Positions 1 to 64,000 of a stretch of 64,000 nt of DNA are shown here, piece by piece. The stretch spans positions 11,408,001 to 11,472,000 of the forward strand of contig OZ360228.1 of the NCBI GenBank assembly GCA_977017645.1. The letters are read 5' to 3'. The notes under the pieces are model-generated. The model was not told where the DNA came from. It saw only the letters and a program-made list of their open reading frames with translations, and searched no databases. Origin of the DNA: Torpedo marmorata. Taxonomy: Eukaryota. The position numbers and the translations under genes were made by a program. Each line of letters begins with the position of its first letter. Positions within the stretch are counted from its first letter, which is position 1.

Positions 1-510
1 CAAAAACATCACTATAAGAAAGATAATTATCTCATGTAAAATGATGTATGAAATAAATCATGGTAGCACGCCGCTCTCTAATGTGCCACAGTAATTAACT
101 TTAAAGCAAATAGTTAAGATACAGACAGGTTGTAAGGAAAGGCTCCAGACTTTCTATAAATTTATCTCTCATAAATATTAATAACTGAACCAATAATGAT
201 GTGATTTAGACCATTTTCTCACAGAAAGTACATGAGCTGTGACCTTAAAGGACAGGTCACATTTAAGGTAGGTAGATTTTAGTAACCAAACCATACACAT
301 GCTGCACAATGTTACAGTTGATTAAACAAGTATAATTAAAACATTATAATCATAAACTCTGATCAACCTGAAGCATTAAATATTTCTTTCTCAGTAGTTC
401 AGGTGGAATGTATGAAGTGATTCCAATATTTTTTGTTTTTATTTCAGATTTCTAGCAATGGCAATTCTTTGATTTTCAATAATTAAAACCTGCTCTGTAC
501 AGTCTCTTAC

Positions 511-740
511 CCTTTTTATTCTTCTCCTTTGTCACCACCGTCATGGACATTGTTGGCAGGTTTGAAATTTCCCCAACGTTGGGCAGCCTGCTAACCTGGA
601 GGGAGCGGAAGGTGCACTTCAGTGTGTTCTTGGCTGTGGCATCTTTCTTCTCTGGATCCTTCTTCTTGTCAGCCAACTGTGCGACCCAATAGTCGACCTG
701 CAGTCCCATCAGCTCCCCGCTGTGACCAAGGTTCTGTGAA
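511..740 (-). CDS. PACS2: PACS2 internal coding exon ([18 protein letters not shown]...[14 protein letters not shown])
   Basis: Minus strand acceptor ctctcgtcag| and donor g|gtaaga; 230 nt, phase 2 to 1; peptide matches recalled vertebrate PACS2 [10 protein letters not shown]...[17 protein letters not shown]...[10 protein letters not shown]. Confidence 0.95.
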
Positions 741-864
741 CTGACGAGAGTCAAGCATCGTGAAATTACTGAGTTTGCCAACACACTCCACATCAGTGCT
801 CACATCAGCCCCATCATGTAACAATGAAGCAAACGTAACCATTAAGCAAGGAGACACATAGGAG

Positions 865-2095
865 ACTGCCGATGTTGGAAAATGAAGCTAAACAAATTCT
901 GCTGGAGGAACTCAGTAGGTCAAGCAGCATCAGAGGGAGAAAAAGAATAGTCGATGTTTCGACACAAAACCCTTTATGGAGACTGGTTAAATGTAGCCAG
1001 TGTAAAGAGGACAGGAGGAGTGGGACAGGGACCCATTTGGGATTGGTGAACTGGGTGCACGTGAAACATGACGGACAGAGGCAGTAGAAACAAAGGGGTC
1101 AGTTGGAGGAAGATTAGCTGCACGATTAGCGTAGCAGTTAGCACAACGCTATTACAGCACCCCCCCATTCTTTTGTTCGGAGCCCCCCCCCCACTCTTTT
1201 GTTCGGACGCCTGGCGGCATTTTCTCATACTTTGATGAAGGGCTCAAGCACGAAATGTCGCTTATGTATTTCTACCTTTGTTACATAAAATACACTGTTT
1301 GACCTGCTGAGTTTCTCCAGCATTTGTGTTTTTACTGTTACAGCACCAGTGACCTGAGTTCGAATCCCAGGCTGTCTGTCAGGAGTTTGTACGTTCTCCC
1401 CGTGTCTGCATGGGTTTTCTCCGGGTGCTCCTGTTTCCTCCCATCCTTCAAAAACGTACGGGGATTGAAGGTTAATTAGTGTATTTGGGGGGCATGGGCT
1501 CGTGAGCTGAAAGGGCCTCCCTAAATTTAAATTTAAAAGATGTCTCATGCAGGGTGGAGTGGGTGATTGGAAGCCAAAGGCTTCCAGCGCTGGAATCTGA
1601 TAAGGGATGAGTATGGTGCTGCAAAGAGGGACCAGATGGAATCAGGGCGGGGTGGAAGAATCCAGTGGGGAGGTTGGGGTAAAGGGGAATGGAACAAAAG
1701 AGGGGGCGGAAGGAGTACAGAAGAAGAGAGAGGGGACTCATTAACTGAAATTAGGAAATTCAATATTCATACCATTGGGCTGTAGACTGCCCACACAGAA
1801 TACAAGGTGTTGTTCCTCTAGTTTACGTTGGCCTCTCCCCACTCCTCCCAGTTCTATCTGGCCTTGCTTTATACCAACATACTCGTCTCTTATCAGATTC
1901 CAGCACTGGCAGCCACTCCACCCTGTATGACTCATCTTCATCCACACAGGGTCCCTGTCCCACCCCTCCCACCCTTTCTTCTTTACACTGGCTCCTCTAC
2001 CACATTTACCCAATCTTGATAAAGGGTTTCAGCTCATAGCATCAACCATCACTGATGCTGCTTGACCCGCTGAGTTCCTCCAGCAGAGCATGTTT
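865..2095. mobile_element. Penelope-like element remnant with inverted terminal repeats, split by a SINE
   Basis: 1740-1830 (minus) encodes LEEQHLVFCVGSLQPNGMNIEFPNF, a PLE C-terminal motif; 1545-1650 is the reverse complement of ~1850-1930, and ~900-975 of ~2015-2085. Confidence 0.7.
1116..1537 (+). mobile_element. tRNA-derived V-SINE (HE1-like) carrying a nested ~175-bp insertion
   Basis: A-box-like head, gttcgaatccc B-box, V-domain gtttgtacgttctccccgtgtctgcatgggttttctccggg; insertion flanked by duplicated ttacagcacc (1152-1161, 1338-1347). Confidence 0.8.
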
Positions 2096-2476
2096 AGAAC
2101 CATTAAGGAAGCTCCATGCACTAATACGCAAACATAATAAATTCATGACAGGTGCATTTATCCATTTGACACCTCAAGAACTCTTGGTCTCAGATGGAGG
2201 AATGAATGAGGCCAGAAAAGATAGAAACTAAATGAAATACCATGAAATAATTGATGCAATCAGCCACACTGGCGCAGGCCAAAGGGAGTCATGTGGTTAC
2301 TTACTTTAGTTTTATTTGCAAAAGACACAGATATGAAGTACAATTACAAAATGGAGAAAAAGGAGAAACGGAATACAATGTTTAAAAATATTGTACCAAG
2401 ATTAATTTTATTGTAGCCTTTTGGCTAAAATACACGTTAAAATGAATTTGTATACCAATATAAAGTTTAGGAATTA

Positions 2477-3356
2477 CTGTATTTGACGGCATATAAGGCC
2501 CCCCTTTTTCCCCCAAAAATCGCCTCAAAAACCACCCCGGGTCTTATACGCGAAGGTGTCGTCATTTTGGGCACTGAGTGGAGACCAGGAAGCGGGCCCG
2601 CAGCTTTGTGCACCACCTTCCCTTGGGTGGCCCGTACTTTCCAGAGCCGTCGCCGCTCACTTACCCCGGTAAGAAGGCTCGCTCTCTCCCTCCTTCCCAC
2701 CCACCCGCTCTCGCCCGCTCCCTCTCACCGCCCGCTCTCTCCCTGCCCCCCCACTCGCTCTCGCCCGCTCTCTCTCCGCCCGTTCGCTCTCGCCTGCTCT
2801 CTCCCCGCCCGTTCGCTCTCACCAACAGTGCTTTGAGGGGAGCGCTGGGCCTCGATGATCAGCTTTTGTCCGACGAGCACGGACCCTCGAGCAAATTGAA
2901 TGAGGGGCGGATGGCAGTGGGCGAGCGGCCTGTCAAGCTCAGCTCAACAGGCTGCCCGCTCGCTCACTGCCACCCGCGCCTCATTCAATCTGTTCGGGGG
3001 TCGTGCGCGTCGAACAAAGGCTCAGCATGGAGCCTGATCACCGAGGCCCAGCGGTCCCCTCAAAGCAAGCGATCGATCGTCTGCTCCCCGCGACGGTGGG
3101 CCTGGGCCCTGCCCGTTGTCTTGGCTTCTCTCCCTCCTACCCTCGTGCGCCCGTAGGTCCCGGCACACCTGTCAATCAATTAGCGTTTGGATGGTGAGGG
3201 GGAAGCAGCCTGAGCCTCGGCGTGCAGCGGGCAGGAGGACGTGTTGCTGCTGTGAAGGTAATTACACTAAAACAATTTTTCCTTGAAATCTCACACTAAA
3301 AATGGGGGGGGGGGGTGTCCTATATGCCAGTGGGTCCTATATGCCGTCAAATACGG
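2477..3356. mobile_element. Non-autonomous Tc1/mariner-superfamily DNA transposon (880 bp)
   Basis: TIRs ctgtatttgacggcatataagg and cctatatgccgtcaaatacgg, TA on both sides; GC/CpG-rich interior with ctcgctctct-type tandem motifs. Confidence 0.85.
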
Positions 3357-3589
3357 TAGTCAAATCCTTTAGCAGAGTCACAACAGTTCTCGTGCGAGTC
3401 AAATAGCCTGCATTAGCCTAAACACTGTACCAACAGCGAAAACTTAAATCTACTCAGATCCCAATGGAAACAAATACTGTACTCAAGAAATCATCAGTGA
3501 GCCAGCTCAGACTCCACACACTTCACTACTTAATTAGATCTTGTTGAGGCTGATGGCACAGCTTTGAAAATGCCTACAATCTCATCCGA

Positions 3590-4090
3590 GTCAGGTTATG
3601 GGTTCAATTTGTACTTCAGAAACCAGCAGATAAAATTTAGCCTAACATCCAGTGCCAGTCCCAGGAAAATGCAACATTGTCAAAGGTGCCATCTTATAGT
3701 TCAAATGCTAAACTCAAGTCCCATCTTCCCTCTCAGATTCAAGTCCTATTGGACTTCAAAGATCTCTGAAACATTAGCTATATTTCTCTCTTCACAGTTG
3801 CTGGCTGACCTGTTGAGTATGACAAGCATTCTGTTCTTTTTTCAAAGACCTCATGGAGTGATTTTAAAAAGAACAATATATCCTTCCTAATGTTCTCATC
3901 AATATTCATCTTACATTTCTAATCAAGACCATATTATACCAGTGCTACTCAGGGGACGTAGCTGTGGACAAATTGCCTGCTAGTGTTTCCATGTTGCAAC
4001 AGTGACTATATTCCAGGAATGCTTAATTGCCTGTAAAAGACGCCAAGTGAGAACAAGGTTGTTGAATGAACTATGTTTAGCACTAATATT
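3590..4090 (+). mobile_element. Ancient Deu-domain SINE (SacSINE1/AmnSINE1-like), degenerate, with a short Penelope-terminal piece inside
   Basis: Recalled Deu motifs: tgtcaaaggtgccatctt, cccatcttccctctcag, gctgtggacaaattgcctgc...caacagtgacta...ttaattgcctgtaaa. Confidence 0.55.
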
Positions 4091-4198
4091 TCTTTAAAAC
4101 ACCAGCTATAATCATTGGTGTGAATCCGATTCTTACAGCGTGAATGAGCAGCAGGTTTGGTAGTGCAAGTAAACTACATGTCCACTTCAAATACTTAC

Positions 4199-4331
4199 CT
4201 TGAATACAGTCCACTTCCCACGGAGGGTGAGGAAGGTGGTGTAGGGGAGGCTTCCTTCATTGCTGGAGAAAGTGATGGAGGTGTGGAAGACAAGGCACTG
4301 GAACCTGAAGTGGCAGCATCATCTGAATCAC
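4199..4331 (-). CDS. PACS2: PACS2 exon ([44 protein letters not shown])
   Basis: tatctgcag| and ag|gtaagt; 133 nt, phase 1 to 2; matches PACS2 GDSDDA...[13 protein letters not shown]. Confidence 0.95.
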
Positions 4332-4514
4332 CTGCAGATACAGCCAATTATTATGCTTGACTGTAATAACAACATAACACTTCTTTAAAGTTGTTATTCT
4401 GTCAAATGCCATTAAGTGCAACAGAAGTTTGAACAAGAGTAAGTTCCTCCAAATTATCCATAAATTCCTTTAGTTAATTATAATTAATTTTCTCTTTCTG
4501 TAGTAGTTACAAAC

Positions 4515-4557
4515 CTGATGTTGCTGAAGACTGTTCCACAATCCCAACTTTTACAAT
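4515..4557 (-). CDS. PACS2: PACS2 exon (IVKVGIVEQSSATSG)
   Basis: gtgcttccag| and g|gtttgt; 43 nt, phase 0 to 1; matches PACS2 VVKVGIVEPSSATSG. Confidence 0.92.
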
Positions 4558-4619
4558 CTGGAAGCACAAATATCACAGATTCAGTTCAGTGTATTAAAGG
4601 CACAGTCAAGAGGTGCCTG

Positions 4620-4850
4620 GAGACACACGAGAGACTACAGATGTTGGAATCTGGAGCAAATTAAAAAAAGAATAATCTGCTGAAGGAACTCAGTGGGTTG
4701 AGCAGAATTAGTGGGAGAAAAAGAATGGTTGACATTTCTAGTCCGAACCCTTCGTTAAGATTTGAGGGGTCCTGACCTATAACGTCAACCATTCTTTTTC
4801 TCCCATTGATGCTACTAAACCCACTGAGTTCCTCCAGTAGATTGTTTTTA
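4620..4850. mobile_element. Palindromic mini-element made of two inverted Penelope-type termini
   Basis: Arm ctgctgaaggaactcagtgggttgagcagaattagtgggagaaaaagaatggttgac pairs with gtcaaccattctttttctcccattgatgctactaaacccactgagttcctccagtag. Confidence 0.75.
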
Positions 4851-5217
4851 GGATCTGGAGCCTTTCAATTCAATGCACCTCATCCAGGTTTATTCACCTG
4901 CTGTATTTTTATTCATCTGGGGAAATATATGAAGACACTCATCTTGTACATGATAGAAGCAGAGCAAAGTCCACTAGGTGAATTGTTTGACTGGCACTGC
5001 CTTGTGCAATGGAGAGTATGGCTGCTTTGTTCCAAGATTTTACAGAATTAATCATTTTATATTCTATATGACTACTCGATACAAGTATTTTTTATTGAAA
5101 GAAACCAAAGAAGTCACAAAAGTGAATTGCTCAAATTCTCTCTGCATACACCTTCTCCCAACTCACAGAAACATCAAAGCACTCCCGTCTAGGTGCACAT
5201 CTTCATTGTGCCTCCAA

Positions 5218-5519
5218 CAGGGTCGGCGCCAGAACAAGTGTTAGAGGGGGGCATTAGGGTAACCGGGGGGGCACAGACCAACACTCGTAAACTCGCTCAG
5301 CGGGGGCGGGTAAATAGCTAGACGCTAGTGACGCTTGACGCACGCTAGGGGCGGGTGGAGAGTCACTAGCGTGCGTCAAGCTAGACACTAGTGACGCACG
5401 CTAGTGGCGGGGGCAGGTCTGACCACGAGCGATGGCCGCGAGTGTATGGGGGGGCACAGCATCTCGCTTGGGGGGGGAGAAATGCCCGCGAATGCCGCCC
5501 CCCCTTGGCGCTGACCCTG
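5218..5519. mobile_element. hAT-superfamily MITE (302 bp)
   Basis: TIR cagggtcggcgcca / tggcgctgaccctg; perfect 8-bp TSD gcctccaa (5210-5217, 5520-5527). Confidence 0.9.
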
Positions 5520-5663
5520 GCCTCCAACCCTCCAGAGATTGATGTGCCCCAACACTTCACCTCCTGACACTCACCATCCCTGATATTGGAAACAATGTTG
5601 ACAACAGATAATGATGATGACAAAGTAAAAAGGAAGGAATGGAACAATGATTGAACTGTCCCC

Positions 5664-6394
5664 TCAGATTCAAATCTGAAATTGCTACATTGACACACAT
5701 GTTTTGGTCTTGTCATTCTTAGAAAACTATTGGAAAGAATTTTTAAATATCTTTTCAACTATACTCCAGGTGGAGCTACGACCCATCCAATAACTGCTCT
5801 TTTCGGGGTTATTGACCCAGACATAGGGAGTTTTTCTGTACCTGTTCAACGGGTTGTGGCTTTCTCTACATTGTTGGCTAGAAGAGCCATCCTATTCAAA
5901 TGGAAAGACTCTAGACCTCCAACAGTGTTTCAATGGTTTTCTCATATTATGTCTTGTTTAAGCGTAGAAAAAATTAGATATCATGTATTTGATTCATCGG
6001 TGAAATTTGAAGATACATAGCGACCTTTATGTCTTATTTTCATATGATGTAAGTGTTTCTAACGTGATGAGGTGTATTTACTCTTCCTTTGTTTTTTGAT
6101 TTACGGTAGGAACCAAAAATTACAAAATATATATCACCTTCAGGATAAGCTGCTCAGCTGTTTTTTGTTAGTTGTTTCTTTTTATTAGAGTAGGTTAGGT
6201 GGGTTTTTTTTATATATATAATACTTTTGATGTTTTTTTTCATTGTCACCTATTGCAGTGGAGGGGGATCGAGTTTATACTGTTTGAAGTTTTATTTTAA
6301 TATATATACATATGTGATATTGTATTTTCAATTTCATTCTCTTTTCTTCATTGTATTGTATTTCTTATAAAAATCAATAAAAAAGATTGAAAAA
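5664..6394 (+). mobile_element. 5'-truncated L1-clade LINE (ORF2 C-terminus plus 3' UTR)
   Basis: EIATLTHMFWSC zinc-knuckle end and ARRAILFKWK motif; aataaa tail; 15-bp TSD gattgaactgtcccc (5649-5663, 6395-6409). Confidence 0.88.
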
Positions 6395-6506
6395 GATTGA
6401 ACTGTCCCCACAAAGGAAAGTCAATGCAAAGGGGACAAAAGAATATCTCTAAAGGAAACCACAAAGACAAATGCAAAACGTTAAAACACAAAATGAAATT
6501 ACTTAC

Positions 6507-6549
6507 TCCAATGAAGGGAATAAACTTCTGGCAAGAGTCTTCGTCAGGA
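6507..6549 (-). CDS. PACS2: PACS2 exon (SPDEDSCQKFIPFIG)
   Basis: T-rich tract plus ccttag| and gga|gtaagt; 43 nt, phase 2 to 0; matches PACS2 SPDEESSQKFIPFVG. Confidence 0.93.
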
Positions 6550-7121
6550 CTAAGGAAAAAAAAAATAGATTAAATCTGATCTAAAAACACATGTTTAAAG
6601 AAGAGTGGGAAATGATGCAAATCTTCACATGCAGTAACAAGTCAGCTTCACTAAATATTCTCCATTGAATTGACATTAATATGCAGTACTTTCAAACTTT
6701 CAATCAGCTGCAATGATTTAAATAGAGCATATTTTACTATTTATTGGGAGAGGCATGTTCAATAATGTGGCATCAGGCACATAGCACTCCAGGCAACATT
6801 ATCTCCTAATCTATTGTAATGCGAAAATGCTTCAGAAAATGTTGGTTCAACAGTGGATATTGACGACAATGGCAAAAGGGATGAACTTGTTCCAAGGCAA
6901 GACATTCAGTATGTTCCATAACAATTGTTCGTCATGGACAATCTGGGCCTGTTTCCATGCTGTAAGACTCTATGACTCTACAATATGAGTGTATTTAATC
7001 CTTTCACATCAGGAGAGGTTAAGAGCCAATTTAATAGAATTGTGAAAAATCATGACAAAGTTTGATGAGGTGAACATAGAAAAAATCTTTCCAGTGGCAG
7101 AAAGATAAGTAAAAAAAAAAA

Positions 7122-7947
7122 ATGGCGACATTGCTGTAACGGCAGTGCTGCTGCTGGTGTGGACCCAGGAGAGCAGGGAGCGGAGACACAGCGCTGCTTC
7201 GCAGGGACCTAACGCCCGGTCTTAATCAACTAGCTCCGTACAGGCTTTAAACAGCTTGTTAAAGGAGCAGACAGTGGTGTTTTTTAAAATCCTTCAACCA
7301 CAGGGTCTGCGCCCAAGATGACAGTGCCTGTGCCCAAGATGGCAGCGCATGTGCTGGGCAGTGAACCACGAAGGATGCAGATTCCAGGGGAGCAGCGGAC
7401 CAGCGCAGGGTACCAGAAACGGGAGATCACCCCCGTCCCGTTGAGAAGGAGAAGCACAGGAGCCAACCTTACAGGTCGGTGACCATGGCAGCGGGCTAGT
7501 GAGGGGCTCAGCGGCTGAAGGACCCACACATGCTGCGGGCTGTTGGCGAGTTGCCTTCGAAGGGCTCACACAGGCTGAGGGCTGAGGGAGACTGGCTCAT
7601 GGGAACCAGGTATCGGAACTGGGATTCGAGAGGGCGCTGAGGGCAAGAAGGGCCTCGGGCACTGAAGGCTTCCTGATCATATCAGAGGTTTGCATCTGGA
7701 GCTTGGGTTGCCAATGATTTGAACTGGAGTCTGTGCAGCTGTGGAGGCTGCGGGAGCACTGGAGGTGAATCCACTCAGTGTCTCTGAAGAGATTCTCTTT
7801 TACTTTTCTTTCTCCTATTGTTAGGGTCACCGGGTAATGCTCATGGCGACTCTTTGTTTGTCTTAAGGCAGACAAAAGTTGAAGTGTATCATGCATATTA
7901 CATTTTTAATGTATTATTACATGGCAATAAAATGAACCTTTGAACCA
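7122..7947 (+). mobile_element. Probable non-autonomous retroelement with Rex1/Babar-like 3' end
   Basis: GC-rich non-coding body ending attacatggcaataaaatgaacctttgaacc; related 3' end at 45480-45612. Confidence 0.5.
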
Positions 7948-8439
7948 AGGGCTAAAGAAGCAGAGGCAATACAAGGATCGTTCTTTCTCCTTCATAGTGA
8001 GTTATTAAGTTCTGGAAGGCATGATGGGAGCCAACTAAATAGCAACATTCAAAAGGAAGTCGATAAGAACTTGAAGGAAAAATCTTTGCAGAGCTATGGG
8101 AAAGGACCAGAGGAGCATACAAATAGGATAGGTCCACCAAATTAACATGGGCATGATTGTCCAAATGTCATACTGTACTTCTATGCCTCATCTTTTTTCA
8201 AGAAATTAATTTGTTTTCTAACCACCTATTTACATTCAAAGATGATTTTTCATTTCCAAGTCAATATTCTTAAAAACATGAAATTCATTTGAAAAAAAAA
8301 TCCTTTATGACTCAAACTGAAGCAATCTGGCAGGACCCACGATTAATGTGGAACCACTCCTGCAAGTCTCAATACATCAAAAATATGCCTACTAAAGGGA
8401 GTCAGGGGTTAAAGGGAGTGTGTATATCAGCTTAGGCGG

Positions 8440-8995
8440 TAATTATGCAAGTCACATAAGAAGCTGCAGCTGCTGTAATCCTGAGCAAACAGTGAGAAGC
8501 TGGAGGGAGTCAGCAGGTCTTGAGTCCATGGAAAGAAATGAACAGTCATTGTTTGGAACCCTTTATCGAGACTAAGGTGGGAAGGGGAGATAGCAAGCAT
8601 AAAAAGGAGGGGGGAGGACCAAGAGGTAATACGATACTGGACAGGTGAAGAGATGGAGTGGGGAGACAGACAAAAGAGTGAGGCTGGAAACCAATGGATG
8701 GGGGTTAGTACGGGGATGCACTGGGAGAATGGGAACAGGTGAAGGACAGATGGGAAGAGACTGGGGTGGAGGTTACATGAAACTGTGTCAGGAGTGGATT
8801 GCCTGAAATTTGAAATTTCAATGTCCAGACCATTGGGTTGTAGACTACCAAGGCGGAATATCACATGCCATTCTTCAAGTCTGCATTTGGCCTCACCCTG
8901 GCAATGGATGAAGTCGAGGACGGACAGATCTTTGTGGAAATGGGAAGGAAAATTAAAATGGCTGGCAACTGGGAATTCCAGATGGCATGTCTGAA
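8440..8995 (-). mobile_element. Penelope-like element 3' fragment (GIY-YIG C-terminal region plus terminal repeat)
   Basis: PVASHFNFPSH...HCQGEAKCRLEEWHVIFRLGSLQPNGLDIEISNF in ORF 8427..9071. Confidence 0.75.
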
Positions 8996-11183
8996 CATAG
9001 AATGTTTTTTTTGTAATAATGTTACAGATTACAAAGACTGCCGTAAACATTGAGATAACGTGACAGGACACAGAAACTCCTTGAGTCGTGGGAATGATAC
9101 ACAGCAGAAGCCTTCAGATGGTTTCTTTATTGCAGGGTTCTAACACTCAGGTGGCCGAATAAATGAGATCCTCTTCCAAGCATGACATTTAAACACTAGT
9201 AAGAGTTAGTGGCCTATTAAATACAAATCAGTGAACCTTTACTAAATTCTCAGTTGGGCAATTATTTCTAAAGCTTGATAAGATTCTAACTAAAGACCTT
9301 TCTAATGAGTGAAGTTAGTAAAACTACCTGCCAGATGACTAAAAATTTGAAGCTGATCAGCCAAATATTGGCTGCCACAACATAACAAGAACCGTGAAAA
9401 TGCTATCAGAATTTTCCAAAGTCTTTATGGGCTAAGTTTCCATTTAATTTTATCAGTGTTGAAAAACATCACCAGATCTTTTGAGGCAGTCCCAGCACAA
9501 TCTTTTGAAACTCAGAAGCACTAAGGTACAGAATGAAGTCTATAGGTTCAGTTCCCTGGGTTGGTAGTGCCCATACTTTGCCACATTTGAGTTGGACCAT
9601 GTGCTCCATGAGGAGATTCAGTATATTATTAAACATCTTGTTGATATGCACAATGGAGCGTTGACATATTTTGATAGAAATTGCCTACACTTCTAGATTC
9701 TGTACAATATAAGATTTCCAGTAATGAGTGGGAAACATACAAGAGTAGCATGTTCAGTAATCATCTGCATTATTTGTAACATCGTAGGCGTGCTGCAAAC
9801 CTTGGACACACCAGCATACAGTCACAGAAACTCCTACTACAGGCTTTTCAGGAGAGGTTTCTCACGCACTTTCATGCTGCTCTGTACTGCAGTTACCAAG
9901 GAGGGGCATCGACACACTCCAAAAGCTTGATTTGCACACACTCAAGTCACAAGCATCTTATTTGGTTCAAAAGGCAGGCCAAGAGGCTGTCAGCTAGCTC
10001 GCGAATAAACAGGAGTAAGTGAAGCAGCAGAAGAAAATTACAAACATTACAATTTAAGCCAGTCTTTTCCTTTCCCCTTAATTAACAAGCAAGTAATTCT
10101 TGCACAAATAGCTGAGAAAATAAATTGAAAATCAAGAGCCAAAAACAAGTATGATTTCCTTCTCTTTGAGTGACAAGAAATGGGACTACCCTGAAGTGGA
10201 CCAGGGAATGTTCAGAGTGCATAAGATCATGAGGAAATAGCAAAAAAATGATTGTTCCTGCATCATACCCATTATCACACAATCAATGCCAAGGTCAGTG
10301 GAAAGTCCACTGCAGTAGTAAATACATCACTTGGTGCAGGCTCACAAAAATTCACTTAAACATTTTTTAAATTGGTGGAAGGAATAATTTCAAGAGAAAA
10401 CACAAATTCTCATTGCTGAGAAAGACTACAGGGAGCACTTTCAATAAAAAGTGTCTATTATTCACAGGAGGGTCTACAGTTGGCAGTCACGTTTACTTCA
10501 GTAGCAGATCCCAGCACTAGATTATGGTGATCAATACCACCACAGACAACAGCAAATCTGTCATATTTTCAGAATTACCTTCCACATTAATTCCTAATCA
10601 ACTGCATATATATTGCCATTCCTTCTTTGTTGTAGGATCAAAATCATGGCACTCCCTACCTATCATTATGAGAGCATCTTCAGGCACAAACTACAGCTCA
10701 AGGACAACTGGGAATAGGCAATAAATGACATCTTGTCTTCATGCTGAACAGATTGGTCAGTACTGAATCAACATTCTATGCTATAACATTTAGTTATCAT
10801 AACACAGAAGTATAGTGACATAAATCAGATTTAGTAGATTCATTTAAGCTATTAATACAGCAGTGGAGAAAACAGTTGGAATAACACTTTAGTTGTGGAA
10901 GCCCAAATAAAGAAAGGAGTTTGACAGCAGTGTGATTTCTTATTTTCTGCACCAAATCTGCATTTGCTCTCTCTTTCTCTGTGCACATTTTTCACAAGAA
11001 ATGCTCAAACGCTACATTTAGGTTACAAAGGTTAACGTCCCCCAACAAATGGAACAAATTTTTAATTTTATCTCTTTACCCAATCATAGCCGGCAACTTT
11101 GTTAATCCAAGAAGAAACAAAAAGACTGGCATTAAAATCAAGGAAGCATATTAAAAAAGGAAAACCCGAGCAGACTCTGGTAC

Positions 11184-11216
11184 CTTATGTTAAAATCAAA
11201 ATGAAAGCTCTTTTTC
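11184..11216 (-). CDS. PACS2: PACS2 33-nt cassette microexon (RKKSFHFDFNIS)
   Basis: ttgctttcaataaag|gaaaaagagctttcattttgattttaacataag|gtacca; symmetric phase 2-2; resembles the insert RKKHFHFDFTLS that I recall at this junction in a long human PACS2 isoform. Confidence 0.85.
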
Positions 11217-12689
11217 CTTTATTGAAAGCAACCACAAGAAACAAAAATCACATGTTATTACATGGACCAAGCTGCACTGAAGGGTTTGTTAATACAAGAA
11301 CTTGTCATTGCCTTGTGGGTTGCTCACATTCAAGCACTGACGACAGTCCAGGTGCATATTACAAACAGCTCAAATTTTTAGTAAGTTCATATTCATCCTG
11401 TGAATTGGGCAAGATCCAGTACATGACAGAGGAAGAGCTAACAAAAGAATGTGTCAAAATTTCATTCAAAATGTTTACATTTTCAAATGTCCCACACTAC
11501 CTCTTGCTTTTGATTTTATTGCCACTGCCTTTGTGAAGTAGCTTGGCACAACACAACAATTGTGTACCTATCTGCTGAAATCAGGAGGCTGAAGATCTAC
11601 AACTGTACAGCATGGACACTGATGAAATGTTATACATACGCCTGCCCAGCTGGAAGGAGATTGTTGGGTCAGTCTGGATTTTCTGGAGAATATGGCTTTT
11701 GGCTATCAATATGGATCAAATTCAGTCAGATTGCTGGTGGAAAAAATGGAGTAAGGTATCACAATGACGTATAGATGGGCAGAAGGAACTAAGATATTGG
11801 AAACTGCTTAAATCTGAGCAAGATTATTCCAAACAAGTTGTTTGACAAAGCTGATTTTTTTTGACCATCTGAAATTTCTCCATCCTTAAGCATTCCCTCA
11901 CTCCTCTTTGGTGAAGCCTTTACTTACAAGGCTTGACACCTTTTGTCTTAGGCAGATGTTCCTGTTAAGCGATTTTTAATTTAATGTATACTATTGTATT
12001 TTTTTTAAAAATACCTGTTTGACTGCAGCAAGTAAGAATTTTGGTCCATATATACATTGTAGAATGTATATGACAATAAACTCATCATCATTAAGTATCT
12101 TGGAGTGTTTCAATATATTGAAGGTGCAATTGAAAGCAAATTAAGGGAGTATTCAGCTCTAACAATATAGGAGTCATTAGCGGAGATAAATTCTTTGGCA
12201 TTTTGAAACAGCCTCAATTTTCAGTTTTTTAAGCCAAAGCATCATCTTGTTGACATGCTTCAGATTGATTCGGCATTAAGTAAATGGGTTAATGCCAAGA
12301 TTCTGCTACAAACCGATAAACGCAGCAAACAGCACCTACTGATTGCGTGGCCACCAAAATAATTGGTAGAAAATCCATTTAAACTTCAAGCTTCTGTTAC
12401 TGTTGCTTTTTCTTGCCGTTTTGACTCATCGTGCTTCAGCTGCACGTAATTGACAAAAAATTGCAGAGAATGTGAACTTCGCATAACAAGTGCCAACATA
12501 AAAGAGCATTCGAATTTTAAAATATCACATACATAAATCTGGTCAACCGTAAATGTCATAATTCCAGGCTAATAAAATATGATGGCCATTGGCGTGAGAG
12601 GAGTATCATACACCTCTCTGCAAAAAGGGTATTCTTGAACAGTTGACAGCAGAATGGGGAGCAGACCTTTCACACCAGTACTTTTCGCC

Positions 12690-12950
12690 AATACCAGAGG
12701 ACATCTGTATTCGAGGAAGGTGTCAGAGGTAGGTTTTTTCAGACAGAAAGAGGTGGATAGCTGGAATGCACTGCTGGAGGTAGTGGTTGAGGCTGATACA
12801 ATCTGGACATTTAAAAGACTCTAAGATAGGCACTTGGATGTATGAAAAATGGGGGGAGGGGGTGATGGACTGTGTGGGAGGGAAGGGTTAGATTGATTGT
12901 GGAGTAGGTTTATAAAGGTCGGCACAACATTGTGCCGTACTGTTCTATAA
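12690..12950 (+). mobile_element. CR1-clade LINE 3' end fragment
   Basis: ttttttcagacagaaagaggtggatagctggaatgcactg (FF.RVV..WN.L motif) followed by a typical CR1 3' UTR. Confidence 0.65.
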
Positions 12951-13489
12951 AATAAAGTAATAAAGTATATTTTATTGTTGGCACTTTCCTTATCAAGACC
13001 AGATGAAAACATGTGATCTGTGTAATATTGGGGTGGCTGAGCATGAAGAACTGAAAGATCTTGAGTTCTGTGTACTTTATTTTATTTTACCCAATATCCA
13101 GAAATCGATGACTGTGTCAACTAAGTATCAATAAGCATTCCATGTGAACCACATCCAAGTCCCTAAAGATGTTGATGAAAATTTTTTTTTAAACTGTATA
13201 TGTTGGGTCTAAAAAATAGAAAATGTTGGAAACGCTTAGATCAGGCAGTTGCTGCGGAAAGAGAAAGAGTTAACATTTAGAGACATGACCCCTTTTTTCG
13301 TAACAGGGATCAAGAAAAAACAAGTTTGTTTTAAGCTGTAGAGAGCTCTGGCAGGGATACATAAGACAAGGGAACTATTGCTGCTGCGGTGAGATATATC
13401 ATTGAAGTAACCTTATTCATTAATTAATGAGGGAGAAATTAAATGTAGGTTGGCTGGCCAACTCAAGAGAAACTGTATTCAGTCACCAG

Positions 13490-13890
13490 GGCAGACCTGA
13501 TCTTCCCATTGCCTGCCACTTTAATTCTCCATCCTGCTCCAATTCTGTCCGTGAGGCTCAACACATACTTGAAGAAAAGCACCTCTACTTCCGACGGGAC
13601 ATCCTGCTGCCCTTGGGACTCAATGCTGAATTTTACAGATTCATGCAAACTCATTCACTCTGTTTATATCAGAACAGGCCAATCCTGCCAGATGTCATCA
13701 TCTGCAATGCATAAATGTTCTGGAGAAACTCAGTAGGCCATGCAGCATCTACAGGAAGTAAAAGGTAACCAACATTTCAGGCCTGAGCCTTTCATCAGGA
13801 ATGAGTCCTGAGTTTCTCTAGCACATTTATCTACTGCAATCAACCCCAGCATCTGCAGATTTTCTTGTTTAACTCCACATGTCATCATCT
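13490..13890 (+). mobile_element. Penelope-like fragment plus a nested short terminal element with TSD
   Basis: PDLPIACHFNSPS...LEEKHLYFR...PLGLNAEF; nested piece flanked by atgtcatcatctg at 13692-13704 and 13879-13891. Confidence 0.65.
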
Positions 13891-14381
13891 GTAATTTTGG
13901 CCATTTTTTTCTGTCCATTAGAATCGTCTAACTATGATTTTAACAGTCTCTACAATTCTGCACTTCATATCTTTTACATTCTTTTCTTTGTATTTTCTGT
14001 AACTGCCATAATCTCTGTTCATGCGATCTCTAAGCATCATCAATAACCCATCAACCAGATTACTTCATCAACAGCTTAACCCCACTTCACCTTAGAGAGA
14101 TTCACTTCAACCCATCTATCCCTCCTTAACCTCCCTAAAACTTGGATCTTTTCCTCGTTCCCAGTTTAGGACTTGTAATGTTAATTCTCTTCCTCTTCCA
14201 CAACTGCTACCTAAACCTACTGTTTCTAATTTAAAAAAATAAAAAAAATGGGGGCGTGGCGTGATGGCGTAGGTTGGAGATGTGGAAATACACCTCTCCC
14301 TACAGAACTAATCAAAAACTATAATAAAACTTTATCTGGTTATTAAAAAAAAAGTTAAGAGTGTTTGTTAATGATTAAAGA

Positions 14382-15844
14382 ATGACTACAAGAAAAGGGA
14401 AGGAGCAAAAGTTAAAGAAAACAGTGTTTAAAGAAAGTTTAATTCAAGGAGAAGATCAGCCTACCTTAGCGATGGAGCCTCGGGATCAAGTTCCTCTCCC
14501 TCCCAGAAGGATGCAGACGAGAACGGGTAAGGTAATCGTAACGCCAGCGCCGTCCTCCCGGGGAGCTGGGGAAGATGGCGCTGGTGCTCGAAGGAAGACT
14601 GGAGAACTACAAAAAGATAAGGAACAACTGCGCATGCACGAAATAACGTGCATGAGCGAAATGCAACGGGAGCAGCCAAAGAAGAACCCGCCGTTCAATC
14701 CAGTATATTGTTGGAGAAGAAAGGTCATCGTCAACGGACTCAGAAGATAAAGGGAGAAAGAAAGAAATGTATGAAGAAATGGAGAGACAAGTAAAAGAGA
14801 TGGAGGGAGAGGAAAGAGAAATAAGTGGAGGAGAAGAAACTCAGTTGTTTCAAGGTAAACAAGAAATATCAACTACTTTTATTCAAGCTATAAATTACTT
14901 AACAGAACAAGTGTCTACAATGAATCAACGTATGGAACATGGATTTAAGGCTATGGATACCAATTTTACTGAGTTTAAGGAAGAAATGAAAGACATTAAA
15001 TATAATATGAAAAAGTGTGCAACTGCTGTGGATAAAGTAACAGTGAAAGTTCAGAGAGTTGAAAACGAGGTTAAAGAATGTCGTGAAGAGATGGTGGACT
15101 GCAAAGATACAGTGGATAAAATGGAAAATTCATTTACAGGCTGGGAACAACAAAGAAATGAACTTTTACAAAAAATAGATACATTGGAGAATCAAAGCCG
15201 GAGAAACAATGTTAAAATTGTGGGATTGCCAGAAGGGATAAACTCAACCGAATTTTTTCAAAATTGGATTCCAAAGATTTTGGGTTATGAAAACTTCCCA
15301 AATGGACTTGAATTAGATAGAGCTCATAGAGATAACAGAAGGAAACCATATCCTGGACAAATGCCACGCTCAGTGTTAATTAGATGCCTTCGTTACCAGG
15401 ATAAAGAGATGATACTGAGATTAGCTGTTCAAAATGCAAGAAAGAAACAAGGTCCATTGATGATTAATAAAAACAGGGTGTGTTTTTATGCTGATTTAAG
15501 TGCAGCAATAATTAAAAAACGCAAAGAGTTTAACCTAGCCAAAGCAATCTTTTGGAACAAGGGATATAAATTTTCATTTAGATATCCTGCGATATTGAAA
15601 GTACAGTCTCGAGACAATCAGTCTGTTTTTTTTTGCTGACTATCAAGAAAATTTGAAACATGCTAATACACTTCCAAATTTAAAGAAAGATCAAGATTTG
15701 TCTGGGCAATTTCAAGCTACTATACCGGTTCAGGACTTGTTACACTTAACAGAGAAACTTCAAATAGCTTCAGGACGAGATGATTTGGCCGAATTGAGTA
15801 ATGATCAAGTTAACATAGATCTGGAAGATGTTAGATTTGGATGA
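14382..15844 (+). pseudogene. L1 ORF1p remnant (coiled coil, RRM, CTD), frameshifted
   Basis: KIDTLENQSRRNNVKIVGLPEG, LELDRAHR, PRSVLIRCLRYQDKE, FYADLS, FSFRYPAIL motifs. Confidence 0.9.
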
Positions 15845-16136
15845 AGAATCGATAACAAATGTTATGTAAAATCTGTTGGGGGGGGGGGGGGTGGACTTTT
15901 TTGTCTTCTCCGTACCTAACCACACATCACCTTAGTGGCGAGGGCCACTTTCCGAACAATAGAGGGGGGTAGTATTGGTGTAAATATACCAGTATTATAT
16001 AGTGGGTTTTTTCTTTTTTTCTTTTTTCTTTACTTCTTTTTTCCTTTTTTCTTTTTTAAGGAGATATCAAATTTATTGCAAATGTGGAAGGGGGAACCGG
16101 TTGGTCTAATAAGGAGGAAGTTAGTAAATATTGGTA

Positions 16137-19100
16137 ATGGCGGATAGTAAATCAATAAATGTTGTAAGTATTAATATAAATGGGCTAAATAATCCGATTA
16201 AAAGGAAGAAAACTCTGGCATATATTAAAAAGTTAAAAGTTGATATAGCTTTTTTTACAAGAGACACATTTGACAGATATAGAACATCAGAAGCTGAAAA
16301 GAGAATGGGTTGGTAAAGTGGTCGCGTCTTCATTTAATTCTAAAGCAAAAGGAGTTGCTATATTAATTAATAAAAAGTTACCTTTCAAAATACAATCTGT
16401 GGTTTTAGATGTGTCAGGAAGATTTGTTTTAATAAATTGTCAGATATATTCAGAAATGTGGACACTTATGAATATATATGTGCCAAATACGGAAGATGAA
16501 CAATTTATTCAAGATTCTTTTATGCACTTATCAGAAGCAAATGATAATATTTTTTTTATCGGTGGGGATTTTAATTGTTGTTTCGATCCAATAATACATA
16601 AAACATCGAAATCAACTATTAGAACTAAAACTGCGAAAATAATTCTTTCTTTGATGAAAGATTTGAATTTAATAGATATTTGGAGGAAGTTGAATCCAAA
16701 AGAAAAAGATTATTCCTTTTATTCTTTTAGACATATTCTTATTCTAGAATAGACATGTTTTTATTGTCATCACAATTAGAAGATAGAGTGACTCAAGCAA
16801 AATATAAAGCACGAATAATTTCTGATCACTCGCCTCTAATAATGTCATGTATAATTCCAGAAAAAGAAAAAAATATATATAGATGGAGATTAAATTCTTC
16901 TTTATTGAAAAGAATGGGTTTTTGTAATTATATACAAAGAGAAATTCAAGAATTTTTACAGATTAATTCTAATTCGATTGACAATAAATTTATTATTTGG
17001 GAAGCTCTAAAGGCTTATTTAAGAGGTCAAATAATAAGTTATTCAGCAAAACTTAAGAAGGAATATGTTCAGGAATTAGATAATTTGGAGAAGGTGATCG
17101 AGTTTCTGGAGAAGGATTTGCAAAAGAAGAGATCAGAAGAGAAGAGGAATTTAATCGAAAAAAAATTGTATTATAATACGTTACAAACATATAAAATGGA
17201 AAAATTAATTGAAAGAACTAAGCAAAGATATTATGAATTGGGAGAAAGAGCGCATAAAGTGTTGGCGTGACAATTAAAGAAAGAACAAACTTCTAGAACT
17301 ATAAATGCCATAAAAAAGCATTCAAAGAAAATAACATATAAACCTCGAGAAATAAATGATTCCTTTAGGAAATTTTATTTAAATTTATATAAATCCCAAA
17401 CTGATAAAGATGATTCTAAAATTAATGCATTTTTATCTAAAATTAAGTTACCTAGATTGAATATTCAAAATAAAGAACTTTTAGATTCATCATTTACGAT
17501 GAGAGAAGTTAATGACGTTCTTAGTTCTTTAACAAGTGGAAAATCTCCGGGGGAGGATGGTTTCCCACCAGAATTTTATAAGGAATTTAAGGATTTATTG
17601 ATACCTCCATATATGGAGGTGTTAAAACAAATAACGGAAACTCATTCTCTACCGGAAACATTTTTAAATGCAATAATAACAGTTATACCAAAAAAGATAG
17701 AGATTTGTTGAAAACAGAATCATGTAGACCAATTTCATTGTTAAATGTGGATTATAAGATAATGGTGAAAATTTTAGCAAATAGACTGGCTAAATATTTA
17801 CCAGATTTAATTCATGTAGATCAAGCAGGTTTTATTAAGAATAGATATTCAAAAGATAATATAGCCAGGTTAATCAGTTTAATAAATGTGGCACAAAAGA
17901 AAGAGGAATTAGCATTAGTATTAACATTAGATGCTGAAAAAGCTTTTGATAGATTAGAGTGGAATTATTTATTTAAAGTATTGGAAAAATTTGGTTTTGA
18001 AACTACATTTATTAATTGGATCAAAACTATATATAAAAGAACTTTCTGCCAGAGTGGTGACAAGTGGACAAATTTCTTCAAAATTTTTGTTGACTAGGTC
18101 GACTAGACAAGGATGTCCTTTGTCGCCAGCATTGTTTATTTTAGCAATAGAACCTTTAGCAGAATTAATTAGACAAGATATTAAGATTGTAGGTATTAAA
18201 GTTGGAAGAGAAGAGCATAAAATTAGTTTATTTGCAGATGATGTATTGATTTATATGACAAAACCTATTACTTCTTTAATACAATTGAATGTTTTATTGA
18301 AAGAATACGGGGAGATATCTGGTTATAAGATTAATTCTGATAAAAGTAAAATTATGGCATTGACACAAGGGGATTATAGTAAATGTAAAGAAATTACACA
18401 ATTTAAATGGTCAAAGGAAGGAATTAAATATTTGGGAATAAAGACATACAAAATTAGCTAATTTATATAAATTAAATTATTTTCCATTATTTATAAAAAT
18501 TAAAAATGATTTCGAAAGTTGGAAGGATTTACCTATAACTTTAATAGGAAGGGTAAATTGTATTAAAATGAATGTCTTTCCAAGAATTCAATATCTTTTT
18601 CAATCAATTCCTTTTGAAATTCTTTAAAGATTTAAATTTACCGGTAATTATTAGGAAGTTTTTGTGGAAAGGAAAGTTGGCTAGAGGTGGTATGCAGAAA
18701 TTAACTTGGAATTATGAAATGGATGATTTACAACTTCCTAATTTTCAAAATTATTATAAAGCAGCTCAATTAAAATTTATTAATTTTCAGGAAAATCTTC
18801 TGCTTGGATTAGAATAGAATTAAATAATATAGGAGAAGATTTGAAAGAAGTTATTTATAAATGGAATTCTAAATTATTATTAACAAGAGGGAAAAATTCT
18901 CCTATTTTTAAACATTTGTTAGAAATATGGAATAGAGTGGTAGGGAGATAGGAGGGAAAGGGTTAATTTCTCAAAAAATGCCTTTATATCAAAATAAACT
19001 TATTCCATTTACTGTTGATAATCAATTATTTAAAATTTGGTTCCAAAAGGGAATTAAGAAAATAAATGATTGTTTTGAAGCTAGTAAATGTATTACTTTT

Positions 19101-19900
19101 CAAAGAATGAAAAAAAAGTTTAATGTATTAAATAATACACTTTTTGCTTATTATCAAATCAGAGCATTTTTAGTTGAAAGGTTGGGTTATAGTTTGACTT
19201 TACCAAGACAAAGTGAACTGGAATTATTAGTTACTAATGGAGGTGTAAATAAATTTATTTCTCAAATGTATAGATTGTTACAGAGAAAAATGCCTAAATT
19301 AGGAATTCACAAATCAAGATTAAAATGGGAATCAGATCTGAATGTAACAATAGATGAAGAACATTGGAAAGAATTATGTAAACTAAGTATGACAAAGATT
19401 ATTAACGTTAGATATAGACTAGTGCAATATAATTTTTTTCATCAATTACATTTAACACCTAAAAAATTAAAGAAAGTTAAATCAACATTATCTGGTTTAT
19501 GTTTTAGATGTAATAGAGAGGAACGTACTTTTGTACATTCTACTTGGCTTTGTCCAAAGATATATGATTTTTGGTTGAAAGTTAAAAAGTTTTTAGACAA
19601 AGTATTAAGAATTACACTCCCAATGGACCCTATGATATTTTTGTTTGGAGATATTAAAAGAATTAGTATTAAGATGAAATTAAATATGTATCAAATAGAA
19701 TTTTTGCAAATTGCTTTAGCTGTTTCTAAGAAATGCATTGCTATTACATGGAAATCTGATGTGGATTTAGGGTTAGAAAGATGTCATGCAGAACTTCGTT
19801 CATGTATACCACTTGAAAAATTACTTATAATTTACGTAATAAATATCATTTCTTTTTGAAAATATGGAGCCCATATATAAAAACGGTTGGTTTAAGGATT
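16137..19900 (+). pseudogene. L1 ORF2p remnant (endonuclease, reverse transcriptase, zinc knuckle), multiple frameshifts and stops
   Basis: SININGLNNPIKRK, GGDFN, ISDHSP, KSPGEDGF, RPISLLNVDYK, LDAEKAFD, TRQGCPLSP, LFADD, KYLGI, CFRC...HSTWLC. Confidence 0.93.
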
Positions 19901-20915
19901 TGAAGATCTCTCGATATCAGATCTGACTGGTGAACCTATCCTCCACAATAAAATTAGTTTATAGTTGTTCTTTTTTGATTGACATTCTCCTTATTTTATC
20001 TTTTTCTTTCTTTCTTTTCTATTTTAGTAGATTAGTAGGGGTGGGAGGGTTAGGGAGGGGAGGGAGGGTGAAAATGTATCACATGTATTTTGATAATTTT
20101 GCATTTTATACTATGTATTGTGTGATTTAAAAATTTTAAATAAAATATTTAAAATAAATAAATAAATAGATCCCTTGTAATGTCAGTTAATAAACCCTTC
20201 CCAATATCCCATCACTGCCTCTAACACTACTAATGCATCTCAGGCTCCTTTATATAGTTACTTTGGCTCTTTTATCTATTAGGCCTTGATAACAATTTCT
20301 ACCAACACCTTGGATAGGATTGAACATGAGACAGCGAAAGTACCGGTAACTCTCCCAAACTGCATCTTTTTGTGAATAAAAATATTTCAGCAAAGAGTGC
20401 AATATTAACCATCTCTCTCCCTTTTTAATGGTTTATTTCCTGCAAGGCCTACTCAGTGCTGAGATATTTTTAATTGTTAAGTATTATTGTCAGGTTAGTT
20501 TACACTCAATCAAACAAATGCAGATTAATGGTTGCAAATAACTTTGTTGTTTTGAGGTACAGGTCAGTATAAAATGCCCCACAACAAGGGATACAATGCA
20601 AAATTAAAACATCCAGCCTTGTATGTTTGCTTTATAATATCAATATTTCACCAAAATAATAGAAATCCAGTGACAGCAACATCAAAGTACAACATTTCTG
20701 GGTACAATGCAGAGATTTTGTAGTGTTGGCATGCACACTGAAATGGTCTCAGCCACCATTAGCTGATCTTGATGAAGACCAAGGAAACGCTCCGTTGCTG
20801 TCACTGTGTCCTATATGTTAAAGATCCTTAGTGTGTTTCCTGTTTCTAGACTCTAACATTTATACAAAGCTTTAAAACGAAATCCAACCACATGGTATGA
20901 AAATAACAAATGTAC

Positions 20916-21024
20916 CTTTTCTGCTTGTATGTTAACATTGCCTCTGCTATAGGCAACTGGTGGGCAATGTTTGCATTGGAGATGTACTGCGTAACTCTGG
21001 AGACAACATCTGGTATTTCCTGCA
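20916..21024 (-). CDS. PACS2: PACS2 exon ([36 protein letters not shown])
   Basis: ctaattgcag| and ag|gtacat; 109 nt, phase 1 to 2; contains [16 protein letters not shown]. Confidence 0.95.
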
Positions 21025-21239
21025 CTGCAATTAGACACGTATAACAGGTTAGACACGTCACTCGCTCAGTTATTAACAATCTGCATTTCTCACCAATGTA
21101 CAGATGACTTCAGAAAATGAACTGAACAAAAAAAAAGTAGTGAATGAAACCTGGTCTGAGATTTTAGGTACCATCTTTCAATGTCACCACGTACATCAAT
21201 ACAGTGTAAAATAAAATATGGATTTACATTTAAAGGAGA

Positions 21240-21610
21240 TGACTTTCATTACAACTGGATGGCAGTCAGTGAAGAATAGTCACTGTTATAATGTACGATA
21301 CAGCAATCAAGTTGATACTATCAAGTTCATACAACTAGTAATGAAAAGAATGACCAAATAATCAACTTTAGGTTTGTTCGCTGACTGGTAGATATGAGCT
21401 AGAGAACTGAAGAGAACATTTCTGGTCTTTTATGCATGATGCTGCTGGATTTTTTGTTTAACATACATTCACCTAAAACCAGGTGGAACCTCAGAAAGAT
21501 AGTATATCACCTCACCCAGTTTTGCACTGGAGCATCGGCCTAGACTGTTTACTCCAGAGAACCACTTGAACACACAACCCGAGTCACAGGGAGAATGTAC
21601 TGCAGAGGCA
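21240..21610 (-). mobile_element. Ancient Deu-domain SINE, degenerate
   Basis: Reverse-complement similarity to the Deu SINE at 3590-4090 (agtcactgtt, aatgaccaaataatc, tgcactggagcatcggcctaga). Confidence 0.45.
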
Positions 21611-21689
21611 CAGATCAGTTGTTAATATCTTTGTTGGTAAACTATTCCTCAATTCTAGATCTTCTTACTAGAAAAACATGCAAATATTC

Positions 21690-21915
21690 TCCACTTTCTT
21701 TTGACATGCCCCTATCATCTTCATTTTCCTTTGACATGCCCCTATCGTCTCCATTTTTTACATGCCCCTATCTTCTCCATTTTTTACATGCCCCTATCAT
21801 CTTCATTTTCCTTTGACATGCCCCTATCTTCTCCATTTTTTACATGCCCCTATCTTCTCCATTTTTACATGCCCCTACTTTCTCCATTTTCTTTTGAAAT
21901 GCCCATATACTCTAT
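21690..21915. repeat. Minisatellite, ~25-30 bp unit (tttgacatgcccctatcttctccatttt), about 8 copies
   Basis: Repeated acatgccccta core visible directly. Confidence 0.9.
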
Positions 21916-22937
21916 TTTCTTTAAATTAAACCTTTAGACACCAAATGCTGAATGCGAGATCAGGGCAATTAGTTCAGATCTAATCCCATACTCTTTGAGC
22001 ATGCTATATGTATTTCTAAGTTTAAACATTTATCTTGAACATTTGAAATGTAAGAGAAACAATAGTAGTTTTTGATAATGATCTCAGAAAGTATTAAAAC
22101 CTGATAGGAGATTATGTAATCAATCAAATGTAATCTAGTGCCACTAGAAATACAGCTATTATATGCTTCGAAATGTGACTGCCACCAGCACTGAAGGTTA
22201 ACAAGGTGCAACACAGATTGGTATTTCACTTGGAAATCATGGTCATTAAACCAAAAGGACAGTTCAGGGATTTTCCAAATCAAATAAACTTTGAAAGTCA
22301 AGAAGCTGAAGCATTCATTTGACTTGTATAAAAGGTTATGTAGAATAACTCAAACACATTTCCTTTGATTTATTGGCATCACATTTATATTGCATTAAAT
22401 GGAAATTGTCAAAATAATAAATGCTTTTATTTAAGAACAACTTCATCACGGAAAGGTCATTATTTTAAAAAACATTATTTCAAGTGCAATAAAATGCCAT
22501 GATGGGAGAATAATGTACTTTTGGACTGAGCAATGATTGGTCAACTAATTCCCAGAATGACCTGGCCCAATGTTAACATTCTTCGTAGAATCATAGTCAT
22601 GGGTTGAGTGCCATTCTGGATACTGGAGTACATCATTGACAAAATCAGCACTAAAGAGGTTTTATTGCTGAGAAGTGCTTTAGTGACATTTGTACAAGGC
22701 ACTATCAGGAGGACACAATATCTCAAAGCACCATTTCAAAGAGAAAGGAACCTCAATCATGTAAAGCATAAGACTGACCATTTTTCTTGATACTTCTACT
22801 TAAATGCAAATTTATTCTCTCTCTATACTCAAATTATAATACAAACTCTAGACAACTCCTCCAATTTTAACCAAAATAACTAACCAAACACACTAACTCA
22901 AAGCATCCCAACACAAAAAGTACCATACATGGTTTAC

Positions 22938-23048
22938 CTATAGAAGGTGCCTCCGTTTTGGTGAAGAAATCTTGCCAGGCTGCATCCTGGAAAAAATTGT
23001 TGTATCTGTAATCGATGGAGCTGAGGTATTTGGCAACAGGATGAGAAC
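22938..23048 (-). CDS. PACS2: PACS2 exon ([37 protein letters not shown])
   Basis: ctttctctccag| and g|gtaaac; 111 nt, phase 1 to 1; matches [22 protein letters not shown]. Confidence 0.95.
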
Positions 23049-24964
23049 CTGGAGAGAAAGGAGTGTATTTTGAACTTTATGAAAATAGTGCTTCTGTAAT
23101 TTATTGCTTATTTTTCATTTTGTATTTTTAAAGCAGACAAACAATTGCAATCAAGCTTTGTTCCTAGCTTCCAATTATAACTTTTCATCGTCTATTACAA
23201 GAATGATTTAACATGATGATAATGAGGGATAATTGACATGCACATTAGTACAATGTACAGATGCACTAAAATTCTAGCTTACTGCAGCTATACAGATAAG
23301 TGAAATACACCAACAGAGAATAAATTAAATTACTCTATCCCCACAGCCGCACGCTGTTTACTTTCCTACTTTTGGTTTACTAGAGCATATAGCCAATAGC
23401 AAAATCCACAAAGTTGTTAGTTGCAGCCAGAAATTCTAAGGAACTGGCAGGCAGTTGGAGACCCACCAGTTATGTGTCAAGATAGCAGGAAGTCTCAGCA
23501 GCTGTTGCTGAGACTGCAGAGAATCAGCAGTGACTGAAGACACAGGAGGAATGCATAACTACTAAAGAGAGCAGTAGGTTTTATAGCTGTTCTGAGCATA
23601 TCCCCTCTTATCTGTTTTGTAGAAGATGACTCAGCGAATGTTTCCTTATCCCAATTTCATTTTTAAGTGACTTAAAAAGGTACAGTACTAGATTTCATGA
23701 TTCAGTCCAGCTCACTGATTGGGTTAAAAACAAGCAGATGTTCCAGGTCCTTGGGAATTTTCTGCAGAACCACCACATAGCACTTCATTTTGAATTCTAT
23801 GTGGGCACCCGATAGCAGAACAGAAGGCTGACACCAAGCCACATGATAGAAATTCAAATCATGTCTCCATAGTGCTACAGTGAAGCAATGAACATCAACA
23901 GAAAACACAACTGAACCAATGCATTAAAATCCCTGCCGACCATCTTAATCATTAAAACAGATTTTCCCACATTTTGATGTAATCATTTTAATTGCAACAC
24001 TAACCACAAACACGTTACATGTTTTTAAAATCTATTTCCAGTGCTTTGAATTCCTTGTTAGCTTTAAATCAAAAGGAGCAACAGCTAACAGAGCACAGAC
24101 AAATAATTTATCTTTCAATAACAAACCATACTACTCATGAGCTGGCCAGCAGGAGGTAGCAATACCAATCGAAGGAAAATCTCACTAACATTTGCTCTTT
24201 ATCTCCATAGACACCTCCAAACTACTGCCTGCTACTGCCAGGAATGACAAGGGTCAGATCACAAAGAATGTTCTCTTGTGAAGGCTGAAAACTAATGCAA
24301 TGACACTCGCACCTAACTATCACCCAACTTCAATAGTGAACATCCAACTATCATTCTTCGTCCTTCACTCCTCTGGAATCTTTTCTCAAATCCAACTTCA
24401 CAGATCCTCTCTCCCTATTCTCCATTTCATCTGAGCAAACATTTTCCTCTTTCCCAAGATCCATAGACAGGTTTACTGTTGGTAGGCCTATTATTTCACT
24501 CTGTTTGTGCCCACAGGAAACAGATTTCCTCCTATCTATTTTTCCTCTCTCCTCTTCATTCTTTTCACTATTAATTTCATATCAATGACACTAATTTCTT
24601 GGCCCCATCTGTCTCCTTTTCACCTCTGATATCTAATCCCTTGAGGGCTCTGTTCCTCACTGGGATAGTCTGAGAAAGCTCCAATTTTTCCTTTATCAGA
24701 GAGCACCATAAATATTTCCCAATATACTATCACCCCACTTTGGGTGGCAAAACTTGCTCCTAGATTAATAAACCTCTAACCTCTACTCACTTCCTCCAAA
24801 TAAAGGCACTGCAACAAGGGGACCTGTGTGCATCCTGACCATGCCTAGCTTCTCACGAGATATTTCGCATATAGTTTCTTCCACTCCTGTTCATCTGTTT
24901 TACCAGCTCATTGAATGCATTAGGGTCACTTCCGAATTCACCCTGAACTAGAGCATTTCTGTTT

Positions 24965-25810
24965 CAGTTAAAGTGAGCAGGAGCCAGGACTCACAGCAAG
25001 AAGCAGGAGTTTTAAACCAGGTGAAGTGAACCAGCAGCCAATAAAAGAAGGGAAGCTTGAGTGGAGTGGCCACTGAGAAGTGGCAATAGTGAGTGTCCAG
25101 TGGAAGAGTGGAACTTGGATGCTTTGGCTCGAGAGGCTTCAGCAAAAACCAGGTAAGACCCTTAATCCTTCCACTTTAAATCACTCAGGCTAATTGTCCA
25201 GTTGGCTTGTATTTCAGAGTACACGAGGTTACTGGCAACATAGTAATTAAAAACGCACCAAATTACAACTAATTAAATAAAGTGGGAATGCATGGTCAGG
25301 TGATGTGCTACAGTTGCATGATGTGGAACTGATGGACCCCATTGTGGCTCCCCGTGACCACATCGGCAGCACGTGTTGGTTGCTCGAGGAACTCAGGCAC
25401 AAAATTGAATTAAGCATGAGGGCGGCAAGTTAATCATATTGGAAAAGTATGAATAAAGTTAAAGGGAAGGAGAACACAGGAGAGGTTCTTGAAGTTGCCA
25501 GAATAAAACAAAACAGGATAGAAAGTTTAGAAAAGAACGAGAAATTAACCTCAGGAAACATGGAGTTAAATGTGAGAAGGGTGGTGAATACAGGATCGAA
25601 GGTGTTGTATTTAAATGCACGCCACATACAAAACAAGGTAGATGAGCTTAAAGTGCAGATAGAAATTGGCAGGTACAACATTGTGGGCATAACGGAGTCG
25701 TGGCTGAAGGAGGATCACAGCTGGGGGCTAATCATACAAGGATATGCAACCTATCAAAAGGACAGGCAGGTGGGCAGAAGGGATGGGATTGAGTGGCTCT
25801 GTTGGTAAAA
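24965..25810 (+). mobile_element. CR1-clade LINE 5' portion (deleted ORF1, start of endonuclease)
   Basis: VLYLNARHIQNKVDEL...IVGITESWL...IQGY...KDRQVGR in ORF 25449..25808. Confidence 0.8.
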
Positions 25811-25819
25811 ATTTCAAAG

Positions 25820-26060
25820 TGTAGTGGTTAGTACAATGCTATTACAACACCAGTAACTCGGGTTTGAATCCGGTGCTGTCTGTAAGGAGTTTGTATATTC
25901 TCTCCGAGTCTGCGTGGATTTCCTCCGTATGCTCTGGTTCCCTCCCACAAAGACATACGGGGTTACTAGGTTGATTGGTCACATGGGTGTATTTGGGCAG
26001 CACGGGCTTGTGGGCCGGAAGGACCTGTTATCTTGATGTATCTCTAACTTTAAAAAAAAT
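25820..26060 (+). mobile_element. V-SINE (HE1-like)
   Basis: tagtggttagtacaatgctattacaacaccag...gggtttgaatcc...ctgtaaggagtttgta V-domain; A-rich tail. Confidence 0.8.
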
Positions 26061-27429
26061 TAAATCCTGAGCAAGAAGGGACACATGTTTCAACCGACTG
26101 AAACAAAATATACCCTGGATTCTAAAAATCCAAAATAAGTACAGGAAACAATGAAAATACTCAGCAAATCAGATAACACCAGTGGAGAGAGAAATATAAT
26201 GTTTCACATTAATTTCCTCTCAGCAGGAAGATCTGACAAAATATTTACTGATGTTCTCTCTTCAGGGGCCTCATCTCCATTGCAGCTGCTCTATTAATGC
26301 CATGTCCAACGGCCAAACCAGCCCTGATAATATATTTTCTTTAAATTCAAGAACTTCCCTTTTGCATGTGCCAAGATTTTCAACCATGTTTGTTCCATTT
26401 CCTGTGCTTTAGCTCCCATCTTTCCTCCCCTCCAGAGCCATTATACAGTTACTCTTCTCCTTGTTTTCCAGCAAATCAGCCTCCACATTCAAAGACTATC
26501 CTCATCTCTCACACTATGTTAACATGTTGTCAGCAGGAAACACAAGGCCCCTCCATTTTCACTTTCACGTCCTGGCCAAGCTTCAGTAAACCACAAAAAT
26601 CATTCTGTCTCTTTCCAAAGCATCTCTCAGTGTAACTGTAGCTTCTCCCACTACTCATCCCATAATACAACAGTAAAAACAACACTCATTTGTTCTCACT
26701 GATTCAGTTTTGTCCACTGGAGAACAAATAGCATTCAATAGATGCCATGTAGATCACCTTCATCCACTCTCCATGTGTGATCCCAGTCTTGTATTCCATG
26801 TAAATATAATTTAATGACCACGCCTGCTCTGACCTCTATCTTTGCCTTCCAACATTGCTTCAATAGTTTTTAATGGAAGAGGAACACTACCCTTTGCTTT
26901 CAATAGTCACCCTACAGCATTCCGCTCAAGACAGAGAATTCAATAGTTACTGTTCAAATCTTTTTTACACATTGTATTTCTTGGTAGTTTCTGTTACTTA
27001 CATTAATTTCTGCTCCAAATCTATCTTTTGTTTCTCCACTTGTCCCATTACCATCCATTTTTTTCCTTGCACAATCTCTTGTCACTAAACCTCTCCTGCC
27101 TTTTACCCTCTACCCCCCTTCAATCTTTCCTCCTCAACTCTGTACTTGCTTAAAAAAAATTAAAACTCTTATTGTTTTCCAGCTCTGATGAAGGGCCATT
27201 AAACATTAAAAGTTGCCATCTCTGTAAAATTTGCTGTAGTATTTCCAGCATTTACTTTTATTCAGGAACAGCCAACGCACCTCCACAAATTCTCCTCCAA
27301 AGTTTGCCAGCACGTCCAGATGCTTAAAGGCAGAGCTCTTGCTCAAATAAAATCTACGTACAAAATGGCTCTTTTGTGATATATTACATTCACTCCTTTA
27401 CAATACTTTAAGTTGTTAAATGAACATAC

Positions 27430-27584
27430 CAAGAGGAATAATGAGAAATCTCATGTAGCTGAGCCAGTCCGGAGTCTTGTGCGATAGCTGCTCTACAAAG
27501 AGCTGTAGAATAGCGCTCAGGAAGTGCTGGGCTCCTGCCAAAGTCACTTTAATGGGATTTGGAGTTTGGGAGTTACAGTTACAG
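27430..27584 (-). CDS. PACS2: PACS2 exon ([51 protein letters not shown])
   Basis: tgtttgttttcag| and g|gtatgt; 155 nt, phase 2 to 1; contains [14 protein letters not shown]. Confidence 0.96.
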
Positions 27585-29210
27585 CTGAAAACAAACAGAA
27601 GATTCGGTGTTTATGTTTACAAAAAGATGATGGAATCTGAACAACAGTTCACATGTTTTAACAATGAATTGTCTTGAGGCTAATTTCATGAATCTGTCAA
27701 ACAAGATTTGACATCAAACCACTTAAGTTGGTACAGAGGCAGATCATGCAATCATGAAATAGAGGACCATGTTTGTACGAGCTTTGTGAAAGCACAATCG
27801 TGCCCGCATCCTTCCTTAGATTCCATCATCCTCTCAGTCTGTTTCTGTCCACTCTTTTTCAAAATCTATGGAATCAGCTACCACCACTTTTTCCAGATAG
27901 TATTCCACATCCCAACAACTCTGAGTAAAGGAAACCTCTGCTTCAGATGTTTTGCCAATGATTTTGAATCTGTGGTCCAAGAGTTTGATTTATCTCTCCC
28001 TTTTCCAGCAAAACAAAATTTAAGGCATAGCAACTGTTACATACAGTTCATTATAATGATTTTGCCTTTATTTTTACATTTGTAAACCATCAATTTGGCT
28101 TTCCACCTACAAGCTTTTGCCATTATACAAATACCAAAATCTGTGCTCATCTCAACTTTTCAAAATCCTGCCTCGTGTAATATATTTCCATGCTCACCCC
28201 CACCTCAAATGCCATCACTACTTCACCCCTATCGACACAGTGCCATCCACTCATGCCATTCTGAAGCCTTTAACTATCCTCATAACTGTCTACTACCTGG
28301 CCAGTTTACATACCTCTACATTTTCACAATACCCATACCACAGATACATAAAACATTATGAAGCAAAACAAACCCCAAACTACCCTTTGCAAATCTTCTC
28401 TCGGTCTGAAAAACATTAACCCACTACCCTTAGTTTCTGGTTACTAAGATTGTTGTATCAGTTTCACCATAATTCCCTCAAATCCACTATCTTTTAACTG
28501 TGTCATCACTTGTTGAAGATCACAAAACATCAGTGTTACCTTGTTTATCTGGTACACCATATAATCAGGTTAGTCAGATCCAGTTTCCTCATTACAAACT
28601 ATGCTGACGCTCCGCAATTAACCCTTGTTTTCCCCAAATTGAAGTTAATTCTGTCCTGCCTGCTACTTTCCCAACATTGGCTGGACTGTACTTTCCCAAC
28701 ATTGGCTGGACTGTACTTTCCAGATTACAAATAATCTCTCTCTTGAATATTACCTGCAGTTTTCCATCATTGTCCTTGAGGTTTAAAAGATTGAGACCAA
28801 TGTCTTTACTATGTCTTCCATTGTTTCTTTCATTAATCATGGATGCATTCCAGCTGGACTAGGTGACTTAACAACTTTTAATAATAAACTTTGTACACAA
28901 CCTGAAGCTTGGCCAGAAAAACAGGCTTTAAACAACTTTTTAAAAGTGATGAGAGGGCATTAGAGATTCAGGGAGAGGATTCTAGCACAAAATGCTTTGG
29001 TTGATAAAGGTATAACTGGCTCGAGTTGACCAATTATAAAAAAAAGAGCGAGAATCTGAGCAAAGGAAAGTTGGATGCAGGGGTAGATCACACAGATAAG
29101 GAGAGACGTCCATATAAGGACTTGGAGGATGAGCATGAGCAAATCAAGGTAATGTTTAACCAGGATATTATGAAGGTCCGCTGTGGAGAGTGAGCAGACC
29201 ATGTGTAAAT

Positions 29211-29726
29211 AGATTCAGATTTCAGATTTATTGTCAAAGTAAACACATGACATCACATACAACTCTGAGATTCTTTTTCCTGCAGGCCAGGCAGAATTAC
29301 CACTTATTGGTAGTGCAAAAAAAACTGTACACAATGTGCACATGTAAACAAATAAACAAATATAAATAAATGATTGTGCAATACAGAGAGGAGAAAAAAA
29401 AACAATAAAGTGCAAAAGTAAGAGCACTTAAATGAGTCCCTGATTGAGTTTGTTGTTGAGGAGTCAGATGCTGGAGGGGTAGCAGCTGTTCCTGTACCTG
29501 GTGGTGTGAGTCTTGTGGCACCTATACCTCTTTCCTGATGGTAGCAGCGAGAACAGAGCGTGTGCTGGGTGGTGTGGATCCTTGATGATTGCTACTGCTC
29601 TCCGACGGCAGAGCTCCCCGTAGATGTTCTCGATGGTGGGGAAAGTTTTGCCTGTGATGCCCTGGGCTGTGTCCACTACCTTTTGCAGGGCTTTACTCTC
29701 AGGGGTATTGTTGACCCCATACCAGA
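29211..29726 (-). mobile_element. Rex1/Babar LINE 3' fragment
   Basis: IIKDPHHPAHALFSLLPSGKRYR...SCYP motif; gacaataaa plus (tctgaaa)-type tail. Confidence 0.85.
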
Positions 29727-31061
29727 TATAAAATATGATTATGGAAGGAAAATTTTAGAAAAGTTTAAACTGATAGAGATGGTCAGATTTATGTTGAAAT
29801 GGACACATGGAGATTTCAGCAGCAGGTGAGCTAAGACTAGGGCAGGGTCAGGCAGCTAGAGGTGAGTGGGTGGAAGCTAACATCCTCCTTTTTGAGCAGT
29901 CTTTGTGCCTGGTTCCAAGAACCAGTTGACCTCTTCCCACTGCACTCAGTGTAGACTTTAGTCAATGCCTTTTGCGACACCAAAATAGTTAACCGTCAAA
30001 CTATCCAAATTTTGTCTTGGGGAAAACTGCCTGCACAACACTTTTTTCACATGCAGCCAAACACAATACCACAGACGGTTGCATCTAAATTAGGTTGCCA
30101 GTGTGTCTTCAAATCATTATTGTTACTGGGACTCTCTAATTGCCAGGAAGGAAGAACACAGGCCTCTCTGACTGAACACAACTGGAGCGAGACTATTGAT
30201 AGATACGTTGCCCTCTATTGACAAATTCAGAAGTTTGAAAACTTTTGAAGAAATGTTGTGCTCTACATGGATTCACAGGGCCCGTATCATTTCAGACAGC
30301 TCCCAAATATATTATTTTGGGAACAATTTCTATGCTAATTATACAGCAATAGACAATTTCTATAATATAACCAGTCGACCATTTGCTATTCACTTCCATT
30401 TAATCTTTAAATCTTGGCAGACCTTCAGTTTCAAAGATTAAATGGAAAGAAACATCAAAAGGCCCACAAGTTATATTTTGGAAAATGTCTATTGACAACC
30501 CATCTTTTCCCAGAATGATTCCAAACTGGGATAATTATAAATAAATGGTGCAGGAAGTGTGGCAAAGGATCAATGTCTAATTAAATCAACCCCATTCAAT
30601 ACACTCCAACTGTATGCTGCCTGTGAATTAATGTGATTCTATCTTGTAGTGTTAACTGTTTGGTGTTAAACTATGACCTGCACCTGAGCAGGGAAGACCA
30701 AAACCTATACATTACAAATTAAGAACTGGTGCGGGTGAAAGCAATTTGCTTAAGCAGTCTTAGTGCAAGACAGTGGGCTCCATGATTTTTTGATGTTGCA
30801 TTGGCAGAAGTGGAAAGGAAGAGAGAAGCCCTCTACCTACAAGAGGCAAGGAGGTCATCCAGACAGAAAGTCATGGAGGAGTTAGAGGAGGAGACAATTG
30901 GCTGCAGCCAAGCATCAAAGACTTGCAGTGCAACAAGAAATTCAATGACCTTGTATTTGTGTTCAAAGTCAGTGAATGAGTCAGTTTTTAAATGCCATAT
31001 TAAATGCCATAAGGTACCACACTTATCATCACACCTTTGTTCACTGTCCGACTGCCTTTAT

Positions 31062-32935
31062 CAATTTCAGATTTATTGTCAGAGTACATACATGACATCC
31101 TGAGATTCTTTTTTCTGCGGGCGAGGCAGAATTACCACTTATTGGTAGTCCAAAAAAAATGTACACAGCGTATACATGTAAACAAATGAACTGTAAACAG
31201 ATAACGAATGTAAACAAACTGACTGCAATACAGAGAGAATTTTTAAAAAATCAATAAAGTGCAAAAGTAAGAGTCCTTAAATGAGTCCCTAATTGAATTT
31301 GTTGTTGAGGAGACTGATGGTGGAGGGGTAGCAGCTGTTCCTGAACCTGGAGGTGCGAGTCTTGTGGCACCTATACCTCTTTCCTGATGGCAGCAGTGAG
31401 AATAGAGAGTGTGCTGGGTGGTGCGGATCCTTGATGATTGCTGCTGCTCTCCGACAGCAGCGTTCCCTGCAGATGTACTCAATAGTGGGGAGGGTTTTGC
31501 CTGTGATGTCCTGGGCTGTGTCCACTACCTTTTGGAGGGCTTTACATTCAGGTGTCCACATACCAGACCGTGATGCAGCCGGTCAGCACACTTTCCACCA
31601 CACATCTGGAGAAATTTGCCAGGGTTTCTGGTGTCATACCAAACCTCGTCAAACTCCTGAGGAAGTAGAGGCGTTGACGTGCTTTCTTCACGAATCCATT
31701 GGTGTGTTGGGTCCAGGAAAGATCCTCTGAGATAGTGATTCCCAAGAACTTAAATTTGCTCACCCTCTCCACCTCTGATCCCCCAATGATCACTGGATTG
31801 TATACCTCTGGCTTTCCCTTCCTGAAGTCAACAATTAGCTCCTTAGTTTTGGTGACATTGAGTGCAAGGTTGTTGTTGGTGCATCATTCAGCCAAGTTTT
31901 CAATCTCCCTCCTGTATGCTGACTCATTACCTTTCTTTATACAACCCACTACTGTGGTATCGTCGGCAAATTTGTAGATGGTGTTATTGTCGTACCGAGC
32001 CACACAGTCGTAGGTGTAAAGTGAGTAGAGCAGGGGGCTAAGAACGCAGCCCTGTGGTGCTCCGGTACTGATGGAGATTGCGGAGGAGATGTTCTTACCA
32101 ATCCTCACTGATTGTGGTCTGGAGGTGAGGAAATCCATGATCTAATTACACAGTGGGGTGTTGAGTCCCAGGTCTTGGAGTTTGCTGATCAGTTTTGAGG
32201 GAATGATGGTGTTAAATGCAGAACTGTAGTCGATAAAGAGCATCCTGATGAATGCATCTTTACTGTTCCAGGGCTTTGTGTAGAGCCAGTGAGATGGCAT
32301 CTGCCGTAGATCTGTTGCTACGATAGGCGAACTGGAACATATCCATGTCACCGCTCAGACAGGAGCTGATATGCTTCAACACAAGCCTTTCAAAACACTT
32401 CATCACTGTTGATGTAAGTGCTACTGGTCGATAGTCATTAAGGCAGGTTACTACACTCTTCTCGGGCACTGGTACGATTGTTGGAAACAGGTGGGTACCA
32501 CGCCCTGCTGGAGTGAGATATTGAAGATATCCGTGAATACTTTGGTAAGTTGGTCAGCACAGATTTTTAATACTCAGCCAGATACTCCGTCCGGGCCGGA
32601 TGCCTTCCTTGGATTCACTCTCCTGAAGGCAGCACGTATGTCATCCTCAGATACAGACAGGATGGGATCATCAGGGACGCGGGGGTGCGGAGGGGTGGTC
32701 CTTCAGTGTTACTGTCGACAAATCAGGTGTAGAAGGCATTGAGTTCCTCTGGGAGTGAAGCTTTGCCGTCTGCTACTTCACCGGATTTGGTTTTGTAACA
32801 GGTTATTGCATTTAGGTCCTGCAACAGCTGTCGGGTGTCCCTTGTTATTTCCATTTTCACCCAGAATCTCCACTTCGCCCGGGAGATAGTTTTTCACAGG
32901 TCATACCTGCTCCTTCTGTATTGATCTGGATCTCT
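31062..32935 (-). mobile_element. Rex1/Babar LINE, 5'-truncated, frameshifted RT
   Basis: [66 protein letters not shown]. Confidence 0.92.
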
Positions 32936-33679
32936 GGACTTAAATTAATTAGGGCTCATGGCTCAGTTGCTACTTCACATAATCTTACACTGATGCAAGA
33001 CTCAAGACCCCATTTCATAGCTCACTTGCTGCAAGTAGTTCAACATGAACGCTTCCCACTCCTGCAAGAGTATGGAGTCTGGGGCACCTGCCTTACCGCA
33101 TCCCATTGAGGAAATGGTGATGCACATAATTTGGGCAGCTGTAACTGAGGAATATGACCATTACTGGGGTTGATAATCATAGTGCTATCACTCTCTAATC
33201 CTGCTTCTTGTATCTTATACTTTCGCTTGGTTTACAAGGTGTAGATGGCACAATCATACTCTTCTTTCAACCACAACTGCTCTAAAAATCCTAGCCAATG
33301 GCCCTTAACTATTACATTTAACATAGTCAATGGTACTGCAGCCAAAAGACAGCAAAGATGAAAATCTACTGTTTGCTCAGCCATCAATGTAGATATGCTG
33401 GCACTTGACACAATGAAGAGTTATCTTAAAGGTGGATAAAGAGACAAGGCAGAACATATACTTTGTGGTTTAACAGCCTCTCTTTTCAGCCAAGTAGATT
33501 TTGTCACTGAACTCTCAATTATATCATTGCTGTAACACGTATAACATGGCTGGTTCCTCTCCTTTTCCCCAATTTCCTATTCTTTCTTAATAAATGCAGC
33601 CATAAATATTATGACCATGGCTCTCCATGATTGAGAAAGGTTTCTAATTGCTGCAGTATCGTGCCTGCCGTTTACAACC

Positions 33680-36600
33680 CTGGAATACCACCAGACGGCT
33701 TCTCAATCCACCGGATGGACCGCACACCGTCTCGAAGAAAAGCAAGAGGTGGTGGTGACTGCTTCCTCATCAACAACGTGTGGAACTCAGACATGGAGGT
33801 ACTGGCAAGTCCCTGCACCCCAAACCTGTCAGTCCTGGCGAGTCCCTGCCCCCCAAACCTGTCAGTACTGGCAAGTCCCTGCCCCCCAAACCTGTCAGTA
33901 CTGGCGGACCTTGCACCCAAAACCTGTCAGTCCTTGTGAGTCCCTGCAACCCAAACCTAGTGAGTCCCTGCCCCCCAAACCTGGCGAGTCCCTGCAACCC
34001 AAACCTGGCGAGTCCCTGCAACCCAAACCTGGCGAGTTCCTGCCCCCCAAACCTGGCGAGTCCCTGCCCCCCAAACCTGGCGAGTCCCTGCCCCCCAAAC
34101 CTAGTGAGTCCCTGCCCCCCAAACCTGGCGAGTCCCTGCCCCCCAAACCTAGTGAGTCCCTGCCCCCCAAACCTAGCGAGTCCCTGCCCCCCAAACCTGG
34201 CGAGTCCCTGCCCCCCAAACCTAGTGAGTCCCTGCCCTCCAAACCTAGCGAGTCCCTGCCCCCCAAACCTAGCGAGTCCCTGCCCCCCAAACCTAGCGAG
34301 TCCCTGCCCCCCAAACCTAGCGAGTCCCTGCCCCCCAAACCTAGTGAGTCCCTGCCCCCCAAACCTGGCGAGTCCCTGCCCCCCAAACCTGGCGAGTCCC
34401 TGCCCCCCAAACCTGGCGAGTCCCTGCCCCCCAAACCTGGCGAGTCCCTGCAACCCAAACCTGGTGAGTCCCTGCCCCCCAAACCTGGCGAGTCCCTGCC
34501 CCCCAAACCTGGCGAGTCCCTGCCCCCCAAACCTGGCGAGTCCCTGCAACCCAAACCTGGCGAGTCCCTGCCCCCCAAACCTGGCGAGTCCCTGCAACCC
34601 AAACCTAGCGAGTCCCTGCCCCCCAAACCTGGCGAGTCCCTGCCCCCCAAACCTGGCGAGTCCCTGCAACCCAAACCTGGTGAGTCCCTGCCCCCCAAAC
34701 CTGGCGAGTCCCTGCCCCCCAAACCTGGCGAGTCCCTGCCCCCCAAACCTGGCGAGTCCCTGCAACCCAAACCTGGTGAGTCCCTGCCCCCCAAACCTAG
34801 CGAGTCCCTGCCCCCCAAACCTGGCAAGTCCCTGCCCCCCAAACCTAGTGAGTCCCTGCCCCCCAAACCTAGCGAGTCCCTGCCCCCCAAACCTGGCGAG
34901 TCCCTGCCCCCCAAACCTGGCAAGTCCCTGCCCCCTAAACCTGGCGAGTCCCTGCAACCCAAACCTAGTGAGTTCCTGCCCCCCAAACCTAGTGAGTTCC
35001 TGCCCCCCAAACCTAGCGAGTCCCTGCCCCCCAAACCTAGTGAGTCCCTGCCCCCCAAACCTGGCGAGTCCCTGCCCCCCAAACCTAGTGAGTTCCTGCC
35101 CCCCAAACCTGGCGAGTCCCTGCCCCCCAAACCTAGTGAGTCCCTGCCCCCCAAACCTAGTGAGTCCCTGCCCCCCAAACCTGGCGAGTCCCTGCCCCCC
35201 AAACCTGGTGAGTCCCTGCCCCCCAAACCTAGCGAGTCCCTGCCCCCCAAACCTGGCGAGTCCCTGCAACCCAAACCTGGCGAGTCCCTGCCCCCCAAAC
35301 CTGGCGAGTCCCTGCCCCCCAAACCTAGTGAGTCCCTGCCCCCCAAACCTAGTGAGTCCCTGCCCCCCAAACCTAGTGAGTCCCTGCCCCCCAAACCTAG
35401 TGAGTCCCTGCCCCCCAAACCTAGCGAGTCCCTGCCCCCCAAACCTGGCGAGTCCCTGCCCCCCAAACCTGGCGAGTCCCTGCCCCCCAAACCTAGTGAG
35501 TCCCTGCCCCCCAAACCTAGTGAGTCCCTGCCCCCAAACCTAGTGAGTCCCTGCCCCCAAAACCTGGCGAGTCCCTGCCCCCCAAACCTAGTGAGTCCCT
35601 GCCCCCCAAACCTAGTGAGTCCCTGCCCCCCAAACCTAGTGAGTCCCTGCCCCCCAAACCTAGTGAGTCCCTGCCCCCCAAACCTAGTGAGTCCCTGCCC
35701 CCCAAACCTAGTGAGTCCCTGCCCCCCAAACCTAGTGAGTCCCTGCCCCCCAAACCTAGTGAGTCCCTGCCCCCCAAACCTAGTGAGTCCCTGCCCCCCA
35801 AACCTAGTGAGTTCCTGCCCCCCAAACCTGGCGAGTCCCTGCCCCCCAAACCTAGTGAGTCCCTGCCCCCCAAACCTAGTGAGTCCCTGCCCCCCAAACC
35901 TAGTGAGTCCCTGCCCCCCAAACCTAGTGAGTCCCTGCCCCCCAAACCTAGTGAGTCCCTGCCCCCCAAACCTGGCGAGTCCCTGCCCCCCAAACCTGGC
36001 GAGTCCCTGCAACCCAAACCTGGCGAGTCCCTGCCCCCCAAACCTAGTGAGTCCCTGCCCCCCAAACCTAGTGAGTCCCTGCCCCCCAAACCTAGTGAGT
36101 CCCTGCCCCCCAAACCTAGTGAGTCCCTGCCCCCCAAACCTAGTGAGTCCCTGCCCCCCAAACCTGGCGAGTCCCTGCCCCCAAACCTAGTGAGTCCCTG
36201 CCCCCCAAACCTGGCGAGTCCCTGCCCCCAAAACCTAGTGAGTCCCTGCAACCCAAACCTGGCGAGTCCCTGCCCCCCAAACCTGGCGAGTCCCTGCCCC
36301 CCAAACCTGGCGAGTCCCTGCCCCCCAAACCTGGCGAGTCCCTGCCCCCCAAACCTGGCGAGTCCCTGCCCCCCAAACCTAGCGAGTCCCTGCCCCCCAA
36401 ACCTAGCGAGTCCCTGCCCCCCAAACCTAGTGAGTCCCTGCCCCCCAAACCTAGTGAGTCCCTGCCCCCCAAACCTGGCGAGTCCCTGCCCCCCAAACCT
36501 GGCGAGTCCCTGCCCCCCAAACCTGGCGAGTCCCTTCCCCCGCAAACCTAGTGGGTTCCTGCCCCCCAAACCTGGCGAGTCCCTGCCCCCCAAACCTAGT

Positions 36601-38545
36601 GAGTTCCTACCCCCCAAACCTAGCGAGTCTCTGCCCCCCAAACCTGGCGAGACCCTGCCCCCCAAACCTGGCGAGTCCCTGCCCCCCAAACCTAGTGAGT
36701 TCCTGCCCCCCAAACCTGGCGAGTCCCTGCCCCCCAAACCTGGCGAGTCCCTGCCCCCCAAACCTAGCGAGTCTCTGCTCCCCAAACCTAGTGAGTCCCT
36801 GCCCCCCAAACCTGGCGAGTCCCTGCCCCCCAAACCTAGTGAGTTCCTGCCCCCCAAACCTAGCGAGTCCCTGCCCCCCAAACCTAGTGAGTCCCTGCCC
36901 CCCAAACCTAGTGAGTTCCTGCCCCCCAAACCTAGCGAGTCCCTGCCCCCCAAACCTAGTGAGTTCCTGCCCCCCAAACCTAGTGAGTCCCTGCCCCCCA
37001 AACCTAGTGAGTCCCTGCCCCCCAAACCTGGCGAGTCCCTGCCCCCCAAACCTGGCGAGTCCCTGCAACCCAAACCTGGCGAGTCCCTGCCCCCCAAACC
37101 TGGCGAGTCCCTGCCCCCCAAACCTAGTGAGTTCCTGCCCCCCAAACCTAGTGAGTCCCTGCCCCCCAAACCTAGTGAGTTCCTGCCCCCCAAACCTAGC
37201 GAGTCCCTGCCCCCCCAAACCTAGTGAGTCCCTGAACCCCAAACCTAGTGAGTCCCTGAACCCCAAACCTAGTGAGTCCCTGCCCCCCAAACCTGTCAGT
37301 CCTGGCGAGTCCCTGCCCCCCAAACCTGTCAGTCCTGGCGAGTCCCTGCCCCCCAAACCTAGTGAGTTCCTGCCCCCCAAACCTAGCGAGTCCCTGCCCC
37401 CCAAACCTAGTGAGTCTCTGCCCCCCAAACCTAGTGAGTTCCTGCCCCCCAAACCTAGTGAGTTCCTGCCCCCCAAACCTAGCGAGTCCCTGCCCCCCAA
37501 ACCTAGTGAGTCCCTGCCCCCCAAACCTAGTGAGTTCCTGCCCCCCAAACCTAGTGAGTCCCTGCCCCCCAAACCTAGTGAGTTCCTGCCCCCCAAACCT
37601 AGTGAGTCCCTGCCCCCCAAACCTGTCAGTACTGGCGGCCCCTGCCCCCCAAACCTGGTGAGTCCCTGCCCCCCAAACCTGTCAGTCCTGGCGAGTCCCT
37701 GCCCCCCAAACCTGGCGAGTCCCTGGCCCCCAAACCTGGTGAGTCCCTGCCCCCCAAACCTGTCAGTCCTGGCGAGTCCCTGCCCCCCAAACCTGGTGAG
37801 TCCCTGCCCCCCAAACCTGGCGAGTCCCTGCCCCCCAAACCTGGCGAGTCCCTGCACCGCAAACCTGTCAGTCCTGGCGAGTCCCTGCACCCCAAACCTG
37901 GACCATCTAATCATGAAGTGCTGTCACCAATACCTCACGCGGGAGCTCATATCAGCTGTACTGACAGTCGACTACATTCCACTCCAAGTGAACGCAAAGC
38001 TACCACTGGATGAACTATTCACCTCCATCAGCAGCCTTGAAAGGAAACGCTCCGAAGCCAGGGACTTCACCCACGTCGACTTCAAGAGCGTGCTAACTAA
38101 ATTTCACCAGCATGTCACCTGCCTCACCAGAGGCTCTAAAACCCTTGACCACTGCTACACAACCAGCCAAAGCACCTACTACTAAATCCCATGCCAGCAC
38201 TTTGGTAAATCAGGCCAACGTACAGCGCTTCTCTACCTGCTGATGGGCAGCTGAGACACAAGGACCTGGCAGTAAAAGTCATGCATCACTAGACTGAGGA
38301 AACAGACGACATCTTATGTGACTGCCTTGAGTCAATAGACTGATCTACATTAAGGACTCAGCAACCAACCTCAATAAATATCCCACTGCCGTCGCTAACT
38401 TCATCAGCAAGTGTGAAGAAAACTGCTAGCCAACTGGAAATCATTGCTGAACTGCCAAGTCCACTCACTTCTGAAGGCCAGCTCTGATGCACTCATGTCA
38501 GGTGAAACCCAGGTATGACCTCTGCAAGGCCATCAGAGATGATCT
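33680..38545 (+). mobile_element. Old Rex1/Babar LINE fragment (endonuclease region) split by a 4.1-kb minisatellite
   Basis: PDGFSIHRMDRT...RGGGDCFLINN..VLASPCTPNL before the array continues as DHLIMKC..YLTREL..AVLTVDYIP...HVTCLTRGSKTLDHCY after it. Confidence 0.85.
33799..37900. repeat. Minisatellite/VNTR, 24-bp unit cct(g/a)g(c/t)gagtccctgccccccaaa, about 170 copies; 33-bp variant units near both ends
   Basis: Directly visible; produces the 8-aa periodic ORFs on both strands. Confidence 0.98.
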
Positions 38546-39374
38546 AGACGTGTCTCTGGACTTGCAGAACCCCTACTTCATTGTGTTTTTTGCCCAGATG
38601 AAAAAATGGGTTCTCTGAGTCCTGGCCAACATTCTTCCCTCAACTTGTTCCTATACTAGTTCTTATGCAAAAATCGCACAATGGAATGTTTTGAGGTACT
38701 ACAATAGTGTGAAACTGTATAACTGTAAAAGTCAGTATATTCTTCCTGTTGCAATTACCAGTGCGATCAGATAATTAAAATAAATCATTGATTTTTTTCC
38801 TTTTTTTATAATATATCTGAACTAATTTTTCCATGATTTTGAATTGACTTATAACCAAGCACAAATGCTCTGTCAGTGCGAGTAGATCTAAATATGCTAA
38901 CATCTCATTAAAAGACCACTCCATCTGTGTCAGCCCTGGTGTAATGTTTGTGAAACAGACAGCATCTGGGGAGAAGTTGCTTCTTTTTCTCTCTTTCCTA
39001 AATGCTCATGATATACTCAGCTTGCTGAAAATATTCTGTTCTAATTTCATGTTTCATGCATTCCTATTCTTTATTACAATTAATTTTGCTTTACATGCTT
39101 GTGGCAAGGTCCTTTGACCCAGAAGCAACAGCTTCATCAACTAATCAAATAAGCCACTGGCAGAGTAAGGAGTGAGTTGGACAATTCTCCATTGGGCAGG
39201 AGGTATTGCTTTTACTGTTCTAAAACCCAGTCTTCAACAGATACCTTTTGCTAGATGAAGGTATGGAGAAAAGAAAATGTAAAACTTTATTAAATTAAAA
39301 GGGATTAGAAGGGACTTCAGTGAGTTTGAAAGCAAAGAAAGGTGTTATAAATGTAATTACTTGTAAATACAATT

Positions 39375-41445
39375 ACCCAGTGGTGAGGACGGCGAAAGTA
39401 TGGTCGAGGGGGGCGGAGGAGCGTCTGCAGGACTGCTTTGAATTGGTGGACTGGAACATATTCAAGCACTCATTCATAGACCTGAATGAATATGCAACAG
39501 GTGTCACCGACTTCATCAAGACCTGCGTGGATGAGTGTGTGCCCACGCGCAAATACCGGGTGTTCCCCAACCAGAAGCCCTTGATGAATCAGAGAATTCG
39601 CAACCTGCTGAGGGCGAGAACAAGGGCGTTTAAGGCCGGGGATCGGGATCTTTACAAGAAGTCCAGGCACGACCTGCGGAAGGCCATCTCTGAAGCAAAG
39701 TGGCAATTCCAGAGGAAGCTAGAGACAGAGACACGCCAGCTATGGCAGGGAGTGCAGGCCATTACAGCCTACAAAGCGAGGGAGAACACTATAGACAGCT
39801 GTGATGCTTCACTACCCGATGAGCTGAACACCTTCTACGCCCGCTTTGAGAAGAAGAACCAAACAGTGCCTACTAGAATCCCTGAAAAGGCTGAGGACCC
39901 TGTGATATCTGTCTCTGAGGGCGACGTCAGATCATCATTCAAGAGGGTGAACCCTCGCAAGGCGTCAGGCCCTGACGGCGTACCTGGCAGGGTACTGAAA
40001 ATCTGCGCCAACCAACTAGCCGGAGTGTTCACAGACATTTTCAACCTCTCATTGCGGCAGTCAGAGGTTCCCACCTGCTTCAAAAGGGCATCAATCATCC
40101 CGGTACCCAAGAAGAGTAGTGTGGGCTGCGTCAATGACTACCGCCCAGTAGCACTAACTTCTACTGTGATGAAATGCTTTGAGAGGCTGGTCATGGCCAG
40201 AATTAACACGTACCTAAGCAAATATCTGGACCAACTGCAATTTGCCTATCGTCACAATCGCTCCACAGCAGATGCAATATCGCTGGCTCTCCACTCAGAT
40301 CTGGATCACCTCGAAAACAGCAATTCATACATACGGCTGCTCTTCATCGACTACAGCTCGGCCTTCAATACCATTATTCCCTCAGTGCTGGTCAAGAAGC
40401 TACAAACTCTAGGCCTCTGTACCCCACTCTGCAACTGGATCCTTGACTTTCTCATCGGAAGACCACAGTCAGTACGAATTGGAAACAACGTCTCCTCCTC
40501 ACTGATTATCAACACAGGCGCACCCCAAGGATGCGTGCTTAGTCCACTGCTCTACTCGTTATACACTCATGACTGTGTGGCCAGTCACAATTCCAATGCC
40601 ATCTACAAGTTTGCCGATGACACCACAGTTGTCGGCAGAATCACAAACGGCAATGAGGAAGCGTACAGGAGGGAGATAGATCAGCTCGTTGAATGGTGTA
40701 ACGACAACAACCTTGAGCTCAACGTGAGAAAAACCAAGGAGATGATTGTGGACTTCAGGAGGAAGTCAGAGGAACACGACCCAGTCCTCATCGAGGGCTC
40801 AGTAGTGGAGAGGGTCAAGAACTTAAAATTCCTGGGTGTCAACATCTCCGAGGATCTGTCCTGGAGCCTCCACGTTGATGCAATCACAAAGAAGGCTCGT
40901 CAGCGGCTATACTTTGTGAGGTGTCTGAGGAGATTCAGTATGTCACCGAAGACTCTCGTAAACTTCTACAGGTGTACCGTGGAGAGCATTCTGGATGGTT
41001 GCATCACTGCCTGGTATGGAGGTGCCAACTCTCAGGACAAGAGTAAACTCCAGAGGGTTGTTAACTCGGCCTGTGACATCACAGGCACCAAACGTCACTC
41101 CATCGAGGACATCTACATGAGGCGGTGTCTTAAAAAAGCAGCCTCTATCCTCAAAGACCCCCACCACCCAGGCCATGCCCTCTTCACTCTGCTTCCATCG
41201 GGAAAAAGGTACAGGAGCCTAAAGACGAGCACTCAACGGCACAAGGACAGCTTCTTCCCCGCTGCCATCAGATTCCTGAATAATCAATGAACCAGACACT
41301 GCCTTACTTTTCGTGCACTATTATTTATAATTTTTTATAGTAATGTCGTAAGATGGTTATAATATGAATGTTAATTGCACTGTGATGCTGCCACAAAACA
41401 CCTAATTTCATGACTTGTTCATGACAATAAATTCTGATTCTGATT
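39375..41445 (+). mobile_element. Young 5'-truncated Rex1/Babar LINE with uninterrupted RT-containing ORF
   Basis: Stop-free frame to 41290 with [39 protein letters not shown]; ends gacaataaattctgattctgatt; endonuclease missing. Confidence 0.95.
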
Positions 41446-41681
41446 TTGGAAAAAATACATCCATTTTCCCATGCAAGGGTATATTCTAATTTCATATCCA
41501 TCTTTACAAGAACAGATATTTTAACGCACAACCTCTTTCTGATCAGCTTCACAGAGATCAAATTTGTGTTTAAAGGTGATTCCAAGTTCTATTACAGACA
41601 CAAATATACAAATACATGCCTTTCAACTCAAGCATAAAATTATAATCAATAATCATGAGAGTCATGAACATTTCAACTCAC

Positions 41682-41788
41682 AAGCGTTGTATCCTGGAAA
41701 CAATTGTCGTGAATGCTGCTTGTATATCGGCAGAAGAATATGTGCACACAATAGGGAGGTTGTGTTTCTGTAGTAACTCGGAGACATA
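41682..41788 (-). CDS. PACS2: PACS2 exon ([36 protein letters not shown])
   Basis: ctaccttacag| and tt|gtgagt; 107 nt, phase 0 to 2. Confidence 0.95.
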
Positions 41789-43054
41789 CTGTAAGGTAGT
41801 AAAACATCATTAAACAGATATCCCATGCTCTGATCAAGTGTTATAGTCTCAATTCTAATTTAAAGAATTCTTCAGTGGCACCAAGATGAAACGAATGGAA
41901 ACTTGACTACAAGACTCTGCTGTAGGGGGAAAGGCTTCAATGAATGGTTTATTTTCCACATTCATCAGCAGCTATTAGGAACTCAAAGTAGGACACTTGA
42001 TTCAAGGACAGTTCATCTCTGCTGTTATCATGAACCTCTCATTAGTAAAATGATGCTGCCCTTGCAATGTTTTCACTGTAACACTATACTCTGCACTTTA
42101 ATTTTGCATTCTTTGTTGTTTGATGGGTTGACTTGCCTGGATAGCACACAAAACAAAGCCTTTCACAGTATCTCGGTACACGTGATAATAAACAATTCGA
42201 TTCCATAGTATTTTTTTTCTTTTAAGGTTTTTAGAAAATAAACAACACATGCTAGGTTACATTTTATTGTCCAACCATGGACATGTTCAGAGTTAATCAT
42301 GCAGTGTGATTTCACAATTGGAATGACCTGCAGGACAGACAGGATAGAAGTTCCTTTTCAACTTTCCATGAAGGGCAGAAGGGAAGCAGTTATAAAACTG
42401 CAATAATCCAGCGACTTTCACGACCATTTCAATCAGGTCCCAGTCAACAAGTTACCAGATTTAAAAAATTCAGTTTGGAGCTGACAATCTTTAAGTCACT
42501 CATCTTTTTCTATAACTTGGTGCAGTACTTGTGTCAGTTATGAAAGATAATACAGAAATGCAAAATAAAATATACAAAGTCTGTTCATTTGGTTAATAGG
42601 CAAGCTCATCTTTGTACCACAGAAACTAGGAAAGTTCCAGGTTCAATCTCCTACCTGGACAATATACTTGAATTGGGGAAAAGCTAGTCAGAATTATGTT
42701 CCTGATTACAATCCACTGTTCCTTGCTGAAAGGTGTGCAGAAAGCAATGGGACTTGGCTCTCATTTGAGTAACAGTCTGTAATCAGATTGAGTCTGAAGA
42801 CCTTCAGTTAAGGTATACAAACAGAGGTAACCTGGACAAGATGCAGGAAAAATTGTTCACCAAAGGAGGCATTGTATTCAGGCCAGAAAATTAATGCACC
42901 AATGCATTAATTAGTACAGAGGCAGGAAATTGGCAGATTGATTGATCCAATGGGAATGAACAGACTATTGATTACATCAAGATAGACATGTCATTAAGTC
43001 TCACAAGTCATTAAATTGAAAATAGATTGAGCTCTCTCAAACTAAAGATAAAGC

Positions 43055-43355
43055 CCAGCATTTACACAGTGGCTTTCAGTTCCTCAGAACATCCCAAAGT
43101 ACCTTACAGCCAATGGAGATGTTCTGAAGTGTGGTCATTGCTCAGTCATAATGCATGAAACATGGTGATCAATCTGTGCACAGCAATCTTCCAAACACTG
43201 CAAAGCAACAAATGACCAGATCAGCAGCTTTGGCATCAGTTGAGTGATAAATCTTGGCCAAGAGACTGAGGACTTCTCTGTCTTCTTTAAATAGTACTGA
43301 GCAGCCAAACACTTTGTTTAATAACATTGTCAATGCAGCACTCCCTCATTGTTCT
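43055..43355 (-). mobile_element. Ancient Deu-domain SINE, degenerate
   Basis: catcccaaagtaccttacagccaatg, aatctgtgcacagcaa, ttgagtgataaatcttggcca, tgcagcactccctca are reverse-complement Deu motifs. Confidence 0.65.
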
Positions 43356-43416
43356 GAAGAATATGCAGCAATATTGGAAAATACAGCAGAAACATACTCT
43401 CCAGATTGCTACGTAC

Positions 43417-43521
43417 CTGACCCTGCCAATCTGATGTATTGATCAAAATTATGTTTTCTGGCAATTGCTCATCTGATATTAGAATGTGATTTAACTGGTC
43501 ATAAACTGTTTTCCGAGGGAT
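43417..43521 (-). CDS. PACS2: PACS2 exon ([35 protein letters not shown])
   Basis: tgtttgtgctgcag| and cag|gtacgt; 105 nt, phase 0 to 0; near-identical to recalled human PACS2 segment. Confidence 0.97.
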
Positions 43522-44164
43522 CTGCAGCACAAACAGAGAAGACAAACACGATAATATGAACACTGCAATGCAAACTATTTAATATGCTCGAGGTTCACAA
43601 ATTGGAAATAATGTCAATTATCCCTCTGAGTCCACTCCACCACTCAATGAGATGGTTGATTGGAAACTTAACATCTTACACGTATGCCAGCTCTATATCC
43701 TTTTATATTCTTGGAGAATATTTCAATTTCAATTTTAAATTAATTGAAGGAATATTTTCAATTTAGGAGCGTTTCTACACTTTTGCTATCATTTGTACAA
43801 AGACTTTTGCACCTCATCTCCTGAGTTGGCTCTGATTTTATCGTATGTCCCTTATTTCTGCATCTGCCAACAGCAAAAATAATTTATTCTACTGATTATC
43901 CCTCAGCCTAAAATATTGCAAGACTAGTTGGCATAGCTTCTCCATGTTCTTATCTGTTGATCTCAACACATTGGTGAATCCATGCTGGATTTCATCCAAA
44001 AAATATATTGTTTTTAAGATTCAGAGATAGTTCTCCACACACAACACTTCAGAGGAAGTCTAGGCTGTGCTTTGTATCTTGAAATCTTTACTATTTATGA
44101 GGTAGTCTATATCAGGCTAACATTCTATTAGGCATTTTCTAATTTTGCTTGCAAAATAGCAGCC

Positions 44165-44425
44165 TATTCAGCTTCTTGAGTCTACGTTGACTCCCATAGC
44201 ATTCCCTACCATTAATTTTACTCCAACCAATTTACCCCATGTTCTTTAATTCTACCATCCACCTACACAAGGGGCAATTTACAGTATCCAACTGACCTAC
44301 AAACCTGCACGTCTCTAGACTGGAGGAAACCCCCTGAGTGACAGGGAGAGTGTGCAAATGCCAAACTTGGAGCACAATAGATTGTGGCTGAACCTTGGAC
44401 ACTGGAATTCTGCATGGCAGCAGCT
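44165..44425 (-). mobile_element. Old V-SINE-like fragment
   Basis: acagggagagtgtgcaaatgcca and ctggaggaaaccc match a reverse-complement V-domain. Confidence 0.5.
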
Positions 44426-44719
44426 TCACTAGCCACTCCACATTTATTTGTAGTTGACTACTGCACTTTAGAGATCCGCATGTAAATACCTCTCAAGTCT
44501 CTTCGGACTTCCACTGTCCCTGGGTTTTCAACAATTAAGTAATGCATTTTTCTTTGGTCTTAATTTTATGGTCTCAAACTTGCCTGACCTCACCTGCTCC
44601 AGCCTTTCCTCACCCACAATCTATCAATGCCGCTTTGTCATTTTATGTTTCCAACTACATTATTTACTTTACTACAAATGTGCAATCAGTGCCTTTGGAT
44701 TATTTTTTTAAATTTACTT

Positions 44720-44980
44720 TTTAAAATTTAGATATACAGCACGGTAGCAGGCCATTTGGGCCCACGGGTCCATGCCGCCCAATTTACATCCGATTAACCT
44801 ACACCCCCAGTACGTTTTTGAATGGTGGGAGGAAACCGGAGCCCCCTGAGAAAACCCACGCAGACATGGGGAGAACGTACAAACTCCTTACAGACAGCGT
44901 GGGACTCGAACCCCGGTCCGGTCCCGATTGCTGGCGCTGTAAAGGCGTTGCTCTAACCGCTACACCAACCATGCTGCCCC
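44720..44980 (-). mobile_element. Young V-SINE (HE1-like)
   Basis: Reverse complement closely matches 58428-58695 (tRNA-like head, V-domain, 3' tail). Confidence 0.9.
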
Positions 44981-47900
44981 TTATCTTCATCAATATTGAC
45001 TAGCCGAGATATTTGTATAACATGCTATACCTCTTATGCCTAGTCTTCTTCCATCTAACCAGGTCAATAATTTTCCTTCCGTTCCAGGCCATTTAATTTT
45101 GGCTAATGCCTCTTATGCTGAATATATTTAATATCTTGTACTTAAGTATTGTCATGTGTGGCGAACAATGGCTATCAAACTTTCTCCTTTACAATAGCAC
45201 TTTAGCAGCTATTCATTGCTTGCAATACTTTTTGCCATTTTCAAATGTTATGAAATAGAAGAGTTTTTTCCTTCATTACTTCTTGAATGATGCAATTAGA
45301 TTTATGAGGCGTGAATTTCTCTGCTCTTAATAATACATTCTAATAATTTCCCCACAAAAGAGATTAAGGAGGTCTAAAATTTCCTAGTTTCTCTCAATCA
45401 TTTTAAAATTTAAGAGTGCCATTTTCCACACTAATGGGACAATCCACTCAGTGACTCTGAAGATACTCTCTTTTGCTTCACTTTCTCTCTTACTGTAAGT
45501 GGCGCCAGGTGCACTAATAGTGATTCTTTGTCTGCAATACAACAGGAAGAAGGCAATTTTGTGTAATATTACACATTCTGTACTATTACATGACAATAAA
45601 GGAATCTTGAATTCCTGATGTAAAAGTAATTTGGAAGTTAAAGATCAAAACAGTTTCAATTTACACCCCTACTTTCTTAAAATCCAGGCAGCAGAAACTA
45701 TCAAGTCCCTGTGAATTTGTTCGTCTCCAGGGCTATTTATTTCCTAAAATCTTCGGTGAATTCTAGTTTCTGATTCATTATTGATTTCCTTGGTATATCA
45801 GTGACTTTGTTGTTGTTACATTATTAACAAAGACAGGGTCAATAAGCATTGCTAAATCTAGTATGATCTGCCCCCACGTTCCACAAAATAATACAAAATC
45901 AAATATGACCTGTATCTTGCTTCTAAAATATATTCTAGAATAATAGAACATTTTGTGTACATTTAGAAGATACAATCCTGAAAACTATGATAAATACAAT
46001 CTCAGCTGTTTACCTTTCCGTTTAGAGCTACACTGCATGATCTATTTGGAAATTAAAGTACCTTGTTAAACCAATTTTTCTAATCCTGAACCTTTTCTAA
46101 TTTCTGAATTATTAGGATTCTGAATTATTAGGATTCTGCCTCCTTGTTGCTAACAGGGGTCCTGTGCCCAGCTTTCCGTACAATTTTAAACCTCTTTCCT
46201 CAGGACTCACTATCTACCTTCACTTATCTACATCCTTCCTTCCAAATGTTGCAGAGGCTTTGAATAAAAAAAATAGGACAAAAGATAACGAGTCCCAAAA
46301 AAGTACCCCATTTATCAGGTTTGTTAGAGAGAGAAATACAACATTTCACATGGAGACTCTTCATCAGAATAATAACAGAGAGAGCAATGAATCTTTGCAT
46401 TCCTTCAAGCCGTAATTGACCACATCTACATTTAGGAACTTTTTTTCAGCTTTGACTTTTCATTACACCCAAATCCTCTCAACTTTCCTCTTTCATTGTT
46501 GAGAATTCCAAATCAGTAATACATATTTAAATTTAACTCAAATAAAAGTTTTAAATACCCAGTGTCCTCTTTCTGGCCAAGAATTTAAGAGCAAATTTAT
46601 ATTCCAGAACTTATCATTAAATCTCATCACACTGCAATACTTAAACACAAACATTTTGTAGCTACTTATAATTTCCACTATAACATATGTAGATTGGGGT
46701 GGGGTAGTTACCGGTATTTTAATTGGTTCCACATGTTTAATTAGAGTAGCCAGGCAAAGCAGCAATATTTGAGTTAACTTCTTGGTTTACATCCTCTGGA
46801 TTCCGAGGAATGAACATAAACCTTGATGCTGATATTAATTTTATATCAAAAAGGAAGCTATCAGTGAGTAGACACAGATTTAAAACATTCCTATTTTCCT
46901 GCTTTGCCAGACCTAAAAATTATTTCCACTTGCTAAAATCTTTAAGTAAACAAATTCAGATAAAAGCTTCACCGCTCACTTACTTGAGTGAATGCGGCTC
47001 TCTTCTCGCTGTTCAGCAATGTCAAAGAAGTGCCCTTTGAAGTTAAGGGATGAAGGTTAGCAGTCATACAATTTTGAAACGAAATGTGGCAAAAATGGAA
47101 TAAATTAGGCTTGGCTGGTTCTTTTTAAAATAAAAATGGAAGAAATATATTTTTTTTAAATTATGTATCACATAATACACCAGTCAGCAATTATTTCATA
47201 CAAAAAAAAACTTACCACACTCTTACCCTGCAACTTTCTCAGAAATCCCTGACACTACCAAAGTGCGATAAAGACCCATCGAATCTGCTCCACCATTCCA
47301 ATCACAGCTGATGTCTTTTTTTCTCAAAACCCCATTCTCCTGCCTTCTTCCTATAATCTTTGACATCCTTACTAATCAAGAACCCATCAACCTCTGCTTT
47401 AAATATACCCATCAGGATCACAATTGTTCTTCACAGGAGATACCTGTTGTCCTTACATAGTCTGGCCTTTATGATTCCAAATCCAGTTTCCTCCTGGTGT
47501 CAGAGAATTTAAGAGCAACTTTGTATGCTGGCACTTATCATACAATATGGTTGACTGTTAAATGCAATTTGAAATGACTAAAGCAGTCACTCAATTCAAG
47601 GGCAATTTGGAATGGGCAATAACCCTAATGATGGCCTCGCCATACCATCCTGATGCCAAAAAACAATAAAGTAATATATACTCACTACTATGTCTACCAC
47701 AATCGTAACTAAGTGCATGGCCAAGCAAACATTTGCTGTGGGAGTGGTTGAGAAAATCACATAATCTCTCCACAGGATTTACATAACTGAAACTCTTCAC
47801 AAATTAGTTCAGGTCTTTGTGCATTTAGTTTGCTTGGCCCTTTAAACGAGACTAAATTTTCCAGTGTCTGTTCACTAAGACAAAGCATGGATTGTGGCAG

Positions 47901-49553
47901 CAGGAGGTTGCGAACAGAAGCCTGTGCTGTGGGAAGAAATGGGTAAGCAAATCATGCAAGTTGGGAAGTGCAAGAGAAGAGATCCCAAAAAAGGCAAAGA
48001 CCAGTGGCTAGGAAGTTGCGGCACAGATATCCATGAGAAGAAAGCAGAGATTCAACGATGATCAAAAGACCATTCTATCCATCTAAGCCTTTCGATCTTC
48101 ACAAGCTGTGGATCAGTGACAGCATTTTCAACAGTTGGAGGTTAAGGTCTCACTCTAGTGTCTGCATTAAAAAAAAGGTTCAGAAAGAGTACACCAGAGA
48201 GAGCAAGTGCTGAAACAAAATAGTCCCAAAGCAGTTTACGAAAATAATGAGCAATGTTGTAGGACAGTAAGTAGGTGATTGGTTAGTGAATGTTAGTGTC
48301 ATTCGAATTAGGGCAAGTTAGGGTAATGACCTGGAAAATGTATAGCTTATTCTATTTAATAAATAACACAAACTGGGTTGCATTGACCATTTTAAGGAGG
48401 ATGCAAAGAGGGTTGAGACAAGTTGAGCAAGCACGCAAATACATCTCAGATGCAAGGTAATGTGGATAAATCTGAAGTTCACCATTTTGGTAGGCATTAG
48501 TTAAATCATGTCTGGGAGACATTGATGTTCACAAGGATCTGATGCCCTTGTGCAGCAGTCACTGACAGCAAACATATCTGCAACAAGCAGTTAGGAAAGC
48601 AAATGATATATTGACCATCACTGCAGGAGTACAGGAGCCAGGATATCATACTCCAGTTTATAATTGACTTGTTGTGACCCACTCCTGGAATATTTTGGGA
48701 GTGATATATTTATCAATGGATGGAGGAGCCAAATACAAAGAAAAGATTGATGTTTCACCTGGACAGAGTTGCAGCAGGGGATAGGAAAGGTGGGTGGATG
48801 ATATAAAAAGATTTGGAAAGCAATGATAGGGAATTTAACAGTTTTGGAGAACGGATGGGTGCTTTGATGATTTTAGCAGAATCAAGTATCATGGGGACCA
48901 TGAAAAAAGTGGAATTGAGGCCAGGATCAGATCGTCCATGATCTTATTCAAGAGTGGTGCAAGCTTGAGGGATGATGCAGGAAGTGGGATGGTCACTTAA
49001 AAGTAAACACTAGATTGGCCAGAATTAGAGTACTGTATACCTGTTATTATTAGAGGATGCAAACACATTGGTGTTCACAAAACACATTTATGAGTCAGGA
49101 CTAGAAAATTATCATTATGAGGACCGAATGGATAGACTAGGTTTGTTTGGAATTGATTGTGGAGAAAGTTACCTAACTCATAAAATTATACAGAGTTAAG
49201 AGGAACCATAAGTTTTCTTTAATTGAGTGGTGGGTAACTGGAGGAGCTAAATTTAAAGTAATCGGTAGATGGATGTAAAGGAAAGCATGGAGAAATTCCT
49301 GCAGAATATTCGTGGAGCAAGAAAACCTTATCATAACTTACAAAGCACTGGACCAAGCCTAAGAAACAGGAATTAGCTTGGATAGCTCTCTTCAGCTGGT
49401 TATAAGATGTAATTTTTCACAATATGGAATAATTTGGACAAATACCAGAGGTAAATTCAGACACCAAACAAACACATATGCAAGAATGGAATAGGAAGAT
49501 ATGCTTTTAGTGTTAGATTAAAAAATAAGATGATGATAGTTATTATTGTAATA

Positions 49554-50002
49554 CAGGTGCCTAACCTTTTATACGAAATTCCGAAAACCGAACATTTTTT
49601 CCAGTATATTTTCAGGTGTTTAGCTTAGTTTGAGCCAGTTAATGTTTGAAGTTTTACTGTATGTTTTACTTAAAAATAAAAAGTACGTTAGTAATTTTAT
49701 GGTCTATCTTTATCTCACTTCATTTACCACCATCCCCCCCGTCCAGCGCCGCCGCGAACACCCCTGTCCAGCACCGCCGCGAATGCCGCCGCGAACACCC
49801 CCGTCCAGCACCGCTGCAACCCCCCCATCCAGCGCCGCCGTCCAGAAACCCTTCTAGTTGGAGTGTGTCTTTGTTTTGCGCGAATCTGAAGCAACGCAAT
49901 TATTTAAAAGTACCGCCGTTAAAATAATTCTATGATTCGAAAAAATCCGAATTCCGAAAAGTGTCCGGTCCCAAGGTTTTTGGATAAAAGGTTAGGCACC
50001 TG
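49554..50002. mobile_element. Tc1/mariner-superfamily (pogo/Tigger-like) MITE, copy 1 (449 bp)
   Basis: TIR caggtgcctaaccttttat / ataaaaggttaggcacctg with flanking TA; near-identical to 61500-62134 outside an internal GC-rich repeat. Confidence 0.9.
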
Positions 50003-50492
50003 TATTACAAATTCTGTAGCCAATTCCACAGCAAACAAAGTTATACATGATTAATTATGCTGATTTGGTCCTGTTGGTTGCAAGGGTACTTCTACACCCT
50101 TTGCTTAATTTGAGGTGATATTGTGCATAGTGCAGTGGGTAACAGGAATCTTTTCCATTCTTACACAATCAAAGCCTGAACTTGATTCTGATGATAGCCT
50201 TCCTGGACTGCAGTGACCCCACATACTCATTAATTTAGCAATAGGGTCATTCAGAATTCCGTGCTAATTAAACATTCTTGCAAGGTCAGCAAGTGTGAGG
50301 AGAGATGCTAAATTACTGAGACTGAGGAAATGAGATTTATTATGGACAGCAAGCAACCTGGACCAATTACTCCTAGGGAAAAGGTGCAAAGTCACAAGAT
50401 TAGCCTACAAGTTTAAAATCAAGGCACATAGCTTGAAATCTATACAGATGAAAAGTATTTTTTGTTCTGTACTTGTTATGCAAATTTCATGA

Positions 50493-50592
50493 GTATATAT
50501 ATATATATATATATATACGGTATATATATATATATATATATACGGTATATATATATATATATATTCTGTATATATAATATGTGTGTGTGCGT
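50493..50592. repeat. (TA)n microsatellite with cgg interruptions, then short (TG)n
   Basis: Directly visible. Confidence 0.95.
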
Positions 50593-51429
50593 ATGCATGT
50601 TACCAAAAGTGTCTTAAAATCATTTTAGTAAAGCAATAAAAGTGGCATTGAAAGAATGAAAACGATACACAAATATATTCTGTTGTATACAGGTGCATTT
50701 CACTTCCATTAGTAGTGACAAAGTTGCTTTTTCTTAGAATAGGCTTTTTGCCCAATGTTGGCTTTGGCTCAGTAACTCTGCTGCAATCATCCAATTGGGC
50801 AATGCAAAAGGTAGATTATTGTAGTTATGTTTTGGGAAAACCTGAGGATGATACTAAATATCCTGAAGCAGTGGGATGGGAAATAATGGTCACTAAAAAA
50901 TATATATACTGTAGTCCATGCCAAATGAAGATGGCTGTATACAAATTGAATTTGTAACTTGTACCTAACCTAGAGTTTCAAATATCAACCTGTATAGCTC
51001 AATGGCAAAAATCAAAGGGGGTCAATTTGCACATGGGAGAGAGAATATGTTGGAGAGATAAACAATAAACAGAAATATGGAGAGGGAGACTGATAGGATG
51101 AATGTGATTGTTCTCCTGGGAGCCAGCATGGACTGTCAGGCTGAATATGTGTGCCATTTTAAATGTATGAGCCCATTTAAACCTGCGGCGAAATGCAGTC
51201 TTTCCTCCCGACTGACAGGATAAACTGGTACTGGGGGCTGGCTGGCCACCGTTGCAAAATAAACGTCAGGAATGACATGCTTAAGGTCACTGGCTTCCAT
51301 CTGACATTTCTCCTGATTTCTCAAATATTCTTAAAACTAAAAATCAAACTTGAAAATTGTACTGGCAAATATGCAAATTATATTTTCCTCAATGCTTTAG
51401 GTTAATCCATGTATCTTGGTTTATCTACC

Positions 51430-51885
51430 TTTTTGAACATAGGAACTGGCCTTCAGTCCATGACATCTGCACTGACCATGATACTAATTTTAACTAATCC
51501 CATCTGTCTGCACATGGTCCATATCTCTCCATCCCCTGCCTATTCATGTGTCTGCCATGGTATCTGCTTCCACACCCTCAGTGGCATGTTCTAGATGCCT
51601 TCCAGTCTCTGTAAAATAACTTGCCTCGCAAATCTCCCTAAACTTTCCCCTTGTCACCTTAAACCTTGATTATTTGATAGTTCTACCCTGGCAAAAAGAC
51701 TTTGACTACCGTATCTATGCCTCTCACAATTTTATAAACTTCTTAGGTCGCTTCAGAGAAAACAATCTAACTTTGTTCAACCTCTCCTTTTAGCTAATAC
51801 ACTGTAATCCAGGCAACATCCTGGTGAACCTCTTTTGCAGCCTCTCCAAAACTGCCACATCCTTCCTGTCGTGAAGTGACCAGTT
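51430..51885 (-). mobile_element. CR1-clade LINE 3' fragment
   Basis: cctctcacaattttataaact, ccaggcaacatcctggtgaacctcttttgcagcctctccaa: reverse complement of CR1 RT C-terminus (LERLQKRFTRMLPGL). Confidence 0.7.
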
Positions 51886-54800
51886 TTGTTCACAGTTTTT
51901 CCATCTTTCTCTGAATGTCTTATGGGTATATTTTGTAAGTATCATTGACCCTTCTTATTCAAGTGCCCACTACCTTACCCTATCTTGAGAGTACAACTGA
52001 CCAAGTGCCAACTGTTGAACATTGACTTATTTTCCCCAGAAATTATTTCCATATCTGCCCAGTAAAAGATGAATGACTTCTGCCTCGCAAAACGATACAC
52101 AAAATGGTTTGAGCAGTATAATAAATTCTGATCAAACTATTACGCATTCAGAAAGCAGAAGAAATTTCAAAAAGTGATTTGTTAAAAGTCAGGTTGTATA
52201 TTTCAAGTTTGTGAAGTGAGTGATTATACAGACCAAGTTGATGGGATGTATATGGATTTTTAAGAAGGCATTTGAATAGGCTGTCTCACAAAAAAAACAT
52301 TGCTGATCAGTTAGTGGCTGCTCATGCAAGGGGAGTTGACAGTAAGGGCTATAGAACGTGATCCCTGAAGAACCTTGCAACTCAAATTTATTGATGCTAC
52401 AGATACTGCATGTCATGGGGATGAATAACATCAATAAAATCATTTTTTTCGCTGAGAATCAGATTGCAGGAAATCCAATAGCCAGCAATTGAGAGAGAGA
52501 GGTGCTGGGATATCCTTGGTTGCAAATTGGGACATTTTGCAAATTGGATCAGACTTCAACGCTGAAAGTCAAACAAAGAATTTTGTGATACACTTTACAT
52601 TGGATGTTGGAGATATGATCATGTCTGCCACTGGATTCACCAACGAGCCCAAGAGCAAAGCAGCACTTAATGAAGAGGTGGGATCAAGGTGCACTTTGCA
52701 TCCAACCCTCGGTTCTACACCAGAAAGGGCTGGCACGTACCCAACAACTCCATGGAGAAAGGGGAGCCAAGATACGTTGTTCAACTCTTTTAGTTTAAAA
52801 AAAAACTAAGTGTTTAACATGATTTTCAATGTTTATTTTGTTGGGTTTTTTTTAAAATTAATAAAAAAACATTATTGAGTCAAACAATAGAGAAACAGGC
52901 CTCCACATCCATGCCAACCATCAAGCACCCATCTTTTCTAATTCCATAAACCAGTGCTTGGTCTGCAGTCTTCTATGTTGATGAACAGCATTTGTGCAAT
53001 TGGATGCTTGATGATTGGCTGAGACATGGGAGATCAAAGGACCATTTTCTGTGCTGTATTACTCCATGACAGTATTATTTACTTTAATAGTTCATTAAAA
53101 AAAAATCTTTGAAGAACACAAAAAATTTTTTAAAAACTAAAAATAATGAAAGGATTTGTCTGAGGACTTGTATTTTTAAATTATTTTAAACCAAGCTTAA
53201 TAGTGATTAGAATTATTACAAACTATAAACACCTTTGACAGATGCCTCTCAGATAATTATCTTATGCAGTTTCTACAATTAAAAATGAGTGGGTAGTAAG
53301 GATCCAGTGCAGGATGATTCAGCCCAACGCATATTTATTTCCTGCAGGGATTCTCATCTTTATATTCCATTCCAACCAATGAAACACACAGCTGAGTAAT
53401 TGTAACATCAGAGCTTTCTCTCTCTGTCTTTATGGTCTTACTAACTGAAATTTCATTGAATTTCATAAAATTTCCAACCAATCTGGATAGGAATACTGGG
53501 ACCCTTGTCATAATTACATTTCTTCAGTTGAAAATTTTACTTATACAGAAATTTTCATTGTTAATGACTGGTTTAAATGAATAATTTATATTTGTCATAC
53601 TTGTCCTGCATATGTATTGTTTGTCTGTATGTGTGTTATGTCTGGTTGTATGTTTGCGTGTTTTGCACCGAGGACAAAGAACGCTGTTTCATTGGCTTGA
53701 ACTTGTACAATCAGATGACAATAAACTTGACTTGACTTGAATAATCACATTCCTCTTTAGTGGAAACAGGCTTTCCTTAATACCTCAATTAAAATTCTTC
53801 ATGAGCTTAATTTCAGTAAATTTTCACATAACTTTCTGATGATAAGCATACAGTATCTCAAACTTATCATGGCGAGAGTTAACATTCTTGTTCAATTTAA
53901 CTTAATTAAATCTGAAGTGTCTAAGAAAAAGGTGAAGGGGAGGTGGGAAAGTGAAGAAACAGATGGCAATTTTTTATTCACTCAACCACTGGCCTTTAAT
54001 CTCGTCAAAAATCTCTTTACAATGATTTAACTGATCTGAACTGGCATATTATGAATGTGTGGTGAGTTGTACGCTCTTAGAGATTACTATCTATTTCAGT
54101 TTAGTGGATTACTGAAGGATAAGGATGCTGAGCTCACAGTTGCAATCATTTTTTTAGTAATCTTGTAGGAAGAGCACATTTATTGATGCTTCAACACAGT
54201 ATATAGCTCTACAATGATGATCCACTTGAACCAATTGCCCACCATCATTCAGATCTCGAGGTCACAAATACAAGATGGTATTTGGCCGAAATGCTCGTGT
54301 TATCCATTGAACATTACAAGAAAAAAGACTTTCATGTCTTCAAAACAGAAAGAGAAATAATCCAAACTATTTCTGTTCCAGAAGTTGCCTCTTATAAAAT
54401 GCTCCAATATAACACTGATCATTGCTTTCATTATTCCAAGATGAGCCAAAGATCTTGCAGCTATTTCAGAATCTCTAGGAAATGCTGGTCAAAGTTTGTC
54501 CCTAGTCAAATGACACTAGAAAGTAAACAAATAAAGGAAACTAGGGTAAAGATACAAGCAGAATAGGAATATGTCTGGTTCAGAAGTCAGGGAAAATGAT
54601 CAGAGGAAAATGTGCTGACTACAACATGTAACAATGGCTTAAAAGGATGGATTTCCTTTTGTAAAGCATTAAATGTCACATACATACAATATACCTTGCA
54701 GGATTTTAATATTATGTTTAGTTAAGCCATTTTAATTTGATTACATACATTTTATTTCATTTTTCCAGGTTTTTTTCCCTAAAAGTAATTAATAATGCAT

Positions 54801-55272
54801 TTGGAATATTTTAAATTCATTCTTAAGTTCCTCCCTCACCCTGTAAAACGGGAAATGACAGAATGATCATACTCAAGCTGTATAAATTGCTAGTTAGGCC
54901 AATTAACTGAAATGTTTAAAATTATGAGTGGCCTGGAGCAAGTGGAGATAAATACCTATTTCATGTAATGAGCAGAAGAAAAAGAATGAAATGAATTGGT
55001 AGGATTTGAGGAAACTCTCCTTCACTCAAAGTTTGGAAGCAGACCAAAATTCTTTATTTGAAAGCACTGTAAACACGAAAGCATTCATTATATTTAAATG
55101 TGCTTGGGAGATTGCCACTTAAGGCTACGGGCAAAACGATGGGAAGTGGGATAGTCATTTTTGGGTTGGCACGGATACAATGGATTAAATATCCTCTCAT
55201 AGTGCCTATGATTTGACAAGCAACTTTTCCTTTGTCGAGCCTGCCCCAGATCTAGTGCACCCTGCTGCCTAC

Positions 55273-55408
55273 CTGCAAGTGCTGCCGTGGCTCTGGTGAG
55301 CGCTCATTATCCAGGCTGTTTGCCCGCTCATTCTGCTGCCTGGCAGGCTGGCGCTCTTTCAGGGATGTGCTTCTTCCACGACGTCCTGGTTGTTTCCCCT
55401 CGGACCGA
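55273..55408 (-). CDS. PACS2: PACS2 exon ([45 protein letters not shown])
   Basis: tttttctttcag| and cag|gtaggc; 136 nt, phase 2 to 0; [13 protein letters not shown] and [10 protein letters not shown] motifs point to PACS2 rather than PACS1. Confidence 0.95.
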
Positions 55409-55984
55409 CTGAAAGAAAAATCGTGGCAAAAAAACAAACTCAAATCAAGACCGCACGAGCTAAAACCATCAACCCAATGGTACAAAAATGCAAATACCAC
55501 AAATCTATGATTTCTACTGGAACTTTGAGCTAACAGTGAGAAGTTGGATGGACTCAGCGGGTCAAAACAGAGGTTGGTAGACATGGTCAGTCAACTGTTC
55601 AGGTCAGGCTCTTTATTGAGACTCAAATAACGTTGAGAATCAAATGATGCACACATCCATGAAGCTGAATGCAACTTCTCAAAGCTTTAAAAGTGGTCCT
55701 GGCCATTTCAGTTTAATTTAGCAGTGAAGAAAATGAATTCCAAAACAAAAAATAAGTGCTGAAAACTCCAATGGGCCAGTCAGCATTTGTGCAGCGCAGA
55801 GAGAAGCAAATTCAACAATTCAGGTTGATGACCTTTTATCAGAACTGGTCACTGACCTGATCTTCTGAAAAAGAAATAGAGAAGTTAAGTAAAGGAACAG
55901 ATGAATCAATGGACAATGAATGTGAGAGCTGGGTGGAAAATGGTAGTAACTTCCAAGTTCTGTGTGTGGCTGGAACCGAGTGGA

Positions 55985-56228
55985 GCTTTATTGATTTTCT
56001 TTTGTTCTCTCTGTATTGCACAGTCAGTTTGTTTACATTCGTTATCTGTTTACAGTTTTTTTATTTGTTTACATGTTTACGCTGTGTACAGTTTATTTTT
56101 TTGCACTACCAATTAGTGGTAATTCTGCCGTGCCCGCAGGAAAAAGGAATCTCAGGGTTGTATGCGATGTCATGTATGTACTGACAATAAATGTGAAAAA
56201 ATAAATAAATAAAATAAATAAATAAAGG
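55985..56228 (+). mobile_element. Rex1/Babar 3'-UTR-only insertion with (aaat)n tail
   Basis: Close reverse-complement match to 31070-31262. Confidence 0.85.
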
Positions 56229-57899
56229 AGGAGGTATTCAATGCAAGAAAGTTCAGCCAGGCAAAGGAAGGTGGTGGTGGAGGACTGATCATACCTCTGT
56301 TCATGAAAGCGAACAGCAGCATGGGTTGGAAGTGTAGCTTGATCAGAGATTAACAGTGAAAATTTACTGGATGAATCAAGAAACTTAAAATGCCTGGGTG
56401 ATGAATTGAAGTTAGATTTTGTGTTGCAGCTGAAGATGAGAATAAACAGGGCAAGAGAAGAAAGAAGAGCCAAGGTGAAAAGAAAAGTTCAATGAGCAAT
56501 ACCACGTTGAAAAGTCAGGTCTGCTGCAATAGTCTTGGTTATATATCTTGGGAGGAAATAGATAAGGTTGGAGAAGGTGGAAGAATCTCTAGCAGAAAAA
56601 AGGAAATTAAGGTCTTGGAAATAATGGCCTGATAATGTCTTGTGGGATTATTGTGCAGAAGGAGGCATGGCACTCAGCCTCTGAAATGGTAACGGCTAGT
56701 TCACCAAGAAAATACTACCCTTGTCAAAAGGTCGGATGACAAGTTTGGAGTTGGTCCTCAATGTTTTGAGTCCTGCAAGTTCAGAGATGGACAAGAACCT
56801 TGAATAAGTGAAAAAAATGAGACTCAATGTCATATCAACAGTTTGCGATGAAAAGTCGTACCGTTTGACAATAGTTATTCTGCCAAAAGCAATTATGGCA
56901 AGAACATGGAATACAAATTTACTCAAATACCTGTAGTCACTGAGTTGAAAGAAATTCAGTAACCAAAAGAGACTTTTCATCATACATTGATGAAGGGCTC
57001 ATGCCCAAAACAATGGTTATGTATCTTTATCTTTGCTACATAAAGAACGCTGCATGACTTGCTGAGTTTCTCCAGCAATTTTGTGTAAACTATAATCAAT
57101 ATAATTATTACAGACAAGTTTCTGTTTGAAGCAGTGGTGGATATGCATGCAGGCAATGGGAGACAAATTTAGGAATCAAAGTAGGTCACTCAGCCCCTCA
57201 TGACTTTTCTGACACTTAATTAAATCACAATCCCAATGAAAAAGCTGGTAGGAATCTCACTTTTAGAATTTCTAGCCTCTCCTTTTGCTGGAGAAGAAAT
57301 GCTTTCTATTCCCCTTTGGTTCCTATCATCACTACAAAAGAATGTTGCTCTAATTCTCTTGCTCTAGATTCTTCCAAGAAAAATAGTTTCTCTTACACAT
57401 CAAATCTTTCAACGATCTTAAATCATTCATTAGATCACCTGCAAATCTTCAATTGTCAAATGAATCCATATTTAGTGCAAGCCACCTGTTTCACAGAAAC
57501 TAATATAATTTATCTCAGAAATGGATGGTGAAATAGGCTTTGAGAGGCTCATGAAGGACAAGAAACTTAAAACTAGAAAGCATTGTGGAAAATCTGCCAA
57601 AGTATATGGTGGAGGGAAAGAACTGAAGGTTTCGTGCAAAAGATATGGGTAGCTGAAGGATAAAGGAAATAAGAGAAGGTTGGGGTCTTCCATCTTGACA
57701 CTGCTGTGTGATGAAGTGACCATTAACTACATATAGATATCAGTACATGGTCCACAATTCCAGGAGTGGGAGTAAAAAGAGTTTGCTTCAGGCAGTCTGG
57801 CTAGTTTAGACAGCTGGTGCAGTTCAAGTGCTCTAGGAAAATAACATGAAGACTTTCTTCATCTAATTTTTAAACATCAAATTGCATTTTAAAATGGAA

Positions 57900-58220
57900 A
57901 TCCATACATTACACAAAATGATGCTTGTGTATAAATGTAAACTACACACAGGGCAACAAATGACAAGGAACTCAACAAGTGTAATTTATGGCTCAACCTC
58001 TCTCAAAAATCAGAATGAAGCTGTCCTGCCCTTACTGAACCATGGGCTGTTTTACATGAGGGAGCACACAGGGCCGTGGTCTCACCTAAAAGATATTTCC
58101 TCAAACATTACAGGAATTAATCTATACAGTGAACCTAGATTACAAGCAGTCACTGTAATAGGACTTGAAACTACCACGCCTGGACTTAAATTGAGAGTGC
58201 AACCTGATGAGCCACTGGTG
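57900..58220 (-). mobile_element. Ancient Deu-domain SINE-like remnant
   Basis: ccatgggctgttttacatg, gggccgtggtctcacctaaaaga, ggacttgaaac...agagtgcaacc..tgagccac resemble the reverse-complement Deu/tRNA head. Confidence 0.4.
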
Positions 58221-58271
58221 AGCATGCAATTTATATTTCCACGCTAATTTCCTCCACAGAATGAGGCTTAC

Positions 58272-58396
58272 CTACTAGAAGGAATAATCAATGATTCTGT
58301 CTTTGTGATTTTTCCACTGGGTGGCAGCTTTTCGAAGAAAGTATCTGCATTGATGCTTTCAGATCCCATTGCTGCTTCTTCCTGCTGTATTTGATC
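58272..58396 (-). CDS. PACS2: PACS2 exon (DQIQQEEAAMGSESINADTFFEKLPPSGKITKTESLIIPSS)
   Basis: Donor ag|gtaagc is firm; acceptor taken as tctgttccacaaaag| (125 nt, phase 0 to 2), with in-frame alternative AGs 12 and 15 nt further in; contains LPPSGKITKTESL. Confidence 0.88.
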
Positions 58397-58427
58397 CTTT
58401 TGTGGAACAGAGAACAAAAACATATGA

Positions 58428-58695
58428 GGCGGCATCGTTGGCGTAGCGGTTAGCGCAACGCCTTTACAGCGCCAGCGATCGGGACCGGACCTGGGTTCAA
58501 ATCCCGCGCTGTCTGTAAGGAGTTTGTACGTTTTCCCCGTGTCTGCGTGGGTTTTCTCCGGGGGCTCCGGTTTCCTCCCACCTTTCAAAAATGTACCAGG
58601 GGTGTAGGTTAATGGGGTGTAAATTGGGCGGCACGAACTCGTAGGGCCGAAATGGCCTGTTACAGTGCTGTATGTCTAAATTATTTTTAATTTAA
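58428..58695 (+). mobile_element. Young V-SINE (HE1-like)
   Basis: A-box tggcgtagcgg, B-box ggttcaaatcc, V-domain, CpGs largely retained. Confidence 0.92.
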
Positions 58696-58699
58696 AAAT

Positions 58700-59230
58700 A
58701 GTTTGCACCACAGGCACTTTGAGCACTGCAGAATCCATCTGTTTTGTGAGACATCAGGGTCTTTATATTCTTTATATTGGAGGAACAACACCTCATATTC
58801 CATCTGGGCTCCCTCCAACCAGATGGCATTAACATTGATTACTCCGGTTTCCTTTAGCCCCCCCACCGCCCCCCAATCTATACCTATGTCTCCTTTCCTT
58901 TAACTGTCTCTCTTCCCTTCTCCTCTGTCTCCTTTCCCCCAGCTCTGCATTCATAGAGCCAAACCCCCCCCCAACCAATTTTCACCTTTTCTCTCTCCTG
59001 TCCTCCTATCCATATCCAATTAACACCTATCATCTGTTGGTCTGTGCTCCTCCCCCTGCCCTTTCTTTCTCCCCAGCCTTTTAATTCAGGTGCCTGCCTT
59101 GAAGAAGGTCTCAGGCCTGAAAAGTCAGTTATATATCTTTACCTCTTTTGGACACTGCGAGGCCTGCTGAGTTCCTCCAGCATTTCTGTGTTTTTACTAC
59201 AATCAGTGTCTGCGGACTTTCGTGTTTCAC
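58700..59230 (+). mobile_element. Penelope-like 3' fragment with terminal repeat
   Basis: ttggaggaacaacacctcatattccatctgggctccctccaaccagatggcattaacattga (LEEQHLIFHLGSLQPDGINID); terminal ctgctgagttcctccagcatt motif. Confidence 0.75.
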
Positions 59231-59384
59231 TCTTTATGTTCCCCAAACAGAGTGTACAGAGTAATTATTAATTTGCCTGCCCATTTTACTACTTCACAAA
59301 ATAAGTTTCTGCTTTTAATCCAACACCTCAAGTGCTCTTTCAGAGGATTGTGTGCCAGCACTTCAGACCCAAGCAGGGGAATTA

Positions 59385-61211
59385 TAGTGCCCTCCATAAT
59401 GTTTGGGACAAAGACACTTTATTTGTCCCTGTGCTCCATTGTTTTAAATTCGTAATCAAACAATTCACATGTAATTAAAGTGCACATTCCATTCCAATTT
59501 ATAAAAACCTACTCCACAACAATCTAGTCTTCCCTACTACACACCCATAACCCTCTATTTTTCTTACATTCTTGTACCTTAGAGTCTTAAATGTCCCTAT
59601 TGGCTCAGCCTCCATCACCACCCCCAGCAATGCATTTCAAGCACCCACCACTCGGTGTAAAAAAAACTTAATTCTGACGTCTGCCCTAAACTTTCCTCCA
59701 CTCATTTTCTTTGTTTGTCTTTTGGTGGTCCTGGAGTTGTTTCTGGCTATGGTAGCACCGGGAGGTTCAAGAGCTTCATGGGTCATAAAATGAAGTTCCA
59801 CAGCATGGAATCAGACTTGTCAGCCCAACTCGCCCGTGCCAACCAAGATGCCCAGCTTGGCTATTCCCAGCTGCTTGCAATCTGCCCACATTGCTCTAAA
59901 TTTTTCCTATTAATGCACCTGTCCAGATGAACTTTAAACTACATCTACCGTATATGCTGTTGTATAGGAAGACTCTGCATAGGACAACCCTGGAATTTCC
60001 ACCTAAAATGTGGGTTTTGAGCGATATCCTTTGTATAAGATGACCCCAAATCTGGCACTTACCGTTGACCAGTGGATGCTGTTAAAAGCAAATCACAATA
60101 TTTTAATAACAAATTATCATTTAAAGGTTTAAATTTTATTTGGATATTTTAAAATAAACCACTGTCAGCTCCTGTAACAGGCCGTTTGAAGCCTGTACAG
60201 AGCCCTTTTGTATACATTTTGGTTTGACCATGTAGAAATGACAGCACTTTTTATACACAGTCCCCTCATTTCAGGGCACCATAATGTTTGGGACATTTGG
60301 CTTCACAGGTGTTTGTGATTACTCAGGTATGTTTAATTGCTTCATTGGTGCAGGTATAAGAGAGCTAGGCTCGCTTCTAAGCTTTTGATCACCTTTGGAG
60401 TCTGTAGTTGCCATTTTTCAACATGAGGACCAGAGTCGTGCCAATGAAAGTCAAAGAAGCCATTATGAGGCTGAAAAACAAGAATAAAACAGTAAGAGAC
60501 ATCACCCAAACCTTAGGATTACCAAAATCAACTGTTTGGAACATCATTAAGAATAAAGAGCGTACTGGTGAGCTCACTAATTGCAAAGGCACTGGGAGGC
60601 CAAGGAAGACCTCCACTGCTGATGACAGAAGAATTCTCATCATAATGAAGAAAAATCCCCAAACGTATGTCTGACAGATCAGAAACACTCTTCAGGAGGC
60701 AGGCATGGATATGTCAATGACTAATGTCCGCTGAAGACTTCATGAAAAGAAATACAGAGGCTACACTGCAAGATGCAAACCATTAGTTAGCCACAGAAAG
60801 GATGGGTAGATTACAGTTTGCCAAGGTTTTTAAAAGAGCCATTATAATTCTGGAAAAAAGGTCTTGTGGACAGATGAAACCAAGAATGACATGTATCAGA
60901 GTGATGGTAAGAGAAAAGTGTGAAGGCATAAAGGGACTGGCCAAGATCCAAAGAATACCACCTGTACTCACAAACACCTGTGAAGCCAAATGTGCCAAAC
61001 ATAATGCTGCCCTGAAATGGGAGAACTATGTATAAAAAGTGCTGTAATTTCTACATGGTCAAACCATAATGTCTACAAATAACCTTGAATAAAATCTGGA
61101 ATGTGCACTTTAATTACATGTGAATTGTTTGATTACAAATTTAAAACTGTGGAGCACAGGGGGAAATAAAGGATAAAAGTGTATTTGTCCCAAACATTAT
61201 GGAGGGCCCTG
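59385..61211 (+). mobile_element. Tc1 DNA transposon, IR/DR type, internally deleted; left TIR interrupted by ~710 bp of other sequence
   Basis: ta|tagtgccctccataatgtttgggaca at left pairs with tgtcccaaacattatggagggccctg|ta at right; left TIR resumes near 60206; inner direct repeat ccataatgtttgggaca. Confidence 0.88.
60423..60960 (+). pseudogene. Tc1 transposase N-terminal remnant (paired-like HTH, GRPRKT, first catalytic D in WTDET); rest of the DDE domain deleted
   Basis: LGLPKSTVWNII, GTGRPRKTSTADDRRI, ARCKPL, KVLWTDETK with in-frame stops. Confidence 0.88.
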
Positions 61212-61499
61212 TATATCCCACATTTCATTTACTTCCTCAGTGATAACATATTGCAAAGTGTAAAACATGCGTCAATGGCAACAGATTTAAAACATATAGA
61301 GGCTCAAGCAATTTCAATATTGATCACAATATAAAAAAGAAAGAGGAGGAGCAAGAAAATAGGCTTATTGAGGCTGTTCTACCATTCAATTAAACATGGC
61401 TGATCCAGTCTAAGCCTCAATATGTCATTCCTAATCTTTTTGGCATGTCCCTCGATTCCCTTATTCATATATTTCATTTACTTCCTCAGTGATAACATA

Positions 61500-62134
61500 C
61501 AGGTGCCTAACCTTTTATCCGTAATTCCGAAAACCGAACATTTTTTTCCAGTATATTTTCAGGTGTTTAGCTTAGTTTGAGCCAGTTAATGTTTGAAGTT
61601 TTACTGTATGTTTGACTTAAAAATAAAAAGTATGCTAGTAATTTTATGGTCTATCTTTATCTCACTTCATTTACCGCCCCCATCCAGCGCCGCGCTGCGA
61701 ACGCCCCCATCCAGCGCCTCTGCGAACACCACCGCGAACCCACCCCATCCAGCGCCACCGCGAACACACCCGTACTGCGCCGATGCGAACACCCCCATCC
61801 TGCACTGCCGCGAACACCCCTGTCCTGCGCCGCCGCACACACCCCCATCCTGCGCAGCCGCGAACACCCCCATGCAGCGCAGCCACGAGCGCTGCCGCGA
61901 ACACCCCCGTGCAGCGCCGCCACAACCTCCCCCCCATCAAACGCCGCCACAACCCCCCCATCAAGCGCCGCTGTCCAGAAACCCTTCTAGTTGGAGTGTG
62001 TCTTTGTTTTGGAGAATCTGAAGCAACGCAATTATTTAAAAGTACCGCCGTTAAAATAATTCTATAATCCGAAAAAATCCGAATTCCAAAAAGTGTCCGG
62101 TCCCAAGGTTTTCGGATAAAAAGTTAGGCACCTG
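61500..62134. mobile_element. pogo/Tigger-like MITE, copy 2 (635 bp) with expanded internal GC-rich repeat
   Basis: Same TIRs and TA TSD as 49554-50002; longer ccatccagcgccgc..gaacacc array. Confidence 0.9.
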
Positions 62135-62189
62135 TATTGCAAAGTGTAAAATATGCGTCAAATATATTTCTACCCCAGAGAGCAGAAAT

Positions 62190-62830
62190 GAATACAGTGA
62201 ATATCGTGAATATATTCAACGACTCACCTCCACAGCCCTCTGGGATAGAGAAAGGGATTTACAACCCTTGGAGAGAAGCAATTCTTTGATTTCCATGGAA
62301 AACAAGTTGACCCTTTACTCTGAAACTACTGTACATCCGGTAATTGTGGGTGTCAACAATAGAAGAAACATCCTCTCACCACCCACCCTGTCAACCCCTC
62401 TTAGAATCCTATCTGTTTCAATATGATAATCTCTTATTTTTCTAATCTGTAATGTGTATCATCTGCTCAATATCATTTCATTCATCAACCCATTTATCAA
62501 GCCCAGCAATCAAGCTCATGAATCTTCTCTGTTCTGCCTCCAATGCAAGTACATCTTTCCTTATATATGATAAACTGAACATAGCACTCCAGTGGAATCT
62601 AAACATACCTATCATTATACTTCACACCCTTGCAATAAAAGCCACCATTCCATTAGCTCTCCTGATTATATGTACCTACATGCCAATTGTTTTAGTTTCA
62701 CATACTGAACCTGCTGTACCACAACATTTTGCAGTCTATTTAAGTAATAATCTTCTTTTTCATTCTTCCCTCCAAAATAGATCATTTCATTTTCCCTCAC
62801 ATTATACCTGTTTCAAACTTTTGAATCTTC
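62190..62830 (-). mobile_element. Degenerate CR1 fragment
   Basis: cctccacagccctctgggatagagaa, gaatcttctctgttctgcctccaa, cccttgcaataaaagccaccattccattagc. Confidence 0.6.
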
Positions 62831-62994
62831 CTGATTGTTTCCCATGCCCTGTCTTACCAACCACTTTCCCATCCATTCATTAACGAATCCGTTCAGATAC
62901 TTCCCATTTCACTTTTGGTTAAAGCTATGCTTATCTAACATTCATCTTTTAATTCTTGACTGCTCACTTTTGATGTTAACTTTGAAAAGCTTAG

Positions 62995-63290
62995 CATGGT
63001 GACTGAGCAAGAAACACCAGTGACACGGATTAAATCCTGATCTATGGTGCTGTGTGTGGAATTTGCACATCATGTCCTAGGTATCCTGAAGGTGCCTGAT
63101 TTCCTCCCAAAGATGTGGAAATTGGTAGGTTAATTGGACAATGTGAGTTGCAGTGTCTTGCGGTGGGGGGGTGGGAGGGATTATGTGGAAAGAATAAAAT
63201 AGGATTCGTGTAGGATTGTGTAAGTGGACATTTGGCGCAGACTTAGTGGGCTGAAAGGTCTGTTTGTGTGCTCTGAGAGTGTTTCCATGT
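62995..63290 (+). mobile_element. Old V-SINE-like remnant
   Basis: gctgtgtgtggaatttgcacat...gatttcctcccaaagatgtg...ggtaggttaattgg. Confidence 0.5.
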
Positions 63291-64000
63291 TCAAAGCATG
63301 ACATCAGACTTGGGTCAGATGGTGAAAAAAAAATCTATGATGGTTCTAGGAGTTTAAGGAAAAATAAATCAAAGTGACAGTGGCCAAGTGGAAGCAGTTT
63401 CTTCAGCAAGTTCTCTAGCGATTGGTTTGTTCAAGTAAACTCAGATAAGGAAGGAATGAGCAATATTGGCCATTTCCACTTAAGAGACCAGATGACAGAT
63501 CAATAAATGAAGTCATATTGGTCAAACTGAAAAATGAAAAAGGGACAATTACTAAGTCTTAAAACTTTCAGAGGGGCTTAGAAGAGCAAATATATGGGCA
63601 AGACATTACAAAATTAACAAGGCAGTTTAGTAGATGATTTCATCTACCCTAAAGTTAATTTGGACATTTACAGAGAAAAGGGCATGGAAAGTGTAGATTT
63701 TTTATAGTGTGTTCGTAAGAACATTTTATATTTAATCAACCCAAGTGGAGAGGTTATTGCACTGAACTGGGCTTAAAACATTTCTTTTTGAAGTGTTTGC
63801 AGAATGGTGAAAAATGCTTGCACGACCAGTTTTTATTGTCCATCCCTAATTTTCCATTAAATCAATTAAAAGGTAAACACAATGCTGGGCAAGTCACATA
63901 CAAGCTGGACTTGATAAGGATGATAAATCTCCTTCCCTGAAGGACATTTGAAAACCAGATAAGGTTTTGATGACATTCCAGCAGTTTAATGGTCACATGA

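What the first reader, a model, noticed from the sequence alone, without database searches (positions are those of the whole stretch)
33799..37900. 4.1-kb minisatellite born from a LINE endonuclease coding sequence
Seen: removing the array restores a continuous Rex1/Babar endonuclease frame (...DMEVLASPCTPNL|DHLIMKC...). The seed ctggcaagtccctgcaccccaaac is followed by a second ctgg 24 nt later, a microhomology that can explain the first slippage. The ancestral gcaccc variant and 33-bp units survive near the two edges, while the core is homogenised 24-mers. Inference: a clear record of a minisatellite's birth and ~170-fold amplification from TE coding DNA.
Basis: partly seen in the sequence, partly recalled or inferred. 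Interest (0 to 1): 0.7.

Follow-up and report, generated by a model that had tools for sequence, protein, structure and literature searches.

The report
Minisatellite grown inside dead LINE fragment
Inside an intron of the PACS2 gene of what is likely a ray, a short piece of a dead jumping gene has been copied about 167 times in a row, likely first as a 33-letter unit that a 24-letter one later overgrew; repeats born from jumping genes are well known, and this is a clear but ordinary example.

Summary
The array is real and single-locus: 167 units (152 x 24 bp, ten of 32-33 bp). Removing 33828-37899 rejoins an old, dead LINE endonuclease fragment in register: 34 of 35 other copies align with no extra bases. 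The family is Rex1/Babar-like by architecture and RT motif; no tree was possible. The family carries an 8/9 direct repeat exactly 33 bp apart, and 33-mers sit at both edges sharing rare variants. Contigs of another organism hold about five consecutive 33-type units at the orthologous right junction. The 24-mer is likely a later 9-bp deletion between two CCTG. The core is a mosaic of variants, not homogeneous. The array lies in a 14-kb PACS2 intron. Two more arrays arose in 2 of 73 family loci, no more often than in flanking DNA. Predicted G-quadruplex propensity rises along the inferred series, an untested lead. TE-derived minisatellites are known (7,276 in human), and this scan noted a MITE-derived one elsewhere in this genome. 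New member of a known kind.

The parts
33675..33798 (+). Left flank: dead LINE endonuclease fragment; 5' limit approximate
   Evidence: Family copies begin to align at about 33675-33690; 35-47% protein identity to the endonuclease region of a younger family
33788..33796 (+). Left member of the 9-bp imperfect direct repeat at 33-bp spacing (CAGACATGG)
   Evidence: 8/9 match in the family majority, 7/9 in the host copy, best self-match of offsets 14-49
33799..33827 (+). Left-edge parent unit, decayed at 33801 and 33807 relative to the family
   Evidence: Column counts over 35 copies
33828..33958 (+). Four 33/32-bp units, likely the older array layer
   Evidence: Unit decomposition
33959..37294 (+). 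Core of 139 short units (24 bp; four of 23 or 25 bp), a mosaic of variants with local clustering and multi-unit block duplications
37295..37899 (+). Right zone: six 33/32-bp units among 17 24-mers; the last unit is a 33-mer with the ancestral A
   Evidence: 33-mer junctions also in runs X2-X4
37893..37901 (+). Right member of the 9-bp direct repeat (CAAACCTGG)
37900..38541 (+). Right flank: rest of the endonuclease and linker; a 5-codon gap removes the residues before the DF motif, stop at 38183; breaks off at 38541, no RT in this copy
   Evidence: family contigs diverge from the window at 38541
27584..41683 (-). PACS2 intron (about 14.1 kb) that holds the LINE fragment and the array; the LINE is antisense to the gene
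   Evidence: Exons 41791-41684 (aa 503-538) and 27583-27428 (aa 540-591) of P0121

Best explanation
This is a single-locus minisatellite of 167 units that sits inside a dead LINE endonuclease fragment in a PACS2 intron, and it likely began as a 33-bp duplication that a 24-bp deletion derivative later overgrew. Step 1 (shown): an old LINE copy, now 15% from its family majority, lies antisense in the intron, and the array interrupts it with no net loss or gain of LINE bases. Step 2 (inferred): mispairing or unequal exchange between the 9-bp imperfect direct repeats 33 bp apart duplicated the segment between them, and a short 33-mer array grew. Step 3 (inferred): a 9-bp deletion between the two CCTG in tandem 33-mers made the 24-mer. 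Step 4 (inferred from unit order): 24-mers expanded from the interior by local one-unit and multi-unit duplications and pushed the 33-mers to both ends, while CpG decay and point changes made the mosaic. Step 5 (predicted, untested): the A-to-C change and the shortening raise G-quadruplex propensity and may have sped the expansion. The array is most likely neutral intronic DNA.
For: In-register join: 34 of 35 distinct copies with no inserted base; collinear protein match. Single locus: the 24-mer pattern has 122 hits in 6.2 Gb and 122 in the window; all 8 hits of the 33-mer junction are in the array. 33-bp repeat: 8/9 at offset 33, one of three pairs of 8/9 or better at offsets 14-60 along the family majority; 0.0012 of 5000 shuffles give this at offset 33. 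The 33-mer's extra bases GTCCTG match the family sequence upstream of the 24-mer. Edge 33-mers share the GTACTGG variant and a 32-bp form between 33894 and 37625. Organism B: joints AAACCTG-TCAGT-CCTGG in X2, X3 and X4; X3 record 17 and X4 record 26 run from such units into the right flank to 38013 and 38042 with 4 and 7 other letters plus 8 gap letters each, far closer than paralogs (at most about 75%), where the window has 24-mers. Local growth: identical neighbours 45 against 26.7 +/- 4.2 shuffled; six repeated 4-unit words against 0.8. The flanking-repeat model is described in PMC3389668 and PMC6947457 (passages read).
Against: The junction bases TCA match neither the host's GAG nor, fully, the family's G[CT][GA]; a clean slip needs about three further substitutions, so a duplication with a 3-nt filler fits as well. 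The 24-bp spacing also has a microhomology (CTGG, CCTGG in the family state). Only 15 of 33 joints were shown, so the lack of a listed 24-bp joint in organism B does not show that it lacks 24-mers. X2-X4 are one sample of one study, and one of the five units in record 17 is inferred from length only. The left junction was not examined in other organisms. The L101 array (49 bp) has no 8/9 repeat at its offset in the family majority, so such repeats are not required. There are 0 canonical G3N1-7 quadruplex motifs in the array.
Confidence: 0.75

Rival explanations
1. 24-first: slippage between the two CTGG 24 bp apart founded the array, and the 33-mer arose later by insertion of TCAGT plus a repeated CCTG, or by a second duplication.
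For: A 4-bp microhomology (5 bp in the family state) exists at 24 bp. TCA does not match the host's upstream GAG, and TCAG occurs at 33787, a possible template.
Against: Long units flank the core at both ends (0 of 20000 draws) and share rare variants across 3.7 kb. Both terminal units belong to the 33-bp frame. Organism B has consecutive 33-type units at the right junction. The better repeat is at 33 bp.
Confidence: 0.15
2. The founding event was a break-repair tandem duplication of about 30 bp with a 3-nt filler (TCA) rather than slippage at the 9-bp repeat; later steps as in the best explanation.
For: It explains TCA without extra substitutions, and leaves a terminal unit 3 of 33 bases short, the feature PMC3389668 assigns to the Taylor-Breden model (passage read). 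L023, L090 and L092 also read GAG at this place, so GAG may be older than the array.
Against: It leaves the 8/9 repeat at exactly 33 bp as a coincidence (0.0012 in shuffles). The CA of TCA equals the CpG-decayed family state.
Confidence: 0.25
3. The unit is a dispersed satellite that inserted here from elsewhere, or the array is an assembly artefact.
For: The two 23-bp units and one 25-bp unit differ only in C-run length, as long-read errors would. The total length was not checked with reads.
Against: All 122 and all 8 genome-wide pattern hits lie in this array. The unit is the LINE's own sequence at this position. Independent runs of another organism hold the units joined to the right flank. 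Ordered variant structure is not what a collapse or expansion error makes.
Confidence: 0.03
4. The array is a coding repeat: its 24-bp unit keeps frames open for up to 851 codons and could be a repeat exon.
For: Open frames of 430-850 codons on both strands.
Against: Any stop-free 24-mer gives such frames, and the 23/25/32-bp units shift them. The flanking PACS2 exons are consecutive in the homolog (aa 538 to 540).
Confidence: 0.02

Closest known systems
TE-derived minisatellites in the human genome (Ahmed and Liang 2012, PMC3389668; abstract and passages read)
   Same: A tandem array whose unit is part of the TE it sits in, single-locus, expanded by local duplication after insertion; 7,276 such repeats, 300 of them with flanking direct repeats.
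   Different: Here the source is a Rex1/Babar-like LINE endonuclease region in a cartilaginous fish, the array is long (167 units), and two unit lengths record a likely succession.
Haber and Louis 1998 flanking-repeat model (seen only as described in PMC3389668 and PMC6947457)
   Same: A 5-10 bp direct repeat flanks the duplicated motif; later growth by slippage, conversion or unequal exchange.
   Different: The repeat here is imperfect (7/9 in the host, 8/9 in the family), the junction carries an unexplained TCA, and a second microhomology event likely shortened the unit.
Alu-, B1- and MaLR-derived minisatellites and LINE ORF2-related satellites such as PROsat, Pvc 20 and chicken HinfI (tables in PMC9659126 and PMC6947457; passages read)
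   Same: Tandem repeats built from retrotransposon sequence, including LINE coding sequence.
   Different: No Rex entry was found in PMC9659126 (0 hits for the term); the satellites are multi-locus families, whereas this is one locus with both parent flanks in place.
Human G-rich minisatellite CEB1 (Ribeyre et al. 2009, PMC2673046; abstract and outline only)
   Same: GC-rich, strand-skewed unit with G-runs, a mosaic of unit variants.
   Different: Quadruplex formation and instability are shown for CEB1 and only scored by script here; canonical short-loop motifs are absent.

Membership tests
Rex1/Babar non-LTR retrotransposons | AP endonuclease upstream of RT | tested here: met
   Shown through relatives: host flanks match the region of a younger family that scores PF14529/PF03372 weakly, below the curated cut-offs, and is followed in one ORF by PF00078 and PF09004. 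Fish homologs carry PF03372+PF00078+PF09004. The host fragment itself has no RT.
Rex1/Babar non-LTR retrotransposons | RT motif targeted by the Rex1 primer RTX1-F1 (reads FSSAFNT; primer sequence from PMC4635592) | tested here: met
   Old-family copies L008, L027 and L092 run collinearly from the endonuclease to YSSAFNT; unrelated neighbours in L098 and L101 read FSKAFD.
Rex1/Babar non-LTR retrotransposons | Placement in the Rex1/Babar clade by RT phylogeny with named references | not testable with these tools
   None of the 120 listed homologs is named Rex1 or Babar; no Repbase or Dfam library is held.
Rex1/Babar non-LTR retrotransposons | Conserved 3' UTR with a tail of 5-7 nt repeats | not tested
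   The host fragment ends at 38541, before RT; 3' ends of other copies were not examined.
TE-derived minisatellite | Unit of 10-100 bp homologous to, and embedded in, a TE | tested here: met
Haber-Louis origin | 5-10 bp direct repeats spaced by one unit length | tested here: met
   9-bp repeat at 33 bp (8/9 family, 7/9 host); only 4-5 bp at 24 bp.
Taylor-Breden origin | Incomplete terminal unit | tested here: inconclusive
   The left-edge unit lacks the TCA of the 33-mer; this may be incompleteness or later substitution.
Dispersed satellite family | Same unit at several loci | tested here: not met
   122 of 122 and 8 of 8 exact-pattern hits lie in this array.
VNTR | Length polymorphism among individuals | not testable with these tools
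   Only short-read contigs of other organisms were listed; they differ in unit make-up but give no allele lengths.
G-quadruplex-destabilised minisatellite (CEB1 type) | Units fold into G4 and instability depends on it | tested here: inconclusive
   Script score only: 73% of 25-nt windows at or above 1.2 against 1.7% elsewhere, but 0 canonical short-loop motifs and 62 with loops up to 13.

The most novel reading that the evidence does not exclude
The locus records motif succession driven by structure. A weakly quadruplex-prone 33-mer born from LINE coding DNA stayed a short array in one lineage, while in another an A-to-C change and a 9-bp deletion made a G4-forming 24-mer (score 0.82 to 1.03 to 1.29-1.38) that out-amplified its parent to 4 kb. 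The G-rich strand is PACS2 pre-mRNA and might affect the gene's transcription or splicing. With the parent sequence, the intermediate and the product all readable, this would be a ready test of whether gain of G4 potential turns a quiet repeat into an expanding one.
Probability: 0.2. Interest if true: 0.55.

Novelty: new member of a known kind. Interest (0 to 1): 0.3.

Why it matters
The origin of minisatellites is hard to observe; PMC3389668 could assign only 6% of human TE-derived repeats to a known initiation model. Here the pre-repeat state can be read from dozens of sister LINE copies, both flanks survive, and another organism holds what looks like the earlier stage, so the order of events is testable. 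That makes it a tidy case study and a likely polymorphic marker, not a new phenomenon. Its wider value depends on whether the G4 lead holds.

Tried and rejected
Same-site expansion in other family copies: three exact patterns gave 0 hits. Sensitivity is low, since only 25 places match even the single 18-mer exactly, so this shows no hot spot but does not exclude one. Enrichment of arrays in the family: 2 arrays next to about 80 kb of Rex-like coding sequence against 3 in about 152 kb of other sequence in 73 distinct loci, and 0 in about 65 kb of the young family; no enrichment is claimed. A close subfamily sister of the host: none; the best, L023, shares 34 of 99 non-majority states against a median of 19%. 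Pfam on the host flanks alone: nothing above cut-off (the weak Peptidase_C107 hit was set aside). Protein search with the right flank: 0 of 94 candidates scored. PDB search with a young endonuclease: nothing meaningful. No RNA holder was listed. Depth (X1 145 and 119 on the units against roughly 10-18 on single contigs) was not used as a copy number. Taylor and Breden 2000 was not held; it, Haber and Louis 1998, Jurka and Gentles 2006 and Volff 2000 were seen only as cited. Literature searches listed no report of a Rex-derived minisatellite in sharks or rays, but the library lacks most subscription journals and no supplements were read.
Full report
Observation. TRF reports a 24-bp array of 155.9 copies at 33938-37680, with 33-bp blocks at 33802-33967 and near the right end. 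Cutting at the AAACCT anchor gives 167 anchors and 166 units between them: 152 of 24 bp, 8 of 33, 2 of 32, 2 of 23 and 2 of 25. With the left-edge unit that makes 167. The added DNA is 4072 bp, 33828-37899.

The flanks are one element. The left flank translates to ...NSDMEVLASPCTPNL and the right to DHLIMKCCHQY.... Searches of the window's own 6.2-Gb genome with each flank returned 40 scored matches each, the other copies at 67-90% identity; 30 loci were taken from each. With the array left out, 29 of 58 loci aligned across the site. After adding loci, 43 of 82 spanned it, 35 distinct, 34 with no inserted base and one with four. Against a younger relative the left flank ends at L133:1108 and the right flank runs on through 1109. 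The host is a dead fragment of about 33675-38541: 114 of 748 positions differ from the family majority, five codons are missing before the DF motif, and there is a stop at 38183.

Family. The host's own flanks score nothing above cut-off in Pfam. Its younger relatives have one frame with a weak endonuclease signal, RT and PF09004, and 2393 homologs, the named ones mostly from fish, none of the 120 listed called Rex1. Old-family copies L008, L027 and L092 run on collinearly to YSSAFNT, which matches the peptide of the Rex1 primer RTX1-F1 (PMC4635592, passages read). PMC6274825 (passages) describes Rex1 as AP endonuclease plus RT. I call the element Rex1/Babar-like; the defining RT tree could not be built.

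Born here, once. The 24-mer pattern has 122 hits in the genome and 122 in the window. The 33-mer junction has 8 hits, all in the array. Three patterns for a duplication at the same site in other copies gave none, a weak test because only 25 places match the single-site 18-mer exactly.

Which unit came first. Four results favour the 33-mer. First, the family majority has CAGAC[GA]TGG and CAGACCTGG exactly 33 bp apart (8/9; 7/9 in the host), the best self-match of offsets 14-49 at the site; it is one of three such pairs along the family majority, and 0.0012 of 5000 shuffles reach it at this offset. Second, the 33-mer's extra bases GTCCTG are the family's upstream bases, and most units keep the family state (C at 33801 in 30 of 35 copies, G at 33807 in 25 of 35) where the left-edge unit has decayed. 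Third, the ten long units lie at both ends, and the units at 33894 and 37625 share GTACTGG and a 32-bp length, as expected if one block was split from within. Fourth, runs X2-X4 of organism B (one sample, one study) show the joint AAACCTG-TCAGT-CCTGG, and X3 record 17 and X4 record 26 run from such units into the right flank. By its coordinates record 17 holds five consecutive 33-type units, one inferred from length only, where the window has 24-mers. In tandem 33-mers, deleting nine bases between the two CCTG gives the 24-mer exactly.

Against this: the junction triplet TCA is not the host's GAG and matches the family's G[CT][GA] only in part, so a repair duplication with a filler fits too. 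Only 15 of 33 joints were shown, so absence of 24-mers in organism B is not shown. The left junction was not examined in other organisms.

How it grew. The core is a mosaic: AGTG 68, GGCG 61, AGCG 20 and GGTG 7 among 156 short units, mean pairwise difference 7.3%. Identical neighbours number 45 against 26.7 +/- 4.2 in shuffles. Six 4-unit words recur against 0.8 expected, including one 6-unit block at 34415 and 34631. The GCAACCC variant is skewed left and AGTTCC right. This fits local duplication of one to six units with occasional exchange; the molecular route is inferred from general knowledge of minisatellites. My implementation of the G4Hunter score (method and 1.2 threshold recalled) rises in magnitude from 0.82 (33-mer with A) to 1.03 (33-mer with C6) to 1.29 and 1.38 (the two main 24-mers). 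No canonical short-loop motif exists and 62 do with loops up to 13. G4-dependent instability is shown for CEB1 (PMC2673046, abstract only); here it is a lead.

Context. A PACS exon at 512-742 led to PACS2 homologs, the best from Narcine bancroftii at 97%. Twelve exon matches map on the minus strand, and the array lies in the intron between 41684 and 27583, whose flanking exons are consecutive in the homolog.

How common. Among 73 distinct old-family loci two more arrays have grown from this family's endonuclease region, L032 (46 bp x 12) and L101 (49 bp x 6.7), against three in the other sequence of the same loci and none in 65 kb of the young family. This is recurrence without enrichment. The scan has an unchecked note of a MITE-derived array elsewhere in this genome (e1-9868830); a word search found nothing further.

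Known and new. PMC3389668 (abstract and passages) counts 7,276 TE-derived minisatellites in human and describes the flanking-repeat and incomplete-unit models. PMC6947457 and PMC9659126 (passages) list SINE, LTR and LINE-ORF sources. PMC8327921 (passages) shows that mosaic motif structure and block duplication are usual in VNTRs. A preprint on shark and ray genomes (10.1101/2025.06.08.657570, passages) reports abundant simple tandem repeats in some rays. My six searches listed no Rex-derived case in cartilaginous fish; supplements and subscription journals were not seen.

Verdict. Real, born in place, correctly identified as LINE-derived; the founding unit is likely the 33-mer rather than the 24-mer. 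New member of a known kind; interest 0.3.

Noticed in passing
L032:980-1531 (in G000:C76:37556988-37560123): An independent 46-bp x 12 minisatellite grown from the same LINE family, from the segment about 100 bp upstream of the one amplified in the window.
   Followed up: partly
L101:1729-2061 (in G000:C40:30534977-30537994): An independent 49-bp x 6.7 minisatellite from the family's later endonuclease segment, matching window about 38113-38160; it is cut at its right end by a fragment with a CR1-type RT motif.
   Followed up: partly
window 512-58396, minus strand: Twelve exon matches of PACS2 (aa 365-813 of P0121); nearest named protein is from Narcine bancroftii at 97%, so the genome is likely an electric ray or relative.
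   Followed up: yes
window 39380-41290 +: A younger, 5'-truncated copy of a related LINE with an open 663-codon frame (PF00078 + PF09004), 96-98% identical to many genomic copies, in the same intron.
   Followed up: partly
window 31302-32657 - and 29453-29699 -: Further Rex-like RT fragments, about 70% identical to the copy at 39380.
   Followed up: no
window about 14400-19900 +: A long AT-rich element with a coiled-coil first frame, an endonuclease (PF03372) and RT-like frames, broken by frameshifts; L1-like by my recall of such proteins.
   Followed up: no
window 49736-49840 and 61732-61971: Two short GC-rich arrays with a similar 24-25 bp unit (CCGCGAACACCCCCATCC...), possibly one dispersed family.
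   Followed up: no
window 21676-21908 and 2692-2820: Other small minisatellites (26-bp and 29-bp periods); the window is rich in them.
   Followed up: no
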